32,000 bases of DNA, taken from NCBI RefSeq assembly GCF_000023965.1, contig NC_013202.1, positions 630,001 through 662,000 of the forward strand. The letters are read 5' to 3'. This document shows positions 1 through 32,000 of the stretch, piece by piece (within the stretch, counting starts at the first letter, position 1; each line of letters starts with the position of its first letter). Made by a program: the position numbers and the translations under genes. The notes beneath the pieces are model-generated. The model was not told where the DNA came from and searched no databases. It worked only from the letters and a program-made list of their open reading frames with translations. Source of the stretch: Halomicrobium mukohataei DSM 12286. Lineage in GTDB: Archaea; Halobacteriota; Halobacteria; Halobacteriales; Haloarculaceae.

Positions 1-175
1 CGAGGAGGAACAGCTCCTGTCCGCCGAGTCCACCGAACATGAGGGCGGGGTAGACCAGCGGGAGCGCCACAGCGGTCCAGAACGCCGTCGCTTCGACGGG
101 ACGGAAGGCGAGCGTTCGGATGGACTGTGCGTCGAGGGCGACCGTGTCGGAGTCGAAGGGCGGTGCGATGGACAT
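1..175 (-). CDS. small membrane protein, 3' end cut by window edge; paralog of 358..612
   Basis: ATG at 175-173 (minus strand) translates to MSIAPPFDSDTVALDAQSIRTLAFRPVEATAFWTAVALPLVYPALMF... It shares the AFWxAVxLPxVYxPLxF block with the neighbouring 84-aa ORF. An in-frame ATG at 217 with a TAAATT box about 27 nt upstream is an alternative start. Confidence 0.45.
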   Translation of the reverse strand, partial: MSIAPPFDSDTVALDAQSIRTLAFRPVEATAFWTAVALPLVYPALMFGGLGGQELFLL

Positions 176-276
176 TGGAGCGTTCTCCTCGCTCGTCGCT
201 ATGTCCGACACCAGCATATAATGGGCCGACGGTTGGGTAGAATTTAGCTCGTTTCAGCGGAGGTAGTCGGTATTTT

Positions 277-294
277 ACACCGCCGCGGCGGTGT
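277..294. repeat. perfect 18-bp palindrome ACACCGCCGCGGCGGTGT between the two small paralogous genes
   Basis: Read directly: the sequence equals its own reverse complement and has T-runs on both sides on the + strand. Function unknown. Confidence 0.9.
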
Positions 295-357
295 TTCACG
301 CGTTTCGAGACCGGTCGAGAGCGCCGGAGAAAATTTATCGGCGCTGTTAACACTGTA

Positions 358-612
358 TCAGCCGTTCGGGTCGTAGCCACTGCCGGCGAGGACCGTGAGC
401 ACGTGCGCGACGAGCAGCGCCGACACGGCGAGAGTGGGCCAGTGACCGTCGACGAACAGGAGCGGAACGTAGACCACTGGCAGGACGACGGCCAGCCAGA
501 ACGCCAGTCGGCGAGCGATCAGGACGGAGCTACGCAGGACCGTCCGCACCCGACAGACGAGCGCGGGTGCGCGGTCGACCCCACGCCGCTCGGTGGTTTC
601 GGGTTCCGACAT
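358..612 (-). CDS. small two-helix membrane protein (84 aa), hypothetical
   Basis: ORF track 358..612. It has two hydrophobic helices. A GTTAAATG TATA-like box lies about 33 nt upstream (plus 643-650). It is a paralog of the partial ORF at 1..175. Confidence 0.6.
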   Translation of the reverse strand: MSEPETTERRGVDRAPALVCRVRTVLRSSVLIARRLAFWLAVVLPVVYVPLLFVDGHWPTLAVSALLVAHVLTVLAGSGYDPNG

Positions 613-752
613 CGTGGACGATCACATATTGTCTGTCCAACCATTTAACAGTGAGGTGTGATAGCAATAGACATGCAAAAGTGATCGACGCCGTCAGGAG
701 TTGGGAAGTAAATTGCAGTGGCCGAACCAGTGTCGGGCCACCAGACGACCGA

Positions 753-829
753 TACTGCCGGCGACGACTTCGTGAGGAGAGTCGCCGCCCCCGAGGCGGC
801 GAGGCCGTTCACGCCGACAGCCGGTAGTG
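753..829 (-). mobile_element. degenerate MITE copy C, reverse orientation, upstream of the HAD gene
   Basis: TACTGCCGGC (753-762) and ACAGCCGGTAGT (817-828) match both MITE termini at the correct spacing (77 vs 78 nt). The internal CTTCGT block (768-773) is kept. The central hairpin is kept as TCGCCGCC/GGCGGCGA (782-789/795-802). My hand alignment gives roughly three quarters identity. Confidence 0.6.
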
Positions 830-887
830 GGACGGACACGCAGGCGCGAACGCTACGCATTTGTCACTGCGAGAGAACCAGACGAGC

Positions 888-1532
888 ATGGACGCCGCGT
901 GTTTCGACATGGACGGAGTGCTGGTGAACTCGGAGGACTACTGGATCGAACTGGAGCGCGAGGAGATCCTGCCGACGGCGGTCCCCGACCAGGAGGTGCC
1001 GGTCGAGGAAGTGACCGGGATCTTCTACGAGGAGCAGTACGACGTGCTCGACGAGAGCTACGACCTGGCCGTCGACTACGAGGCGTTCGTCTCGCTGTAC
1101 GAGGGAGCGGCCGACGAAATCTACGGCGACCAGGTCGAACTCACGCCCGGCGTGCGAGCGCTGCTGACGGAGCTGCGCGAGGCCGGCGTGCCCGTCGCCA
1201 TGGTGACGGCCTCGCCGCCCGAGTGGTACGAGATCGTCCTCGAACGGTTCGACCTCGGGGAGCTGTTCGACACCGTCGTCAGCTCCGCGGACCTCGACGG
1301 CCCCGGGAAGCCCGAGCCGACGATCTACGAGCGCGCCGCCGCCGAGCTGGGCGTCGATCCAGCGACCGCGCTGGCCGTCGAGGACTCCCACCACGGGACG
1401 ACCGCGGCCCACCGTGCGGGGATGACCGTCGTCAGCTTCGGCGTCGGTGCGGCCGCAGGTGCGACCGAGAACGCCGACCTCGTCGCCGAAACGCCCGCGG
1501 AGATGGCCGAGATCGTCCGATCTCGACTCTGA
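888..1532 (+). CDS. HAD-superfamily hydrolase (subfamily IA, phosphatase/beta-phosphoglucomutase-like)
   Basis: HAD motifs are present: FDMDGVLV (motif I), VTASP (II), GKPEP (III) and EDSHHG (IV). ATG 888 is preferred over the TTG at 861. A CATTTG box lies about 28 nt upstream of 888. Confidence 0.85.
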   Translation: MDAACFDMDGVLVNSEDYWIELEREEILPTAVPDQEVPVEEVTGIFYEEQYDVLDESYDLAVDYEAFVSLYEGAADEIYGDQVELTPGVRALLTELREAGVPVAMVTASPPEWYEIVLERFDLGELFDTVVSSADLDGPGKPEPTIYERAAAELGVDPATALAVEDSHHGTTAAHRAGMTVVSFGVGAAAGATENADLVAETPAEMAEIVRSRL

Positions 1533-1535
1533 GCG

Positions 1536-3959
1536 TCATCGTTCGACACTGACGGTCCGAGATTCCCTGACCGGCGGGATCGGCAACTCGGGGAAGGTGA
1601 CCTCGATCGCGAAGGTGAGTTCGTCGGCGTCACCGCCGAACGCGGCGACCGGGACCGTCGCCTGACCGAGGTACGACGGTTTGGTGGTCATCTCGTGGCC
1701 GTTGACAGTCACGCGGATGCCGGCGCGGGCGCTGCCGGCGACCGAGCGGACCGTCACCTCGTGGAGTTCGCGCTCCCCGGCCGCGATCTGGTCCGGGAAC
1801 TCGCCCCACTCGACGACGACGTTTGGCAGGTCGGTCGCGTTGTCGCGGACGCGCTCGGCGACGCTCTCGGAGAGCCCGGCCGCGACGAGTCCGGCGACGC
1901 CAGCGTCGACGACATCCGCAGGGGTGCGAAAGCCCTCGGCGGCGAGCGTGCGCGCCCGCCCGGGGCCGACCCCGTCGATCGCCGTGAGGCCCGCCGCGTC
2001 CGCGCTGACGCCGTTCTCGACGCGCGCCTCGACGCGGCGTGCGAGGTTCGCGCCGCGAGCGCCGGCAAAGCGGTCGAGGAAGGCCCGCAGCGCGGCGAGC
2101 ATGCGGAGCGCGTTCTGCTTGATCACCCAGGCGTCGCTCTGGAGCTCTGACGGCGTCGTTCCGGACATCGAGGAGCGGAGGATCGCGAGCACCTTCCGCT
2201 GGCCGGCGGTCAGCTCCTCGCCGCGAGAGCCGATCACCGCCGCGACGGCGTCTTCCTCGTCGCTGCGGGCGCTGACGCTGTCGAACTCCGTCGCACCGGC
2301 GACCGTCGAGAGGATCGCGTCCTCGTCGAAGCCGTCCGGGTCGGTCGCCGCCCGGTCGGCGCAGTCCTTGAACCGACGGGCCGTCGCCAGCCGGAGGTAG
2401 AACTTCGAGGCCAGTCGACCGAGCGGGGTCCCCTCGACCGAGAGGTCGTCCATCTCGACGAAGCCGTCGGCGACGAGGTCTCCGAGCGTGTCCGAGACCC
2501 GCTCGCGGAGGTCGGTGCCGGCGGTGTACCGCTCGGGAGCGCGCTGGGCGCGCCGGTAGTAGAACGTGGTTTCGAGCCAGTCCATCACGTCCTCGATGTC
2601 GCCCAGCGTCCCCAGCGCGATCTCGGCGTTGAGGTGTGCGTCGAGGTCGTCGGCGAGTCTGGACTCGATCTCCTTGCCCTCCCGCAGGAGAGTGCGGTAC
2701 TTGTCGGCGTCGGCCCGATCACAGACGATCCAGGCGTAGCCCATGTCGTCGTACCCCGGCCGACCCGCGCGCCCGAGCATCTGGAGCACGTCCAGCGGAC
2801 TCATGTCGACCTCGCCCTCCAGGGGGTCGTGGAGCTTCGTGTCTCGAATGACGACACAGCGGGCCGGGAGGTTCACGCCCCAGGCGAGCGTCGAGGTCGA
2901 GAACAGCAGCTGGATGAGCCCCCGTTTGAACCACTCCTCGACGCGGTCCTTGTCCTCGCGCGAGAGACCGGCGTGGTGGAAGCCGACGCCGTCCAGCACC
3001 GACTGCCGGAGCGTGTCGTTGTCGAGTTCGGCGGCTTCGGTGTGGAAATCGTACTCCCCGCGAGCCCCCATTGGCACGTCGCGCTCGACGATCTCGTCGC
3101 GGGCCTTCTTCGCGGCCTGGACGGTGTCCTGTCGAGAGGAGACGAACACGAGGGCCTGGCCCTCCTCGCGAATGTGTGGCTCGGCCAGATCCAGCGCCCG
3201 GTAGAGCCGCCGGTACTTGTCGGCGAAGGCGTTCTCGCCGTGGCTGTAGGTCTTCACGTCCGCGTTGAGTGGAACGGGTCGGTAGTCGTCGCCGAACTGG
3301 AACGTGGTCGCATCGGGCGCGTCGAGCCACGCCGCCACGTCGTCGACGTTCTCCATCGTCGCCGACAGCGCGACGACGCGGGGATCACACAGTCGACGGA
3401 GCCGCGAGATAGTCACCTCGAGTACCGATCCACGTCGGTCCGAGTCCAGCAGGTGGACCTCGTCGATGATACAGCAGTCGACATCGGTGATAAAGCCGTA
3501 GCGCCGCGAGTCGTGCTTGCGGGTGGCCGAATCGGCCTTCTCGGGGGTCATCACCAGCACGTCGGCCCGCTCGGCGCGTCGGGGGTTGAGGTCGCGCTCG
3601 CCGGTGACGACGTACACGGAATACCCCAGGTCCTCGAAGCGCTCCCACTCGCTCTCTTTCTCGTTCGTCAGCGCTCGCAGCGGGGCCAGAAAGAGCGCGG
3701 TCCCGCCCGCCTGCAGGGTCTTGCAGATCGCGATCTCGGCCAGCGCGGTCTTGCCACTCGCCGTCGGCGCACTGACGACGACGTTGTCGTCGCGATTCAG
3801 GAGCGCCGGGAGCGTCTCCGACTGCATCCGGTTGAACTCCTCGAACGGAAAGGCGTCGGCGAACTCGGGGAGCACGTCCGCGACCGCGACGGCTGGCTCC
3901 CCGTCGGCGCTCGGTGACACGTCAGATGGCGGGGGCCGTGTGCTCAAAGGCGTTTCCAT
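1536..3959 (-). CDS. Ski2-like superfamily-2 DEAD/DEAH-box helicase (807 aa)
   Basis: Motifs seen: Walker A SAPTASGKT, DEVH box IIDEVHLL, SAT, and motif VI QMLGRAGRPG. There is a long helical C-terminal region. It is distinct from the Hel308 ortholog at 25871. Confidence 0.9.
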   Translation of the reverse strand: METPLSTRPPPSDVSPSADGEPAVAVADVLPEFADAFPFEEFNRMQSETLPALLNRDDNVVVSAPTASGKTALAEIAICKTLQAGGTALFLAPLRALTNEKESEWERFEDLGYSVYVVTGERDLNPRRAERADVLVMTPEKADSATRKHDSRRYGFITDVDCCIIDEVHLLDSDRRGSVLEVTISRLRRLCDPRVVALSATMENVDDVAAWLDAPDATTFQFGDDYRPVPLNADVKTYSHGENAFADKYRRLYRALDLAEPHIREEGQALVFVSSRQDTVQAAKKARDEIVERDVPMGARGEYDFHTEAAELDNDTLRQSVLDGVGFHHAGLSREDKDRVEEWFKRGLIQLLFSTSTLAWGVNLPARCVVIRDTKLHDPLEGEVDMSPLDVLQMLGRAGRPGYDDMGYAWIVCDRADADKYRTLLREGKEIESRLADDLDAHLNAEIALGTLGDIEDVMDWLETTFYYRRAQRAPERYTAGTDLRERVSDTLGDLVADGFVEMDDLSVEGTPLGRLASKFYLRLATARRFKDCADRAATDPDGFDEDAILSTVAGATEFDSVSARSDEEDAVAAVIGSRGEELTAGQRKVLAILRSSMSGTTPSELQSDAWVIKQNALRMLAALRAFLDRFAGARGANLARRVEARVENGVSADAAGLTAIDGVGPGRARTLAAEGFRTPADVVDAGVAGLVAAGLSESVAERVRDNATDLPNVVVEWGEFPDQIAAGERELHEVTVRSVAGSARAGIRVTVNGHEMTTKPSYLGQATVPVAAFGGDADELTFAIEVTFPELPIPPVRESRTVSVER

Positions 3960-4064
3960 ACTCGTGATCGCGGTGACCCACTCGGTCCCCGGTCGGTACC
4001 CGAGAGCGACGCGAGTGGACGGTCGTTCCGTACGTTTTTGCCCGCCCGTGCCTAATCTCCGTCA

Positions 4065-4991
4065 ATGAGTCGCGCCCGCAAGCCCGACTGGCTCAAGAGC
4101 CGGCCGCCGTCGGGACGGCGTTTCACGGAGATCAAACAGTCGTTGCGCGAGCGGGACCTCCACACGGTCTGTGAGGAGGCCAACTGTCCGAACATGGGCG
4201 AGTGCTGGAGTGGCGAGGACGGGCCGGGGACGGCGACGTTCATGCTGATGGGCGATCGCTGTTCGCGCGGGTGTAACTTCTGTGACGTGGAGACCGGCGG
4301 GATGGAGCCGCTCGATCCCGACGAGCCCGAAAACGTCGCCGACGCGGTCGCGGACATCGGGCTGGACTACGTCGTGCTCACGAGCGTCGACCGCGACGAC
4401 CTGCCCGACCAGGGCGCGGGCCACTTCGCCGAGACGATCCGGGCGATCAAAGAGCGTGACCCGTCGATTCTCGTCGAGTGTCTGATTCCGGACTTCCGGG
4501 GCGAGGAGCGGCTCGTCGAGCAGATAATCGACGCCGGCCCGGACGTGATCGCTCACAACGTCGAGACCGTCCAGCGCCTCCAGTGGCCAGTGCGAGACCG
4601 CCGGGCCGGCTACGAGCAGTCGCTGTCGGTGCTCGGCCAGGTCGACCGGGAGTCGGACATCTACACGAAGACGAGCCTGATGCTCGGCGTCGGCGAGTAC
4701 GCCCACGAGATCTACCAGACGCTCTCGGACCTGCGGGAAGTGGGGGTCGACGTGGTGACGCTGGGCCAGTACCTCCAGCCCTCCCGCTCGCACCTGGAGG
4801 TCTCGGAGTACGTCCACCCCGATGCCTTCGACACCTGGCGACGGGTCGCCGAGGAGGAACTGGGGTTTGCCTACTGCGCCTCGGGACCGATGGTCCGCTC
4901 GTCCTATCGCGCCGGTGAGCTGTTCGTCGAAGCGGTGCTCGCGGGCAACGACCCCGCGATCGCACGGCGGCGAGCACGGGCCGAGGAGTGA
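4065..4991 (+). CDS. lipA: lipoyl synthase
   Basis: N-terminal auxiliary cluster [13 protein letters not shown] and radical-SAM [10 protein letters not shown]. 308 aa. It lies upstream of a lipoate-dependent dehydrogenase operon. Confidence 0.95.
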
Positions 4992-5049
4992 GCCCGCCGA
5001 ACCGGCCGAGTGACAGCGCTACTATACGTGCGGAGCCGGAGGGTCCCGT

Positions 5050-5631
5050 ATGAGAGTGCCACCCGTTCGTCGTGACCGCCGCGTCGTCCGAACGGACGGC
5101 GGCGAGGACCGCCCGGAGTCCGAACAGACCGACGCCGCCACAGTCGAGACGGTCCTGCGCGAGGCGAACGTCCTCGAACCGACGGCCGACGGCACCGACC
5201 TCCGGCTCGCCGAAGGGTTCGCCGAGGCCTGGCACGAGCGGATGGACCAGATGCGCGGGGGCGACCGGGCGCTGCGCTGGCTGGCAGCCAGCGAGGGGCT
5301 CGACGCAGACGCCCTCGACGTGACCGAGGCGGACGATCGGTACGTCGTCGCGCACGGAGACGAAACGGTGGGCGCGTGGCACTCCAGAGCGGGGTTTCTC
5401 GCCGCGATCGTCGCCGAACCGACGATCAGAGAGTGGGTCGACGAGGCCCGACTGGCACGGCTCCCGGACGCGCCCCGCGAAGAGCTGGCAGCGCGACTCG
5501 TCATGTGTCTCGAACGGTGTCCGACGTGTGACTCGGCGCTCGCCTTCGAAGACCGCCGCGACGGCGAGAGCGGCGTCGCACTCCGGTGTCGCGGCTGTGG
5601 GGCGACAGTCGCGGTCAGTTCGATCGCGTGA
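5050..5631 (+). CDS. hypothetical protein with C-terminal zinc-ribbon (CPTCDS...CRGCG)
   Basis: 193-aa ORF with acidic composition and high GC3. A TATAC box lies about 25 nt upstream. No family recognised. Confidence 0.55.
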   Translation: MRVPPVRRDRRVVRTDGGEDRPESEQTDAATVETVLREANVLEPTADGTDLRLAEGFAEAWHERMDQMRGGDRALRWLAASEGLDADALDVTEADDRYVVAHGDETVGAWHSRAGFLAAIVAEPTIREWVDEARLARLPDAPREELAARLVMCLERCPTCDSALAFEDRRDGESGVALRCRGCGATVAVSSIA

Positions 5632-5753
5632 GGGAGCACGCCGTGATAGTACCCACGTAGGAATTACCTTCGATAATACCACCGAGAGAGATATTCGTCC
5701 GCACAAACCATAAGCCGACCCCGCGACAACGTGTATCGTATGTCACACGGAAG

Positions 5754-6869
5754 GTGGTCCCACTGAGCGTCCTCCACCGCGACCCGACAGACCAGGTACA
5801 GGTACTCGACGAGAACGGCGAGGTGCGGGACGGCGCGACGGTTCCCGACCTCGCGGACGAGGAACTCGTCGCGATCTACCGCGAGATGAAGCTGGCTCGT
5901 CACTTCGACCAGCGGGCGGTGAGCCTCCAGCGACAGGGTCGGATGGGGACGTACCCGCCGATGGCCGGCCAGGAGGGCGCACAGGTCGCGAGCGCCCACG
6001 CGCTGTCCGACGGTGACTGGGTGTTTCCGAGCTACCGGGAACACGCCGCGCTGCACGCACACGGGTGGCCACTCGACCAGATCCTCCTGTACTGGATGGG
6101 GTCGGAGGCCGGTAGCGACCCGCCGGACGGCGTCGCCGCGTTCACGCTGGCCGTCCCGATCGCGACGCAGATCCCCCACGCAACGGGCGCGTCGTGGGCC
6201 GCAAAGCTACGGGGGCAAGACGAAGTCCACCTGGCGTACTTCGGCGACGGCGCGACCAGCGAGGGAGACTTCCACGAGGGACTGAACTTCGCTGGCGTGT
6301 TCGACACCCCGACGGTGTTTTTCTGTAACAACAACCAGTGGGCCATCTCGGTCCCCCGAGAGCGCCAGACCGCCAGCGCGACGCTGGCCCAGAAGGCCAG
6401 CGCCTACGGCTTCGAGGGAATCCAGGTCGACGGGATGGACCCGCTGGCCGTCTATCAGGTCACCAGCGAAGCCGTCGAGAAGGCCCGGGACCCGGCCGGC
6501 GAGGACCCGCGCCCGACCATGATCGAGGCGGTCCAGTACCGCTTTGGCGCACACACGACCGCCGACGATCCCTCCGTCTACCGGAGCGACGAGGAAGTCG
6601 AGCGCTGGCGGCGCAAAGATCCGATCCCGCGCATGGAGGCGTTCCTGCGGGATCGCGGACTCCTCGACGACGAGTCCGTCGAGGCCATCGAGTCGTCGAT
6701 CGCCGACGAAGTCGCCGACGCCATCGAGACGGCCGAGAGCTACGAGCGGCCAGCGCCCGAGGAGATGTTCGCACACGTCTACGCCGAGATGCCACAGCGG
6801 CTGCGAGACCAACTCGACTACCTCGAAGCGCTGCGCGAGCGCCACGGCGACGAGGTGTTGCTGGAATGA
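5754..6869 (+). CDS. 2-oxoacid dehydrogenase E1 component, alpha subunit (TPP-dependent)
   Basis: TPP-binding region [21 protein letters not shown]...[14 protein letters not shown] start as in the ORF track. The stop overlaps the E1beta ATG (ATGA). Confidence 0.9.
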
Positions 6870-7849
6870 GCACCGACACGCAGGACCTGACCCTCGTCCA
6901 GTCGGTCCGGGACGGACTCTACGGCGAGATGGACCGCGACGAGGACGTGCTCGTGCTGGGCGAGGACGTGGGCGAGAACGGCGGCGTCTTCCGGGCCACA
7001 CAGGGCCTGATCGAGGAGTTCCCCGACCGCGTGATCGACACGCCGCTGGCCGAGGCCGGCATCGTCGGCACCGCCATCGGAATGGCCGCCCACGGCCTGC
7101 GCCCGGTCCCGGAGATGCAGTTCTCCGGGTTCATGTACCCGGCCTTCGACCAGTTGGTGTCTCACGCCGCGCGACTGCGAACTCGCAGCCGCGGGCGCTT
7201 CACCTGTCCGATGGTCGTCCGCGCGCCCTACGGCGGCGGCATCCGCGCGCCCGAGCACCACTCCGAGTCGAAGGAGGCCTTCTACGCTCACGAACCCGGC
7301 CTGAAGGTCGTCGTCCCCTCGACACCCGCCGACGCCAAGGGGCTGCTCGCGGCGTCGATCCGCGATCCCGACCCCGTCGTCTTCCTCGAACCGAAGCTGA
7401 TCTACCGGGCCTTCCGCGAGCCCGTCGACGCCGAGTCCTACACCGTCCCGCTTGGCGAGGCCGCCGTCCGCCGAGAAGGGTCGGACGTGACCGTCGTGAC
7501 CTGGGGCGCGATGACGCGCCCGACCGTCGAGGCGGCCGAGGAACTCGCGCCGGAGATCGACGCCGAGGTGATCGATCTGCGGACCCTCTCGCCGATGGAC
7601 ACGGACACCGTCGTCGAGAGCTTCAAGCGGACCGGTCGGGCCGTCGTCGTCCACGAGGCCCCCAAGACGGGCGGGCTGGCCGGCGAGGTGGTCGCGACGA
7701 TCCAGGAGGAGGCGCTGCTCTACCAGGAGGCCCCCATCCAGCGCGTGACCGGCTTCGACACGCCGTTCCCGCTGTACGCCCTGGAGGACTACTACCTCCC
7801 CGAATCCGCCCGGATCAAAGACGGTATCACAGACGCCTGTGAGTTCTAA
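6866..7849 (+). CDS. 2-oxoacid dehydrogenase E1 component, beta subunit
   Basis: Starts [18 protein letters not shown]...[18 protein letters not shown]. The ATG at 6866 overlaps the E1alpha stop. The longer ORF-track version (6338) is upstream read-through in this frame. Confidence 0.9.
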
Positions 7850-7852
7850 TTC

Positions 7853-9475
7853 ATGTTCGAGTTCGAACTCCCCGACCTCGGGGAAGGCGTCGCCGAGGGG
7901 GAGATCCTCGCGTGGCACGTCGAGCCGGGCGACCGCGTCGAAGAGGATCAGGTACTCGCGGAGGTAGAGACCGACAAGGCCGCCGTCGACGTGCCCTCGC
8001 CGGTCGCTGGCGTCGTCCGCGAACTGCACTACGAGCCCGGCGATATGGTCGAGACCGGTGCCGTCGTCGTGTCGATCGCGACGGACGAGGCCGACGACGA
8101 GACAGACGACGAGACAGACGAGGAAGCGGCGACGACGGCTGTCACCGACGAGTCGGCGGACAGCGAGCCGTCGGCCACGGGCGGCCGCGTGTTCGCGCCG
8201 CCGAACGTCCGTCGGCTCGCCCGCGAACTGGGCGTCGAGATCACTGCCGTCGACGGCAGCGGTCCGAGCGGCCGGATCACCGAGAGCGACGTGCGAGCGG
8301 CCGGCGAAGACGCGGCGTCCGCGGACGACGCCGAGGTCGAATCCGCCGTCAGCCGTGTCGACGACGGTGACGGCAGCGGCGTGAAGTCGGCCGTCAGACG
8401 GGTCGACGACGGCGACGAGGCCGACGACGAGCCAGTCGTGAACTCGGCCGTTGCCGCTGTCGACAGCGACGCCGAGCGGGACCGCTCGCTCGCGACACCG
8501 GCGACCCGCAAGCTCGCGAGCGACCTCGGGGTCGACATCGATGCCGTCCCGACCGACGAGAGCCGCGACGGCGAGCCCTACGTCGACGAGGCGGCGGTCC
8601 GGGCCTTCGCCGCGTCGGCCGACGAGACCGAGCGAGAGCGAGCCGCTGGGTCCACGGGACGGGCCGGGGAGCCGTCGACCGCGGACGGTGCGAGCGGTGA
8701 AGCCGCGAGCGCCGAGGGCCAACGCCGCGAGCCCTACCAGGGAGTTCGGCGGACGATCGGCCAGCGGATGGCCGAGTCCCGCCGGGAGATCCCACACGCG
8801 ACCCACCACGACCGGGCCGTCGTCGCGGGACTGGTCGACGCCCACGAGCGCCTCGAACCGCTGGCCGAGGAGCGCGGCGTGGACCTGACCTACACCCCGC
8901 TGCTGCTGAAGTGCGTTGCCGCGGCGCTCCGGGAGCATCCGATCCTGAACAGCGAACTCGACGCGGAAGCCGAGGAGATCGTCTACCACGACCGGGTCGA
9001 CCTCGGCGTCGCCGCGGCGACCGACCACGGCCTCGTCGTCCCCGTCGTCGAGCGCGTCGACGAGAAGGGACTGCTGGCCATCGCCCGCGAAGTGAACGAC
9101 CTCGTCGCCCGCGCACGCGACCGCGACCTCGCCCGCGAGGAGATGCAGGGCGGGACCTTCACCGTCACCAACTTCGGCGCGATCGGCGGCGAGTACGCCG
9201 ACCCGATCATCAACGCACCCCAGACGGCGATTCTCGGAACGGGCGCGCTGAAAGAGCGGCCGGTCGCAGAGGACGGGGAGACGCGAGCACAGCGAGGGTC
9301 TCCGAACGGCGAGCGGGGAGCACAGCGACCCGCGAGCGGCGAGGTCGTCGCGAGGGCGACCCTCCCGCTGTCGCTCGCGATCGACCACCGCGTGATCGAC
9401 GGGGCCGACGCTGCCCGCTTCGTCAACACGCTCAAGGAGTACCTCGCCGAGCCCAGTCTGCTGTTGCTGGAGTGA
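7853..9475 (+). CDS. 2-oxoacid dehydrogenase E2 (dihydrolipoamide acyltransferase)
   Basis: Lipoyl domain VETDKAAVDVPSP, subunit-binding domain PNVRRLARELGVEI..GSGPSGRI, and catalytic DHRVIDGA. It carries an unusual 20-aa insertion just before the catalytic His motif. Confidence 0.9.
   Translation: MFEFELPDLGEGVAEGEILAWHVEPGDRVEEDQVLAEVETDKAAVDVPSPVAGVVRELHYEPGDMVETGAVVVSIATDEADDETDDETDEEAATTAVTDESADSEPSATGGRVFAPPNVRRLARELGVEITAVDGSGPSGRITESDVRAAGEDAASADDAEVESAVSRVDDGDGSGVKSAVRRVDDGDEADDEPVVNSAVAAVDSDAERDRSLATPATRKLASDLGVDIDAVPTDESRDGEPYVDEAAVRAFAASADETERERAAGSTGRAGEPSTADGASGEAASAEGQRREPYQGVRRTIGQRMAESRREIPHATHHDRAVVAGLVDAHERLEPLAEERGVDLTYTPLLLKCVAAALREHPILNSELDAEAEEIVYHDRVDLGVAAATDHGLVVPVVERVDEKGLLAIAREVNDLVARARDRDLAREEMQGGTFTVTNFGAIGGEYADPIINAPQTAILGTGALKERPVAEDGETRAQRGSPNGERGAQRPASGEVVARATLPLSLAIDHRVIDGADAARFVNTLKEYLAEPSLLLLE
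8342..8470 (+). repeat. degenerate in-frame tandem repeat in the E2 linker (SAVxRVDDGD units); also GACGACGAGACA x2 at 8093-8116
   Basis: Units start at 8342, 8387 and 8444 and share TCGGCCGTCAGxCGxGTCGACGACGG. This looks like typical acidic linker expansion. Confidence 0.6.
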
Positions 9476-9600
9476 AGACAATTCGATCGGCGGACTCTCT
9501 CAGAGTCGCTGTCTGCTCGCGCGCATTTCGAGTCTTCGAGAGATGGAACCTTCGCAAACGTAGATCTCAAGACGAGATACGACGCATCTCTTCGATATAA

Positions 9601-9780
9601 CATCAACAAGAGTATCGACTTTAGCTGGTAAATAGAGCGACAAATCACTATTTTTTATTATAAATAATTATATGAATATTTTTATTATTTGTCGTATTAC
9701 GTACTGGCAATAGAATAATTGGAAATAGTCTTTAGAGAGCGAGAATAATAGAATATGGGCAGACAGACAAAGAAGTCATC
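9601..9780. other. sharply AT-rich tract (53 G+C in 180 nt by my count, about 29 %) between E2 and the PQQ-repeat gene
   Basis: I counted three 60-nt lines directly. The surrounding genes are visibly above 60 % G+C. Confidence 0.9.
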
Positions 9781-11086
9781 ACAAATACGTATGAGAGAAT
9801 TCGCTACCACCCGCCGTGAGATGATTCACAGCGGGTGCTCGTTGACTGGAGCCCTTCTCGGAACAGAAACTGTATCGTCTGCCCCGGGAGGCGATGAGTG
9901 GCAGGAGTTCGGTTTCGATACAGCTAACAGCGGTAACGGCCGGGAGAACCGAGGGCCGTCTACGGACATCGGAACCAGTTGGTCGTTCCAAACAGACGAC
10001 CAGATCACGTCGTCTCCCGCGGTCGTCGACGGGACCGTCTTCGTCGGCAGTCACGACGGAGCCCTCTACGCATTCGATGAGACAGACGGGACACTCGTTT
10101 GGCAGTTCGAAATGACCGAGCGCGTCCTCTCTTCGCCAGCCGTCGTCGACGGGACTGTCTTCGTCGGTAGCAACGGTCCAGACCGCGCCGTGTACGCCCT
10201 CGATACGGAGACGGGCGACGAGGTGTGGAACTACGAGGCGTCGAACTGGATTACAGCGTCGCCGACGGTGGTCGACGGTCACGTCTACGTCGTCGACGAC
10301 AACCAATGGGTGTACGCAATCGACGCTGCCGACGGATCGGAGCGATGGACCTTCGCCGGGACCGATTCGGTCCAACCACCACTCAAGACTGCCGGCGTGG
10401 CTGTCGCCAACGAGACGGTGTACTTCGGCAGTCGGGACAGCACCGTGTACGCACTCGACGCGAACGATGGAACAGAACGGTGGTCGTCGTCGACCGACGG
10501 TCAGATCGGGTCTCCGCCAGCCGTTGTAGATGGGTCGGTGTACGTGGGCAGCGACGACAATCACGTGTATGCCTTCGACGCCGAAGACGGACGTGAGCGC
10601 TGGCGATACGAAACCGGCTACTGGGTGGAAGCGTCACCTGCCGTCGTCGATGGAACGGTGTACGTCGGCAGCTTCGACGGAACGCTGTACGCCCTCTCGG
10701 CTGCCGACGGAACTGTCGAGTGGACGCGAAACGTCGGTGACGAGCTGGAATCGTCGCCGGCTGTGGTCGATGGCACGGTCTTCGTTGGCTCCGACGACAC
10801 GAAACTCCACGCGATTGACGCCGAGAACGGAACCCATCGCTGGGCGTTCCGAACCGGCGGACGCGTCGAGTCTTCCCCCGCAGTAGTAAACGAACGGGTC
10901 TATGTCGGAAGCAACGACGGAAACGTCTACGCGCTCAGTGGCGATGCACGGTCTGACTCGTCGATACCGGAACTGTCGATACGGAATCTGGGGATCGCTT
11001 CGGCCGCTGGCCTGCTCGGCGTGGGGTACCTCCTGCGTAGTCTAAAAACGGATACCGCTGAGACTGACACCAGCAACAGCGAGTAG
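9755..11086 (+). CDS. PQQ-like (BamB/YVTN-type) eight-bladed beta-propeller repeat protein, probably secreted and membrane-anchored
   Basis: Eight repeats of SSPAVVDGTVFVGSxDGxLYAxDxxDGxxxW. The N-terminus has a twin-arginine-like TTRREMI followed by SGC, a possible Tat lipobox. There is a C-terminal hydrophobic anchor GIASAAGLLGVGYLL. Alternative start at 9791. GC is lower than in the neighbouring genes. Confidence 0.85.
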   Translation: MGRQTKKSSQIRMREFATTRREMIHSGCSLTGALLGTETVSSAPGGDEWQEFGFDTANSGNGRENRGPSTDIGTSWSFQTDDQITSSPAVVDGTVFVGSHDGALYAFDETDGTLVWQFEMTERVLSSPAVVDGTVFVGSNGPDRAVYALDTETGDEVWNYEASNWITASPTVVDGHVYVVDDNQWVYAIDAADGSERWTFAGTDSVQPPLKTAGVAVANETVYFGSRDSTVYALDANDGTERWSSSTDGQIGSPPAVVDGSVYVGSDDNHVYAFDAEDGRERWRYETGYWVEASPAVVDGTVYVGSFDGTLYALSAADGTVEWTRNVGDELESSPAVVDGTVFVGSDDTKLHAIDAENGTHRWAFRTGGRVESSPAVVNERVYVGSNDGNVYALSGDARSDSSIPELSIRNLGIASAAGLLGVGYLLRSLKTDTAETDTSNSE

Positions 11087-11125
11087 ACAGAGATCGACGT
11101 CGTCGAAGCTTGCTGGCTGGACTAA

Positions 11126-11203
11126 TACTACCGGCTGTAAATCTGTCACAGATTTCGCCACCCCGGGGTGGCGAATATCTGAACGAAGTTACAGCCGGCA
11201 GTA
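11126..11203 (+). mobile_element. MITE copy A (78 bp), flanked by TAA/TAA direct repeats at 11123-11125 and 11204-11206
   Basis: The TIRs are TACTACCGGCTGTAA and TTACAGCCGGCAGTA, 14/15 complementary. Internal palindromes are AAATCTGTCACAGATTT and TTCGCCACCCCGGGGTGGCGAA. It is 76/78 identical to the copy at 29459-29536. Confidence 0.85.
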
Positions 11204-11217
11204 TAAATCAAGGGATA

Positions 11218-11401
11218 CCGATCATCAACGTCCGACAAACCGCCATTCTCGGAACGGGCGCGCTGAAAGAGCGGCCGGTCGCAGAGGACGGGGAGACGCG
11301 AGCACAGCGAGGGTCTCCGAACGGCGAGCGGGGACCACAGCGACCCGCGAGCGGCGAAGTCGTCGCGAGGGCGACCCTCCCGCTGTCGCTCGCGATCGAC
11401 C
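11218..11401 (+). pseudogene. 184-bp fragment duplicated from the 3' part of the E2 gene (matches 9203-9386), truncated on both sides
   Basis: Ungapped alignment at offset 2015. There are 7 mismatches in 9216-9229 and then 2 mismatches in 157 nt. It lacks the catalytic DHR motif and the whole N-terminal part of E2. Confidence 0.85.
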
Positions 11402-11514
11402 TCAGCACGACGAGTCAACATGCGCTGTCGGGCGAACTGGCAGTCGAGGACGCCCCGGCACCCGGCGACTGATCGACCCGAAGACATTCCTCGGTGACAC
11501 CCCACGGACCGACA

Positions 11515-12262
<748 letters not shown>

Positions 12263-12276
<14 letters not shown>

Positions 12277-13852
12277 CCTGCGGGACGGCGCGGTGCTTGC
12301 ACGCACCGAACTGCGGGCGCAGGTGCGCCGAATCGCGGGCAACCGCCGCCAGCTGGTCGGCGTCGTCGTCGGACTGCTCTCCTTTGGCCTGTTCTTCCCG
12401 CTGACCTTCCTGTCGCAGGTGCTCACCTTCGCCGAGGGGCTCGCAAGCGGGGCTCCGCCGCTGGCTCGCTTCGGGACGATCCTCGTGAGTGTCCTCACAG
12501 TCGGAGTGTACTTCGGGGCCGCGACGGCGATCAACCAGACCCGCGTGGGGGCGATCGGCCCGCTCGTGCGCACGTCGATCCCGCCGGAGGGGGTCGTCAT
12601 CGGACGATTCGCCAGCGAGACCCTCCAGGCGACGGCCTTCGCCGTCGTTCCGGGGGTCGTCCTGCTGGTCGTGCTGGTGGTCGGCGCTGGGACGCCCCTG
12701 CCCGCACTGCTCGTGCTCGCCGCCAGCCTCCCGCTGCTGGTGGCCGGTCTCGTCGCCGGGCGGACGATCGGCGCGACGGTCCGCTATCTCGGCTTGCTCT
12801 CGCGACTCTCGGCGTGGGGGAAGGCGGTCGTCCTCGTCGTCCTCGCCGGCACCGCCTTCGTCGGACTCCAGACGGCCATCCCGGCGGTGATGGGCGACGA
12901 CGGCGCGCCGTCGGTGTCGGCGCTGCTCCCCGGACAGCCGCTCCAGGCCTACGCCAGCGTCGTCGCCGCACCGCTGGGCGCGACACCGCGACCGCTGGGC
13001 GTGGCAGTGGCCGCGGTGGTGCTGGCCGCGGTTCCGGTCGGGCTGGCGGCGGCGCTGCGCATCGAGAGCGCGCTGCTGTTCGACGACCGCGGCGACCAGT
13101 CGGGCGACCAGCGGACGACGAGCCGATCGGTGCCCCGCGTGCTCGCGGCGACGCCCGCGACGCGCATCGCCTGGCGATACCTCCTGCGGACGCGCCGGAA
13201 TCCGAAGCTCGTCTCGCACCTCTCGATGGTGCTTTTCGGCGCGCTCGCCTTCGCGGGGAGCCTCGTCAGCCAGCCGGAGCTGCTGATGGACCTGGGCCCC
13301 GGGGCCGCCGTCGTCGCCGGGAGCGTCCTCGCGGGCGCGACTTTCTGTCTGAATCCGATGGGCGACGACCGCGAGCAGCTCCCGCTGTTGCTGACGAGCA
13401 CGGCCTCGACGAGACACCTCCTGCGGGGTCGAGTGGTGGGCGGACTGGTCGTCGGCGGGACCGTGGCACTGGGCGTCGGGCTCCCGCTGGGACTGGTGAG
13501 CGATCCACCCCTGCGCGTGCTCGGACGGACGCTCCTGACGCCCGTGGTCCTGCTCGCGGCGGCCGGGACGGCGCTCGGCGTCGGGGCCGTCGTCCCGAAG
13601 TTCGAGCGCAGCGAGTACATGAACGTCGAGCGCGCCCACCCCTCGACGCTCGGGACGCTCACCTACTTCTTCGGGACGCTGGTAGTGGTGGGCATCGGCC
13701 TCGCGCTCGTCTGGCTCTCGGTCGACGGGGGCGGTGGCCCGCTGCTGGTCGGGGCCTGGATCGTCTATCTGGCCGTCCTCGCGGCGACCGGCGTCGGCGG
13801 CTACCGCTACGCCGTCGGGAAGTTCGATCGGCTGACGATAGACGACGTCTAG
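12263..13852 (+). CDS. polytopic membrane protein, putative permease partner of the ABC ATPase
   Basis: 529 aa with many hydrophobic helices. Its start overlaps the ATPase stop. No specific family recognised. Confidence 0.7.
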
Positions 13853-15210
13853 TCGCCGGACGGCCCCGACTCGTCGGTGGCGTCGCCGGGACGGTCGTAG
13901 GCACCCCGAGCGGCGAGTCGGGCGCGCTCGCGGACGATCGCTGGCGTCCGGCACCGACCCGGCTCGCCGGCCACCTGCGGGACGGTACAGTTGTTGCAAC
14001 TGGCACACAGCGCGTCCGCACCGGCGAGCAGGCGCGCGCCGAGTCGCGGCTCGGCGTAGAACGGCCGCCCCATCCCGACCAGATCCGCGGCCGGCGGCCG
14101 GTCGGCCCCACCGAGCAGTCGGTCACAGGTCGCTCGCTCGCGGATCCCGCCCTCGCACAGCACGGGCGCGTCGACCCGTTCACGGACCGCTCGACAGAGG
14201 TCGGCGTTCCAGCCGGGCTCGCGGTCGAACTGTCGGGCCTGCAAGCGGTTGAGGAGCGAAACGGCGCGGGCTCGAAGCGGGCCGCCAAAGGCCGCCGCGT
14301 ACTCCCCTCGCAGGTCCGCTGCCGACCACGCCCGGTCGGGATAGGCCCCACGGACGATGCTCATGTCCCAGAACGTCGACACCGCGACCGGGACCACGGC
14401 GTCGTAGCCCGCCGCGACGAGATCGCTCGCGAGGCCGACGGCGTCGTCGAACGAGAGGTGTCGGCGGACGAAGGCCGGCGCGGCGGTCTCGGCCGGCACC
14501 TTCGTCACCAGCGCCACGTCGTCGGCGTGCTCGCGGACGGCGTCGTGGATCGCTTCGAGGAACCGCCGCCCGCCCGCCGCCGGCTCGCCGGGGTCGGGAC
14601 CGAACTCGTCGTCTCGCCGATTGAAGAGGGGCGAACAGAACTGCTGGAGCAGGCTCATGTTCGCCCCCGAGAGGTGGATGCCGTCGTAGCCGGCGTCGGC
14701 GGCGTACCCCGCAACGCGGCCGAACTGGGCGGCCAGCTCGTACACCTCGCTGGTGTCGAGGACGCGCGGAGAGAGGTCGATCAGCCCCGCGCGGTCGAGG
14801 ACCCGGAGCTGCCACGGCGGACGCGAGACGGCCAGTTGTTCGAGCTGTGGATTCTGGCTGCGGTAGCCGGCGTGCCACACCGCCATGCTGCGCAGCCCGC
14901 CCTGTGCGAGCTGGAGGAAGATCCGGCCGCCGTGGTCGTGGATCGCGCCGGTGAGCCGTTCGAGCCCGGCGACGAACTCGGGGTCGTGGACCCGCGTCAT
15001 GTTCGGCGCGGCACAGCCGCCCTCTCCGGTGACGACCGACGCGCCCTGGAAGACGAGGCCGACGCCCGAGGCGGCGGTCGGTTCGAGTTCGTCGATCAGG
15101 GTCTCGACCGCGCCTTCGCCGTTGCCGGCACACTCCAGCAGCGGCGCACGATACAGTCTGTTGGGCACGGTGACGCCGCCGATGTCGACCGGCTCGTCGA
15201 GGCGCGCCAT
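13849..15210 (-). CDS. NADH:flavin oxidoreductase, Old Yellow Enzyme / 2,4-dienoyl-CoA reductase-like TIM-barrel
   Basis: Begins MARLDEPVDIGGVTVPNRLYRAPL. There is a C-terminal Cys cluster CASCNNC...C. The internal ATG at 15210 is preferred over the ORF-track start at 15318, whose N-terminus is Arg/Pro-rich. Confidence 0.8.
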   Translation of the reverse strand: MARLDEPVDIGGVTVPNRLYRAPLLECAGNGEGAVETLIDELEPTAASGVGLVFQGASVVTGEGGCAAPNMTRVHDPEFVAGLERLTGAIHDHGGRIFLQLAQGGLRSMAVWHAGYRSQNPQLEQLAVSRPPWQLRVLDRAGLIDLSPRVLDTSEVYELAAQFGRVAGYAADAGYDGIHLSGANMSLLQQFCSPLFNRRDDEFGPDPGEPAAGGRRFLEAIHDAVREHADDVALVTKVPAETAAPAFVRRHLSFDDAVGLASDLVAAGYDAVVPVAVSTFWDMSIVRGAYPDRAWSAADLRGEYAAAFGGPLRARAVSLLNRLQARQFDREPGWNADLCRAVRERVDAPVLCEGGIRERATCDRLLGGADRPPAADLVGMGRPFYAEPRLGARLLAGADALCASCNNCTVPQVAGEPGRCRTPAIVRERARLAARGAYDRPGDATDESGPSGD

Positions 15211-15352
15211 CGTCCGGTCGTCGGACCGAACGATCGTAAGTGTGCGGGTCGTTGGCAGTCGTCCCGGAAGCGGTCGGAGCCGTCGGGAGGGCCACGCGCG
15301 GCCGAACCAGCTACTCATTTAGTCCCCGGGATTCATGGGGTCAACAAGAACG

Positions 15353-18145
15353 ATGTCAGACAGTTCGAGCGGGTACGATCCGAGCGCGATCGAACCCAAG
15401 TGGCAGGCCGAGTGGGACGACGCCGAGGTGTTCCGGACCCCCGACAGCGCCGAGGACGTGGAGTACGTCCTGGCGATGTTCCCCTACACCTCCGGCAACC
15501 TCCACATGGGTCACGTCCGCAACTACACGATCACGGACGCCTACTCCCGGTACAGGCGCATGCAGGGCGAGGACGTGCTCCACCCGATGGGGTGGGACTC
15601 GTTCGGACTGCCCGCCGAGAACGCCGCCGAAGAGCGGGACACGAGCCCCGAGGAGTGGACCCGCAAGTGCATCGAGTCGATGAAGGCCCAGATGAGCGAG
15701 ATGGGCTTTGGCTACGACTGGGACCGGGAGGTCACGACCTGCGATCCGGAGTACTACCGGTGGAACCAGTGGCTGTTCAAGCGCTTCCACGAGGAGGGCC
15801 TCGTCGAGCGCAAGGGGTCGGAGGTCAACTGGTGTCCCTCCTGTGAGACGGTGCTTGCAGACGAGCAGGTCGAGGGCGAGGCAGAGCTGTGCTGGCGCTG
15901 TGACACGCCCGTCACCCAGCGCGACCTCGACCAGTGGTTCCTGACGATCACCGACTACGCCGACGAGCTGGTCGACGACATCGACGAGCTGGCGGGGTGG
16001 CCCGAGAGCGTGCGAGCGATGCAGCGAGACTGGATCGGCCGCCAGCACGGCGCGCGAGTCCCCTTCGAGGTGGAGGGGTACGGCGAGGTCGAGATCTTCA
16101 CGACGCGGCTGGACACGATCCACGGGGCGACCTTCTTCGCGGTGGCTCCGGACAGCGAGATCGCACAGGATCTCGCAAAAGAGGACGAGGACGTGGCCCA
16201 CTTCGTCGAGGAGGTCGCCGACCCCGACGGCGACGAGCCAAACGGCGTCGCCACCGACCTGACGGCGACCAACCCCGCGACGGGCGAGGACATCCCCGTC
16301 TTCGTCGCGGACTTCGTCCTCTCGGACGTGGGGACGGGCGCGCTGATGGCGGTGCCCGCCCACGACGAACGCGACCACGCCTTCGCGAGCAAGAAGGACG
16401 TGCCGATCCGGCCGGTGATCCGCCCGGAGGACAGCGAGGACGACCAGCGGGAGTCCTCGGGACAGGCGAGCGGGGACGACGGACCCGCGAGCGAGGGCGA
16501 CCTCCCCGATGTCGAGGAGACTGCCTTCACCGAGGACGGCGTCGTCGATCACAGTGCGGTGCCCGAGGACGCGGCCGGCGTCGGCGGCTCCGATCCGGCC
16601 GACTACGACGGTCTCGCGAGCGAGCAGGCCCGCAGCCAGCTCGAAGACGACCTGCCGGGTGCCGCTCACGACAAGCAGTACCGCCTGCGCGACTGGGGGA
16701 TCTCCCGGCAGCGCTACTGGGGGACGCCGATCCCGATGGTCCACTGCGAGGAGTGTGGCGCGGTACCGGTGCCCGACGAGGACCTCCCCGTCGAGCTCCC
16801 CGAGTTCGTCCAGACCACGGGGAACCCGCTGGACGAGGTCGACGAGTTCGTCCAGACGACCTGTCCCGACTGTGGCGGCCCCGCCGAACGCGAGACCGAC
16901 ACCATGGACACCTTCGTCGACTCCTCCTGGTACTTCCTGCGCTACACCTCGCCGGACCGCGAGGACGCGCCGTTCGACACCGCTCGCGCGAACGACTGGC
17001 TGCCGGTCGATCAGTACGTCGGCGGCATCGAACACGCCGTGATGCACCTGCTGTACGCTCGCTTCGTCACGAAGGCCATCTCGGATCTGGAGCTGCTCGA
17101 CCACCGCGAGCCGTTCCAGAACCTCGTCACCCAGGGGATGGTCCAGCTCGACGGCGAGAAGATGTCCAAGTCGAAGGGCAACGTCGTCTCCCCGCAGAAC
17201 ATCGTCGAGGAGTACGGGGCCGACACCGCGCGGCTGTTCATGATGCAGGCCGCCCGCCCCGAGCGGGACTTCGACTGGAAAGACGAGGGCGTCGAATCGA
17301 GTCACCGCTTCCTGACGCGGCTGTACGACGCCGTCGAGGCTCACGTCGGCTCCCCGCCCGCTGGCGAGGCCGGCGACGTGACCGACTACGTCCGCCACGA
17401 GATCGATCGGGTCACCGCCATCGCCGACGAGAGCTACGAGCAGCTGACGTTCACCGAAGCGCTGCGCGAGACCAGGGAGTTGCTCTCCCTGCTGGATCGC
17501 TACGCCGAGGCCACCGAGCCCCACGCCGAGACCGTCGAGGCAGCGCTGTCGACGATCGTTCGCCTGCTCGCGCCGGTCGCACCCCACGTCACGGAAGAGC
17601 TGTGGTCGGAGCTCGGTCGCGCGGACGACCAGCGGGAGTCCGCGGAACGAGCGAGCGGTGAAACCGCGAGCGACGAGGGCTTCGTCATCGAGGCCGAGTG
17701 GCCGACCGCCGACGGCGATCTCGACCGGCACCAGCTGGAGCGCCAGCTGGTCGAGGACACCCGCGAGGACGTGCGCCAGATCGTCGACGTGGCCGACATC
17801 GAGGACCCGAGCCACGTCGAGATCGCCGTCGCGCCCGAGTGGAAGTTCGAGGCCCACGCGATCGCTCGCGAGTTCGACGGTAACAACCTCGTCGGCGAGA
17901 TCATGAGCGACGAGCGGTTCCGCGGCGAGGACGGCGCACCGGACTACGCGAAGGACCTGCAGGCGGAGCTGCAGACCCTGACCGAGACACTCGACGCCGC
18001 GACCGAGGCCGAGGTGCTCGCGCGCGCTCGCTGGCTGATCGCCGAGGAGTTCGACGCCGAGGTGACCGTGCGGGCCGGCGAGGACGCCGACGCCGATCTG
18101 GTCCGGAAAGCCGAGCCGGGACGGCCGGCGATCAACATCGAGTGA
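15353..18145 (+). CDS. leuS: leucine--tRNA ligase
   Basis: HIGH-type motif NLHMGHVRNY and the KMSKS motif. Length is typical of archaeal LeuRS. ATG 15353 is favoured by an ATTTAG box at 15316-15322; the ORF also opens at 15335. Confidence 0.95.
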   Translation: MSDSSSGYDPSAIEPKWQAEWDDAEVFRTPDSAEDVEYVLAMFPYTSGNLHMGHVRNYTITDAYSRYRRMQGEDVLHPMGWDSFGLPAENAAEERDTSPEEWTRKCIESMKAQMSEMGFGYDWDREVTTCDPEYYRWNQWLFKRFHEEGLVERKGSEVNWCPSCETVLADEQVEGEAELCWRCDTPVTQRDLDQWFLTITDYADELVDDIDELAGWPESVRAMQRDWIGRQHGARVPFEVEGYGEVEIFTTRLDTIHGATFFAVAPDSEIAQDLAKEDEDVAHFVEEVADPDGDEPNGVATDLTATNPATGEDIPVFVADFVLSDVGTGALMAVPAHDERDHAFASKKDVPIRPVIRPEDSEDDQRESSGQASGDDGPASEGDLPDVEETAFTEDGVVDHSAVPEDAAGVGGSDPADYDGLASEQARSQLEDDLPGAAHDKQYRLRDWGISRQRYWGTPIPMVHCEECGAVPVPDEDLPVELPEFVQTTGNPLDEVDEFVQTTCPDCGGPAERETDTMDTFVDSSWYFLRYTSPDREDAPFDTARANDWLPVDQYVGGIEHAVMHLLYARFVTKAISDLELLDHREPFQNLVTQGMVQLDGEKMSKSKGNVVSPQNIVEEYGADTARLFMMQAARPERDFDWKDEGVESSHRFLTRLYDAVEAHVGSPPAGEAGDVTDYVRHEIDRVTAIADESYEQLTFTEALRETRELLSLLDRYAEATEPHAETVEAALSTIVRLLAPVAPHVTEELWSELGRADDQRESAERASGETASDEGFVIEAEWPTADGDLDRHQLERQLVEDTREDVRQIVDVADIEDPSHVEIAVAPEWKFEAHAIAREFDGNNLVGEIMSDERFRGEDGAPDYAKDLQAELQTLTETLDAATEAEVLARARWLIAEEFDAEVTVRAGEDADADLVRKAEPGRPAINIE

Positions 18146-18225
18146 GCGATTCCGAACGGGGGCGTCGCTGGACCGCGGGCTGTCGGGGATCCGCTTAAGT
18201 ACTCGAACACACTAACGTATTAGGT

Positions 18226-20478
18226 ATGAGGCCGGACGAAGAGGCGGCAGACGCCGCCGACGGCGAGACCGTGGGGAAGAGTGACGCCGACGCCGGGGGG
18301 CGAGGCGAGCAACCGATCGAACGCGCGACGGAGGCGCGGGTCGTGACCGACGGCGGCGTCGATGCCGCCATCGAGGGCGCGAGCGTCGAGCAGTACGCGG
18401 GTATCGTCGGGGCGCTGGAGGACGGCGTCTACGTCCTCGACGAGGACGGTCACTTCACGTTCGTCAACGAGGCGATGGTCGAGCTGACCGGCTACGACGA
18501 GACGGAGCTCCGGGGCGAACCCGTCACCAGGATCAAGGACCGGGAGACCGGCGAACGGACCGAGACGGCGCTGGCGGCGCTGCGCGACGGAGAGACAGAG
18601 GACCTCGACCGGACCTTCGGCCTCTCGGTACAGCCCAAGCGAGGCGAGCCCATCGCCTGCGAAGAGCACGTGACGGCGCTGTTCGACGACGGGCAGTTCC
18701 GCGGCGTCGTCGGAATCGTCCGGGACATCTCCGATCGACGGCGGCACCGAGAGCTGATATCACAGCTACAGGAGACCTCGCGATCGCTCATGCAGGCTCC
18801 GAGCCGGGAGTCGGTCGCGGACATCGTCGCGAACGCGGCCCGGCAGGTGCTCGGCTTCGAGCTGAGTGCCGTCCGGCTGTACGACGCCGACGAGCGCGTG
18901 TTGCGACCGACGGCGACGACCGACGCCACCGACGACCAGCTCCCCGAGCGGCCGGTGTACGCCCTCGACGAGGGCCAGCCCGGCACCGTCTTCGCGTCGG
19001 GAGAACCCGCAGTCTACGACGACGTGCGAACGATCGAGGACCCCGACGGGGAGTTCGGGCCGGTCCGCTCGGCCATGTACTTCCCGATCGGCGTCCACGG
19101 GACCCTGACCGTCGCCTCGACGACGGTGGGTGCCTTCGACGAGAACGACCGACAGGTGGCCGCGCTGCTGGCGATCAACGCCGCCGCGGCGTGCAACCGC
19201 GCCAAGCGCGAACAGGAGGTGCGAGAGGCCCGCGAGCGCATCGAGACGATCCTCGAACGGATCAACGGGCTGATCCAGAACACCGTCGAGGTGCTGGTCG
19301 AGGCCACCACGCGCGAGCAGGTCGAGGCCGGCGTCTGCGAGCAGCTCGTCGCCGTCGAACCCTACACCTTCGCGTGGCTCGGTCGGCCGGACGTGCGCGC
19401 CGAGACGATCAGCGCCCGCGAGTGGGCCGGCAGTCAGCCCAGCGGCGCGGCCACCGCCTCGGACGGCGAGCGAGACGGACCCGCCGGAGCGCCACCCATC
19501 GACGTCGCGGACGTGGCCGAACCGATCGACGGCGACACGCCGGGTGCGCAGGCCCTCGAATCCGAGGGGCCGAAGGTACTGGAGGGAGACGCGCTCGAAG
19601 ACGCCGGTGGCTGGTTCCGGTCGGCCGCCGAGAACGGCGTCCGGTCGGTGATGGCGATTCCGCTGTCGTACACGGACTCGAACTACGGCGTGTTGTACGT
19701 CTGTGCCGACCAGACCGACGCGTTCGACCAACGGGAGAAGGTCGTCCTGCAGGCGCTGGGTCGGGCCGTCGCGAACGCGATCAACGCCATCGAGAGCGGC
19801 CGAATCCTCAGTGCCAACAAGGTGATCGAGCTTGAGTTCACCGTCGACGACCGGGACCTGCTACTGTCGCGCCTCTCCGGTCGAGCCGGCGGAACGATCG
19901 CCTCCGCCGGGACCGTGACACAAGAAGACGGGTCGCTGCGGCTGTATCTCACCACCCAGGACGCCGACACCGACGAGGTGATGGCCGTGCTGGACGCCGA
20001 CGACGCCGTCGAGTCCGCGAGCCGGGTGGCCGAACACGACGACGAGGCGCTGTTCGACGTGACCGTCACGGAGTCGCTGATCGCGACGCTCGTCGACCAC
20101 GGGGCCGTCCCGAAGTCGATCGTCAGCGAGAACGGGATCGCCCGCTACAACATCGAACTCCCCTACGAGGCGGAGGCCCGCGAGGTGTTCGGGCTCGTCG
20201 AAGACAACTACGACTCGACGGACCTGGTCGGCTACCACGAGCACGAGCGTCCCGTCCAGACCCAACAGGAGTTCCGCGCCGCGCTGGCCGACCGGTTCAC
20301 CGACCGACAGGAGACGGCGCTCCGGACGGCGTACCTCGGCGGCTTCTTCGAGTGGCCCCGCGAGGTCGACGGCGACGAACTCGCCGGTGGGATGGACATC
20401 TCCCGACCGACCTACCACCAGCACCTCCGGGCCGCCCAGCACAAGGTCTTCGAAGAGCTGTTCGAAGGCGGCTACTAG
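18226..20478 (+). CDS. bacterio-opsin-activator-like regulator (PAS + GAF domains + C-terminal HTH-10)
   Basis: PAS-like GVYVLDEDGHFTFVNEAMVELTGYDETEL, GAF-like segments, and a C-terminal DRQETALRTAYLGGFFEWPRE...ISRPTYHQHLRAAQHKVF. A TTAAGTA box lies about 28 nt upstream. Confidence 0.85.
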   Translation: MRPDEEAADAADGETVGKSDADAGGRGEQPIERATEARVVTDGGVDAAIEGASVEQYAGIVGALEDGVYVLDEDGHFTFVNEAMVELTGYDETELRGEPVTRIKDRETGERTETALAALRDGETEDLDRTFGLSVQPKRGEPIACEEHVTALFDDGQFRGVVGIVRDISDRRRHRELISQLQETSRSLMQAPSRESVADIVANAARQVLGFELSAVRLYDADERVLRPTATTDATDDQLPERPVYALDEGQPGTVFASGEPAVYDDVRTIEDPDGEFGPVRSAMYFPIGVHGTLTVASTTVGAFDENDRQVAALLAINAAAACNRAKREQEVREARERIETILERINGLIQNTVEVLVEATTREQVEAGVCEQLVAVEPYTFAWLGRPDVRAETISAREWAGSQPSGAATASDGERDGPAGAPPIDVADVAEPIDGDTPGAQALESEGPKVLEGDALEDAGGWFRSAAENGVRSVMAIPLSYTDSNYGVLYVCADQTDAFDQREKVVLQALGRAVANAINAIESGRILSANKVIELEFTVDDRDLLLSRLSGRAGGTIASAGTVTQEDGSLRLYLTTQDADTDEVMAVLDADDAVESASRVAEHDDEALFDVTVTESLIATLVDHGAVPKSIVSENGIARYNIELPYEAEAREVFGLVEDNYDSTDLVGYHEHERPVQTQQEFRAALADRFTDRQETALRTAYLGGFFEWPREVDGDELAGGMDISRPTYHQHLRAAQHKVFEELFEGGY

Positions 20479-20615
20479 GGCGCTGGAGTTCGTCGCTGTC
20501 ACAGAGACGAACACCTCGAAAGCCCTCTGTGCGCCCTTTCATCCGCCAGGGCGTGGTCGGTTGAGCAGGCTACGGGAGCGGCGGACGGAAGCGATGCGCG
20601 CCAGCGAGAGCGCAA

Positions 20616-21410
20616 TCACTCCATCGCGGCCCGGATCTGGGAGCGCAGCGACGCCTCGATGGGTGTCGGGTCCCGAAGGCGGATGTCGTCGGCCGAGAGC
20701 TCCATCGGCGATGGAGGAGTGCGGTCGACGATCGACAGCGCGGGCTCGGTGCCGGTCTCCTCGGCGACGATCGACTGGATCGACTCGCCGACCGCGGCGT
20801 TCGTGAAGGTGTACGACGAGACCGCAGCGGGGGTCTCGACGGCGAACGAGCCGGTCCCGAGTTCGCGGAGGAAGGCACAGAGATCGCCCACGTCGACGTA
20901 GGGGCGAACGATCTCGCCGTCTCCCCAGACCTCGATCTCGCCGTCGAGGGCCTGTTCGATCATGTCCTGGGCCTGTCCCCGCGGGGCGGGACCGCCGACG
21001 ACGTTGGGAAACCGGACGGTCGTGACCCCGTCGTACTCGCTGACGGCCCCCTCCGCGAGGTGCTTGGAGTGGCCGTAGCGGTTGACCTGGTCGGCGGCGG
21101 CGATGCTGGAGGCGAACACCACCGGAACGTCGCGTTCGCGGGCGACGCCGACGACGGTCGCCGTCCCCATGACGTTGTTCTCGACGAGGTGTCGCCAGTC
21201 GTCGGTCCACACGTCGGCGTCGGCCGCGAGGTGGTAGACCGCGTCGAAGTCGTGTGCCTCGAACAGCGCCTCGACGCGGTCGGCGTCCCGGATGTCGTCG
21301 GCCGGATCGGCCGCGTTGTCGAAGCCGACGACCTCGTGGCCGGCCGCCGAGAGCTGGTCTGTCAGCACACCGCCGATGTACCCCGCGTGTCCGGTGACGA
21401 GCGCGTTCAT
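20616..21410 (-). CDS. NAD-dependent epimerase/dehydratase family protein
   Basis: The N-terminal Rossmann motif is MNALVTGHAGYIGG. 264 aa. Confidence 0.8.
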   Translation of the reverse strand: MNALVTGHAGYIGGVLTDQLSAAGHEVVGFDNAADPADDIRDADRVEALFEAHDFDAVYHLAADADVWTDDWRHLVENNVMGTATVVGVARERDVPVVFASSIAAADQVNRYGHSKHLAEGAVSEYDGVTTVRFPNVVGGPAPRGQAQDMIEQALDGEIEVWGDGEIVRPYVDVGDLCAFLRELGTGSFAVETPAAVSSYTFTNAAVGESIQSIVAEETGTEPALSIVDRTPPSPMELSADDIRLRDPTPIEASLRSQIRAAME

Positions 21411-21451
21411 TGCTCGTAGTTGCGCTGGCGGTTATTTGAATCCGGTGAAGA

Positions 21452-22237
21452 TCAGGACAGCTCCGAGAGCGTCTTCTCCGCCCACGTGACGGCGTATTCC
21501 GGGCCGTACTCGCCGTACGCGCTGGTGTCGAGGGCTGCGAACGGAGCCGGGACCTCGACGCCGTGTTTGATCGCCGAGCAAGCCAGCTCCGCGGCCGCGG
21601 GGAACTTCGTCCGCCCCATCGCGACCTCTCCGGAGAGGTCGCCCAGGCGCGGTTCGAGGCGCTCGCCCGCGTCGACCCACGCGTCGAACAGCGCCGGCAG
21701 GTCGCCCTCCCAGTCGGCGAACACCGGACGCGTCTGCAAGCCGACGAAGGCGTCGAAGACCGCCGCCGCGAGCTGGTAGGTACCGGCCGGCGAGAGGTGG
21801 GCGTCGGTCGCCGCCGCGAACGCCCGGTACCGCTCCTCGAAGAAGCCGAGGAACTGTTCGGGAACGCCCAGCCCGGTGGCGACCAGCGCCTCGGCCAACA
21901 GAAAGTCGACGAAGTCGTCCGGCGAGCCCGCCAGCCGAGGCTTGACCAGCACGACCGGCGGATCGGTCTGACGAGTCCAGGCGACGCCGCCGTCGCCGGG
22001 CATACCGACGGTGAAGTCACTCGACGCGAACGCGTGGAGCTCTGCGGGCGCGTCGTCGGGCACCCACTCGTCGGGAGAGGACAGCGGAGCCACGTCGTCG
22101 GTGACCAGCAGGAGCTCCTCGGCAACAGCCGGATCCAGCGTCTCGAAGTCCCGCTCGCAGTCCAGCACGAGGGCGTCGGGCGCGTGGCGCTCGCGGACGG
22201 CCGCCAGCTCCCCGTCGAGGGAGCGCTCGCTGAACAT
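21452..22237 (-). CDS. conserved hypothetical protein (261 aa, acidic, soluble)
   Basis: A long ORF with high GC3. Its ATG directly abuts the stop of the upstream micro-ORF (TAGATG). No family recognised. Confidence 0.65.
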   Translation of the reverse strand: MFSERSLDGELAAVRERHAPDALVLDCERDFETLDPAVAEELLLVTDDVAPLSSPDEWVPDDAPAELHAFASSDFTVGMPGDGGVAWTRQTDPPVVLVKPRLAGSPDDFVDFLLAEALVATGLGVPEQFLGFFEERYRAFAAATDAHLSPAGTYQLAAAVFDAFVGLQTRPVFADWEGDLPALFDAWVDAGERLEPRLGDLSGEVAMGRTKFPAAAELACSAIKHGVEVPAPFAALDTSAYGEYGPEYAVTWAEKTLSELS

Positions 22238-22327
22238 CTACGCGAGCGCGAGGTTCGCGATCAGTGCCAGCGACAGCAGCGCCGAGACGGCGATGGTCCC
22301 GAGGACGATCTTCGTTGGGTTGCTCAT
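22238..22327 (-). CDS. 29-aa single-helix membrane micro-protein MSNPTKIVLGTIAVSALLSLALIANLALA
   Basis: Not in the ORF track because it is under 60 aa. It has an ATG start, 27 of 29 codons end in G/C, and a CTTTAAT box lies about 28 nt upstream. Its stop is immediately followed by the ATG of the 261-aa gene. Confidence 0.45.
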   Translation of the reverse strand: MSNPTKIVLGTIAVSALLSLALIANLALA

Positions 22328-22351
22328 ACCGGTTGCTGGGTCGGGTTCGGC

Positions 22352-22358
22352 ATTAAAG
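22352..22358 (-). promoter_or_regulatory. TATA-like box (CTTTAAT on the minus strand) positioned for a leaderless micro-ORF transcript
   Basis: It lies about 25-31 nt upstream of ATG 22327, in the 39-nt gap after the MATE gene stop. Confidence 0.35.
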
Positions 22359-22366
22359 CTTCAGTT

Positions 22367-23863
22367 CTAGTCGTCGGCCCCCACGCCGGAGGCCCGCGCG
22401 ACGGCGCGCCACTTTCCCGTCCAGAAGCGACCGGTGTTGACCGCGGCCTTGACGTAGTAGTCGCCGACGATGGCCGCGAAGATGGCGGGCAGTCCCCAGC
22501 CCATGCCGGGCGTGAGGGTGATCCCGAGGACGGGGACCGTCACGGCGAAGCCAACGGGGAGCGCGAGGACGGCGACGGGGATGCGATAGAGGTAGGAGCC
22601 GACGAAGGTGCCATAGAGGGGCCAGCGGGTGTCCCCAGCGCCCCGGAGGCTGCCACGCATCGTCCGAGAGACGCTGAAGCCGGCGACCGCCAGCGCGAAC
22701 ACGCGGATGAACGTGACCGTCAAGTCCGGGTACTCCGTCCCGAAGAGCAGCGAGATGGGACGGGCAAAGACCACCAGCACGGCGGCGATCAGCAGCTGCG
22801 TGACCAGCGCGATCCGCAGCGTCTGCCAGCCGTACTCCCCGGCGTCGGTGTCGTCGCCGGCCCCGACGTACTGGCCCACGAGCGTGCTGGCGGCCGTCGA
22901 GTACCCCCAGGCGGGCATCAGCGCGAGCAACATCACGCGGCGACCGATCGCGAAGGCGGCGACCGTCGGCGTCCCGAGCACGCCCAGCACGAACAGGAAC
23001 GGGAAGCGAGCGAACGTCTGGAGCAGGCGCATCCCCGAAAGCGGGAGCGCGACGCGGACGATCTCGGTCAACAGACCGAGATCCAGCTGGCGGCCGCCGA
23101 GTCGGAGCGTCACGACGTAGCGCCCGGACGCCAGCAGCGCGAAGAAGACGGCCGCCGCGAGCGTGTTGGCGACGGCGGTCCCGATGGCGGCACCGGCGAT
23201 CCCCAGCCGCGGCGCGGGGCCGAGCCCGAAGATCAGGACCGCGTTGAGGACGACGTTGGTCGGCAGCGTCAGCAGGCGGACGTACATCGGCGTCCGGGTG
23301 TCCGCGCTGCCGGCGAGCGCCCGCGCCGCGACCATGCTCCAGAACCGCGGGGCCAGCGACAGCATCACGATCGAGAGGTAGAGCCCGCCGAAACGGATCG
23401 CGTCGGGGTCGCCCGTGAGAAGTCCCACCAGCGGCTCGGCGTACAGCCACGAGACGGCCGTCAGGGGCACCGAGATCAGGAGCGCGAGCCACAGCGACTG
23501 CTTGACCGCGAGGTCCGCGCGCTCGGGCTCGCCAGCGCCCTGGAGCCGGGAGACGACGCTGATCGTCCCCGACGTGACCGCAAGCGACAGCCCGAAGCCG
23601 ATGAAGTAGTACTGGAAACCGAGCTCCAGCCCGGCGATCGCGGCGTCGCCAAGCGCGAGTCCGACCATCGCGAAGTCGGCGATTCGCAGGAAGATCCGGA
23701 GGCCGCCGGTGACCATCACGGGCGCGGCCAGGTCGAGCGCCTCCGTCGACTTCTCCCGGTCGACGAGCCCGTACTGCGCCAGCAGCGCCGGGAAACCGTC
23801 GATGAACCGGCCGGGGAGTGCGGAGAGCCAGGCGACCAGCCGAGCGAGCAGGCGACGGGCCAT
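22367..23863 (-). CDS. MATE family efflux transporter
   Basis: 498 aa with about 12 hydrophobic helices. The N-terminal region (ALDLAAPVMVTGGLRIFLRIADFAMVG) is typical of MATE/DinF proteins. Confidence 0.85.
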   Translation of the reverse strand: MARRLLARLVAWLSALPGRFIDGFPALLAQYGLVDREKSTEALDLAAPVMVTGGLRIFLRIADFAMVGLALGDAAIAGLELGFQYYFIGFGLSLAVTSGTISVVSRLQGAGEPERADLAVKQSLWLALLISVPLTAVSWLYAEPLVGLLTGDPDAIRFGGLYLSIVMLSLAPRFWSMVAARALAGSADTRTPMYVRLLTLPTNVVLNAVLIFGLGPAPRLGIAGAAIGTAVANTLAAAVFFALLASGRYVVTLRLGGRQLDLGLLTEIVRVALPLSGMRLLQTFARFPFLFVLGVLGTPTVAAFAIGRRVMLLALMPAWGYSTAASTLVGQYVGAGDDTDAGEYGWQTLRIALVTQLLIAAVLVVFARPISLLFGTEYPDLTVTFIRVFALAVAGFSVSRTMRGSLRGAGDTRWPLYGTFVGSYLYRIPVAVLALPVGFAVTVPVLGITLTPGMGWGLPAIFAAIVGDYYVKAAVNTGRFWTGKWRAVARASGVGADD

Positions 23864-23944
23864 CGAGACGAAATGGAGACCGAACGCTACTGAGGGTTTC
23901 GCTGGCGATAGACGAACCGTCGAAATCGAACGCGAAGGCGGCCG

Positions 23945-25333
23945 TCAGTCGTCCTGTGCGGGCGCTTTCGCCTGCTCCTCGTCTTCGTCGGCGATCTCGG
24001 CGCGCGGGAAGTTCTCGATGGTCGCCGAGCGGAACCCGTCCTTGTCGAACTCGTAGTCGTCGCCCAGCGCCTCGACGAGGTGCTCGGTGTCGCGCATGGC
24101 GTTTTTCAGGCTCGTGGAGGCACCCGGCGAGGGCGTGATGTTGAAGATCACGTCGTCGTCGGTGATCTTGGCCTCGCCCATGTCCAGGGTCTTGTTGTCG
24201 GTGTCGACGATCTGTGGACGGACGCCGCCGTACCCCTTCGCGCGGTCGATGTCGTCCAGTTCGGCGGTCGGAACGACCTTCTGGACGTGGGGCAGGAAGG
24301 CCCGCTTGCCGACCTCGGGCAGGTCGTAGACGAGGTTCTTCAGCACGTAGGGCAGCAGGATGCGATCGGCGAGGATGTTGGCGTAGCTCAGGAACGAGTG
24401 GACGTTCAGGCCGAACACGTCGAAGAAGTCACTGACGGTCGAGAGTTCGCCCCGTTCGAGCGCGGGGACGAGCTTGGCCGTCGGTCCGAAGCGCGTGACC
24501 GAGTCGTCGTGTACGTCGGCGTCGCCGTGGACCGCCGCGAAGGGCAGCTTCTTCATCTGGAGGGTGTACACCTTGCCGTTGAGGAAGTCGTCGGCCAGGA
24601 AGAAACTGCCCGCGACGGGCAATAGCGACATCCCCTCGCCGTAGCCCATCTCCTTGGCGATCTGGAGGCTGTGAGAGCCCGCGGCGACGACGGCCGCGTC
24701 GGACTCGAACCAGCCCGCGTCGGTCTGGAAGATGTAGCCGTCCTCGGTGTCGTCCATCTGGGTGACCTCGGTGCCGGTGAACACGTCGACGCCGTCGATC
24801 TCCTCGGCGTCCTCGACGAACGAGTGGGAAACGTCGCCGTAGTCGACGACGTAGCCGTCCGGGGTCTGGAGCGCGAGCATCTCCTCGGTCGGGTCTCGGC
24901 CCTCGACGACCTTCGGCTCGATCTCGGCGATCTCGTCGCGGTCGATGGCGTCGAGTTTGGGGAACAGGTCGCCAAAGCCCTCCTCGTAGTAGCGGTCTTC
25001 GAGGCTCTGGACCTCCTCGTCCCCGACGGCCAGCACCATCTTCGAGCGCTTGCTGTGCATCTCGCGGTCCGGGTCCACGTTTTCGAGATAGCCCGCGAGC
25101 ATCTCCGCGCCCTCCTTGACCTGCTCGGCTTTTTCGAGCGTGTAGTTGGTCTCGATGTCGCCGAAGTGTAAGGTCTGGGAGTTGTTCGTGTGATGCGAGT
25201 TGATCGCCGCAATCTCCGATTCCTTCTCGACGAGCGCGATTTTCTCGATGTCGGTGAAGTTCGCGACCGTGTAGAGAAGCGATGCGCCACTGATCCCACC
25301 GCCGACGATAACGAGGTCGTATTGCTCTGTCAT
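23945..25333 (-). CDS. mqo: FAD-dependent oxidoreductase, malate:quinone oxidoreductase-like
   Basis: FAD fold DLVIVGGGISGAS. NNSQTLHFGDIETNYT resembles the Mqo signature NNAGTGHSALxELNYT. 462 aa. Confidence 0.65.
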   Translation of the reverse strand: MTEQYDLVIVGGGISGASLLYTVANFTDIEKIALVEKESEIAAINSHHTNNSQTLHFGDIETNYTLEKAEQVKEGAEMLAGYLENVDPDREMHSKRSKMVLAVGDEEVQSLEDRYYEEGFGDLFPKLDAIDRDEIAEIEPKVVEGRDPTEEMLALQTPDGYVVDYGDVSHSFVEDAEEIDGVDVFTGTEVTQMDDTEDGYIFQTDAGWFESDAAVVAAGSHSLQIAKEMGYGEGMSLLPVAGSFFLADDFLNGKVYTLQMKKLPFAAVHGDADVHDDSVTRFGPTAKLVPALERGELSTVSDFFDVFGLNVHSFLSYANILADRILLPYVLKNLVYDLPEVGKRAFLPHVQKVVPTAELDDIDRAKGYGGVRPQIVDTDNKTLDMGEAKITDDDVIFNITPSPGASTSLKNAMRDTEHLVEALGDDYEFDKDGFRSATIENFPRAEIADEDEEQAKAPAQDD

Positions 25334-25523
25334 GATTAGTTCCTAGCCACCGCAGTGCGAACTGCTCACACCCCGAATGTACGATCTGTGCTATTTAAGC
25401 CTCTCCACTCGCCAATCTGTGTATAAGATGATACGTTTGCGCTGTCAGTGTGTCTCGTTTAGACGGTAACACCACCGTCGCAGGTACCACATCGCTCGAA
25501 GACTCTCTCTCGTGACCGACCGC

Positions 25524-25769
25524 TCACGGAATCAGTTGCTCGCCGTCGTCGTCGTAGACGGCGATGGCGTCGACGGGACAGGAGCGGGCCGCGAACTTCG
25601 CGTCGAGTTCCGCTCCGTCGGGGACCTCTCGGACGAAGACGCCGTCGTCGGTCTCCTCGCTGTCGGCCAGGACGGCCTTGCCGGCGTCCTCGTCGCGTTC
25701 GAACTCGTCCCACTCGGCGACGCACTGGAACATCCCGATACAGGTGTCCCGGTCGTACTCGATTCGCAT
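25524..25769 (-). CDS. small acidic ferredoxin (divergent mono-cluster type)
   Basis: MRIEYDRDTCIGMFQCVAEW...ARSCPVDAI. The internal ATG at 25769 is chosen because the upstream part of the ORF-track ORF is Arg/Pro-rich shadow sequence. Confidence 0.7.
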   Translation of the reverse strand: MRIEYDRDTCIGMFQCVAEWDEFERDEDAGKAVLADSEETDDGVFVREVPDGAELDAKFAARSCPVDAIAVYDDDGEQLIP

Positions 25770-25838
25770 ACCCGCGCTTGCGGCCTCTCGGGCAAAGTGC
25801 TGTCGCCATCGACCACGATCGCGACGCGAGGGCGACAG

Positions 25839-25844
25839 TTTAAA
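25839..25844 (+). promoter_or_regulatory. TATA box TTTAAA for hel308
   Basis: It ends 26 nt before ATG 25871. That spacing is typical of leaderless haloarchaeal transcripts. Confidence 0.45.
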
Positions 25845-25870
25845 CCACCGGAGGAGCCAAGCGAGGCGTA

Positions 25871-28297
25871 ATGGACGTTGCGGACCTGCCAGGTGTTCCG
25901 TCGTGGCTGCCAGAGCACCTGCAGTCGGCGGGGATCGAGGCACTGTACCCACCGCAGGCCGAGGCCGTCGAGGCCGGCGTCACGCGGGGCGAGAACCTCG
26001 TCGCCAGCATCCCGACCGCCAGCGGCAAGACTCTGATCGCCCAGCTGGCGATGCTGTCGGCGATCACGGACGCCGCGGGAGCGAGCGAGCGGGAGCGAAG
26101 CGACCCGGAGACGCCTCCTGCAGACGGCGACGGCACCGCCCTCGGCGGCACGGCGCTGTACATCGTCCCACTGCGGGCGCTTGCCAGCGAGAAGCAGGCC
26201 GAGTTCGAGGAGTTCGAGCAGTACGGGCTCGACGTGGGCGTCTCGACGGGCAACTACGAATCCGACGGCGGGTGGCTCGCCGACAAGGACATCGTCGTCG
26301 CTACCAGCGAGAAAGTCGACTCGCTGGTGCGCAACGACGCGCCGTGGCTCGACGACCTGGCCTGTGTCGTCAGCGACGAGGTCCACCTCGTCGACGACGC
26401 CGAACGCGGACCGACGCTGGAGGTGACCCTCGCGAAGCTCCGTCGGATCAACCCCGACATGCAGACGGTGGCGCTGTCGGCGACGATCGGCAACGCCGAC
26501 GTGCTCGCCGAGTGGCTCGACGCCGAACTCGTCGACTCGGACTGGCGGCCCATCAGCCTGAAGAAGGGGGTCCACTTCGGACAGGCGCTCCACCTCGAAG
26601 ACGGCAGCCAGTCGGAGCTGCCGGTCCGCAACAGCGAGAAGCAGACCGCCGCCATCGTCCGGGACACCCTCGACGACGACGGCTCGACGCTGGTGTTCGT
26701 CAACTCCCGGCGCAACGCGGAGGCCGCCGCGGGACGGCTGGCCAGCGTCACACGCGAGGCCCTGACTCCGGCGGAGCGAGAGCAACTCGCGGACGTGGCC
26801 GCGGAGATCAGAGACGTGAGCGACACCGAGACGAGCGACGACCTGGCCGACGCCGTCGCCGACGGAGCCGCCTTCCACCACGCCGGGATCGCGAGCGGGC
26901 ACAGAGAACTCGTCGAGGACGCCTTCCGCGACCGCCTGCTGAAGGTCGTCAGCGCCACCCCGACGCTGGCGGCGGGAGTCAACACGCCCAGCCGCCGGGT
27001 CGTGGTCCGGGACTGGCGACGCTACGACGGCACCGCTGGCGGAATGCAGCCCCTCTCGGTGCTCGAAGTCCACCAGATGATGGGGCGGGCCGGCCGTCCG
27101 GGGCTTGACCCCTACGGCGAGGCGATCATCCCCGCCGCGAGCCACGACGAACTCGACGAGCTGTTCGACCGGTACGTCTGGGCCGACCCGGAGCCGGTCC
27201 AGTCGAAGCTGGCCGCCGAGCCGGCGCTGCGGACTCACCTGCTGGCGACGGTCGCGAGCGGCTTCGCCCGCTCTCGGGACGGGCTGCTGGAGTTTCTCGA
27301 ACGCACTCTCTACGCGACACAGACCGACGAGAGCGGGCGGCTGGCACGAGTCGTCGACGAGGTGCTGGGCTACCTGCAGCGCAACGACTTTCTGGAGCGT
27401 GACGGCGAGGAACTCTCGGCGACCTCGCTCGGACACACCGTGTCCCGGCTCTACCTCGATCCGATGAGCGCCGCCGAGATCATCGACGGTCTGCGGTCGG
27501 GCGGTGGATCTGCCGCCAACGGCGACGACGCGAGCGAGGAACCGGCCGGATTCACGACCGCGAGCGACCTCGCCGACGAGGCGGGCGGCGACGAAGCGAA
27601 GGACCCGACCGCGATGGGACTGTACCACCTCGTCGCGCGCACCCCGGACATGTACGAGCTGTACCTCCGTTCTGGCGACGAGGAGGAGTACAGCCAGATC
27701 GCCTTCGAGCGTGAGGCGGAGTTCCTCGGGCGCATGCCGTCGGAGTTCGAAGACGACCGCTTCGAGGACTGGCTCGCCGCGCTCAAGACCGCACGCTTGC
27801 TGGAAGACTGGGCCAGCGAGGTCGACGAGGACGAGATCACCGACCGCTACGGCGTCGGCCCCGGCGACATCCGCGGCAAGGTCGAGTCCGCCCAGTGGCT
27901 GCTGGGGGCCGCCGAGTCGCTGGCGAGCGAACTCGGGCTCGACGCCGCGCCGGCCATCCGGCGCGCCCGGACCCGAGTCGAGCACGGCGTCCGCGAGGAG
28001 CTGGTCGATCTGGCTGGCGTCCGCGGCGTCGGGCGCAAGCGCGCACGCCGGCTGTTCGACGCCGGCATCGAGAGCCGTGCCGACCTCCGGGACGCCGAGA
28101 AGTCGGTCGTGCTGGCGGCGCTGCGAGGCAGAGCCAAGACCGCCGAGAACGTCCTGGAGAACGCCGGCCACCGCGATCCGTCGATGGACGGCATCGAGCC
28201 CTCCGAGGAAGTGTCCTACGAGCGAAGCGACAGCGACGGTCGAGCGTCGGACGGCGAGGAGGCGACAGACGACCAGACCAGCCTGGGTGATTTCTGA
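25871..28297 (+). CDS. hel308: ATP-dependent DNA helicase Hel308
   Basis: Motifs [12 protein letters not shown] (VSDEVHLV), SAT and MMGRAGRPG. There is a C-terminal helix-hairpin-helix [20 protein letters not shown]. It is followed by cgi121, as is typical in haloarchaea. Confidence 0.9.
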
Positions 28298-28797
28298 TGC
28301 AGCTGATCGAAGGCACTGCGACCGTCGACGACGTGGACGAGTTCGTCGAACGGCTCGGATCGCTGGGCGAGGACCACGGCGTCGTCGTCCAGGCGTTCGA
28401 CGCCCGCTACGTCGTCGACCGACGGCACCTCGAACGGGCGGTCGAGTTGGCCGATCGCGCGTTCGACCGCGGCGAGTCGATCGCCCGCGACCGGGCCGTC
28501 GAGATCCTGCTGTACGCCGCCGGTCGCCGCCAGATCAACCGCGCGCTGGCGATGGGCGTCGGAGACGGCAGCCAGCCCGCCGTCGTCGTGGTCCACGACC
28601 CCACGGGCGAGGGCAGCGAGGCCGCGGCCGCCGACGCCGTCAGCGCCCTGCTCGAACCGGGCGAGACGCTCGGCGACTACGACGAGGGGGTCGTGCGGGA
28701 GTTCTTCGACGTGAGTGAGGCCGAGCTGGCGGCGACCAGTGGCACGCTCTCGGATCTCGTCGCCGAGCGGGTCGCCCTGTTGACCGTCGAGCGATGA
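28297..28797 (+). CDS. cgi121: KEOPS complex subunit Cgi121
   Basis: QAFDARYVVDRRHLERAVELADRAF...EILLYAAGRRQINRALAMGV. The ATG overlaps the hel308 stop (TGATG). Confidence 0.8.
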   Translation: MQLIEGTATVDDVDEFVERLGSLGEDHGVVVQAFDARYVVDRRHLERAVELADRAFDRGESIARDRAVEILLYAAGRRQINRALAMGVGDGSQPAVVVVHDPTGEGSEAAAADAVSALLEPGETLGDYDEGVVREFFDVSEAELAATSGTLSDLVAERVALLTVER

Positions 28798-28926
28798 CGC
28801 CGCGGTCGCCGACGGCAGCGTCCGTGTCGCGGGTGCGAGACGTGTCCGCCTCTCGTCACGTATGACGATCCCCCCAGAACGGTATTAAGAAGCTATAACA
28901 CCGCCTGTGGCGGGATTTTGGGTACG

Positions 28927-29877
28927 ATGATGTACTTCGAGGGAGCCGGACTCTTGATCGGTGCGATCGCACTCGGGGCGATCCACGGCATCGAGCCGGG
29001 ACACGGCTGGCCCGTGGCCGCCTCCTACGCCCTGGACCAGACGAACAAGTGGGCGTACGGCTTCGCCGCGAGCCTGATCCTCGGCGTCGGCCACCTCGTC
29101 AGCAGCATCGCGATGGTCGGCGCGTTCTTCTACGCCAAGGAGTATTTCAGCCTCACGCAGGTCAACGAGCCGATAACGGTGGTCGGCGGCCTCCAGATTG
29201 GCGGCCCCGTCAGTCTCGTGGCCGGCGTCCTGCTGATCGCGCTCGGGCTCCGAGAGTACCTGTCGGGCCACACGCACGGCACCAGTACCGGCCACGACCA
29301 CGGTCACACACACGGCACGGACGACGGCCACGGGGGGCATCACCACACGGGCACCGACGATCACGGGCACGGAGACGGCAGTCACGAGCACCACAGTGAA
29401 GCCGACGAGCACGCCCAGTCGCGCGAGCGAGCGGACCGCAGCCTCGTCGATCGACTGATACTACCGGCTGTAAATCTGTCACGGATTTCGCCACCCTGGG
29501 GTGGCGAATATCTGAACGAAGTTACAGCCGGCAGTATGAAGACGGTGGTGCCGTTCGTCGGCGGCGGGCACGCGCACGGAGAGATGGACACCGACCGTGG
29601 CCTCCTGGGAATCGCGTGGTTTGCGTTCGTCCTGGGGTTCGCACACGAAGAGGAGTTCGAGATCATCGCACTCTGTGCCGGTTCGGACGCGTGTCTCGAA
29701 CTCATGGGTGCGTACGCGCTGACGGTCGTCGTCGGCATCGTCGGGCTGACGATGCTGTTGATCGCGGGCTACGAGCGCTGTGAGGAGCGAGTCGAGCAGT
29801 ACACGCCGTATCTCCCCGTGTTCTCTGCACTGGTCCTCGTCGTCATGGGGATCGGATTCGTCACCGGCATCTTCTGA
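28927..29877 (+). CDS. NicO/RcnA-like nickel/cobalt transporter with His-rich loop, carrying an in-frame MITE insertion
   Basis: Family motif HGIEPGHGWP. The His-rich loop is GHTHGTSTGHDHGHTHGTDDGHGGHHHTGTDDHGHGDGSHEHH, followed by a second membrane half. A TATAA box at 28894-28898 favours ATG 28927; a TTG at 28918 is the alternative. The reading frame stays open through the MITE. Confidence 0.7.
   Translation: MMYFEGAGLLIGAIALGAIHGIEPGHGWPVAASYALDQTNKWAYGFAASLILGVGHLVSSIAMVGAFFYAKEYFSLTQVNEPITVVGGLQIGGPVSLVAGVLLIALGLREYLSGHTHGTSTGHDHGHTHGTDDGHGGHHHTGTDDHGHGDGSHEHHSEADEHAQSRERADRSLVDRLILPAVNLSRISPPWGGEYLNEVTAGSMKTVVPFVGGGHAHGEMDTDRGLLGIAWFAFVLGFAHEEEFEIIALCAGSDACLELMGAYALTVVVGIVGLTMLLIAGYERCEERVEQYTPYLPVFSALVLVVMGIGFVTGIF
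29459..29536 (+). mobile_element. MITE copy B (78 bp), flanked by TGA/TGA direct repeats at 29456-29458 and 29537-29539
   Basis: The TIRs and internal hairpins are the same as in copy A. It has 2 substitutions relative to copy A. It lies inside the NicO-like ORF. Confidence 0.9.
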
Positions 29878-29906
29878 GGCAGACGGTCGTCAGTCCGTGA
29901 ACCGGG

Positions 29907-31310
29907 CTACGTCGTCGGGTTCTCCAGGACGATGGTCTGGTCGCGGCCGGGGCCGACGCCGATGGCGTATAGCGGCGTGTCCAGCTCCGACTCGACGAAG
30001 TCGAGGTAGTCGCGGGCGTTGTCCGGAAGCGCGTCGTAGCCCTCGCTGGCGACGGCGTCCCAGTCGACCTCGGGCCAGCCGTCGAACGTGCGGTAGTTCA
30101 CCGAGCAGCGACCCCACTCCTCGGTCGTCGGCGGGACGGTGTCGATCTCGGTGCCGTCGAGATCGTAGCTGACGCCGACCTGAACCTCGTCGAGGCCGGC
30201 CAGCACGTCGATGTGGCCGACGACGACGCCGGTGAACCCGCTGGCCCGCGTCGCGTGGCGAAGCACCGGGAGGTCGAGCCAGCCGACACGGCGCGGCCGG
30301 CCGGTGACGGTGCCGTACTCACCGCCCTCGTCGCGGATGTAGGTCGCGAGTTCCTCCTCGCGCTCTCCGGCATCACTCAGCGGCTGCGCCGCTTCGTGGT
30401 CCGAGGCGCGCTGCGCCTCGCTGCCCTCGTAGCCCGGCGTGTCGCCCTCGACGCCGGCAAGCTCGGTCGGCAGCGGGCCGCTCCCGACGCGCGTGGTGTA
30501 GCCTTTGACGATCCCGACGATCTCGCCCTGTCCGATCTCGGTCGGGCCGAGGCCGGTGCCGGTACAGGCCCCGCCAGCGGTCGGGTTCGACGAGGTGACG
30601 AAGGGATAGTTTCCGTGGTCGATGTCGATGAGCGTCCCCTGTGCGCCCTCCAGCAGCACCTCGTCGCCGTCGTCGATGCGAGACTGGAGGTAGTCGCCGC
30701 AGTTGACGGTCATCTCTTCGTCGGCGAGTCGCTCGCCGTAGCCGCTGTAGGTCTCGAAGAGCGCCGTCAGATCGAGTTCCTCGCCGGCCTGCTTGTCGTA
30801 GACCTCCTCGACGACGGCACGCTTCTGGGGGACGACGTACTCCAGTCGCGTCCGCAACACCTCGTCGTCGAGCAGGTCGCCGACCCTGATTCCTCGCCGA
30901 CCGGCCTTGTCCTCGTAGGTCGGGCCGATGCCCCGGCCCGTCGTCCCGACCTCCTCGTCTTTGTCCTCCTCTTCGATCCCGTCCAGTCGCCGGTGGTACG
31001 GGAAGATGACGTGGGCGCGCTCTGCGACGCGCACGTCCGGATCGAGGCCGCGCTCGCGGAGAGCGTCGAGTTCGTCGAACAGCGTCTCGGGGTTGACGAC
31101 ACAGCCGTTGCCGATGACGCAGGTCTTCCCCCGAACGACGCCGGAGGGCAGCAAGGAGAGTTCGTAGGTCTCGTCGCCGACGACGACGGTGTGGCCGGCG
31201 TTGTCGCCGCCCTGATAGCGAACGACGACGTCGGCACCCTCGCCGTAGAGATCGACGGTGCCGCCCTTCCCCTCGTCGCCCAGCTGCGAACCGATGATCG
31301 TGACGGTCAT
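29907..31310 (-). CDS. purA: adenylosuccinate synthase
   Basis: GSQLGDEGKGG P-loop, GGDNAGHT and TGRPRRVGWLD. 467 aa. Confidence 0.95.
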   Translation of the reverse strand: MTVTIIGSQLGDEGKGGTVDLYGEGADVVVRYQGGDNAGHTVVVGDETYELSLLPSGVVRGKTCVIGNGCVVNPETLFDELDALRERGLDPDVRVAERAHVIFPYHRRLDGIEEEDKDEEVGTTGRGIGPTYEDKAGRRGIRVGDLLDDEVLRTRLEYVVPQKRAVVEEVYDKQAGEELDLTALFETYSGYGERLADEEMTVNCGDYLQSRIDDGDEVLLEGAQGTLIDIDHGNYPFVTSSNPTAGGACTGTGLGPTEIGQGEIVGIVKGYTTRVGSGPLPTELAGVEGDTPGYEGSEAQRASDHEAAQPLSDAGEREEELATYIRDEGGEYGTVTGRPRRVGWLDLPVLRHATRASGFTGVVVGHIDVLAGLDEVQVGVSYDLDGTEIDTVPPTTEEWGRCSVNYRTFDGWPEVDWDAVASEGYDALPDNARDYLDFVESELDTPLYAIGVGPGRDQTIVLENPTT

Positions 31311-31378
31311 ACCGCCCCGGTATTTTTACCCTCGCTACAAATCGGTGCCGGTTTGACCGGGCGGTCGGGGCCGACCCG

Positions 31379-31921
31379 TCAGTACTCCCGCTCGCCGGCT
31401 TCGATCGTGGTGTCGAGCCAGTTGGCTTCGGGTGGGAGCGGACAGGAGAACGTCTCGCTGTAGGCACAGAACGGCGAGTACGCGAGGTTGAAATCGAGCA
31501 CGACCTCGTCGCCGTCGGCGAGGGTCTCGTCGGGCTCCAGTTCCATGTAGCGCCCGCCGGAGTAGGTCTGCTGGCCGGTCGTCTTGTCGCGGAAGGGGAC
31601 GAAGATCGCGTCGTCGGCGTCCTGACGGTAGCCCGCGAGTTCGTACGCCGCACCGTCGATCTCGAAGTCGAACGTGACGACGCGCCGGTAGCGGACCGTC
31701 CGGCCGTCGCTGGTCTCCATCTCGACCGGCTCGGGCGCGTCGGCGACGGTGACCGTCGCAGTCACCCGGTAGGTCGGATCGGGATCGAAGTAGTCCAGCC
31801 CCTCGAAGTCGTCCCGTTCCTCGGGCGGGATCGGCGACTGACGGTGTTCGTCGAAGAAGGCGTCTTTCTCCTCGCGACTCGCTCGCAGTTCGTCGGCCCA
31901 TCCGTCGGGTACGTCGCTCAT
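31379..31921 (-). CDS. DUF1684 domain-containing protein
   Basis: The C-terminal LDFNLAYSPFCAYSETFSCPLPPEANWL...IEAGE is characteristic of DUF1684. 180 aa. Confidence 0.75.
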   Translation of the reverse strand: MSDVPDGWADELRASREEKDAFFDEHRQSPIPPEERDDFEGLDYFDPDPTYRVTATVTVADAPEPVEMETSDGRTVRYRRVVTFDFEIDGAAYELAGYRQDADDAIFVPFRDKTTGQQTYSGGRYMELEPDETLADGDEVVLDFNLAYSPFCAYSETFSCPLPPEANWLDTTIEAGEREY

Positions 31922-31949
31922 GGGACGGGCTACGCCGCGGGGATGTTTA

Positions 31950-31962
31950 TACTGCCGGCTGT
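31950..31962 (-). mobile_element. solo MITE-type terminus TACTGCCGGCTGT preceded by TTA; either a relic or the end of a longer related element running off the window
   Basis: 13/13 match to the G-variant terminal inverted repeat, preceded by a TNA triplet (TTA, 31947-31949). The downstream sequence (CGGGCGCGAGCG...) does not match the MITE interior. Confidence 0.5.
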
Positions 31963-32000
31963 CGGGCGCGAGCGAGACACGACAGGCTCGGCGACGAGAG

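Follow-up and report, generated by a model that had tools for sequence, protein, structure and literature searches.

Why does the DNA downstream of an intact E2 gene hold a second copy of a short piece of that gene, and why does the match between the two copies change sharply along its length? We addressed this in the window, the whole 32,000-nucleotide stretch of Halomicrobium DNA that was analysed. Three features define the question.

7853–9475, + strand: the live gene for E2 (dihydrolipoamide acyltransferase, 540 aa), in third place in an E1alpha-E1beta-E2 operon, from the ORF and Pfam
9203–9386, + strand: repeat copy 1, E2 codons 451–511 and the first base of the His512 codon, from self-alignment and repeat finding
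11218–11401, + strand: repeat copy 2, an E2 gene fragment (pseudogene), from alignment; it covers only positions 160–204 of the 232 in the Pfam 2-oxoacid_dh profile

The live E2 carries the Pfam domains Biotin_lipoyl, E3_binding and 2-oxoacid_dh (E = 5e-82) and has orthologues across the Haloarculaceae. Self-alignment of the window showed that 11218–11401 is an ungapped copy of 9203–9386 at an offset of 2015, and repeat finding independently returned the same pair (family D3). The fragment is 95% identical to E2 codons 451–511 over 184 nt. The complete set of mismatches is 9216, 9217, 9219, 9220, 9223, 9226, 9229, 9320 and 9343; seven lie in 9216–9229 and two in the next 157 nt. This clustering is beyond chance (7/27 against 2/157, Fisher p = 2e-5; for the narrower patch 7/14 against 2/155, p = 1.5e-7). 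The ungapped 184-bp duplicate with mosaic identity was found exactly as the original prediction described it, mismatch positions included, and the mosaic does need a recombination breakpoint at 9229/9230.

The fragment is truncated at both ends, and neither alignment of the window nor the relatives' loci revealed E2 homology before 11218 or beyond 11401. It has no start codon and no catalytic His. Instead of a complete PF00198 catalytic domain with a DHRxxDG motif it has AID-LSTT where E2 has AID-HRVIDG, so that the homology ends inside the motif and not one codon before it, as had been stated: the Asp codon (9383–9385) and the first base of the His codon are included. The conserved PIIN-x-P-[QE] motif is also broken in the fragment, which reads PIINVRQ; every orthologue examined has Pro there. 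Clear homology to a parent, two cut ends and the lack of a start of its own are the marks of a pseudogene or gene remnant. We hold with moderate confidence that the fragment is a non-functional remnant of E2 which is dead and does nothing.

We found that at its right end the fragment is joined in frame to the 24 final codons of an MscS channel gene. The abrupt end does not mark the limit of a paralog: at a microhomology, E2 sequence meets what is left of a neighboring MscS gene that has been deleted.

11394–11401, + strand: GATCGACC, the 8-nt microhomology at the E2/MscS junction (E2 counterpart 9379–9386), from sequence comparison
11402–11472, + strand: the last 24 codons and stop of the deleted MscS mechanosensitive-channel gene, from tblastn, the tail motif and Pfam
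11473–11514, + strand: a conserved region upstream of the ABC transporter gene, kept in every relative, where all deletions stop

By tblastn, window positions 11395–11469 match residues 263–287 of the MscS protein of relative L084 (its last 25 residues) at 80% identity, and the tail motif IDLSTTSQHALSGELAV is conserved among haloarchaeal MscS proteins. Pfam confirmed the identification, with both domains (PF00924 and PF21082) present in the intact proteins of L118 and L084; at the window locus the channel domains are missing and only the last 24 codons are left. The intact L118 MscS gene reads GGGATCGACCTCAGT at the junction and E2 reads GCGATCGACCACCGC, and a second shared 9-mer, CGCTGTCGC, lies just upstream of the 8-nt microhomology. 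Both parents of the joint are known (E2, GCGATCGACCACC; MscS of L118, GGGATCGACCTCAG; fragment, GCGATCGACCTCAG). Relatives L084 and L118 have the gene order E2-sORF-MscS-ABC, with MscS intact between E2 and the ABC transporter gene, while in L083, L089, L107 and L112 E2 is followed directly by the ABC gene. Relatives vary in what they carry at this locus downstream of E2: MscS, a Pel9A-like gene accompanied by a methyltransferase gene, or nothing. For the left junction (11217|11218) no partner sequence was found, and none of the loci examined showed an intermediate state (islet present and MscS still intact, or a tandem duplication).

Over 6363 nt, a second assembly (RZNE01000005.1) shows this structure with 100% identity, and H. 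katesii (KB905378.1) carries it at about 97–98% identity. Since H. katesii has the same structure, it is older than the species split and not recent. The exchange of a conversion tract had been called recent, yet all seven patch differences and 9343 are already fixed in both species, which are ~3% diverged. A collapsed or chimeric contig had been named as one outcome that would overturn the prediction. Comparison with related genomes instead recovered both fragment and islet in H. katesii, with species-level divergence spread over the whole interval, and the complete genome and the independent draft are identical. We found no point in favor of an assembly artefact, which we regard as ruled out.

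Between E2 and the fragment we found an islet of different composition and, next to the fragment, a mobile element.

9476–9754, no strand: an AT-rich spacer (GC 0.37) with which the islet starts; L083, L089, L107 and L112 lack it
9755–11086, + strand: a gene for a PQQ-like beta-propeller protein, 443 aa, GC 0.61, the islet cargo (Pfam PQQ_2, E = 3e-74)
11126–11203, no strand: a 78-bp MITE with 15-bp perfect terminal inverted repeats (TACTACCGGCTGTAA), from repeat finding (I13), other copies and a filled/empty site

The spacer (GC 0.37) and the PQQ gene (GC 0.61) are both poorer in GC than the neighboring DNA, at 0.70. The PQQ gene is the sole gene in 9476–11217, and no integrase, tRNA, att-like core or phage match was found in this interval. 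Among the relatives compared only H. katesii has the PQQ gene; elsewhere no close orthologue was found, and the spacer gave no matches. Repeat finding showed that the PQQ gene contains families of 120-nt repeats.

The MITE is flanked by a 3-bp TAA target duplication (11123–11125 and 11204–11206). A second copy lies at 29459–29536 in the window with a TGA duplication, and a filled site in L083 (621–699) corresponds to an empty site in the window (773–775). Its 78 bp, its 15-bp terminal inverted repeats, its 3-bp T(A/G)A duplication, its several copies and the filled/empty pair are those of archaeal MITEs, which are non-autonomous and derived from insertion sequences. The fragment begins 11 nt past the right TAA, in agreement with the original prediction; the MITE proper spans 11126–11203, a small correction to it. 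In the literature searched we found no description of this MITE family for Halomicrobium, and one Haloquadratum paper, PMC3119063, reportedly mentions MITEs and Halomicrobium. The MITE is a mobile element separate from the fragment, with its own target duplication. That duplication, the other copies and the sequence without E2 homology on its left speak against the proposal that the fragment is what remains of a diverged E2 paralog carrying an in-frame MITE. The 'GGEY' encoded by the MITE occurs in every MITE copy, so its likeness to E2 is a coincidence.

One open frame spans all of these parts.

11110–11472, + strand: a fortuitous 120-codon ORF spanning the MITE, the fragment and the MscS tail, from the ORF list

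This ORF exists and reads as had been reported. Because the MITE sits in non-E2 sequence with its own duplication, the run from MITE into fragment is fortuitous. The frame stays open to the native MscS stop merely because the join at the microhomology is in frame, with the same codon phase in both parent genes, and this argues against a function for the ORF. So do the codons at which the two species differ: 2 are synonymous and 3 non-synonymous, against 8:2 in the neighboring ABC ATPase gene, which on such small counts suggests neutral-looking change. A role for the ORF, or for the fragment as RNA or DNA, could be that of a small protein, part of the leader of the ABC transporter, or a programmed recombination switch that turns E2 off through a 2015-bp deletion. 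The ORF is open in both species, gene calls for H. katesii and for one assembly include it, and the 157 nearly identical bases should suffice for homologous recombination; deletion of the 2015-bp interval through an exchange between the repeats is a sound prediction. However, the ORF starts at a TTG just upstream of a mobile element, the PIIN-x-P Pro has become Arg, the catalytic His is missing and there is no Rfam match. The deletion variant is seen in no assembly, and such a deletion would be irreversible. We therefore consider any such function very unlikely.

The origin of the mosaic is best approached from the live gene, in which we distinguished two further features.

8947–9229, + strand: a tract of the live gene unusually near L083/L089, its right end at the mosaic boundary, from informative sites and permutation
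9216–9229, + strand: the diverged patch, in the live gene GCA CCC CAG ACG GCG, identical to L083/L089, from alignment

Informative sites are L083-like over L107-like by 35:3 inside the tract and 38:37 outside it (permutation p = 0.002). From L083 the live gene diverges by 5.7% inside the tract, against 17% and 13% in the flanks (the latter for 9230–9475), and by 11% in 9387–9475, beyond the repeat. With L089 as the reference in place of L083, the best block extends to 9164; the right edge is thus placed at 9164–9229 and its match with the mosaic boundary is approximate. No part of the catalytic domain is more conserved than that under the L083-like block, and stronger constraint there could explain some of the low divergence; divergence from L107 is not lowered within the block.

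At 11231–11244 the fragment reads GTC CGA CAA ACC GCC and differs from L083/L089 at 7 of the 14 positions. Five of the seven differences are at third codon positions. Four of the fragment states are common to the E2 genes of L107 and L115 (GTC, ACC, GCC), and 9219, 9220 and 9223 are private to the fragment. The patch is allelic: at four of its differences the fragment has a state that occurs in real E2 alleles from sister lineages.

The explanation that we favor overall, again with moderate confidence, is that the fragment is a dead remnant of a rearrangement and keeps an older allele, the live gene having been overwritten by recombination with another lineage. We infer the following order of events. 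Before the window's Halomicrobium and H. katesii diverged, their common ancestor would have undergone a rearrangement of the ancestral order E1alpha-E1beta-E2-MscS-ABC. A 1.74-kb segment of lower GC (the AT-rich spacer and the PQQ beta-propeller gene) would have been placed after E2, MscS would have been almost wholly lost and a copy of E2 codons 451–511 left at the junction. Illegitimate recombination at the 8-nt GATCGACC would have joined the fragment in frame to the last 24 MscS codons, and the 78-bp MITE would have inserted later, 11 nt upstream of the fragment. The 184-bp copy itself may have been made by tandem duplication followed by deletion, or as a patch templated while a break was being repaired. 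Once the duplicate existed, an L083-like allele would have replaced ~8947–9229 of the live E2 through homologous recombination with a related lineage. The fragment overlaps the last 27 nt of the overwritten tract and would have kept the older allele GTC CCA CAA ACC GCC there, with Pro changed to Arg later. On this view the live gene, and not the fragment, is most likely the copy in which the mosaic arose.

E2 also contains a loop insertion at ~9278–9340, built of two 11-codon repeats and beginning with a hairpin.

9277–9303, + strand: a 6-bp hairpin (GGAGAC, 15 nt, GTCTCC) at the start of the loop insertion, from the sequence

The original prediction of an atypical insertion that is shared by the non-functional duplicate stood, except for its length, which is 21 codons and not 20 relative to L083, the closest insertion-free relative. 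The insertion is absent from L083 and L089, the closest islet-free relatives, whereas L107 and L084, which are more distant, have it.

That insertion is one reason to weigh gene conversion between the two copies, the source originally proposed for the mosaic. The fragment would then come from a diverged E2 allele or paralog (10–20% different), and the tract 9230–9386 would have been homogenised before the species split; in one variant the live gene would have received the fragment's sequence, possibly including the 21-codon insertion. The boundary at 9229/9230 is sharp, and if the copies were 15% diverged, two or fewer differences in 157 nt would have a chance of 3e-9. The 27-nt patch has three private changes against one or two in the other 157 nt, which suggests that the latter were refreshed, and at 9253, 9354 and 9356 the window E2 has the fragment state, against H. 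katesii and outgroups. However, the breakpoint is not specific to the pair, since the live gene alone, analysed without the fragment, shifts its affinity (L083/L089 against L107) at ~9164–9229. Its divergence from L083 also stays raised past the end of the repeat, which a tract confined to the repeat would not produce. Moreover, a tract reaching the last homologous base, 9386, leaves no homologous flank for resolution, and 9343, between the putatively converted sites, stays copy-specific in both species. The mosaic itself is real; conversion between the copies is possible but not needed for it, and we consider it rather unlikely as its source. Less likely still is a one-step import anchored on E2 homology, by homology-facilitated illegitimate recombination or Campbell-type integration of circular or concatemeric DNA. 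A foreign donor would have brought an E2 3' part and the islet, with the left crossover at ~9230 and the right join at the MscS microhomology; the fragment would stem from the donor, as would the live gene from 9230 on, with native sequence up to 9229. The foreign composition of the islet, the non-native allele type of the fragment patch, the microhomology at the right junction and the variability of the site among relatives agree with this, as does the live gene, whose native-like (L083-like) character holds as far as 9229 and weakens between 9230 and the stop. Yet left of 8947 the gene is again not L083-like, so the native-like part is a bounded tract. The donor would need E2 position 9203 joined to the right end of the islet, which merely moves the origin of the duplication to the donor; no donor was found, and the interval has none of the integration features sought.

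A bolder form of conversion treats the fragment as a donor cassette that wrote the hairpin-bearing 21-codon insertion, and later an unusual Arg-Ala pair (9353–9358), into the live catalytic domain; the insertion might even be a small palindromic in-frame element spreading among haloarchaeal E2 genes by recombination. We regard this as improbable. Pseudogene-templated conversion is familiar from CYP21A1P to CYP21A2, chicken immunoglobulin V pseudogenes and pilS/vlsE cassettes, and a silent partial copy near a live gene that shares its state at 9253, 9354 and 9356 is similar. Here, however, there is a single cassette with no sign of repeated or programmed use, and the incongruent sites are few and could alternatively reflect import into the H. 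katesii gene. In 9230–9386 the window E2 and fragment differ at 2 sites, H. katesii E2 and fragment at 9, the two E2 genes at 6 and the two fragments at 3. At 9253, 9354 and 9356 the window E2 has the state of both fragments and H. katesii E2 that of the outgroups, and site 9320 is swapped between the species. These four sites suggest some extra exchange beyond the explanation that we favor; some exchange between the copies may have followed speciation. The density of private changes is higher in the patch (9219, 9220, 9223) than in the 157 nt, which fits later homogenisation of the latter.

Integration of e14 or phage 21 into E. coli icd supplies a replacement 3' end and leaves the host's old 3' end as a pseudo-fragment. 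As there, inserted foreign DNA lies between direct repeats that each derive from the 3' part of a gene of central metabolism; the upstream copy is live and the downstream copy dead, and the copies differ mainly at synonymous sites. In contrast to icd, the interval here has no integrase or recombinase gene and no att core, and the downstream copy lacks the gene end and is fused to the tail of another gene. Nor is that copy the native allele: the patch of the live copy is that of the islet-free L083/L089, from which the fragment differs at 7/14. Homology-facilitated illegitimate recombination of foreign DNA has been described in Acinetobacter and Streptococcus pneumoniae. One side could likewise have anchored in E2 homology here and the other joined at microhomology with loss of MscS, but that process normally deletes recipient DNA without duplication.

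Gene remnants left at rearrangement junctions by microhomology-mediated illegitimate recombination are a known class, and microhomology-mediated end joining has been reported in Haloferax volcanii. The fragment shares with this class a truncated copy without start or catalytic residue, an 8-nt joint, the loss of the neighboring MscS and change that, on small counts, looks neutral. It differs in that the remnant duplicates a gene still intact 2 kb upstream and is not the sole copy. The finding is a pseudogene scar, ordinary in kind and a further example of this known class of gene remnants.

We found that positions 9203-9386 of the live E2 (dihydrolipoamide acyltransferase) gene align without gaps to a downstream fragment at 11218-11401, at an offset of 2015, exactly as the original prediction had claimed. 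The two copies differ at 9216, 9217, 9219, 9220, 9223, 9226, 9229, 9320, and 9343. Their distribution departs strongly from uniformity (Fisher p = 2e-5 to 1.5e-7), which upholds the claim of mosaic identity, and third codon positions hold five of the seven differences in the clustered patch (9216-9229; 11231-11244 in the fragment). The fragment codes for E2 residues 451-511. It had been said to stop abruptly one codon before the catalytic DHR motif; the end is indeed abrupt, however the homology takes in the DHR Asp codon and one further base and the fragment therefore lacks the catalytic His. The locus is laid out as follows.

5754-6869: E1alpha gene
Ending at 7849: E1beta gene
7853-9475: E2 gene
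Between E2 and the PQQ gene: AT-rich spacer
9755-11086: PQQ-like beta-propeller gene
Between the PQQ gene and the ABC ATPase gene: MITE (small non-autonomous mobile element), then the E2 fragment
11515-12276: ABC ATPase gene
12263-13852: ABC permease gene

A few kb downstream, the window carries an Oxidored_FMN (old-yellow-enzyme type) gene on the minus strand at 13849-15210 (~13936-15293), which is missing there in the H. katesii locus (L082) and in the relative L083 and is a second strain-specific insertion. Several relatives (L084, L112, and L118) have an E3 (dihydrolipoamide dehydrogenase) gene 3' of both ABC genes, and the ABC pair therefore lies inside an E1-E2...E3 cluster there; an E3 gene is missing from this position in the window (13849 onward), H. 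katesii, and L083. Within E2, the linker regions 8324-8458 and 8078-8130 contain 45-nt and 12-nt tandem repeats encoding acidic stretches. Linker length is highly variable among orthologues, whose total length ranges from 493 to 615 aa.

An assembly artefact was ruled out as the source of the repeat pair, since a second assembly (RZNE01000005.1) matches at 100% identity over 6363 nt and H. katesii shares the order E2-PQQ-fragment-ABC, at 97-98% identity. The islet (the AT-rich spacer and PQQ gene) and the fragment show ordinary species-level differences from H. katesii, scattered throughout. Among related genomes, fragment and islet were found in H. katesii but not in L083, L089, L107, and L112, where E2 is followed directly by ABC. 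The exchange between copies had been proposed to be recent. In a four-way comparison the seven patch differences and 9343 were fragment-specific in both species, thus the mosaic is older than the species split. In the search for a second E2 paralog, the only Halomicrobium entries among the best 120 E2 matches were the E2 of the window, that of H. katesii, and a 55%-identical H. zhouii protein, and by this search a close second paralog appears unlikely. Matches in the plasmid collection were PQQ paralogues (~69%) and MITE copies only; nothing in it resembled E2, and a plasmid-borne E2 paralog is thus absent from that collection.

The right end of the fragment is joined to a different gene. We found that the 71 nt 3' of it (11402-11472) show homology to the 3' end of a gene for an MscS mechanosensitive channel, with 80% identity over the last 25 residues by tblastn; haloarchaeal MscS proteins end in the conserved motif IDLSTTSQHALSGELAV. 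In L084 and L118 the interval separating E2 from this ABC transporter contains an MscS gene. The sequence at the joint is GCG ATC GAC CAC in E2 and GGG ATC GAC CTC in intact MscS, and GATCGACC is common to both genes in identical codon phase. By this comparison the fragment and MscS are joined at a microhomology. The shared phase keeps the reading frame open to the native MscS stop codon, which explains the 3' half of the chimeric ORF that had been described. L115 has still other genes 3' of E2, and given this differing content among relatives the position downstream of E2 is a variable spot in the clade. All locus variants pick up again at the same conserved ABC upstream sequence. A metagenome scan with an 18-mer from that sequence returned 25 loci, with L089 and L107 as the only relatives among them. 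No E2-MscS intergenic or MscS-body remains were found in the islet. The MscS gene of L084 has an in-frame TGA at 3034-3039 where orthologues have Trp (RF*N vs RFW), and the predicted protein ends there; this would be either a pseudogene or a sequencing error.

Sequence to the left of 11218 has no homology to E2. The neighbouring MITE is 78 bp long (11126-11203), with 15-bp perfect terminal repeats (TACTACCGGCTGTAA) and a TAA duplication. A second copy at 29459-29536 has a TGA duplication; the target duplication of the family is a 3-bp T(A/G)A. Another copy lies at 621-699 of L083, and its empty counterpart in the window is at 773-775; this filled and empty pair shows that the family is mobile. 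The Haloarcula plasmids NZ_CP010530.1 and NC_015944.1 carry copies about 80% identical, over which a CPBP protease CDS is annotated. Our literature search found no description of this 78-bp family for Halomicrobium. Its own duplication, the other copies, and the empty site indicate that the MITE inserted independently into sequence unrelated to E2, at a distance of 11 nt from the fragment, and the proposal of an E2 paralog with an in-frame MITE is not supported. The MITE-encoded GGEY resembles E2 by coincidence, since all MITE copies have it. ORF 11110-11472 shows two synonymous and three non-synonymous codon differences between the two species, and the fragment has Arg in place of the invariant Pro of PIIN-x-P. 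We read this ORF, from its sequence, as fortuitous.

The fragment patch reads GTC CGA CAA ACC GCC, and GTC, ACC, and GCC, accounting for 4/7 differences, are the states that E2 itself has in L107 and L115 (GTC CCN CAG ACC GCC). These matches argue that the patch is not random decay. The patch of the live gene is identical to those of L083 and L089. With alleles so different, near-identity over the next 157 nt would arise by chance with p = 3e-9 (at 15% divergence), therefore one copy is recombinant at 9229/9230. Restricting the scoring to the live gene, at sites that distinguish L083 from L107, we found an L083-like block at 8947-9229 (35:3 vs 38:37 outside; permutation p = 0.002). Using L089 instead of L083, the block spans 8964-9164 (p = 0.005). 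Compared with L083, the live gene diverges by 17% to the left of this block, by 5.7% within it, and by 13% to its right, and the divergence of E2 from L107 is a steady 13-18% along the gene. This suggests that E2 has been pieced together from recombination tracts of different source lineages. Import of the whole operon was dropped, because, over the full syntenic region, the divergence profile of the window against L083 reveals no large block of foreign DNA around it.

The simplest reading of these alignments is that, once the fragment had been copied, the live gene took in an L083-like tract with its end at or close to 9229, and that the fragment would still display the older allele. Conversion between the two copies, as the original prediction had it, is possible, as is import of a donor allele together with the islet. 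The affinity block in the live gene and the 11% divergence from L083 at 9387-9475, beyond the repeat, favour an allelic tract over copy-copy conversion. At 9253, 9354, and 9356 the state of the window's E2 is common to both fragments and H. katesii E2 has the outgroup state, and the state at 9320 is swapped between species; this pattern points to some further exchange, in either direction.

In both copies the E2 beta-hairpin that precedes DHR contains a 21-codon insertion (9277-9340 and 11292-11355), also present in L084 (~1870-1935), L107 (~668-735), and the E2 genes of L116, L117, and L003. It consists of two 11-codon repeats (three in L116) and opens with a perfect DNA hairpin in every lineage. 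In type-1 insertions (stems GGAGAC/GTCTCC, GGAGGC/GCCTCC, and CGAGAC/GTCTCG) two of six stem pairs differ through compensatory double changes that also affect the encoded protein. In Haloarcula E2 genes this site is occupied by another insertion, whose hairpins are 8-11 bp long. Presence of the insertion is sporadic among close relatives. RNA folding of the region gave weak z-scores (-2.0 to +0.5), and the window and compared loci held no repeats of the insertion DNA apart from orthologues. The insertion may be a palindromic in-frame element or a product of quasi-palindrome mutation.

The 184-bp copy has three candidate origins: tandem duplication of 9203-11217 followed by a microhomology deletion that began at the second copy's His codon and extended through MscS, a templated patch during break repair, or homology-anchored import of foreign DNA. 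Against import, the interval has no integrase, tRNA, att-like core, or phage similarity; the tRNA search of the whole window, the comparison of the AT-rich spacer with the phage collection, and Rfam over 9000-12000 gave no match. Homologues of the PQQ protein are distant, repeat-rich relatives only (<=54% identity), with no orthologue outside these genomes, and neither this search nor the plasmid collection yielded a donor for the islet. The locus would have begun in the order E2-MscS-ABC, lost MscS at the microhomology, and gained the PQQ-gene islet, and the live-gene tract was probably imported from another lineage. The original observation stands and its reading is supported in part.

The fragment is a gene remnant at a rearrangement junction, a known kind. 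The nearest textbook picture is e14/icd-type 3'-end replacement, but the defining integrase is absent and the native allele is not on the displaced copy. Pseudogene-templated conversion may apply, at a few sites only. No new mechanism is revealed; the main value is as a worked example in which a small dead fragment allows the history of a locus to be reconstructed. Some assemblies annotate the 120-codon ORF as a gene; it should count as a pseudogene. The 157 near-identical bases are a latent, predicted deletion substrate, and the deletion would inactivate E2; despite this predicted risk, the repeat structure has persisted since before the two species split.

Follow-up and report, generated by a model that had tools for sequence, protein, structure and literature searches.

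A putative family of 78-bp hairpin-forming MITEs in haloarchaea with duplicated TNA targets and frequent residence at stop codons

In a 32,000-nucleotide stretch of the Halomicrobium mukohataei DSM 12286 genome (hereafter, the window), two sequences of 78 bp, termed copies A and B, differ at only 2 of 78 positions (76/78 identical). Each is bracketed by a 3-bp direct repeat, TAA/TAA at copy A and TGA/TGA at copy B, and the DNA further out is unrelated between them. This arrangement raises the question of how one short sequence came to occupy two unrelated places, and what kind of element it represents. The best explanation, and very probably the correct one, is that the 78-bp sequences are MITEs, that is, non-autonomous DNA transposons of the cut-and-paste type. 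The features on which this reading is built are as follows.

11126..11203, + strand: copy A of the putative MITE, 78 bp, in the orientation of the family model, intergenic (nhmmer, 83.7 bits)
11123..11125: TAA target duplication of copy A, left (direct sequence check and family-wide flank identity)
11204..11206: TAA target duplication of copy A, right (direct sequence check)
11126..11140, + strand: left terminal inverted repeat of copy A, TACTACCGGCTGTAA
11189-11203: right terminal inverted repeat of copy A, TTACAGCCGGCAGTA
11154..11175: central 22-bp palindrome of copy A, TTCGCCACCCCGGGGTGGCGAA, at the tip of the whole-element hairpin
29459..29536, + strand: copy B of the putative MITE, 78 bp, in frame in a NicO-like Ni/Co transporter gene
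29456..29458: TGA target duplication of copy B, left (a single TGA at this site in sister genomes)
29537..29539: TGA target duplication of copy B, right
28927..29877, + strand: host gene of copy B, a 316-aa NicO-like nickel/cobalt transporter
753..829, - strand: degenerate family copy, 77 bp, old and GC-enriched (nhmmer, 23.5 bits, E = 1.7e-5)
31950..31962, + strand: terminal-repeat remnant, an exact 13-mer TACTGCCGGCTGT preceded by TTTA (core match)

The copies and relics in the window

The window is 100% identical to chromosome CP045142.1 (assembly GCA_009217585.1) and ~98% identical to Halomicrobium katesii DSM 19301. Direct sequence checks confirmed the original prediction in its identity value, its 15-bp inverted termini and its two pairs of flanking triplets. 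Both copies begin with the left and end with the right terminal repeat listed above, which form an inverted repeat with one A/G mismatch. The terminal core TACTRCCGGCTGT, with up to two mismatches allowed, occurs at 8 sites in the window against 0.55 expected from shuffled sequence, and none of 100 shuffles reached 8.

The family sequences of the window had been read as the traces of four insertion events, a count that stands in part: copies A and B are two clear insertions, and the remaining two are one decayed copy and one ancient remnant. The degenerate copy at 753 was likewise predicted, and the profile match recovers it in opposite orientation to A and B. Its flanks are eroded to CGA/GGG, the duplication having been lost, and it lies 59 bp upstream of the start of a HAD hydrolase gene (888). 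The solo end at 31950 is a real terminal match, an exact 13-mer in 32 kb being far too unlikely by chance. Because each of the four Halomicrobium genomes under comparison has it in identical form, it is a remnant of some age and no recent insertion; probably it is what an ancient copy left behind after collapsing internally. Its neighbours are a tRNA-Gly(CCC) gene, just past the window end, and the start of a DUF1684 gene, and a TATA-like TTTATA lies beside it.

Two observations can be attached to this last site. An element end joined to its TAA/TTA duplication reads GTATAAA (window 31944-31962 and 11197-11210), and at 31950 this TATA-like box precedes the start codon of DUF1684 by ~27-32 nt. 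Where insertion is into a TNA within a TATA box, the ends of the element may maintain the promoter TATA box or provide one. Just beyond the window (32000; locus L002, 9700-9910), the tRNA-Gly(CCC) gene is followed by two to three tandem partial tRNA 3′ ends plus ~40 bp. The number of these partial copies differs between the window strain and H. katesii, and so does the length of the product of the next gene, RNase H-like, at 147 against 226 aa. The partial repeats look like integration remnants at the tRNA.

Copy A lies within a ~2-kb lineage-specific insert that extends from the E2 acyltransferase gene to an ABC ATPase gene (window 9476-11470) and holds a PQQ beta-propeller gene, copy A and a partial E2 duplicate. 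In a Halomicrobium MAG and in other Haloarculaceae only ~60 bp separate the E2 and ABC genes, and, because the insert is absent from relatives, no empty site for copy A was found among those reached. The duplicate repeats ~185 bp of the E2 3′ region at 94-95% identity (11218-11403 against 9203-9388). Within the catalytic-domain coding region of E2 there is, moreover, an extra in-frame segment of 63 nt (window 9281-9343, with its copy at 11296-11358) that relatives do not have; it consists of two small hairpins with the common loop motif GAGCACAGCGA and may be another tiny inserted repeat within a gene. Six further repeats in the insert (window 9979-10916), spaced 120 nt apart and 61-71% identical, correspond to PQQ beta-propeller blades and are an ordinary coding repeat.

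At copy B the insertion itself can be read. The third-position GC of the transporter gene is 0.88 upstream and 0.83 downstream of the element in the same frame, so that both sides belong to one real gene. Copy B, together with bases of the duplicated triplets, encodes 27 extra residues, ILPAVNLSRISPPWGGEYLNEVTAGSM, in a variable-length His-rich loop. In orthologues of the NicO-like protein, taken from other genera as well as from three further Halomicrobium lineages, the sequence continues unbroken (...SLVDRL|KTVVPFVGG...). None of nine aligned orthologues has the 27-aa insert, which is confined to the protein that the window strain has in common with H. katesii. In the DNA, the site is GATCGAC-TGA-AGACG in Halomicrobium KBTZ05 and LC1Hm, with a single TGA and no element, and GATCGAC-TGA-[78 bp]-TGA-AGACG in the window strain and in H. 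katesii. Empty-site polymorphism, to which the original prediction had tied mobility, is therefore precise for copy B in two sister Halomicrobium genomes. From the filled and empty sites among these four genomes, the B insertion is placed after the split from the KBTZ05 and LC1Hm lineages and before that of H. mukohataei and H. katesii. A comparison of the JP60 and LC1Hm plasmids for a second filled/empty pair met sequences too diverged at that spot to read.

Extent, structure and target of the family

BLAST with copy A returned 63 places on 12 plasmids (Halomicrobium, Haloarcula, Natribaculum, Haloplanus). A scan of a genome collection with the 14-mer ATACTGCCGGCTGT, whose listed matches are mostly chance matches in unrelated bacteria, gave at least ~21 usable haloarchaeal loci, and added, among the matches listed, Halovenus, Natronomonas, Salinirussus, Haloplanus and several Halobacteriales MAGs. 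Far from being confined to the window, as might have been the case had the original prediction failed, the family is dispersed across genera in unrelated contexts. A profile built from ten copies and run on the haloarchaeal loci and on the complete 224-kb plasmid pLC1Hm-01 yielded a first set of 40 non-redundant copies or relics; the plasmid accounts for ~10 good copies plus relics, and ~65 kb of other Halomicrobium chromosomal DNA contained none. The unusual density that the original prediction saw in the window is not established by these figures. A two-ended pattern scan of metagenome contigs found at least 120 loci, all from hypersaline samples, which supplied 116 further non-redundant copies. 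Haloarchaeal genomes, the plasmid and hypersaline metagenomes together thus give ~156 copies (more than 150), a lower bound. There was no family match in the phage collection or in viral contigs.

The family elements have no coding capacity. Their length is 78 bp in 81 of the 116 metagenome copies, which range from 68 to 94 bp, and variants elsewhere reach 160 bp. Conservation is concentrated at the ends: in a 29-copy alignment, TACTRCCGGCTGT(A/C) stands at both termini (columns 1-15 and 66-80), the conserved part measuring 13-15 bp. The same termini enclose unrelated interiors at loci L268 (94 bp; 7770-7863), L013 (110 bp; 64-171), L111 (160 bp; 1522-1681) and L173 (2240-2320). With a further element at L092 (7837-7964), these form a series of 81-160 bp in which the interiors are unrelated or expanded and the 13-15-bp termini and TNA duplications are kept. 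Subfamilies that share termini and nothing of their interiors show the termini to be the cis-acting part, and one transposase specificity appears to serve several MITE subfamilies.

The interior is nonetheless structured. All 78 bp fold into a single long, imperfect hairpin, with a dG of -28.8 kcal/mol as DNA and -45.2 kcal/mol as RNA (z ~ -8.7 each). Two adjacent palindromes had originally been described. The 22-bp palindrome, perfect in A and with one mismatch in B, is a family feature, conserved with compensatory changes; the 17-bp palindrome AAATCTGTCACAGATTT is private to copy A, where alone it is perfect. A single whole-element hairpin describes the structure better. Across 29 copies, 86% of cells are paired in the whole-element structure, compared with 28-48% in slid controls. 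Both-sided changes occur in 13 of the 32 pairs, a covariation score that none of 500 shuffles reached. Symmetric termini are to be expected if one transposase binds both ends. The middle parts of the two hairpin arms are consistently unlike, which gives the element an orientation. The compensatory changes hint that single-strand structure may matter, something that a plain double-strand DDE model does not require.

Flanking triplets provide the most direct record of insertion. In the first set, 24 of 40 copies carry an identical TNA on both sides, or 26 if two longer variants are included; in the metagenome set the flanks are identical in 87 of 116 (~75%), and 86 of those are TNA. Such triplets call for a control, as the last A and first T of TNA would by themselves lengthen the inverted repeat, and a mere palindrome would produce complementary middle bases. 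Of the 96 metagenome copies that have TNA at either end, 86 show the same middle base left and right and only 3 show complementary ones, which identifies the triplets as target duplications and not as the ends of a longer palindrome. The predicted 3-bp TNA duplication is accordingly upheld, its length being fixed and its sequence varying between copies. In 17 of the 24 reconstructed targets of the first set, the triplet is preceded by C (-1) and followed by G (+1); a symmetrised tabulation of the metagenome set gives 59% for each of these two bases, with C or G at the centre in 92%. From this prevalence of a preceding C, a following G and a central C or G, the target consensus is read as C|T(C/G)A|G.

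Positions relative to genes

By the annotation of pLC1Hm-01, 9 of its 17 copies and relics start or end exactly on a stop codon; where a copy abuts a stop codon exactly, the duplicated triplet is the stop codon. A strict definition, which asks for an ORF of at least 80 aa ending at the flank with a third-position GC of at least 0.75 (first set) or 0.72 (metagenome set), places 12 of 40 and 41 of 116 copies at stop codons. Overall, about a third to half of the copies lie exactly on one. Individual cases in RefSeq include a copy after a CPBP protease gene on Haloarcula hispanica pHH400 and another after a universal stress protein gene in H. urmianum, and on an H. mukohataei JP60 plasmid a copy stands against the annotated end of a hypothetical-protein gene. 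As background, in the same loci, stop codons make up 10% of the TNA sites that are non-coding or stop, and 22% of the CTNAG sites. The enrichment over the CTNAG background is ~1.6-fold, real but modest, and may reflect the target motif together with purifying selection rather than active targeting. Orientation relative to the adjacent gene is unbiased (12 same, 18 opposite), which argues against a strand-specific function.

How such positions could arise is readily pictured. In a densely coding genome of ~68% GC, stop codons (TGA, TAA) would constitute a major class of harmless TNA sites, and an insertion on one of them would regenerate a stop on both sides. Copies at gene ends might then make up a third to half of the total because insertions at these harmless sites survive. 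This can be extended, as a tentative and rather doubtful proposal, to a 'safe-harbour' MITE: its C|T(C/G)A|G target and 3-bp duplication would let it land on and regenerate stop codons, or on the TNA of a TATA box, and so spread at almost no cost in compact GC-rich haloarchaea, with the hairpin serving mobilisation or being co-opted at RNA 3′ ends, and with stop-less subfamilies occasionally adding peptides.

Copy B represents the other kind of residence. The ILPAV frame contains TGA in most family members, in both orientations; these two stops are gone from the subfamily to which A and B belong, and this is what allowed B to reside in a gene. Copy B is envisaged to have landed out of frame on a TGA in the length-variable, His-rich transporter loop; with no stops in the relevant frame of its subfamily, the gene would have stayed open and gained its 27 residues. 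It is the one real case among ~156 copies, the ORF test having placed no other copy inside a convincing gene. A search for further in-frame insertions with a two-frame peptide profile, followed by an exhaustive search of 1.84 billion representatives, returned only proteins of 50-277 aa. The ten longest are without a Pfam domain, those inspected resemble spurious ORFs, and one is the window ORF that overlies copy A.

Mobilisation and relation to known elements

The MITE reading of the original prediction agrees with what the family displays: small size, conserved termini, no coding capacity, true duplications of fixed length, empty-site polymorphism at B, and dispersal, the features by which prokaryotic MITEs are recognised. 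Residence at stop codons and an in-frame insertion with its empty site are attractive details. As for mechanism, a DDE transposase supplied in trans would bind the 13-15-bp terminal inverted repeats (TACTRCCGGCTGTAA) and make 3-nt staggered cuts at C|TNA|G, for the most part C|T(C/G)A|G, and gap repair would leave the TNA duplicated. The element would move as double-stranded DNA.

The source of this transposase was sought in several places. The gene and Pfam tables confirm that there is no transposase gene in the window, as had been stated; the window likewise has no tRNA gene and no Rfam family at gathering level. Terminal 13-mers in inverted pairs 130-5000 bp apart, and orphan ends, were collected as traces of a partner, and no autonomous element with these termini was present in the window, in pLC1Hm-01 (224 kb) or in ~1.4 Mb of haloarchaeal loci. 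All distant pairs and orphan ends resolved to separate MITE copies, variants or relics; the solo end at L111 proved to be a 160-bp variant, and that at L114 lies upstream of an ordinary gene. A regex scan of 1.43 Mb for the IS427/IS1031 OrfA motif found none, and a 40-kb stretch of the H. mukohataei JP60 plasmid held no transposase. There is no annotated transposase on pLC1Hm-01, and its unannotated gaps held only an ISH3-like pseudogene, rejected as a partner, as its termini (ACGAGAGCAA.../...TTGCTCTCGT) are unrelated to those of the MITE. This ISH3-like IS with a disrupted transposase (L130 23068-24399, or ~219.1-220.4 kb of pLC1Hm-01) lies ~130 bp from a MITE copy.

Three other explanations deserve consideration beside transposition of double-stranded DNA. 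The hairpin might have been moved as a single strand by a Y1 transposase of the IS200/IS605 type or RAYT, as with PATEs and REPINs. Such a mode would sit well with an element that is entirely one hairpin and whose pairs covary beyond all shuffles, and PATEs are abundant in haloarchaea (PMC3119063). It is nevertheless very improbable here: PATEs and IS200/IS605 elements are without terminal inverted repeats and target duplication (PMC3119063), and the present family has both, with identical triplets at ~75% of copies and, at copy B, a TNA that is found once when the site is empty and twice when it is filled. No conserved 5′ tetranucleotide is seen besides the duplicated TNA. PATEs and REPINs are, moreover, recognised by subterminal palindromes only, a description that the family does not fit.

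The same hairpin, with its low RNA free energy (z = -8.7) and its covariation, could instead be a host structured RNA or regulatory element (a 3′-end stabiliser, a terminator or a small RNA) that was spread by duplication and kept for a function at gene ends, where the enrichment directly after stop codons would place it. What speaks against this, and makes it quite unlikely, is the indifference of the copies to the direction of the adjacent gene, the target duplications and empty site that indicate insertion, the location of copy B within a coding region, and the decay and collapse of copies. In Rfam there is no gathering-level match, the best relaxed score being 22.8 bits against a threshold of 90, with plant microRNA hairpins only. 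A secondary, acquired function of some copies is possible. That A and B should belong to no family, and be alike by chance or through gene conversion, an assembly artefact or another local event, might be entertained from the window, which has only two intact copies. The census refutes this: related copies, more than 150 of them, come from genomes, plasmids and metagenomes that are independent of one another, and the same loci recur in independent assemblies and read sets, leaving the notion with a negligible probability. Cut-and-paste transposition of a MITE thus continues to be the preferred reading.

The type of enzyme can be approached by analogy, from the duplication and the target. The original prediction had suspected an IS5 or PIF/Harbinger type of partner; both the TNA duplication and the C|TNA|G target fit this, and the partner itself was not found in the ~1.4 Mb. 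The TNA duplication suggests a transposase of the IS1031 group in the IS5 family, which produces exclusively 3-bp direct repeats at 5′-TNA-3′, typically TGA (PMC12016507), and which shares with the MITE short terminal inverted repeats of ~15-17 bp. The sequences of the termini, however, are unlike: the IS1031-group terminus quoted there, GAACCTGTCTAGTATCT, does not resemble TACTRCCGGCTGTAA of the MITE, whose hosts are archaea. The MITE termini begin with TA, whereas the one IS1031-group terminus compared in this respect, that of ISLrh (GAACCTGTC...), begins with G (PMC12016507). The target, for its part, matches that of the NuwaII elements of the PIF/Harbinger-related PHIS superfamily, in which the site is C|TNA|G and the central TNA is duplicated (PMC4482050), exactly the same signature. 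Those elements are eukaryotic, though, and the centre of the MITE target is mostly C/G, not A/T, with no PHIS-type transposase linked to it. PIF/Harbinger elements duplicate TWA, and short hairpin-forming (Tourist-like) MITEs are their common derivatives; Harbinger termini and those of other IS5 elements also start with G.

Closer to the hosts, Haloquadratum walsbyi contains MITEs, SMRs and PATEs, transposase-free small mobile repeats of which some are mobile without an intact genomic partner; PATEs have neither termini nor duplications, and SMRs have no duplications (PMC3119063). The supplements of that study (PMC3119063) gave no match to the MITE termini. With its inverted termini and target duplication, the present family fits the Haloquadratum MITE class, and no sequence relationship to it was found. 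The Correia elements of Neisseria offer a bacterial parallel. At ~100 bp each, they amount to a single long, imperfect palindrome bounded by inverted termini; they are plentiful close to the ends of genes and are able to provide promoter-like sequences or RNA structure. They duplicate TA, not TNA, and their termini are other than those of the haloarchaeal MITE. Rickettsia palindromic elements (RPEs) reside in frame in protein genes, adding a peptide and leaving the gene intact (PMC10969869). Copy B resembles them as an in-frame palindromic insert that added a peptide and did not destroy its gene. In-frame residence is, however, the rule for RPEs and the exception in the haloarchaeal family, which does not belong with them on this count.

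A literature search by sequence string and by topic returned no description of this MITE family. For archaeal MITEs, a 2024 review names Sulfolobus, Halobacterium, Haloquadratum and no more than a few further taxa (PMC10969869). In an automated census of 2024, two MAGs, one from an unclassified member of the Haloarculaceae and one from Halovenus, rank with the archaea richest in MITEs (PMC11602168); as these taxa match those found here, copies of the family are probably present in bulk catalogues. Archaeal MITEs being poorly described, a family with defined termini, target and empty site should aid the annotation of Haloarculaceae, and it explains short spurious 'hypothetical proteins' and assembly breaks. 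The insertions can serve as presence/absence markers of strain history, and Haloarcula hispanica, which carries the family, is a model organism in which mobilisation could be tested. Stop-codon residence and the in-frame insertion into a transporter loop illustrate how mobile DNA persists where genes are densely packed.

One further form may bear on the fate of these elements. A palindrome of 12-14 bp, TACTGCCGGCAGTA, of the form (T/C)ACTGCCGGCAGT(A/G/C), joins the two termini at the CCGG that they have in common; there are four instances in 1.4 Mb (L130 11954, L163 6457, L222 869 and L241 4823). Two of the four sites stand beside TGA and one beside TCA. These fused termini could be deletions by hairpin collapse or the footprints of MITE excision.

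Follow-up and report, generated by a model that had tools for sequence, protein, structure and literature searches.

In-frame insertion of a 78-bp MITE into the histidine-rich loop of a NicO/RcnA-like gene of Halomicrobium mukohataei

In the genome of Halomicrobium mukohataei DSM 12286, a gene for a predicted membrane transporter was read in one frame through a palindromic element of 78 bp, which raised the question of whether this element was inserted into a functional gene and has since been carried as a part of its protein. The DNA analysed was a window of 32,000 nucleotides (contig NC_013202.1, positions 630,001–662,000), and all coordinates refer to this window. The host gene was located on the + strand at 28927–29877 and encoded a NicO/RcnA-like membrane protein of 316 residues from an ATG at 28927, the same start as in the public annotation (P0001). 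An alternative TTG start at 28918 gave a product of 319 residues, and the ORF was continuous through the MITE. The ORF product was 100% identical to P0001, which is annotated in H. mukohataei. The identical protein was annotated in three assemblies of the H. mukohataei group, and a 325-residue variant was annotated in H. katesii. When the window was compared with CP045142.1, the two were identical across a 13-kb overlap.

The MITE core of 78 bp (29459–29536; no strand was assigned to the core or its parts) was delimited by inverted-repeat search, folding, and alignment of copies. It was bounded by two 14-bp terminal inverted repeats, TACTACCGGCTGTA on the left (29459–29472) and TACAGCCGGCAGTA on the right (29523–29536), in which positions 1–14 of the element paired with positions 65–78. 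A GC-rich stem was located in the center, with the 5' arm TTCGCCACCC (29487–29496) paired with the 3' arm GGGTGGCGAA (29499–29508). The repeat finder returned the whole structure as 39-nt arms (29458–29496 and 29499–29537) separated by a 2-nt spacer. As a single strand, the core folded with an energy of -46.6 kcal/mol (z = -6.7), a stability that was reached by none of 200 dinucleotide shuffles. The window contained six occurrences of the terminal 14-mer, where chance would give 0.77. The element was short and contained neither an ORF nor a transposase gene of its own.

The core was flanked by two copies of the target triplet TGA, at 29456–29458 and 29537–29539, and the + strand around the site read GAT CGA C-TGA-TACTACCGGCTGTAAATCTGTCACGGATTTCGCCACCCTGGGGTGGCGAATATCTGAACGAAGTTACAGCCGGCAGTA-TGA-AG ACG, with duplication, element, and duplication covering 29456–29539. 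The left copy was out of frame in the gene (C-TGA-T), and the right copy formed, with the last A of the element, the in-frame ATG of M204. The core and one TGA together added 81 bp, or 27 codons, and the frame used contained no stop. These codons, I178–M204 (29458–29538, + strand), encoded ILPAVNLSRISPPWGGEYLNEVTAGSM between the conserved R-L and K. The tryptic peptides spanning the junctions would be LILPAVNLSR on the left and ISPPWGGEYLNEVTAGSMK on the right.

In the three insert-free congeners (L127, L129, and L130; n = 3), the DNA at the site was GAT CGA CTG AAG ACG, with a single TGA. Excision of 29459–29539 in silico restored CGA CTG AAG ACG, which matched the three congeners exactly. 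The gene order was also identical in all three, with a helicase gene, the CGI-121 gene, the NicO-like gene, and, on the opposite strand, the adenylosuccinate synthase gene. Because the occupied site differed from the empty site by an element and a 3-bp duplication, the event was an insertion by transposition. In an alignment of 12 orthologues, ILPAVNLSRISPPWGGEYLNEVTAGSM was located between the invariant R-L and K and was absent from all 12, three of which were Halomicrobium congeners with 92–95% identity. In a larger alignment of 119 sequences, none of the 118 homologues, which came from many genera, had a residue in the 27 columns of the insert.

These comparisons also decided whether the 27 residues are an ancestral segment that was lost in other lineages. 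The continuous ORF, and nothing more, is what such a history has in its favor. Against it stand the absence of the segment in 118 of 118 orthologues from many genera, the terminal inverted repeats and the target duplication, the exact empty site in congeners, more than 100 copies of the element in other genomes, and an intergenic copy about 18 kb away with 97% identity. The ancestral history was refuted by the orthologues, the nearby copy, the family copies, and the empty sites of the congeners, and its probability is negligible. The nearby copy was located at 11123–11206 (element at 11126–11203; no strand assigned), carried a TAA duplication on both sides, and was identical to the NicO copy at 76 of 78 positions. 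Its neighbors were a PQQ beta-propeller gene on one side and a remnant 2-oxoacid dehydrogenase E2 gene on the other. MITE-encoded termini were observed in several proteins that public annotation calls 'hypothetical proteins' and, within the window, in one entry named '2-oxo acid dehydrogenase E2'.

An earlier note, made from the letters of the window, had proposed that the His-rich loop region of a NicO/RcnA-like gene had received a MITE in frame, and this proposal was upheld by the empty sites, by the 0 of 118 orthologues, and by the termini and TNA duplications of the family. Its arithmetic of 78 bp plus a 3-bp target copy, giving 81 bp and 27 codons, was read directly from the sequence, and the three congeners carried the very junction that it had predicted on removal of 29459–29539. 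The ORF list agreed with its uninterrupted frame of 319 residues from the TTG at 28918 and its stop-free insert, and a six-frame check repeated its count of three open frames out of six in this copy. The note had also named an ancestral protein feature shared with distant taxa as the outcome that would count against it; distant taxa were included among the 118 orthologues, and the 27 residues were absent from all of them.

The distribution of the insertion gave its age. It was common to the H. mukohataei group and H. katesii (97.1% DNA identity), and was absent from Halomicrobium sp. LC1Hm, KBTZ05, and a related MAG. Synonymous divergence was 0.046 between the two insert-bearing lineages, and 0.11–0.16 between these and the insert-free ones. 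The age of the insertion was therefore bracketed by these two values.

The host protein matched the Pfam family NicO (PF03824) with 26.2 bits, below the cut-off of 27.7 and in the N-terminal half only, and the NCBIfam model RcnA (PRK10019) with 33 bits against a cut-off of 195. Within the orthologue set, 113 of 119 sequences matched NicO at E ≤ 1e-3, with a best value of 4e-8. The protein belonged to a divergent haloarchaeal clade marked by the motif HGIEPGHG. By its sequence, it is fairly regarded as a divergent member of the NicO superfamily, for which the label 'NicO/RcnA-like' fits the architecture at a level below the curated thresholds. As in NicO/RcnA transporters (PF03824, PRK10019), NicO-like helices were predicted at the N-terminus and a His-rich loop was predicted between two three-helix bundles, whereas the scores below the curated cut-offs and the HGIEPGHG clade set the protein apart from them.

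Hydropathy and low-confidence AF2 models gave a layout of three hydrophobic segments, a His-rich hydrophilic loop of about 110 residues, and three further helices. The helices were predicted at residues 5–20, 28–36, 42–73, 94–113, 223–249, 254–284, and 286–315. The AF2 model built with 119 sequences had a mean pLDDT of 57, with values of 60–79 in the helices, which was good enough for the positions of helices and loop only, and the model built with 13 sequences (pLDDT 45) was uninformative. The loop, residues 114–222, was hydrophilic and rich in His, Asp, and Gly, and its pLDDT was 35–48, as it was across residues 141–227. The insert occupied residues 178–204 of this loop, between its variable part and the conserved motif R-L-K-x-x-V-P-F-V-G-G-H-x-H. 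The length of the loop already varied between species and strains. From the models, a long loop that is predicted to be disordered is a plausible place for 27 extra residues to be absorbed. On the other hand, an insert that splits the conserved R-L|K beside VPFVGG-H-H could, judged from the motif, impair function.

The last point is among those in favor of a pseudogene, in which the gene would have been inactivated by the insertion, or would have been dispensable already, and would be too young to show an obvious disabling mutation: the insert parts the conserved R-L from K-x-x-V-P-F-V-G-G, and the substitution counts on which selection was judged were small. When the window was compared with H. 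katesii, 10.5 synonymous and 8.5 non-synonymous differences were counted, giving a dN/dS of 0.26, while the insert-free pairs gave 0.22–0.52; the test had 19 substitutions in two lineages to draw on. Even so, the synonymous excess between the insert-bearing lineages was significant against neutrality (P = 0.002–0.008). The pN/pS value was about 0.21 upstream of the insert and about 0.26 downstream, like that of the insert-free pairs. With every one of the 951 sites changing at the synonymous rate (dS 0.046), about 44 changes would be expected, against the 19 seen. The only indels between the two lineages, of 18 bp and 9 bp, were both multiples of three and were located in the His-rich repeats, and the ORF was intact in four assemblies as well as in H. 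katesii. Within the element itself, one base differed (1 of 81 nt), a T-to-C change at the first position in H. katesii, which replaced I178 with Thr.

These values indicate that the gene has remained constrained on both sides of the insert, and a pseudogene is unlikely. The low dN/dS and the restriction of indels to in-frame ones suggest that the host gene is probably still functional and has been under purifying selection since the two lineages split. The earlier note had allowed that the gene might be split or dead at this point, an outcome made improbable by the dN/dS of about 0.26 and by the constraint on both sides of the insert.

The overall reading, in which a MITE was inserted at an out-of-frame TGA, 27 codons were tolerated, and the gene has been constrained as one polypeptide, is strongly favored. 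According to this reading, a 78-bp non-autonomous element entered the NicO/RcnA-like gene at the out-of-frame TGA in the ancestor shared by the H. mukohataei group and H. katesii, once their lineage had separated from LC1Hm and KBTZ05. Duplication of the 3-bp target brought the gain to 81 bp, or 27 codons, and the frame that was entered has no stop in the element. The 27 residues would have been tolerated in the His-rich, predicted-disordered loop of about 110 residues between the third and fourth membrane helices, and the gene, still under purifying selection, would have continued to be translated as one polypeptide. The protein with the insert is presumably produced, by translation through the -46.6 kcal/mol hairpin in the mRNA, placed in the membrane, and working.

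The element belonged to a large family. A census with a two-terminus pattern, with one genome per species and near-perfect termini required, collected at least 124 copies; degraded intragenic copies could escape such a pattern. Among the copies listed, 102 of 124 were exactly 78 bp long, and 106 of 124 had a matching TNA duplication (TCA in 51, TGA in 38, TAA in 11, and TTA in 6), while one further listed copy had the matching non-TNA triplet AGC. The family was found in at least 120 stretches, and the hosts among those listed were Halovenus, Halomicrobium katesii, Natrarchaeobius, Halostagnicola, Halapricum, Haloarcula, Natronomonas, Haloplanus, Salinirussus, and many Halobacteriales MAGs. 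A blastn search also located it on 9 plasmids, at 35 places in all, in Halomicrobium, Haloarcula, and Haloplanus. An Rfam search with the MITE gave no match, and the viral contigs searched contained no copies.

When diverged copies were aligned, the termini and the central stem were conserved, and TNA duplications were present. The terminal 14 bp were nearly invariant in 92 distinct copies, where independent evidence came only from positions 1–5 and 78, positions 6–14 and 65–77 being fixed by the collection pattern. In the central stem, pair 35/44 was AT in 59 copies and GC in 21, pair 30/49 was TA in 76 and GC in 10, and pair 29/50 was TA in 78 and CG in 8. The stem is maintained by these double-sided compensatory changes, which occurred in both of its arms. 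The sub-terminal arms were loosely paired and asymmetric. The family is a genuine MITE that is widespread in the haloarchaea of the order Halobacteriales.

The position of the copies relative to genes was assessed by a coding test that required a stop-free span, a GC3 of about 0.8 or more, and a GC2 of about 0.55 or less. The codon-position GC signature was required because haloarchaeal DNA yields many spurious ORFs. Among 126 copies, a coding signature on both flanks with one frame through the element was found only for the window copy and for L060, which was located in the same NicO-like gene in H. katesii. This left one independent true intragenic copy among the roughly 108 independent copies listed, and among 109 copies with duplications the NicO gene was likewise the only true case. 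When every copy was excised computationally, an ORF with the coding signature was restored at only two further loci, and both were rejected: at L026, an aminotransferase gene began about 12 codons downstream of the copy, and at L012 the ORF was Arg-rich junk. Plasmid copies that seemed to lie within CDSs were likewise rejected, as they abutted the CDS ends at the stop codon and interrupted nothing. The five copies on an annotated 100-kb stretch of plasmid were all intergenic, and two of them started one base past a CDS end.

In 26 of the 107 listed copies with an intact duplication (24%), the target was the stop codon of an ORF that was convincingly coding. Among all TNA triplets of that DNA, such stop codons accounted for 2.4%, so that the enrichment was about ten-fold.

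These figures bear on whether the family is adapted to in-frame life within protein-coding genes, like the Rickettsia palindromic elements (RPEs), with the NicO case as one of many. The element and its duplication make 81 bp, which is divisible by three; 102 of 124 listed copies are exactly 78 bp; three of six frames are open in the NicO copy; and similar peptides (LPAV...TAGS) are read from the palindrome in either orientation. However, only one independent copy per about 108 listed was intragenic, the copies had 2.4 open frames on average against 2.0 in shuffled ones, and they clustered at stop codons and in intergenic spacers. The length was fixed in copies that were almost wholly intergenic, which coding selection does not explain. 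Peptide searches returned only short or junk ORFs without Pfam domains. A concatenated profile of the MITE peptides (76 columns) found only such ORFs in the protein database, and as it missed even P0001 it was unable to count long host proteins. An exhaustive search of 50%-identity representatives gave 33 proteins, the longer of which were junk rich in Arg, Ser, and Pro with no Pfam domain, in a set where insert-bearing variants are under-represented by design; both peptide searches disfavored long host proteins and were given little weight. An RPE-like adaptation of the family is accordingly very improbable.

Since the element and its duplication always measure 81 bp, the downstream frame is kept at every insertion, and about 40–50% of the combinations of frame and orientation are free of stops. 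An occasional tolerated intragenic copy is therefore expected without any special adaptation. The family behaves as an ordinary intergenic MITE, and the NicO copy is a rare survivor, which presumably persisted because it was nearly neutral, disruptive copies within genes having been purged. The likeness to RPEs drawn in the earlier note thus held for the NicO event, with its palindrome and its preserved ORF, and failed for the family, for which the in-gene fraction (about 1 in 108 listed) and the number of open frames (2.4 against 2.0) were not RPE-like.

A further explanation is that the element acts on expression: from its candidate BRE/TATA motif GCGAATATC, a leaderless mRNA would be made that encodes the C-terminal half with its three helices, in addition to the full-length protein. 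The AT-rich GCGAATATC was located about 27 nt upstream of the junction ATG, with AATATC at 29507–29512 and the ATG of M204 at 29536–29538. This spacing would fit archaeal TATA-to-start distances. No orientation bias of the copies relative to the adjacent gene was found (10 versus 10), and the half of the gene upstream of the insert was as constrained as the half downstream, as would be the case for a single protein. This explanation is very unlikely.

Tourist-like MITEs depend for their mobility on transposases of the PIF/Harbinger type or the IS5 family (IS1031-type), which leave 3-bp TNA/TWA duplications. The present family resembles them in its 3-bp T-N-A duplication (106 of 124 listed), short terminal repeats, and small size, but differs in that the approximately 1.2 Mb examined yielded no autonomous partner whose ends match. 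No element that combined these termini with a transposase gene was detected in this locus DNA, and the two best candidates with paired termini at an IS-like spacing had no transposase. The annotation of 100 kb of LC1Hm plasmid listed no transposase, and the variant terminus TGTC formed no pairs in the loci examined. The element was presumably moved in trans by a putative transposase that makes TNA duplications. By analogy with these families, the TNA duplication suggests a transposase of the IS5 family (IS1031-type) or a PIF/Harbinger-like one, as a lead only.

The RPEs (Ogata et al. 2000, 2002) are described in a 2024 review as elements of about 100–150 bp, with about half of the copies of some families within genes (PMC10969869). 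They are alike in that a short palindromic repeat lies in frame in a functional gene and adds a peptide where the fold would probably accommodate it. In contrast, the Halomicrobium element has 78 bp, canonical terminal repeats, a TNA duplication, and an archaeal host, with about 1 in 108 copies intragenic. The same review regards in-frame fusions from intragenic MITEs as 'not unusual' in bacteria, with the RPEs as the extreme, and its list of archaeal MITEs gives no in-frame intragenic case (PMC10969869). The bacterial ERIC, Correia/NEMIS, and BOX MITEs are also mostly intergenic families in which a rare copy in a gene gives a translational fusion (PMC10969869); the Halomicrobium case differs from them in being archaeal and in having comparative evidence of selection on the host gene after insertion. 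No archaeal in-frame intragenic MITE was found in the searchable literature.

Among haloarchaeal elements, MITEHsal1–14 of Halobacterium (PMC7002104) and the HqIRS families of Haloquadratum (PMC3119063) have been described, and the examples compared in detail are about 400–520 bp long with duplications of 5–7 bp. They share with the present family a non-autonomous nature, terminal repeats, and hosts within the Halobacteria, whereas the Halomicrobium family has 78 bp, a TNA duplication, and many host genera. In the cases which these accounts describe, haloarchaeal MITEs disrupt the genes that they hit, as MITEHsal3 does DmsA (PMC7002104, PMC3119063). A 2024 census placed 88.9% of archaeal MITEs in intergenic DNA, and the genomes richest in MITEs were an unclassified Haloarculaceae MAG and a Halovenus genome (PMC11602168). 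MAGs of these groups also dominated the present scan among the matches listed. Because the groups richest in MITEs there dominate here, the 78-bp family is probably contained in the bulk catalogue of that census without an individual description (PMC11602168).

The in-frame survival of mobile elements is one route to new protein segments, for which Rickettsia and a few other bacteria offer well-documented cases. The NicO insertion is a well-documented instance of this type of event known from bacteria, and possibly the first clear archaeal one. Beyond tolerance, the 27-residue segment might have been exapted into a regulatory or metal-binding loop of the transporter and kept by selection through speciation; this is improbable, and if true it would be the first documented case of an archaeal MITE adding coding sequence to a functional protein. 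In a related reading, the maintained hairpin and the ten-fold enrichment at stop codons may reflect a host-level role at the 3' ends of genes, beyond mere tolerance of a parasite. The locus is suited to experiment, since its bounds are exact, insert-free sister alleles exist in nature, and the insertion is old enough for constraint to be seen. The host gene would also give a simple phenotype for such a test, tolerance of Ni/Co. A compact family of 78-bp MITEs with TNA duplications, spread over several haloarchaeal families and with copies at stop codons, is in addition useful for the annotation of these genomes.

At the centre of the MITE, the 10-bp stem (element positions 29–38 and 41–50; window 29487–29496 and 29499–29508) was maintained by compensatory changes, in which double-sided substitutions kept the stem paired across genera. 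The sub-terminal arms, unlike the central stem, were asymmetric and paired poorly. This pattern suggests that the hairpin of the MITE itself is under selection, at the DNA or RNA level. Two intergenic sequences of the window, at 752–826 and 31949–32000, carried TACTGCCGGC... termini of the TGTC variant, and the former also contained a central GC hairpin (GTCGCCGCC...GGCGGCGA). Both look like degenerate or divergent relatives within the MITE's superfamily. In a stretch that starts 12 bases past the window end (fetched locus L001, 13086–13291), a minus-strand tRNA-Gly(CCC) gene was followed by tandem repeats, composed of a 55-bp unit in 2.7 copies with 97% matches. Each unit opened with the terminal bases of the tRNA gene (ACCAACGGCGC), an arrangement similar to that produced when integrative elements leave behind repeated duplications of their attachment site.

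The His/Asp/Gly-rich loop of the NicO/RcnA-like host gene (window 29270–29400) differed between the window and H. katesii by a 6-codon and a 3-codon indel, both in frame, and more differences in loop length were found in other congeners. Judged from these comparisons, the length of the loop is evolutionarily plastic.

The second full copy of the MITE, copy B (11126–11203), was located in a region (window 11110–11472) with a public annotation, P0168, a 120-aa protein termed '2-oxo acid dehydrogenase subunit E2'. The annotated start of P0168 lies upstream of copy B, so the MITE encodes ~30 residues at the beginning of the protein. Beyond this part, the match was limited to positions 160–204 of the 232-position E2 catalytic-domain profile. 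A PQQ beta-propeller gene, ending at 11086, adjoins this region. P0168 looks like a gene remnant with an N-terminus derived from the MITE. At the opposite end of a protein, a 309-aa ORF of the Halobacteriales MAG QS_5_68_33 (L042, 4383–5312, minus strand) ended in ...ELEILPAVTS, so that its C-terminal residues extend into a MITE copy. Some small public 'hypothetical proteins' (P0121–P0167) were likewise ORF calls spanning MITE copies.

Family-wide targets were counted over loci L007–L126 and L131–L132 for copies with intact duplications. Among the matches listed, 24% of these copies had a real gene's stop codon (TGA or TAA) as their TNA target, against a background in which 2.4% of TNA triplets are such stop codons. 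A MITE landing on a stop codon remakes it and leaves the protein unchanged. The excess may reflect target preference or survivorship.
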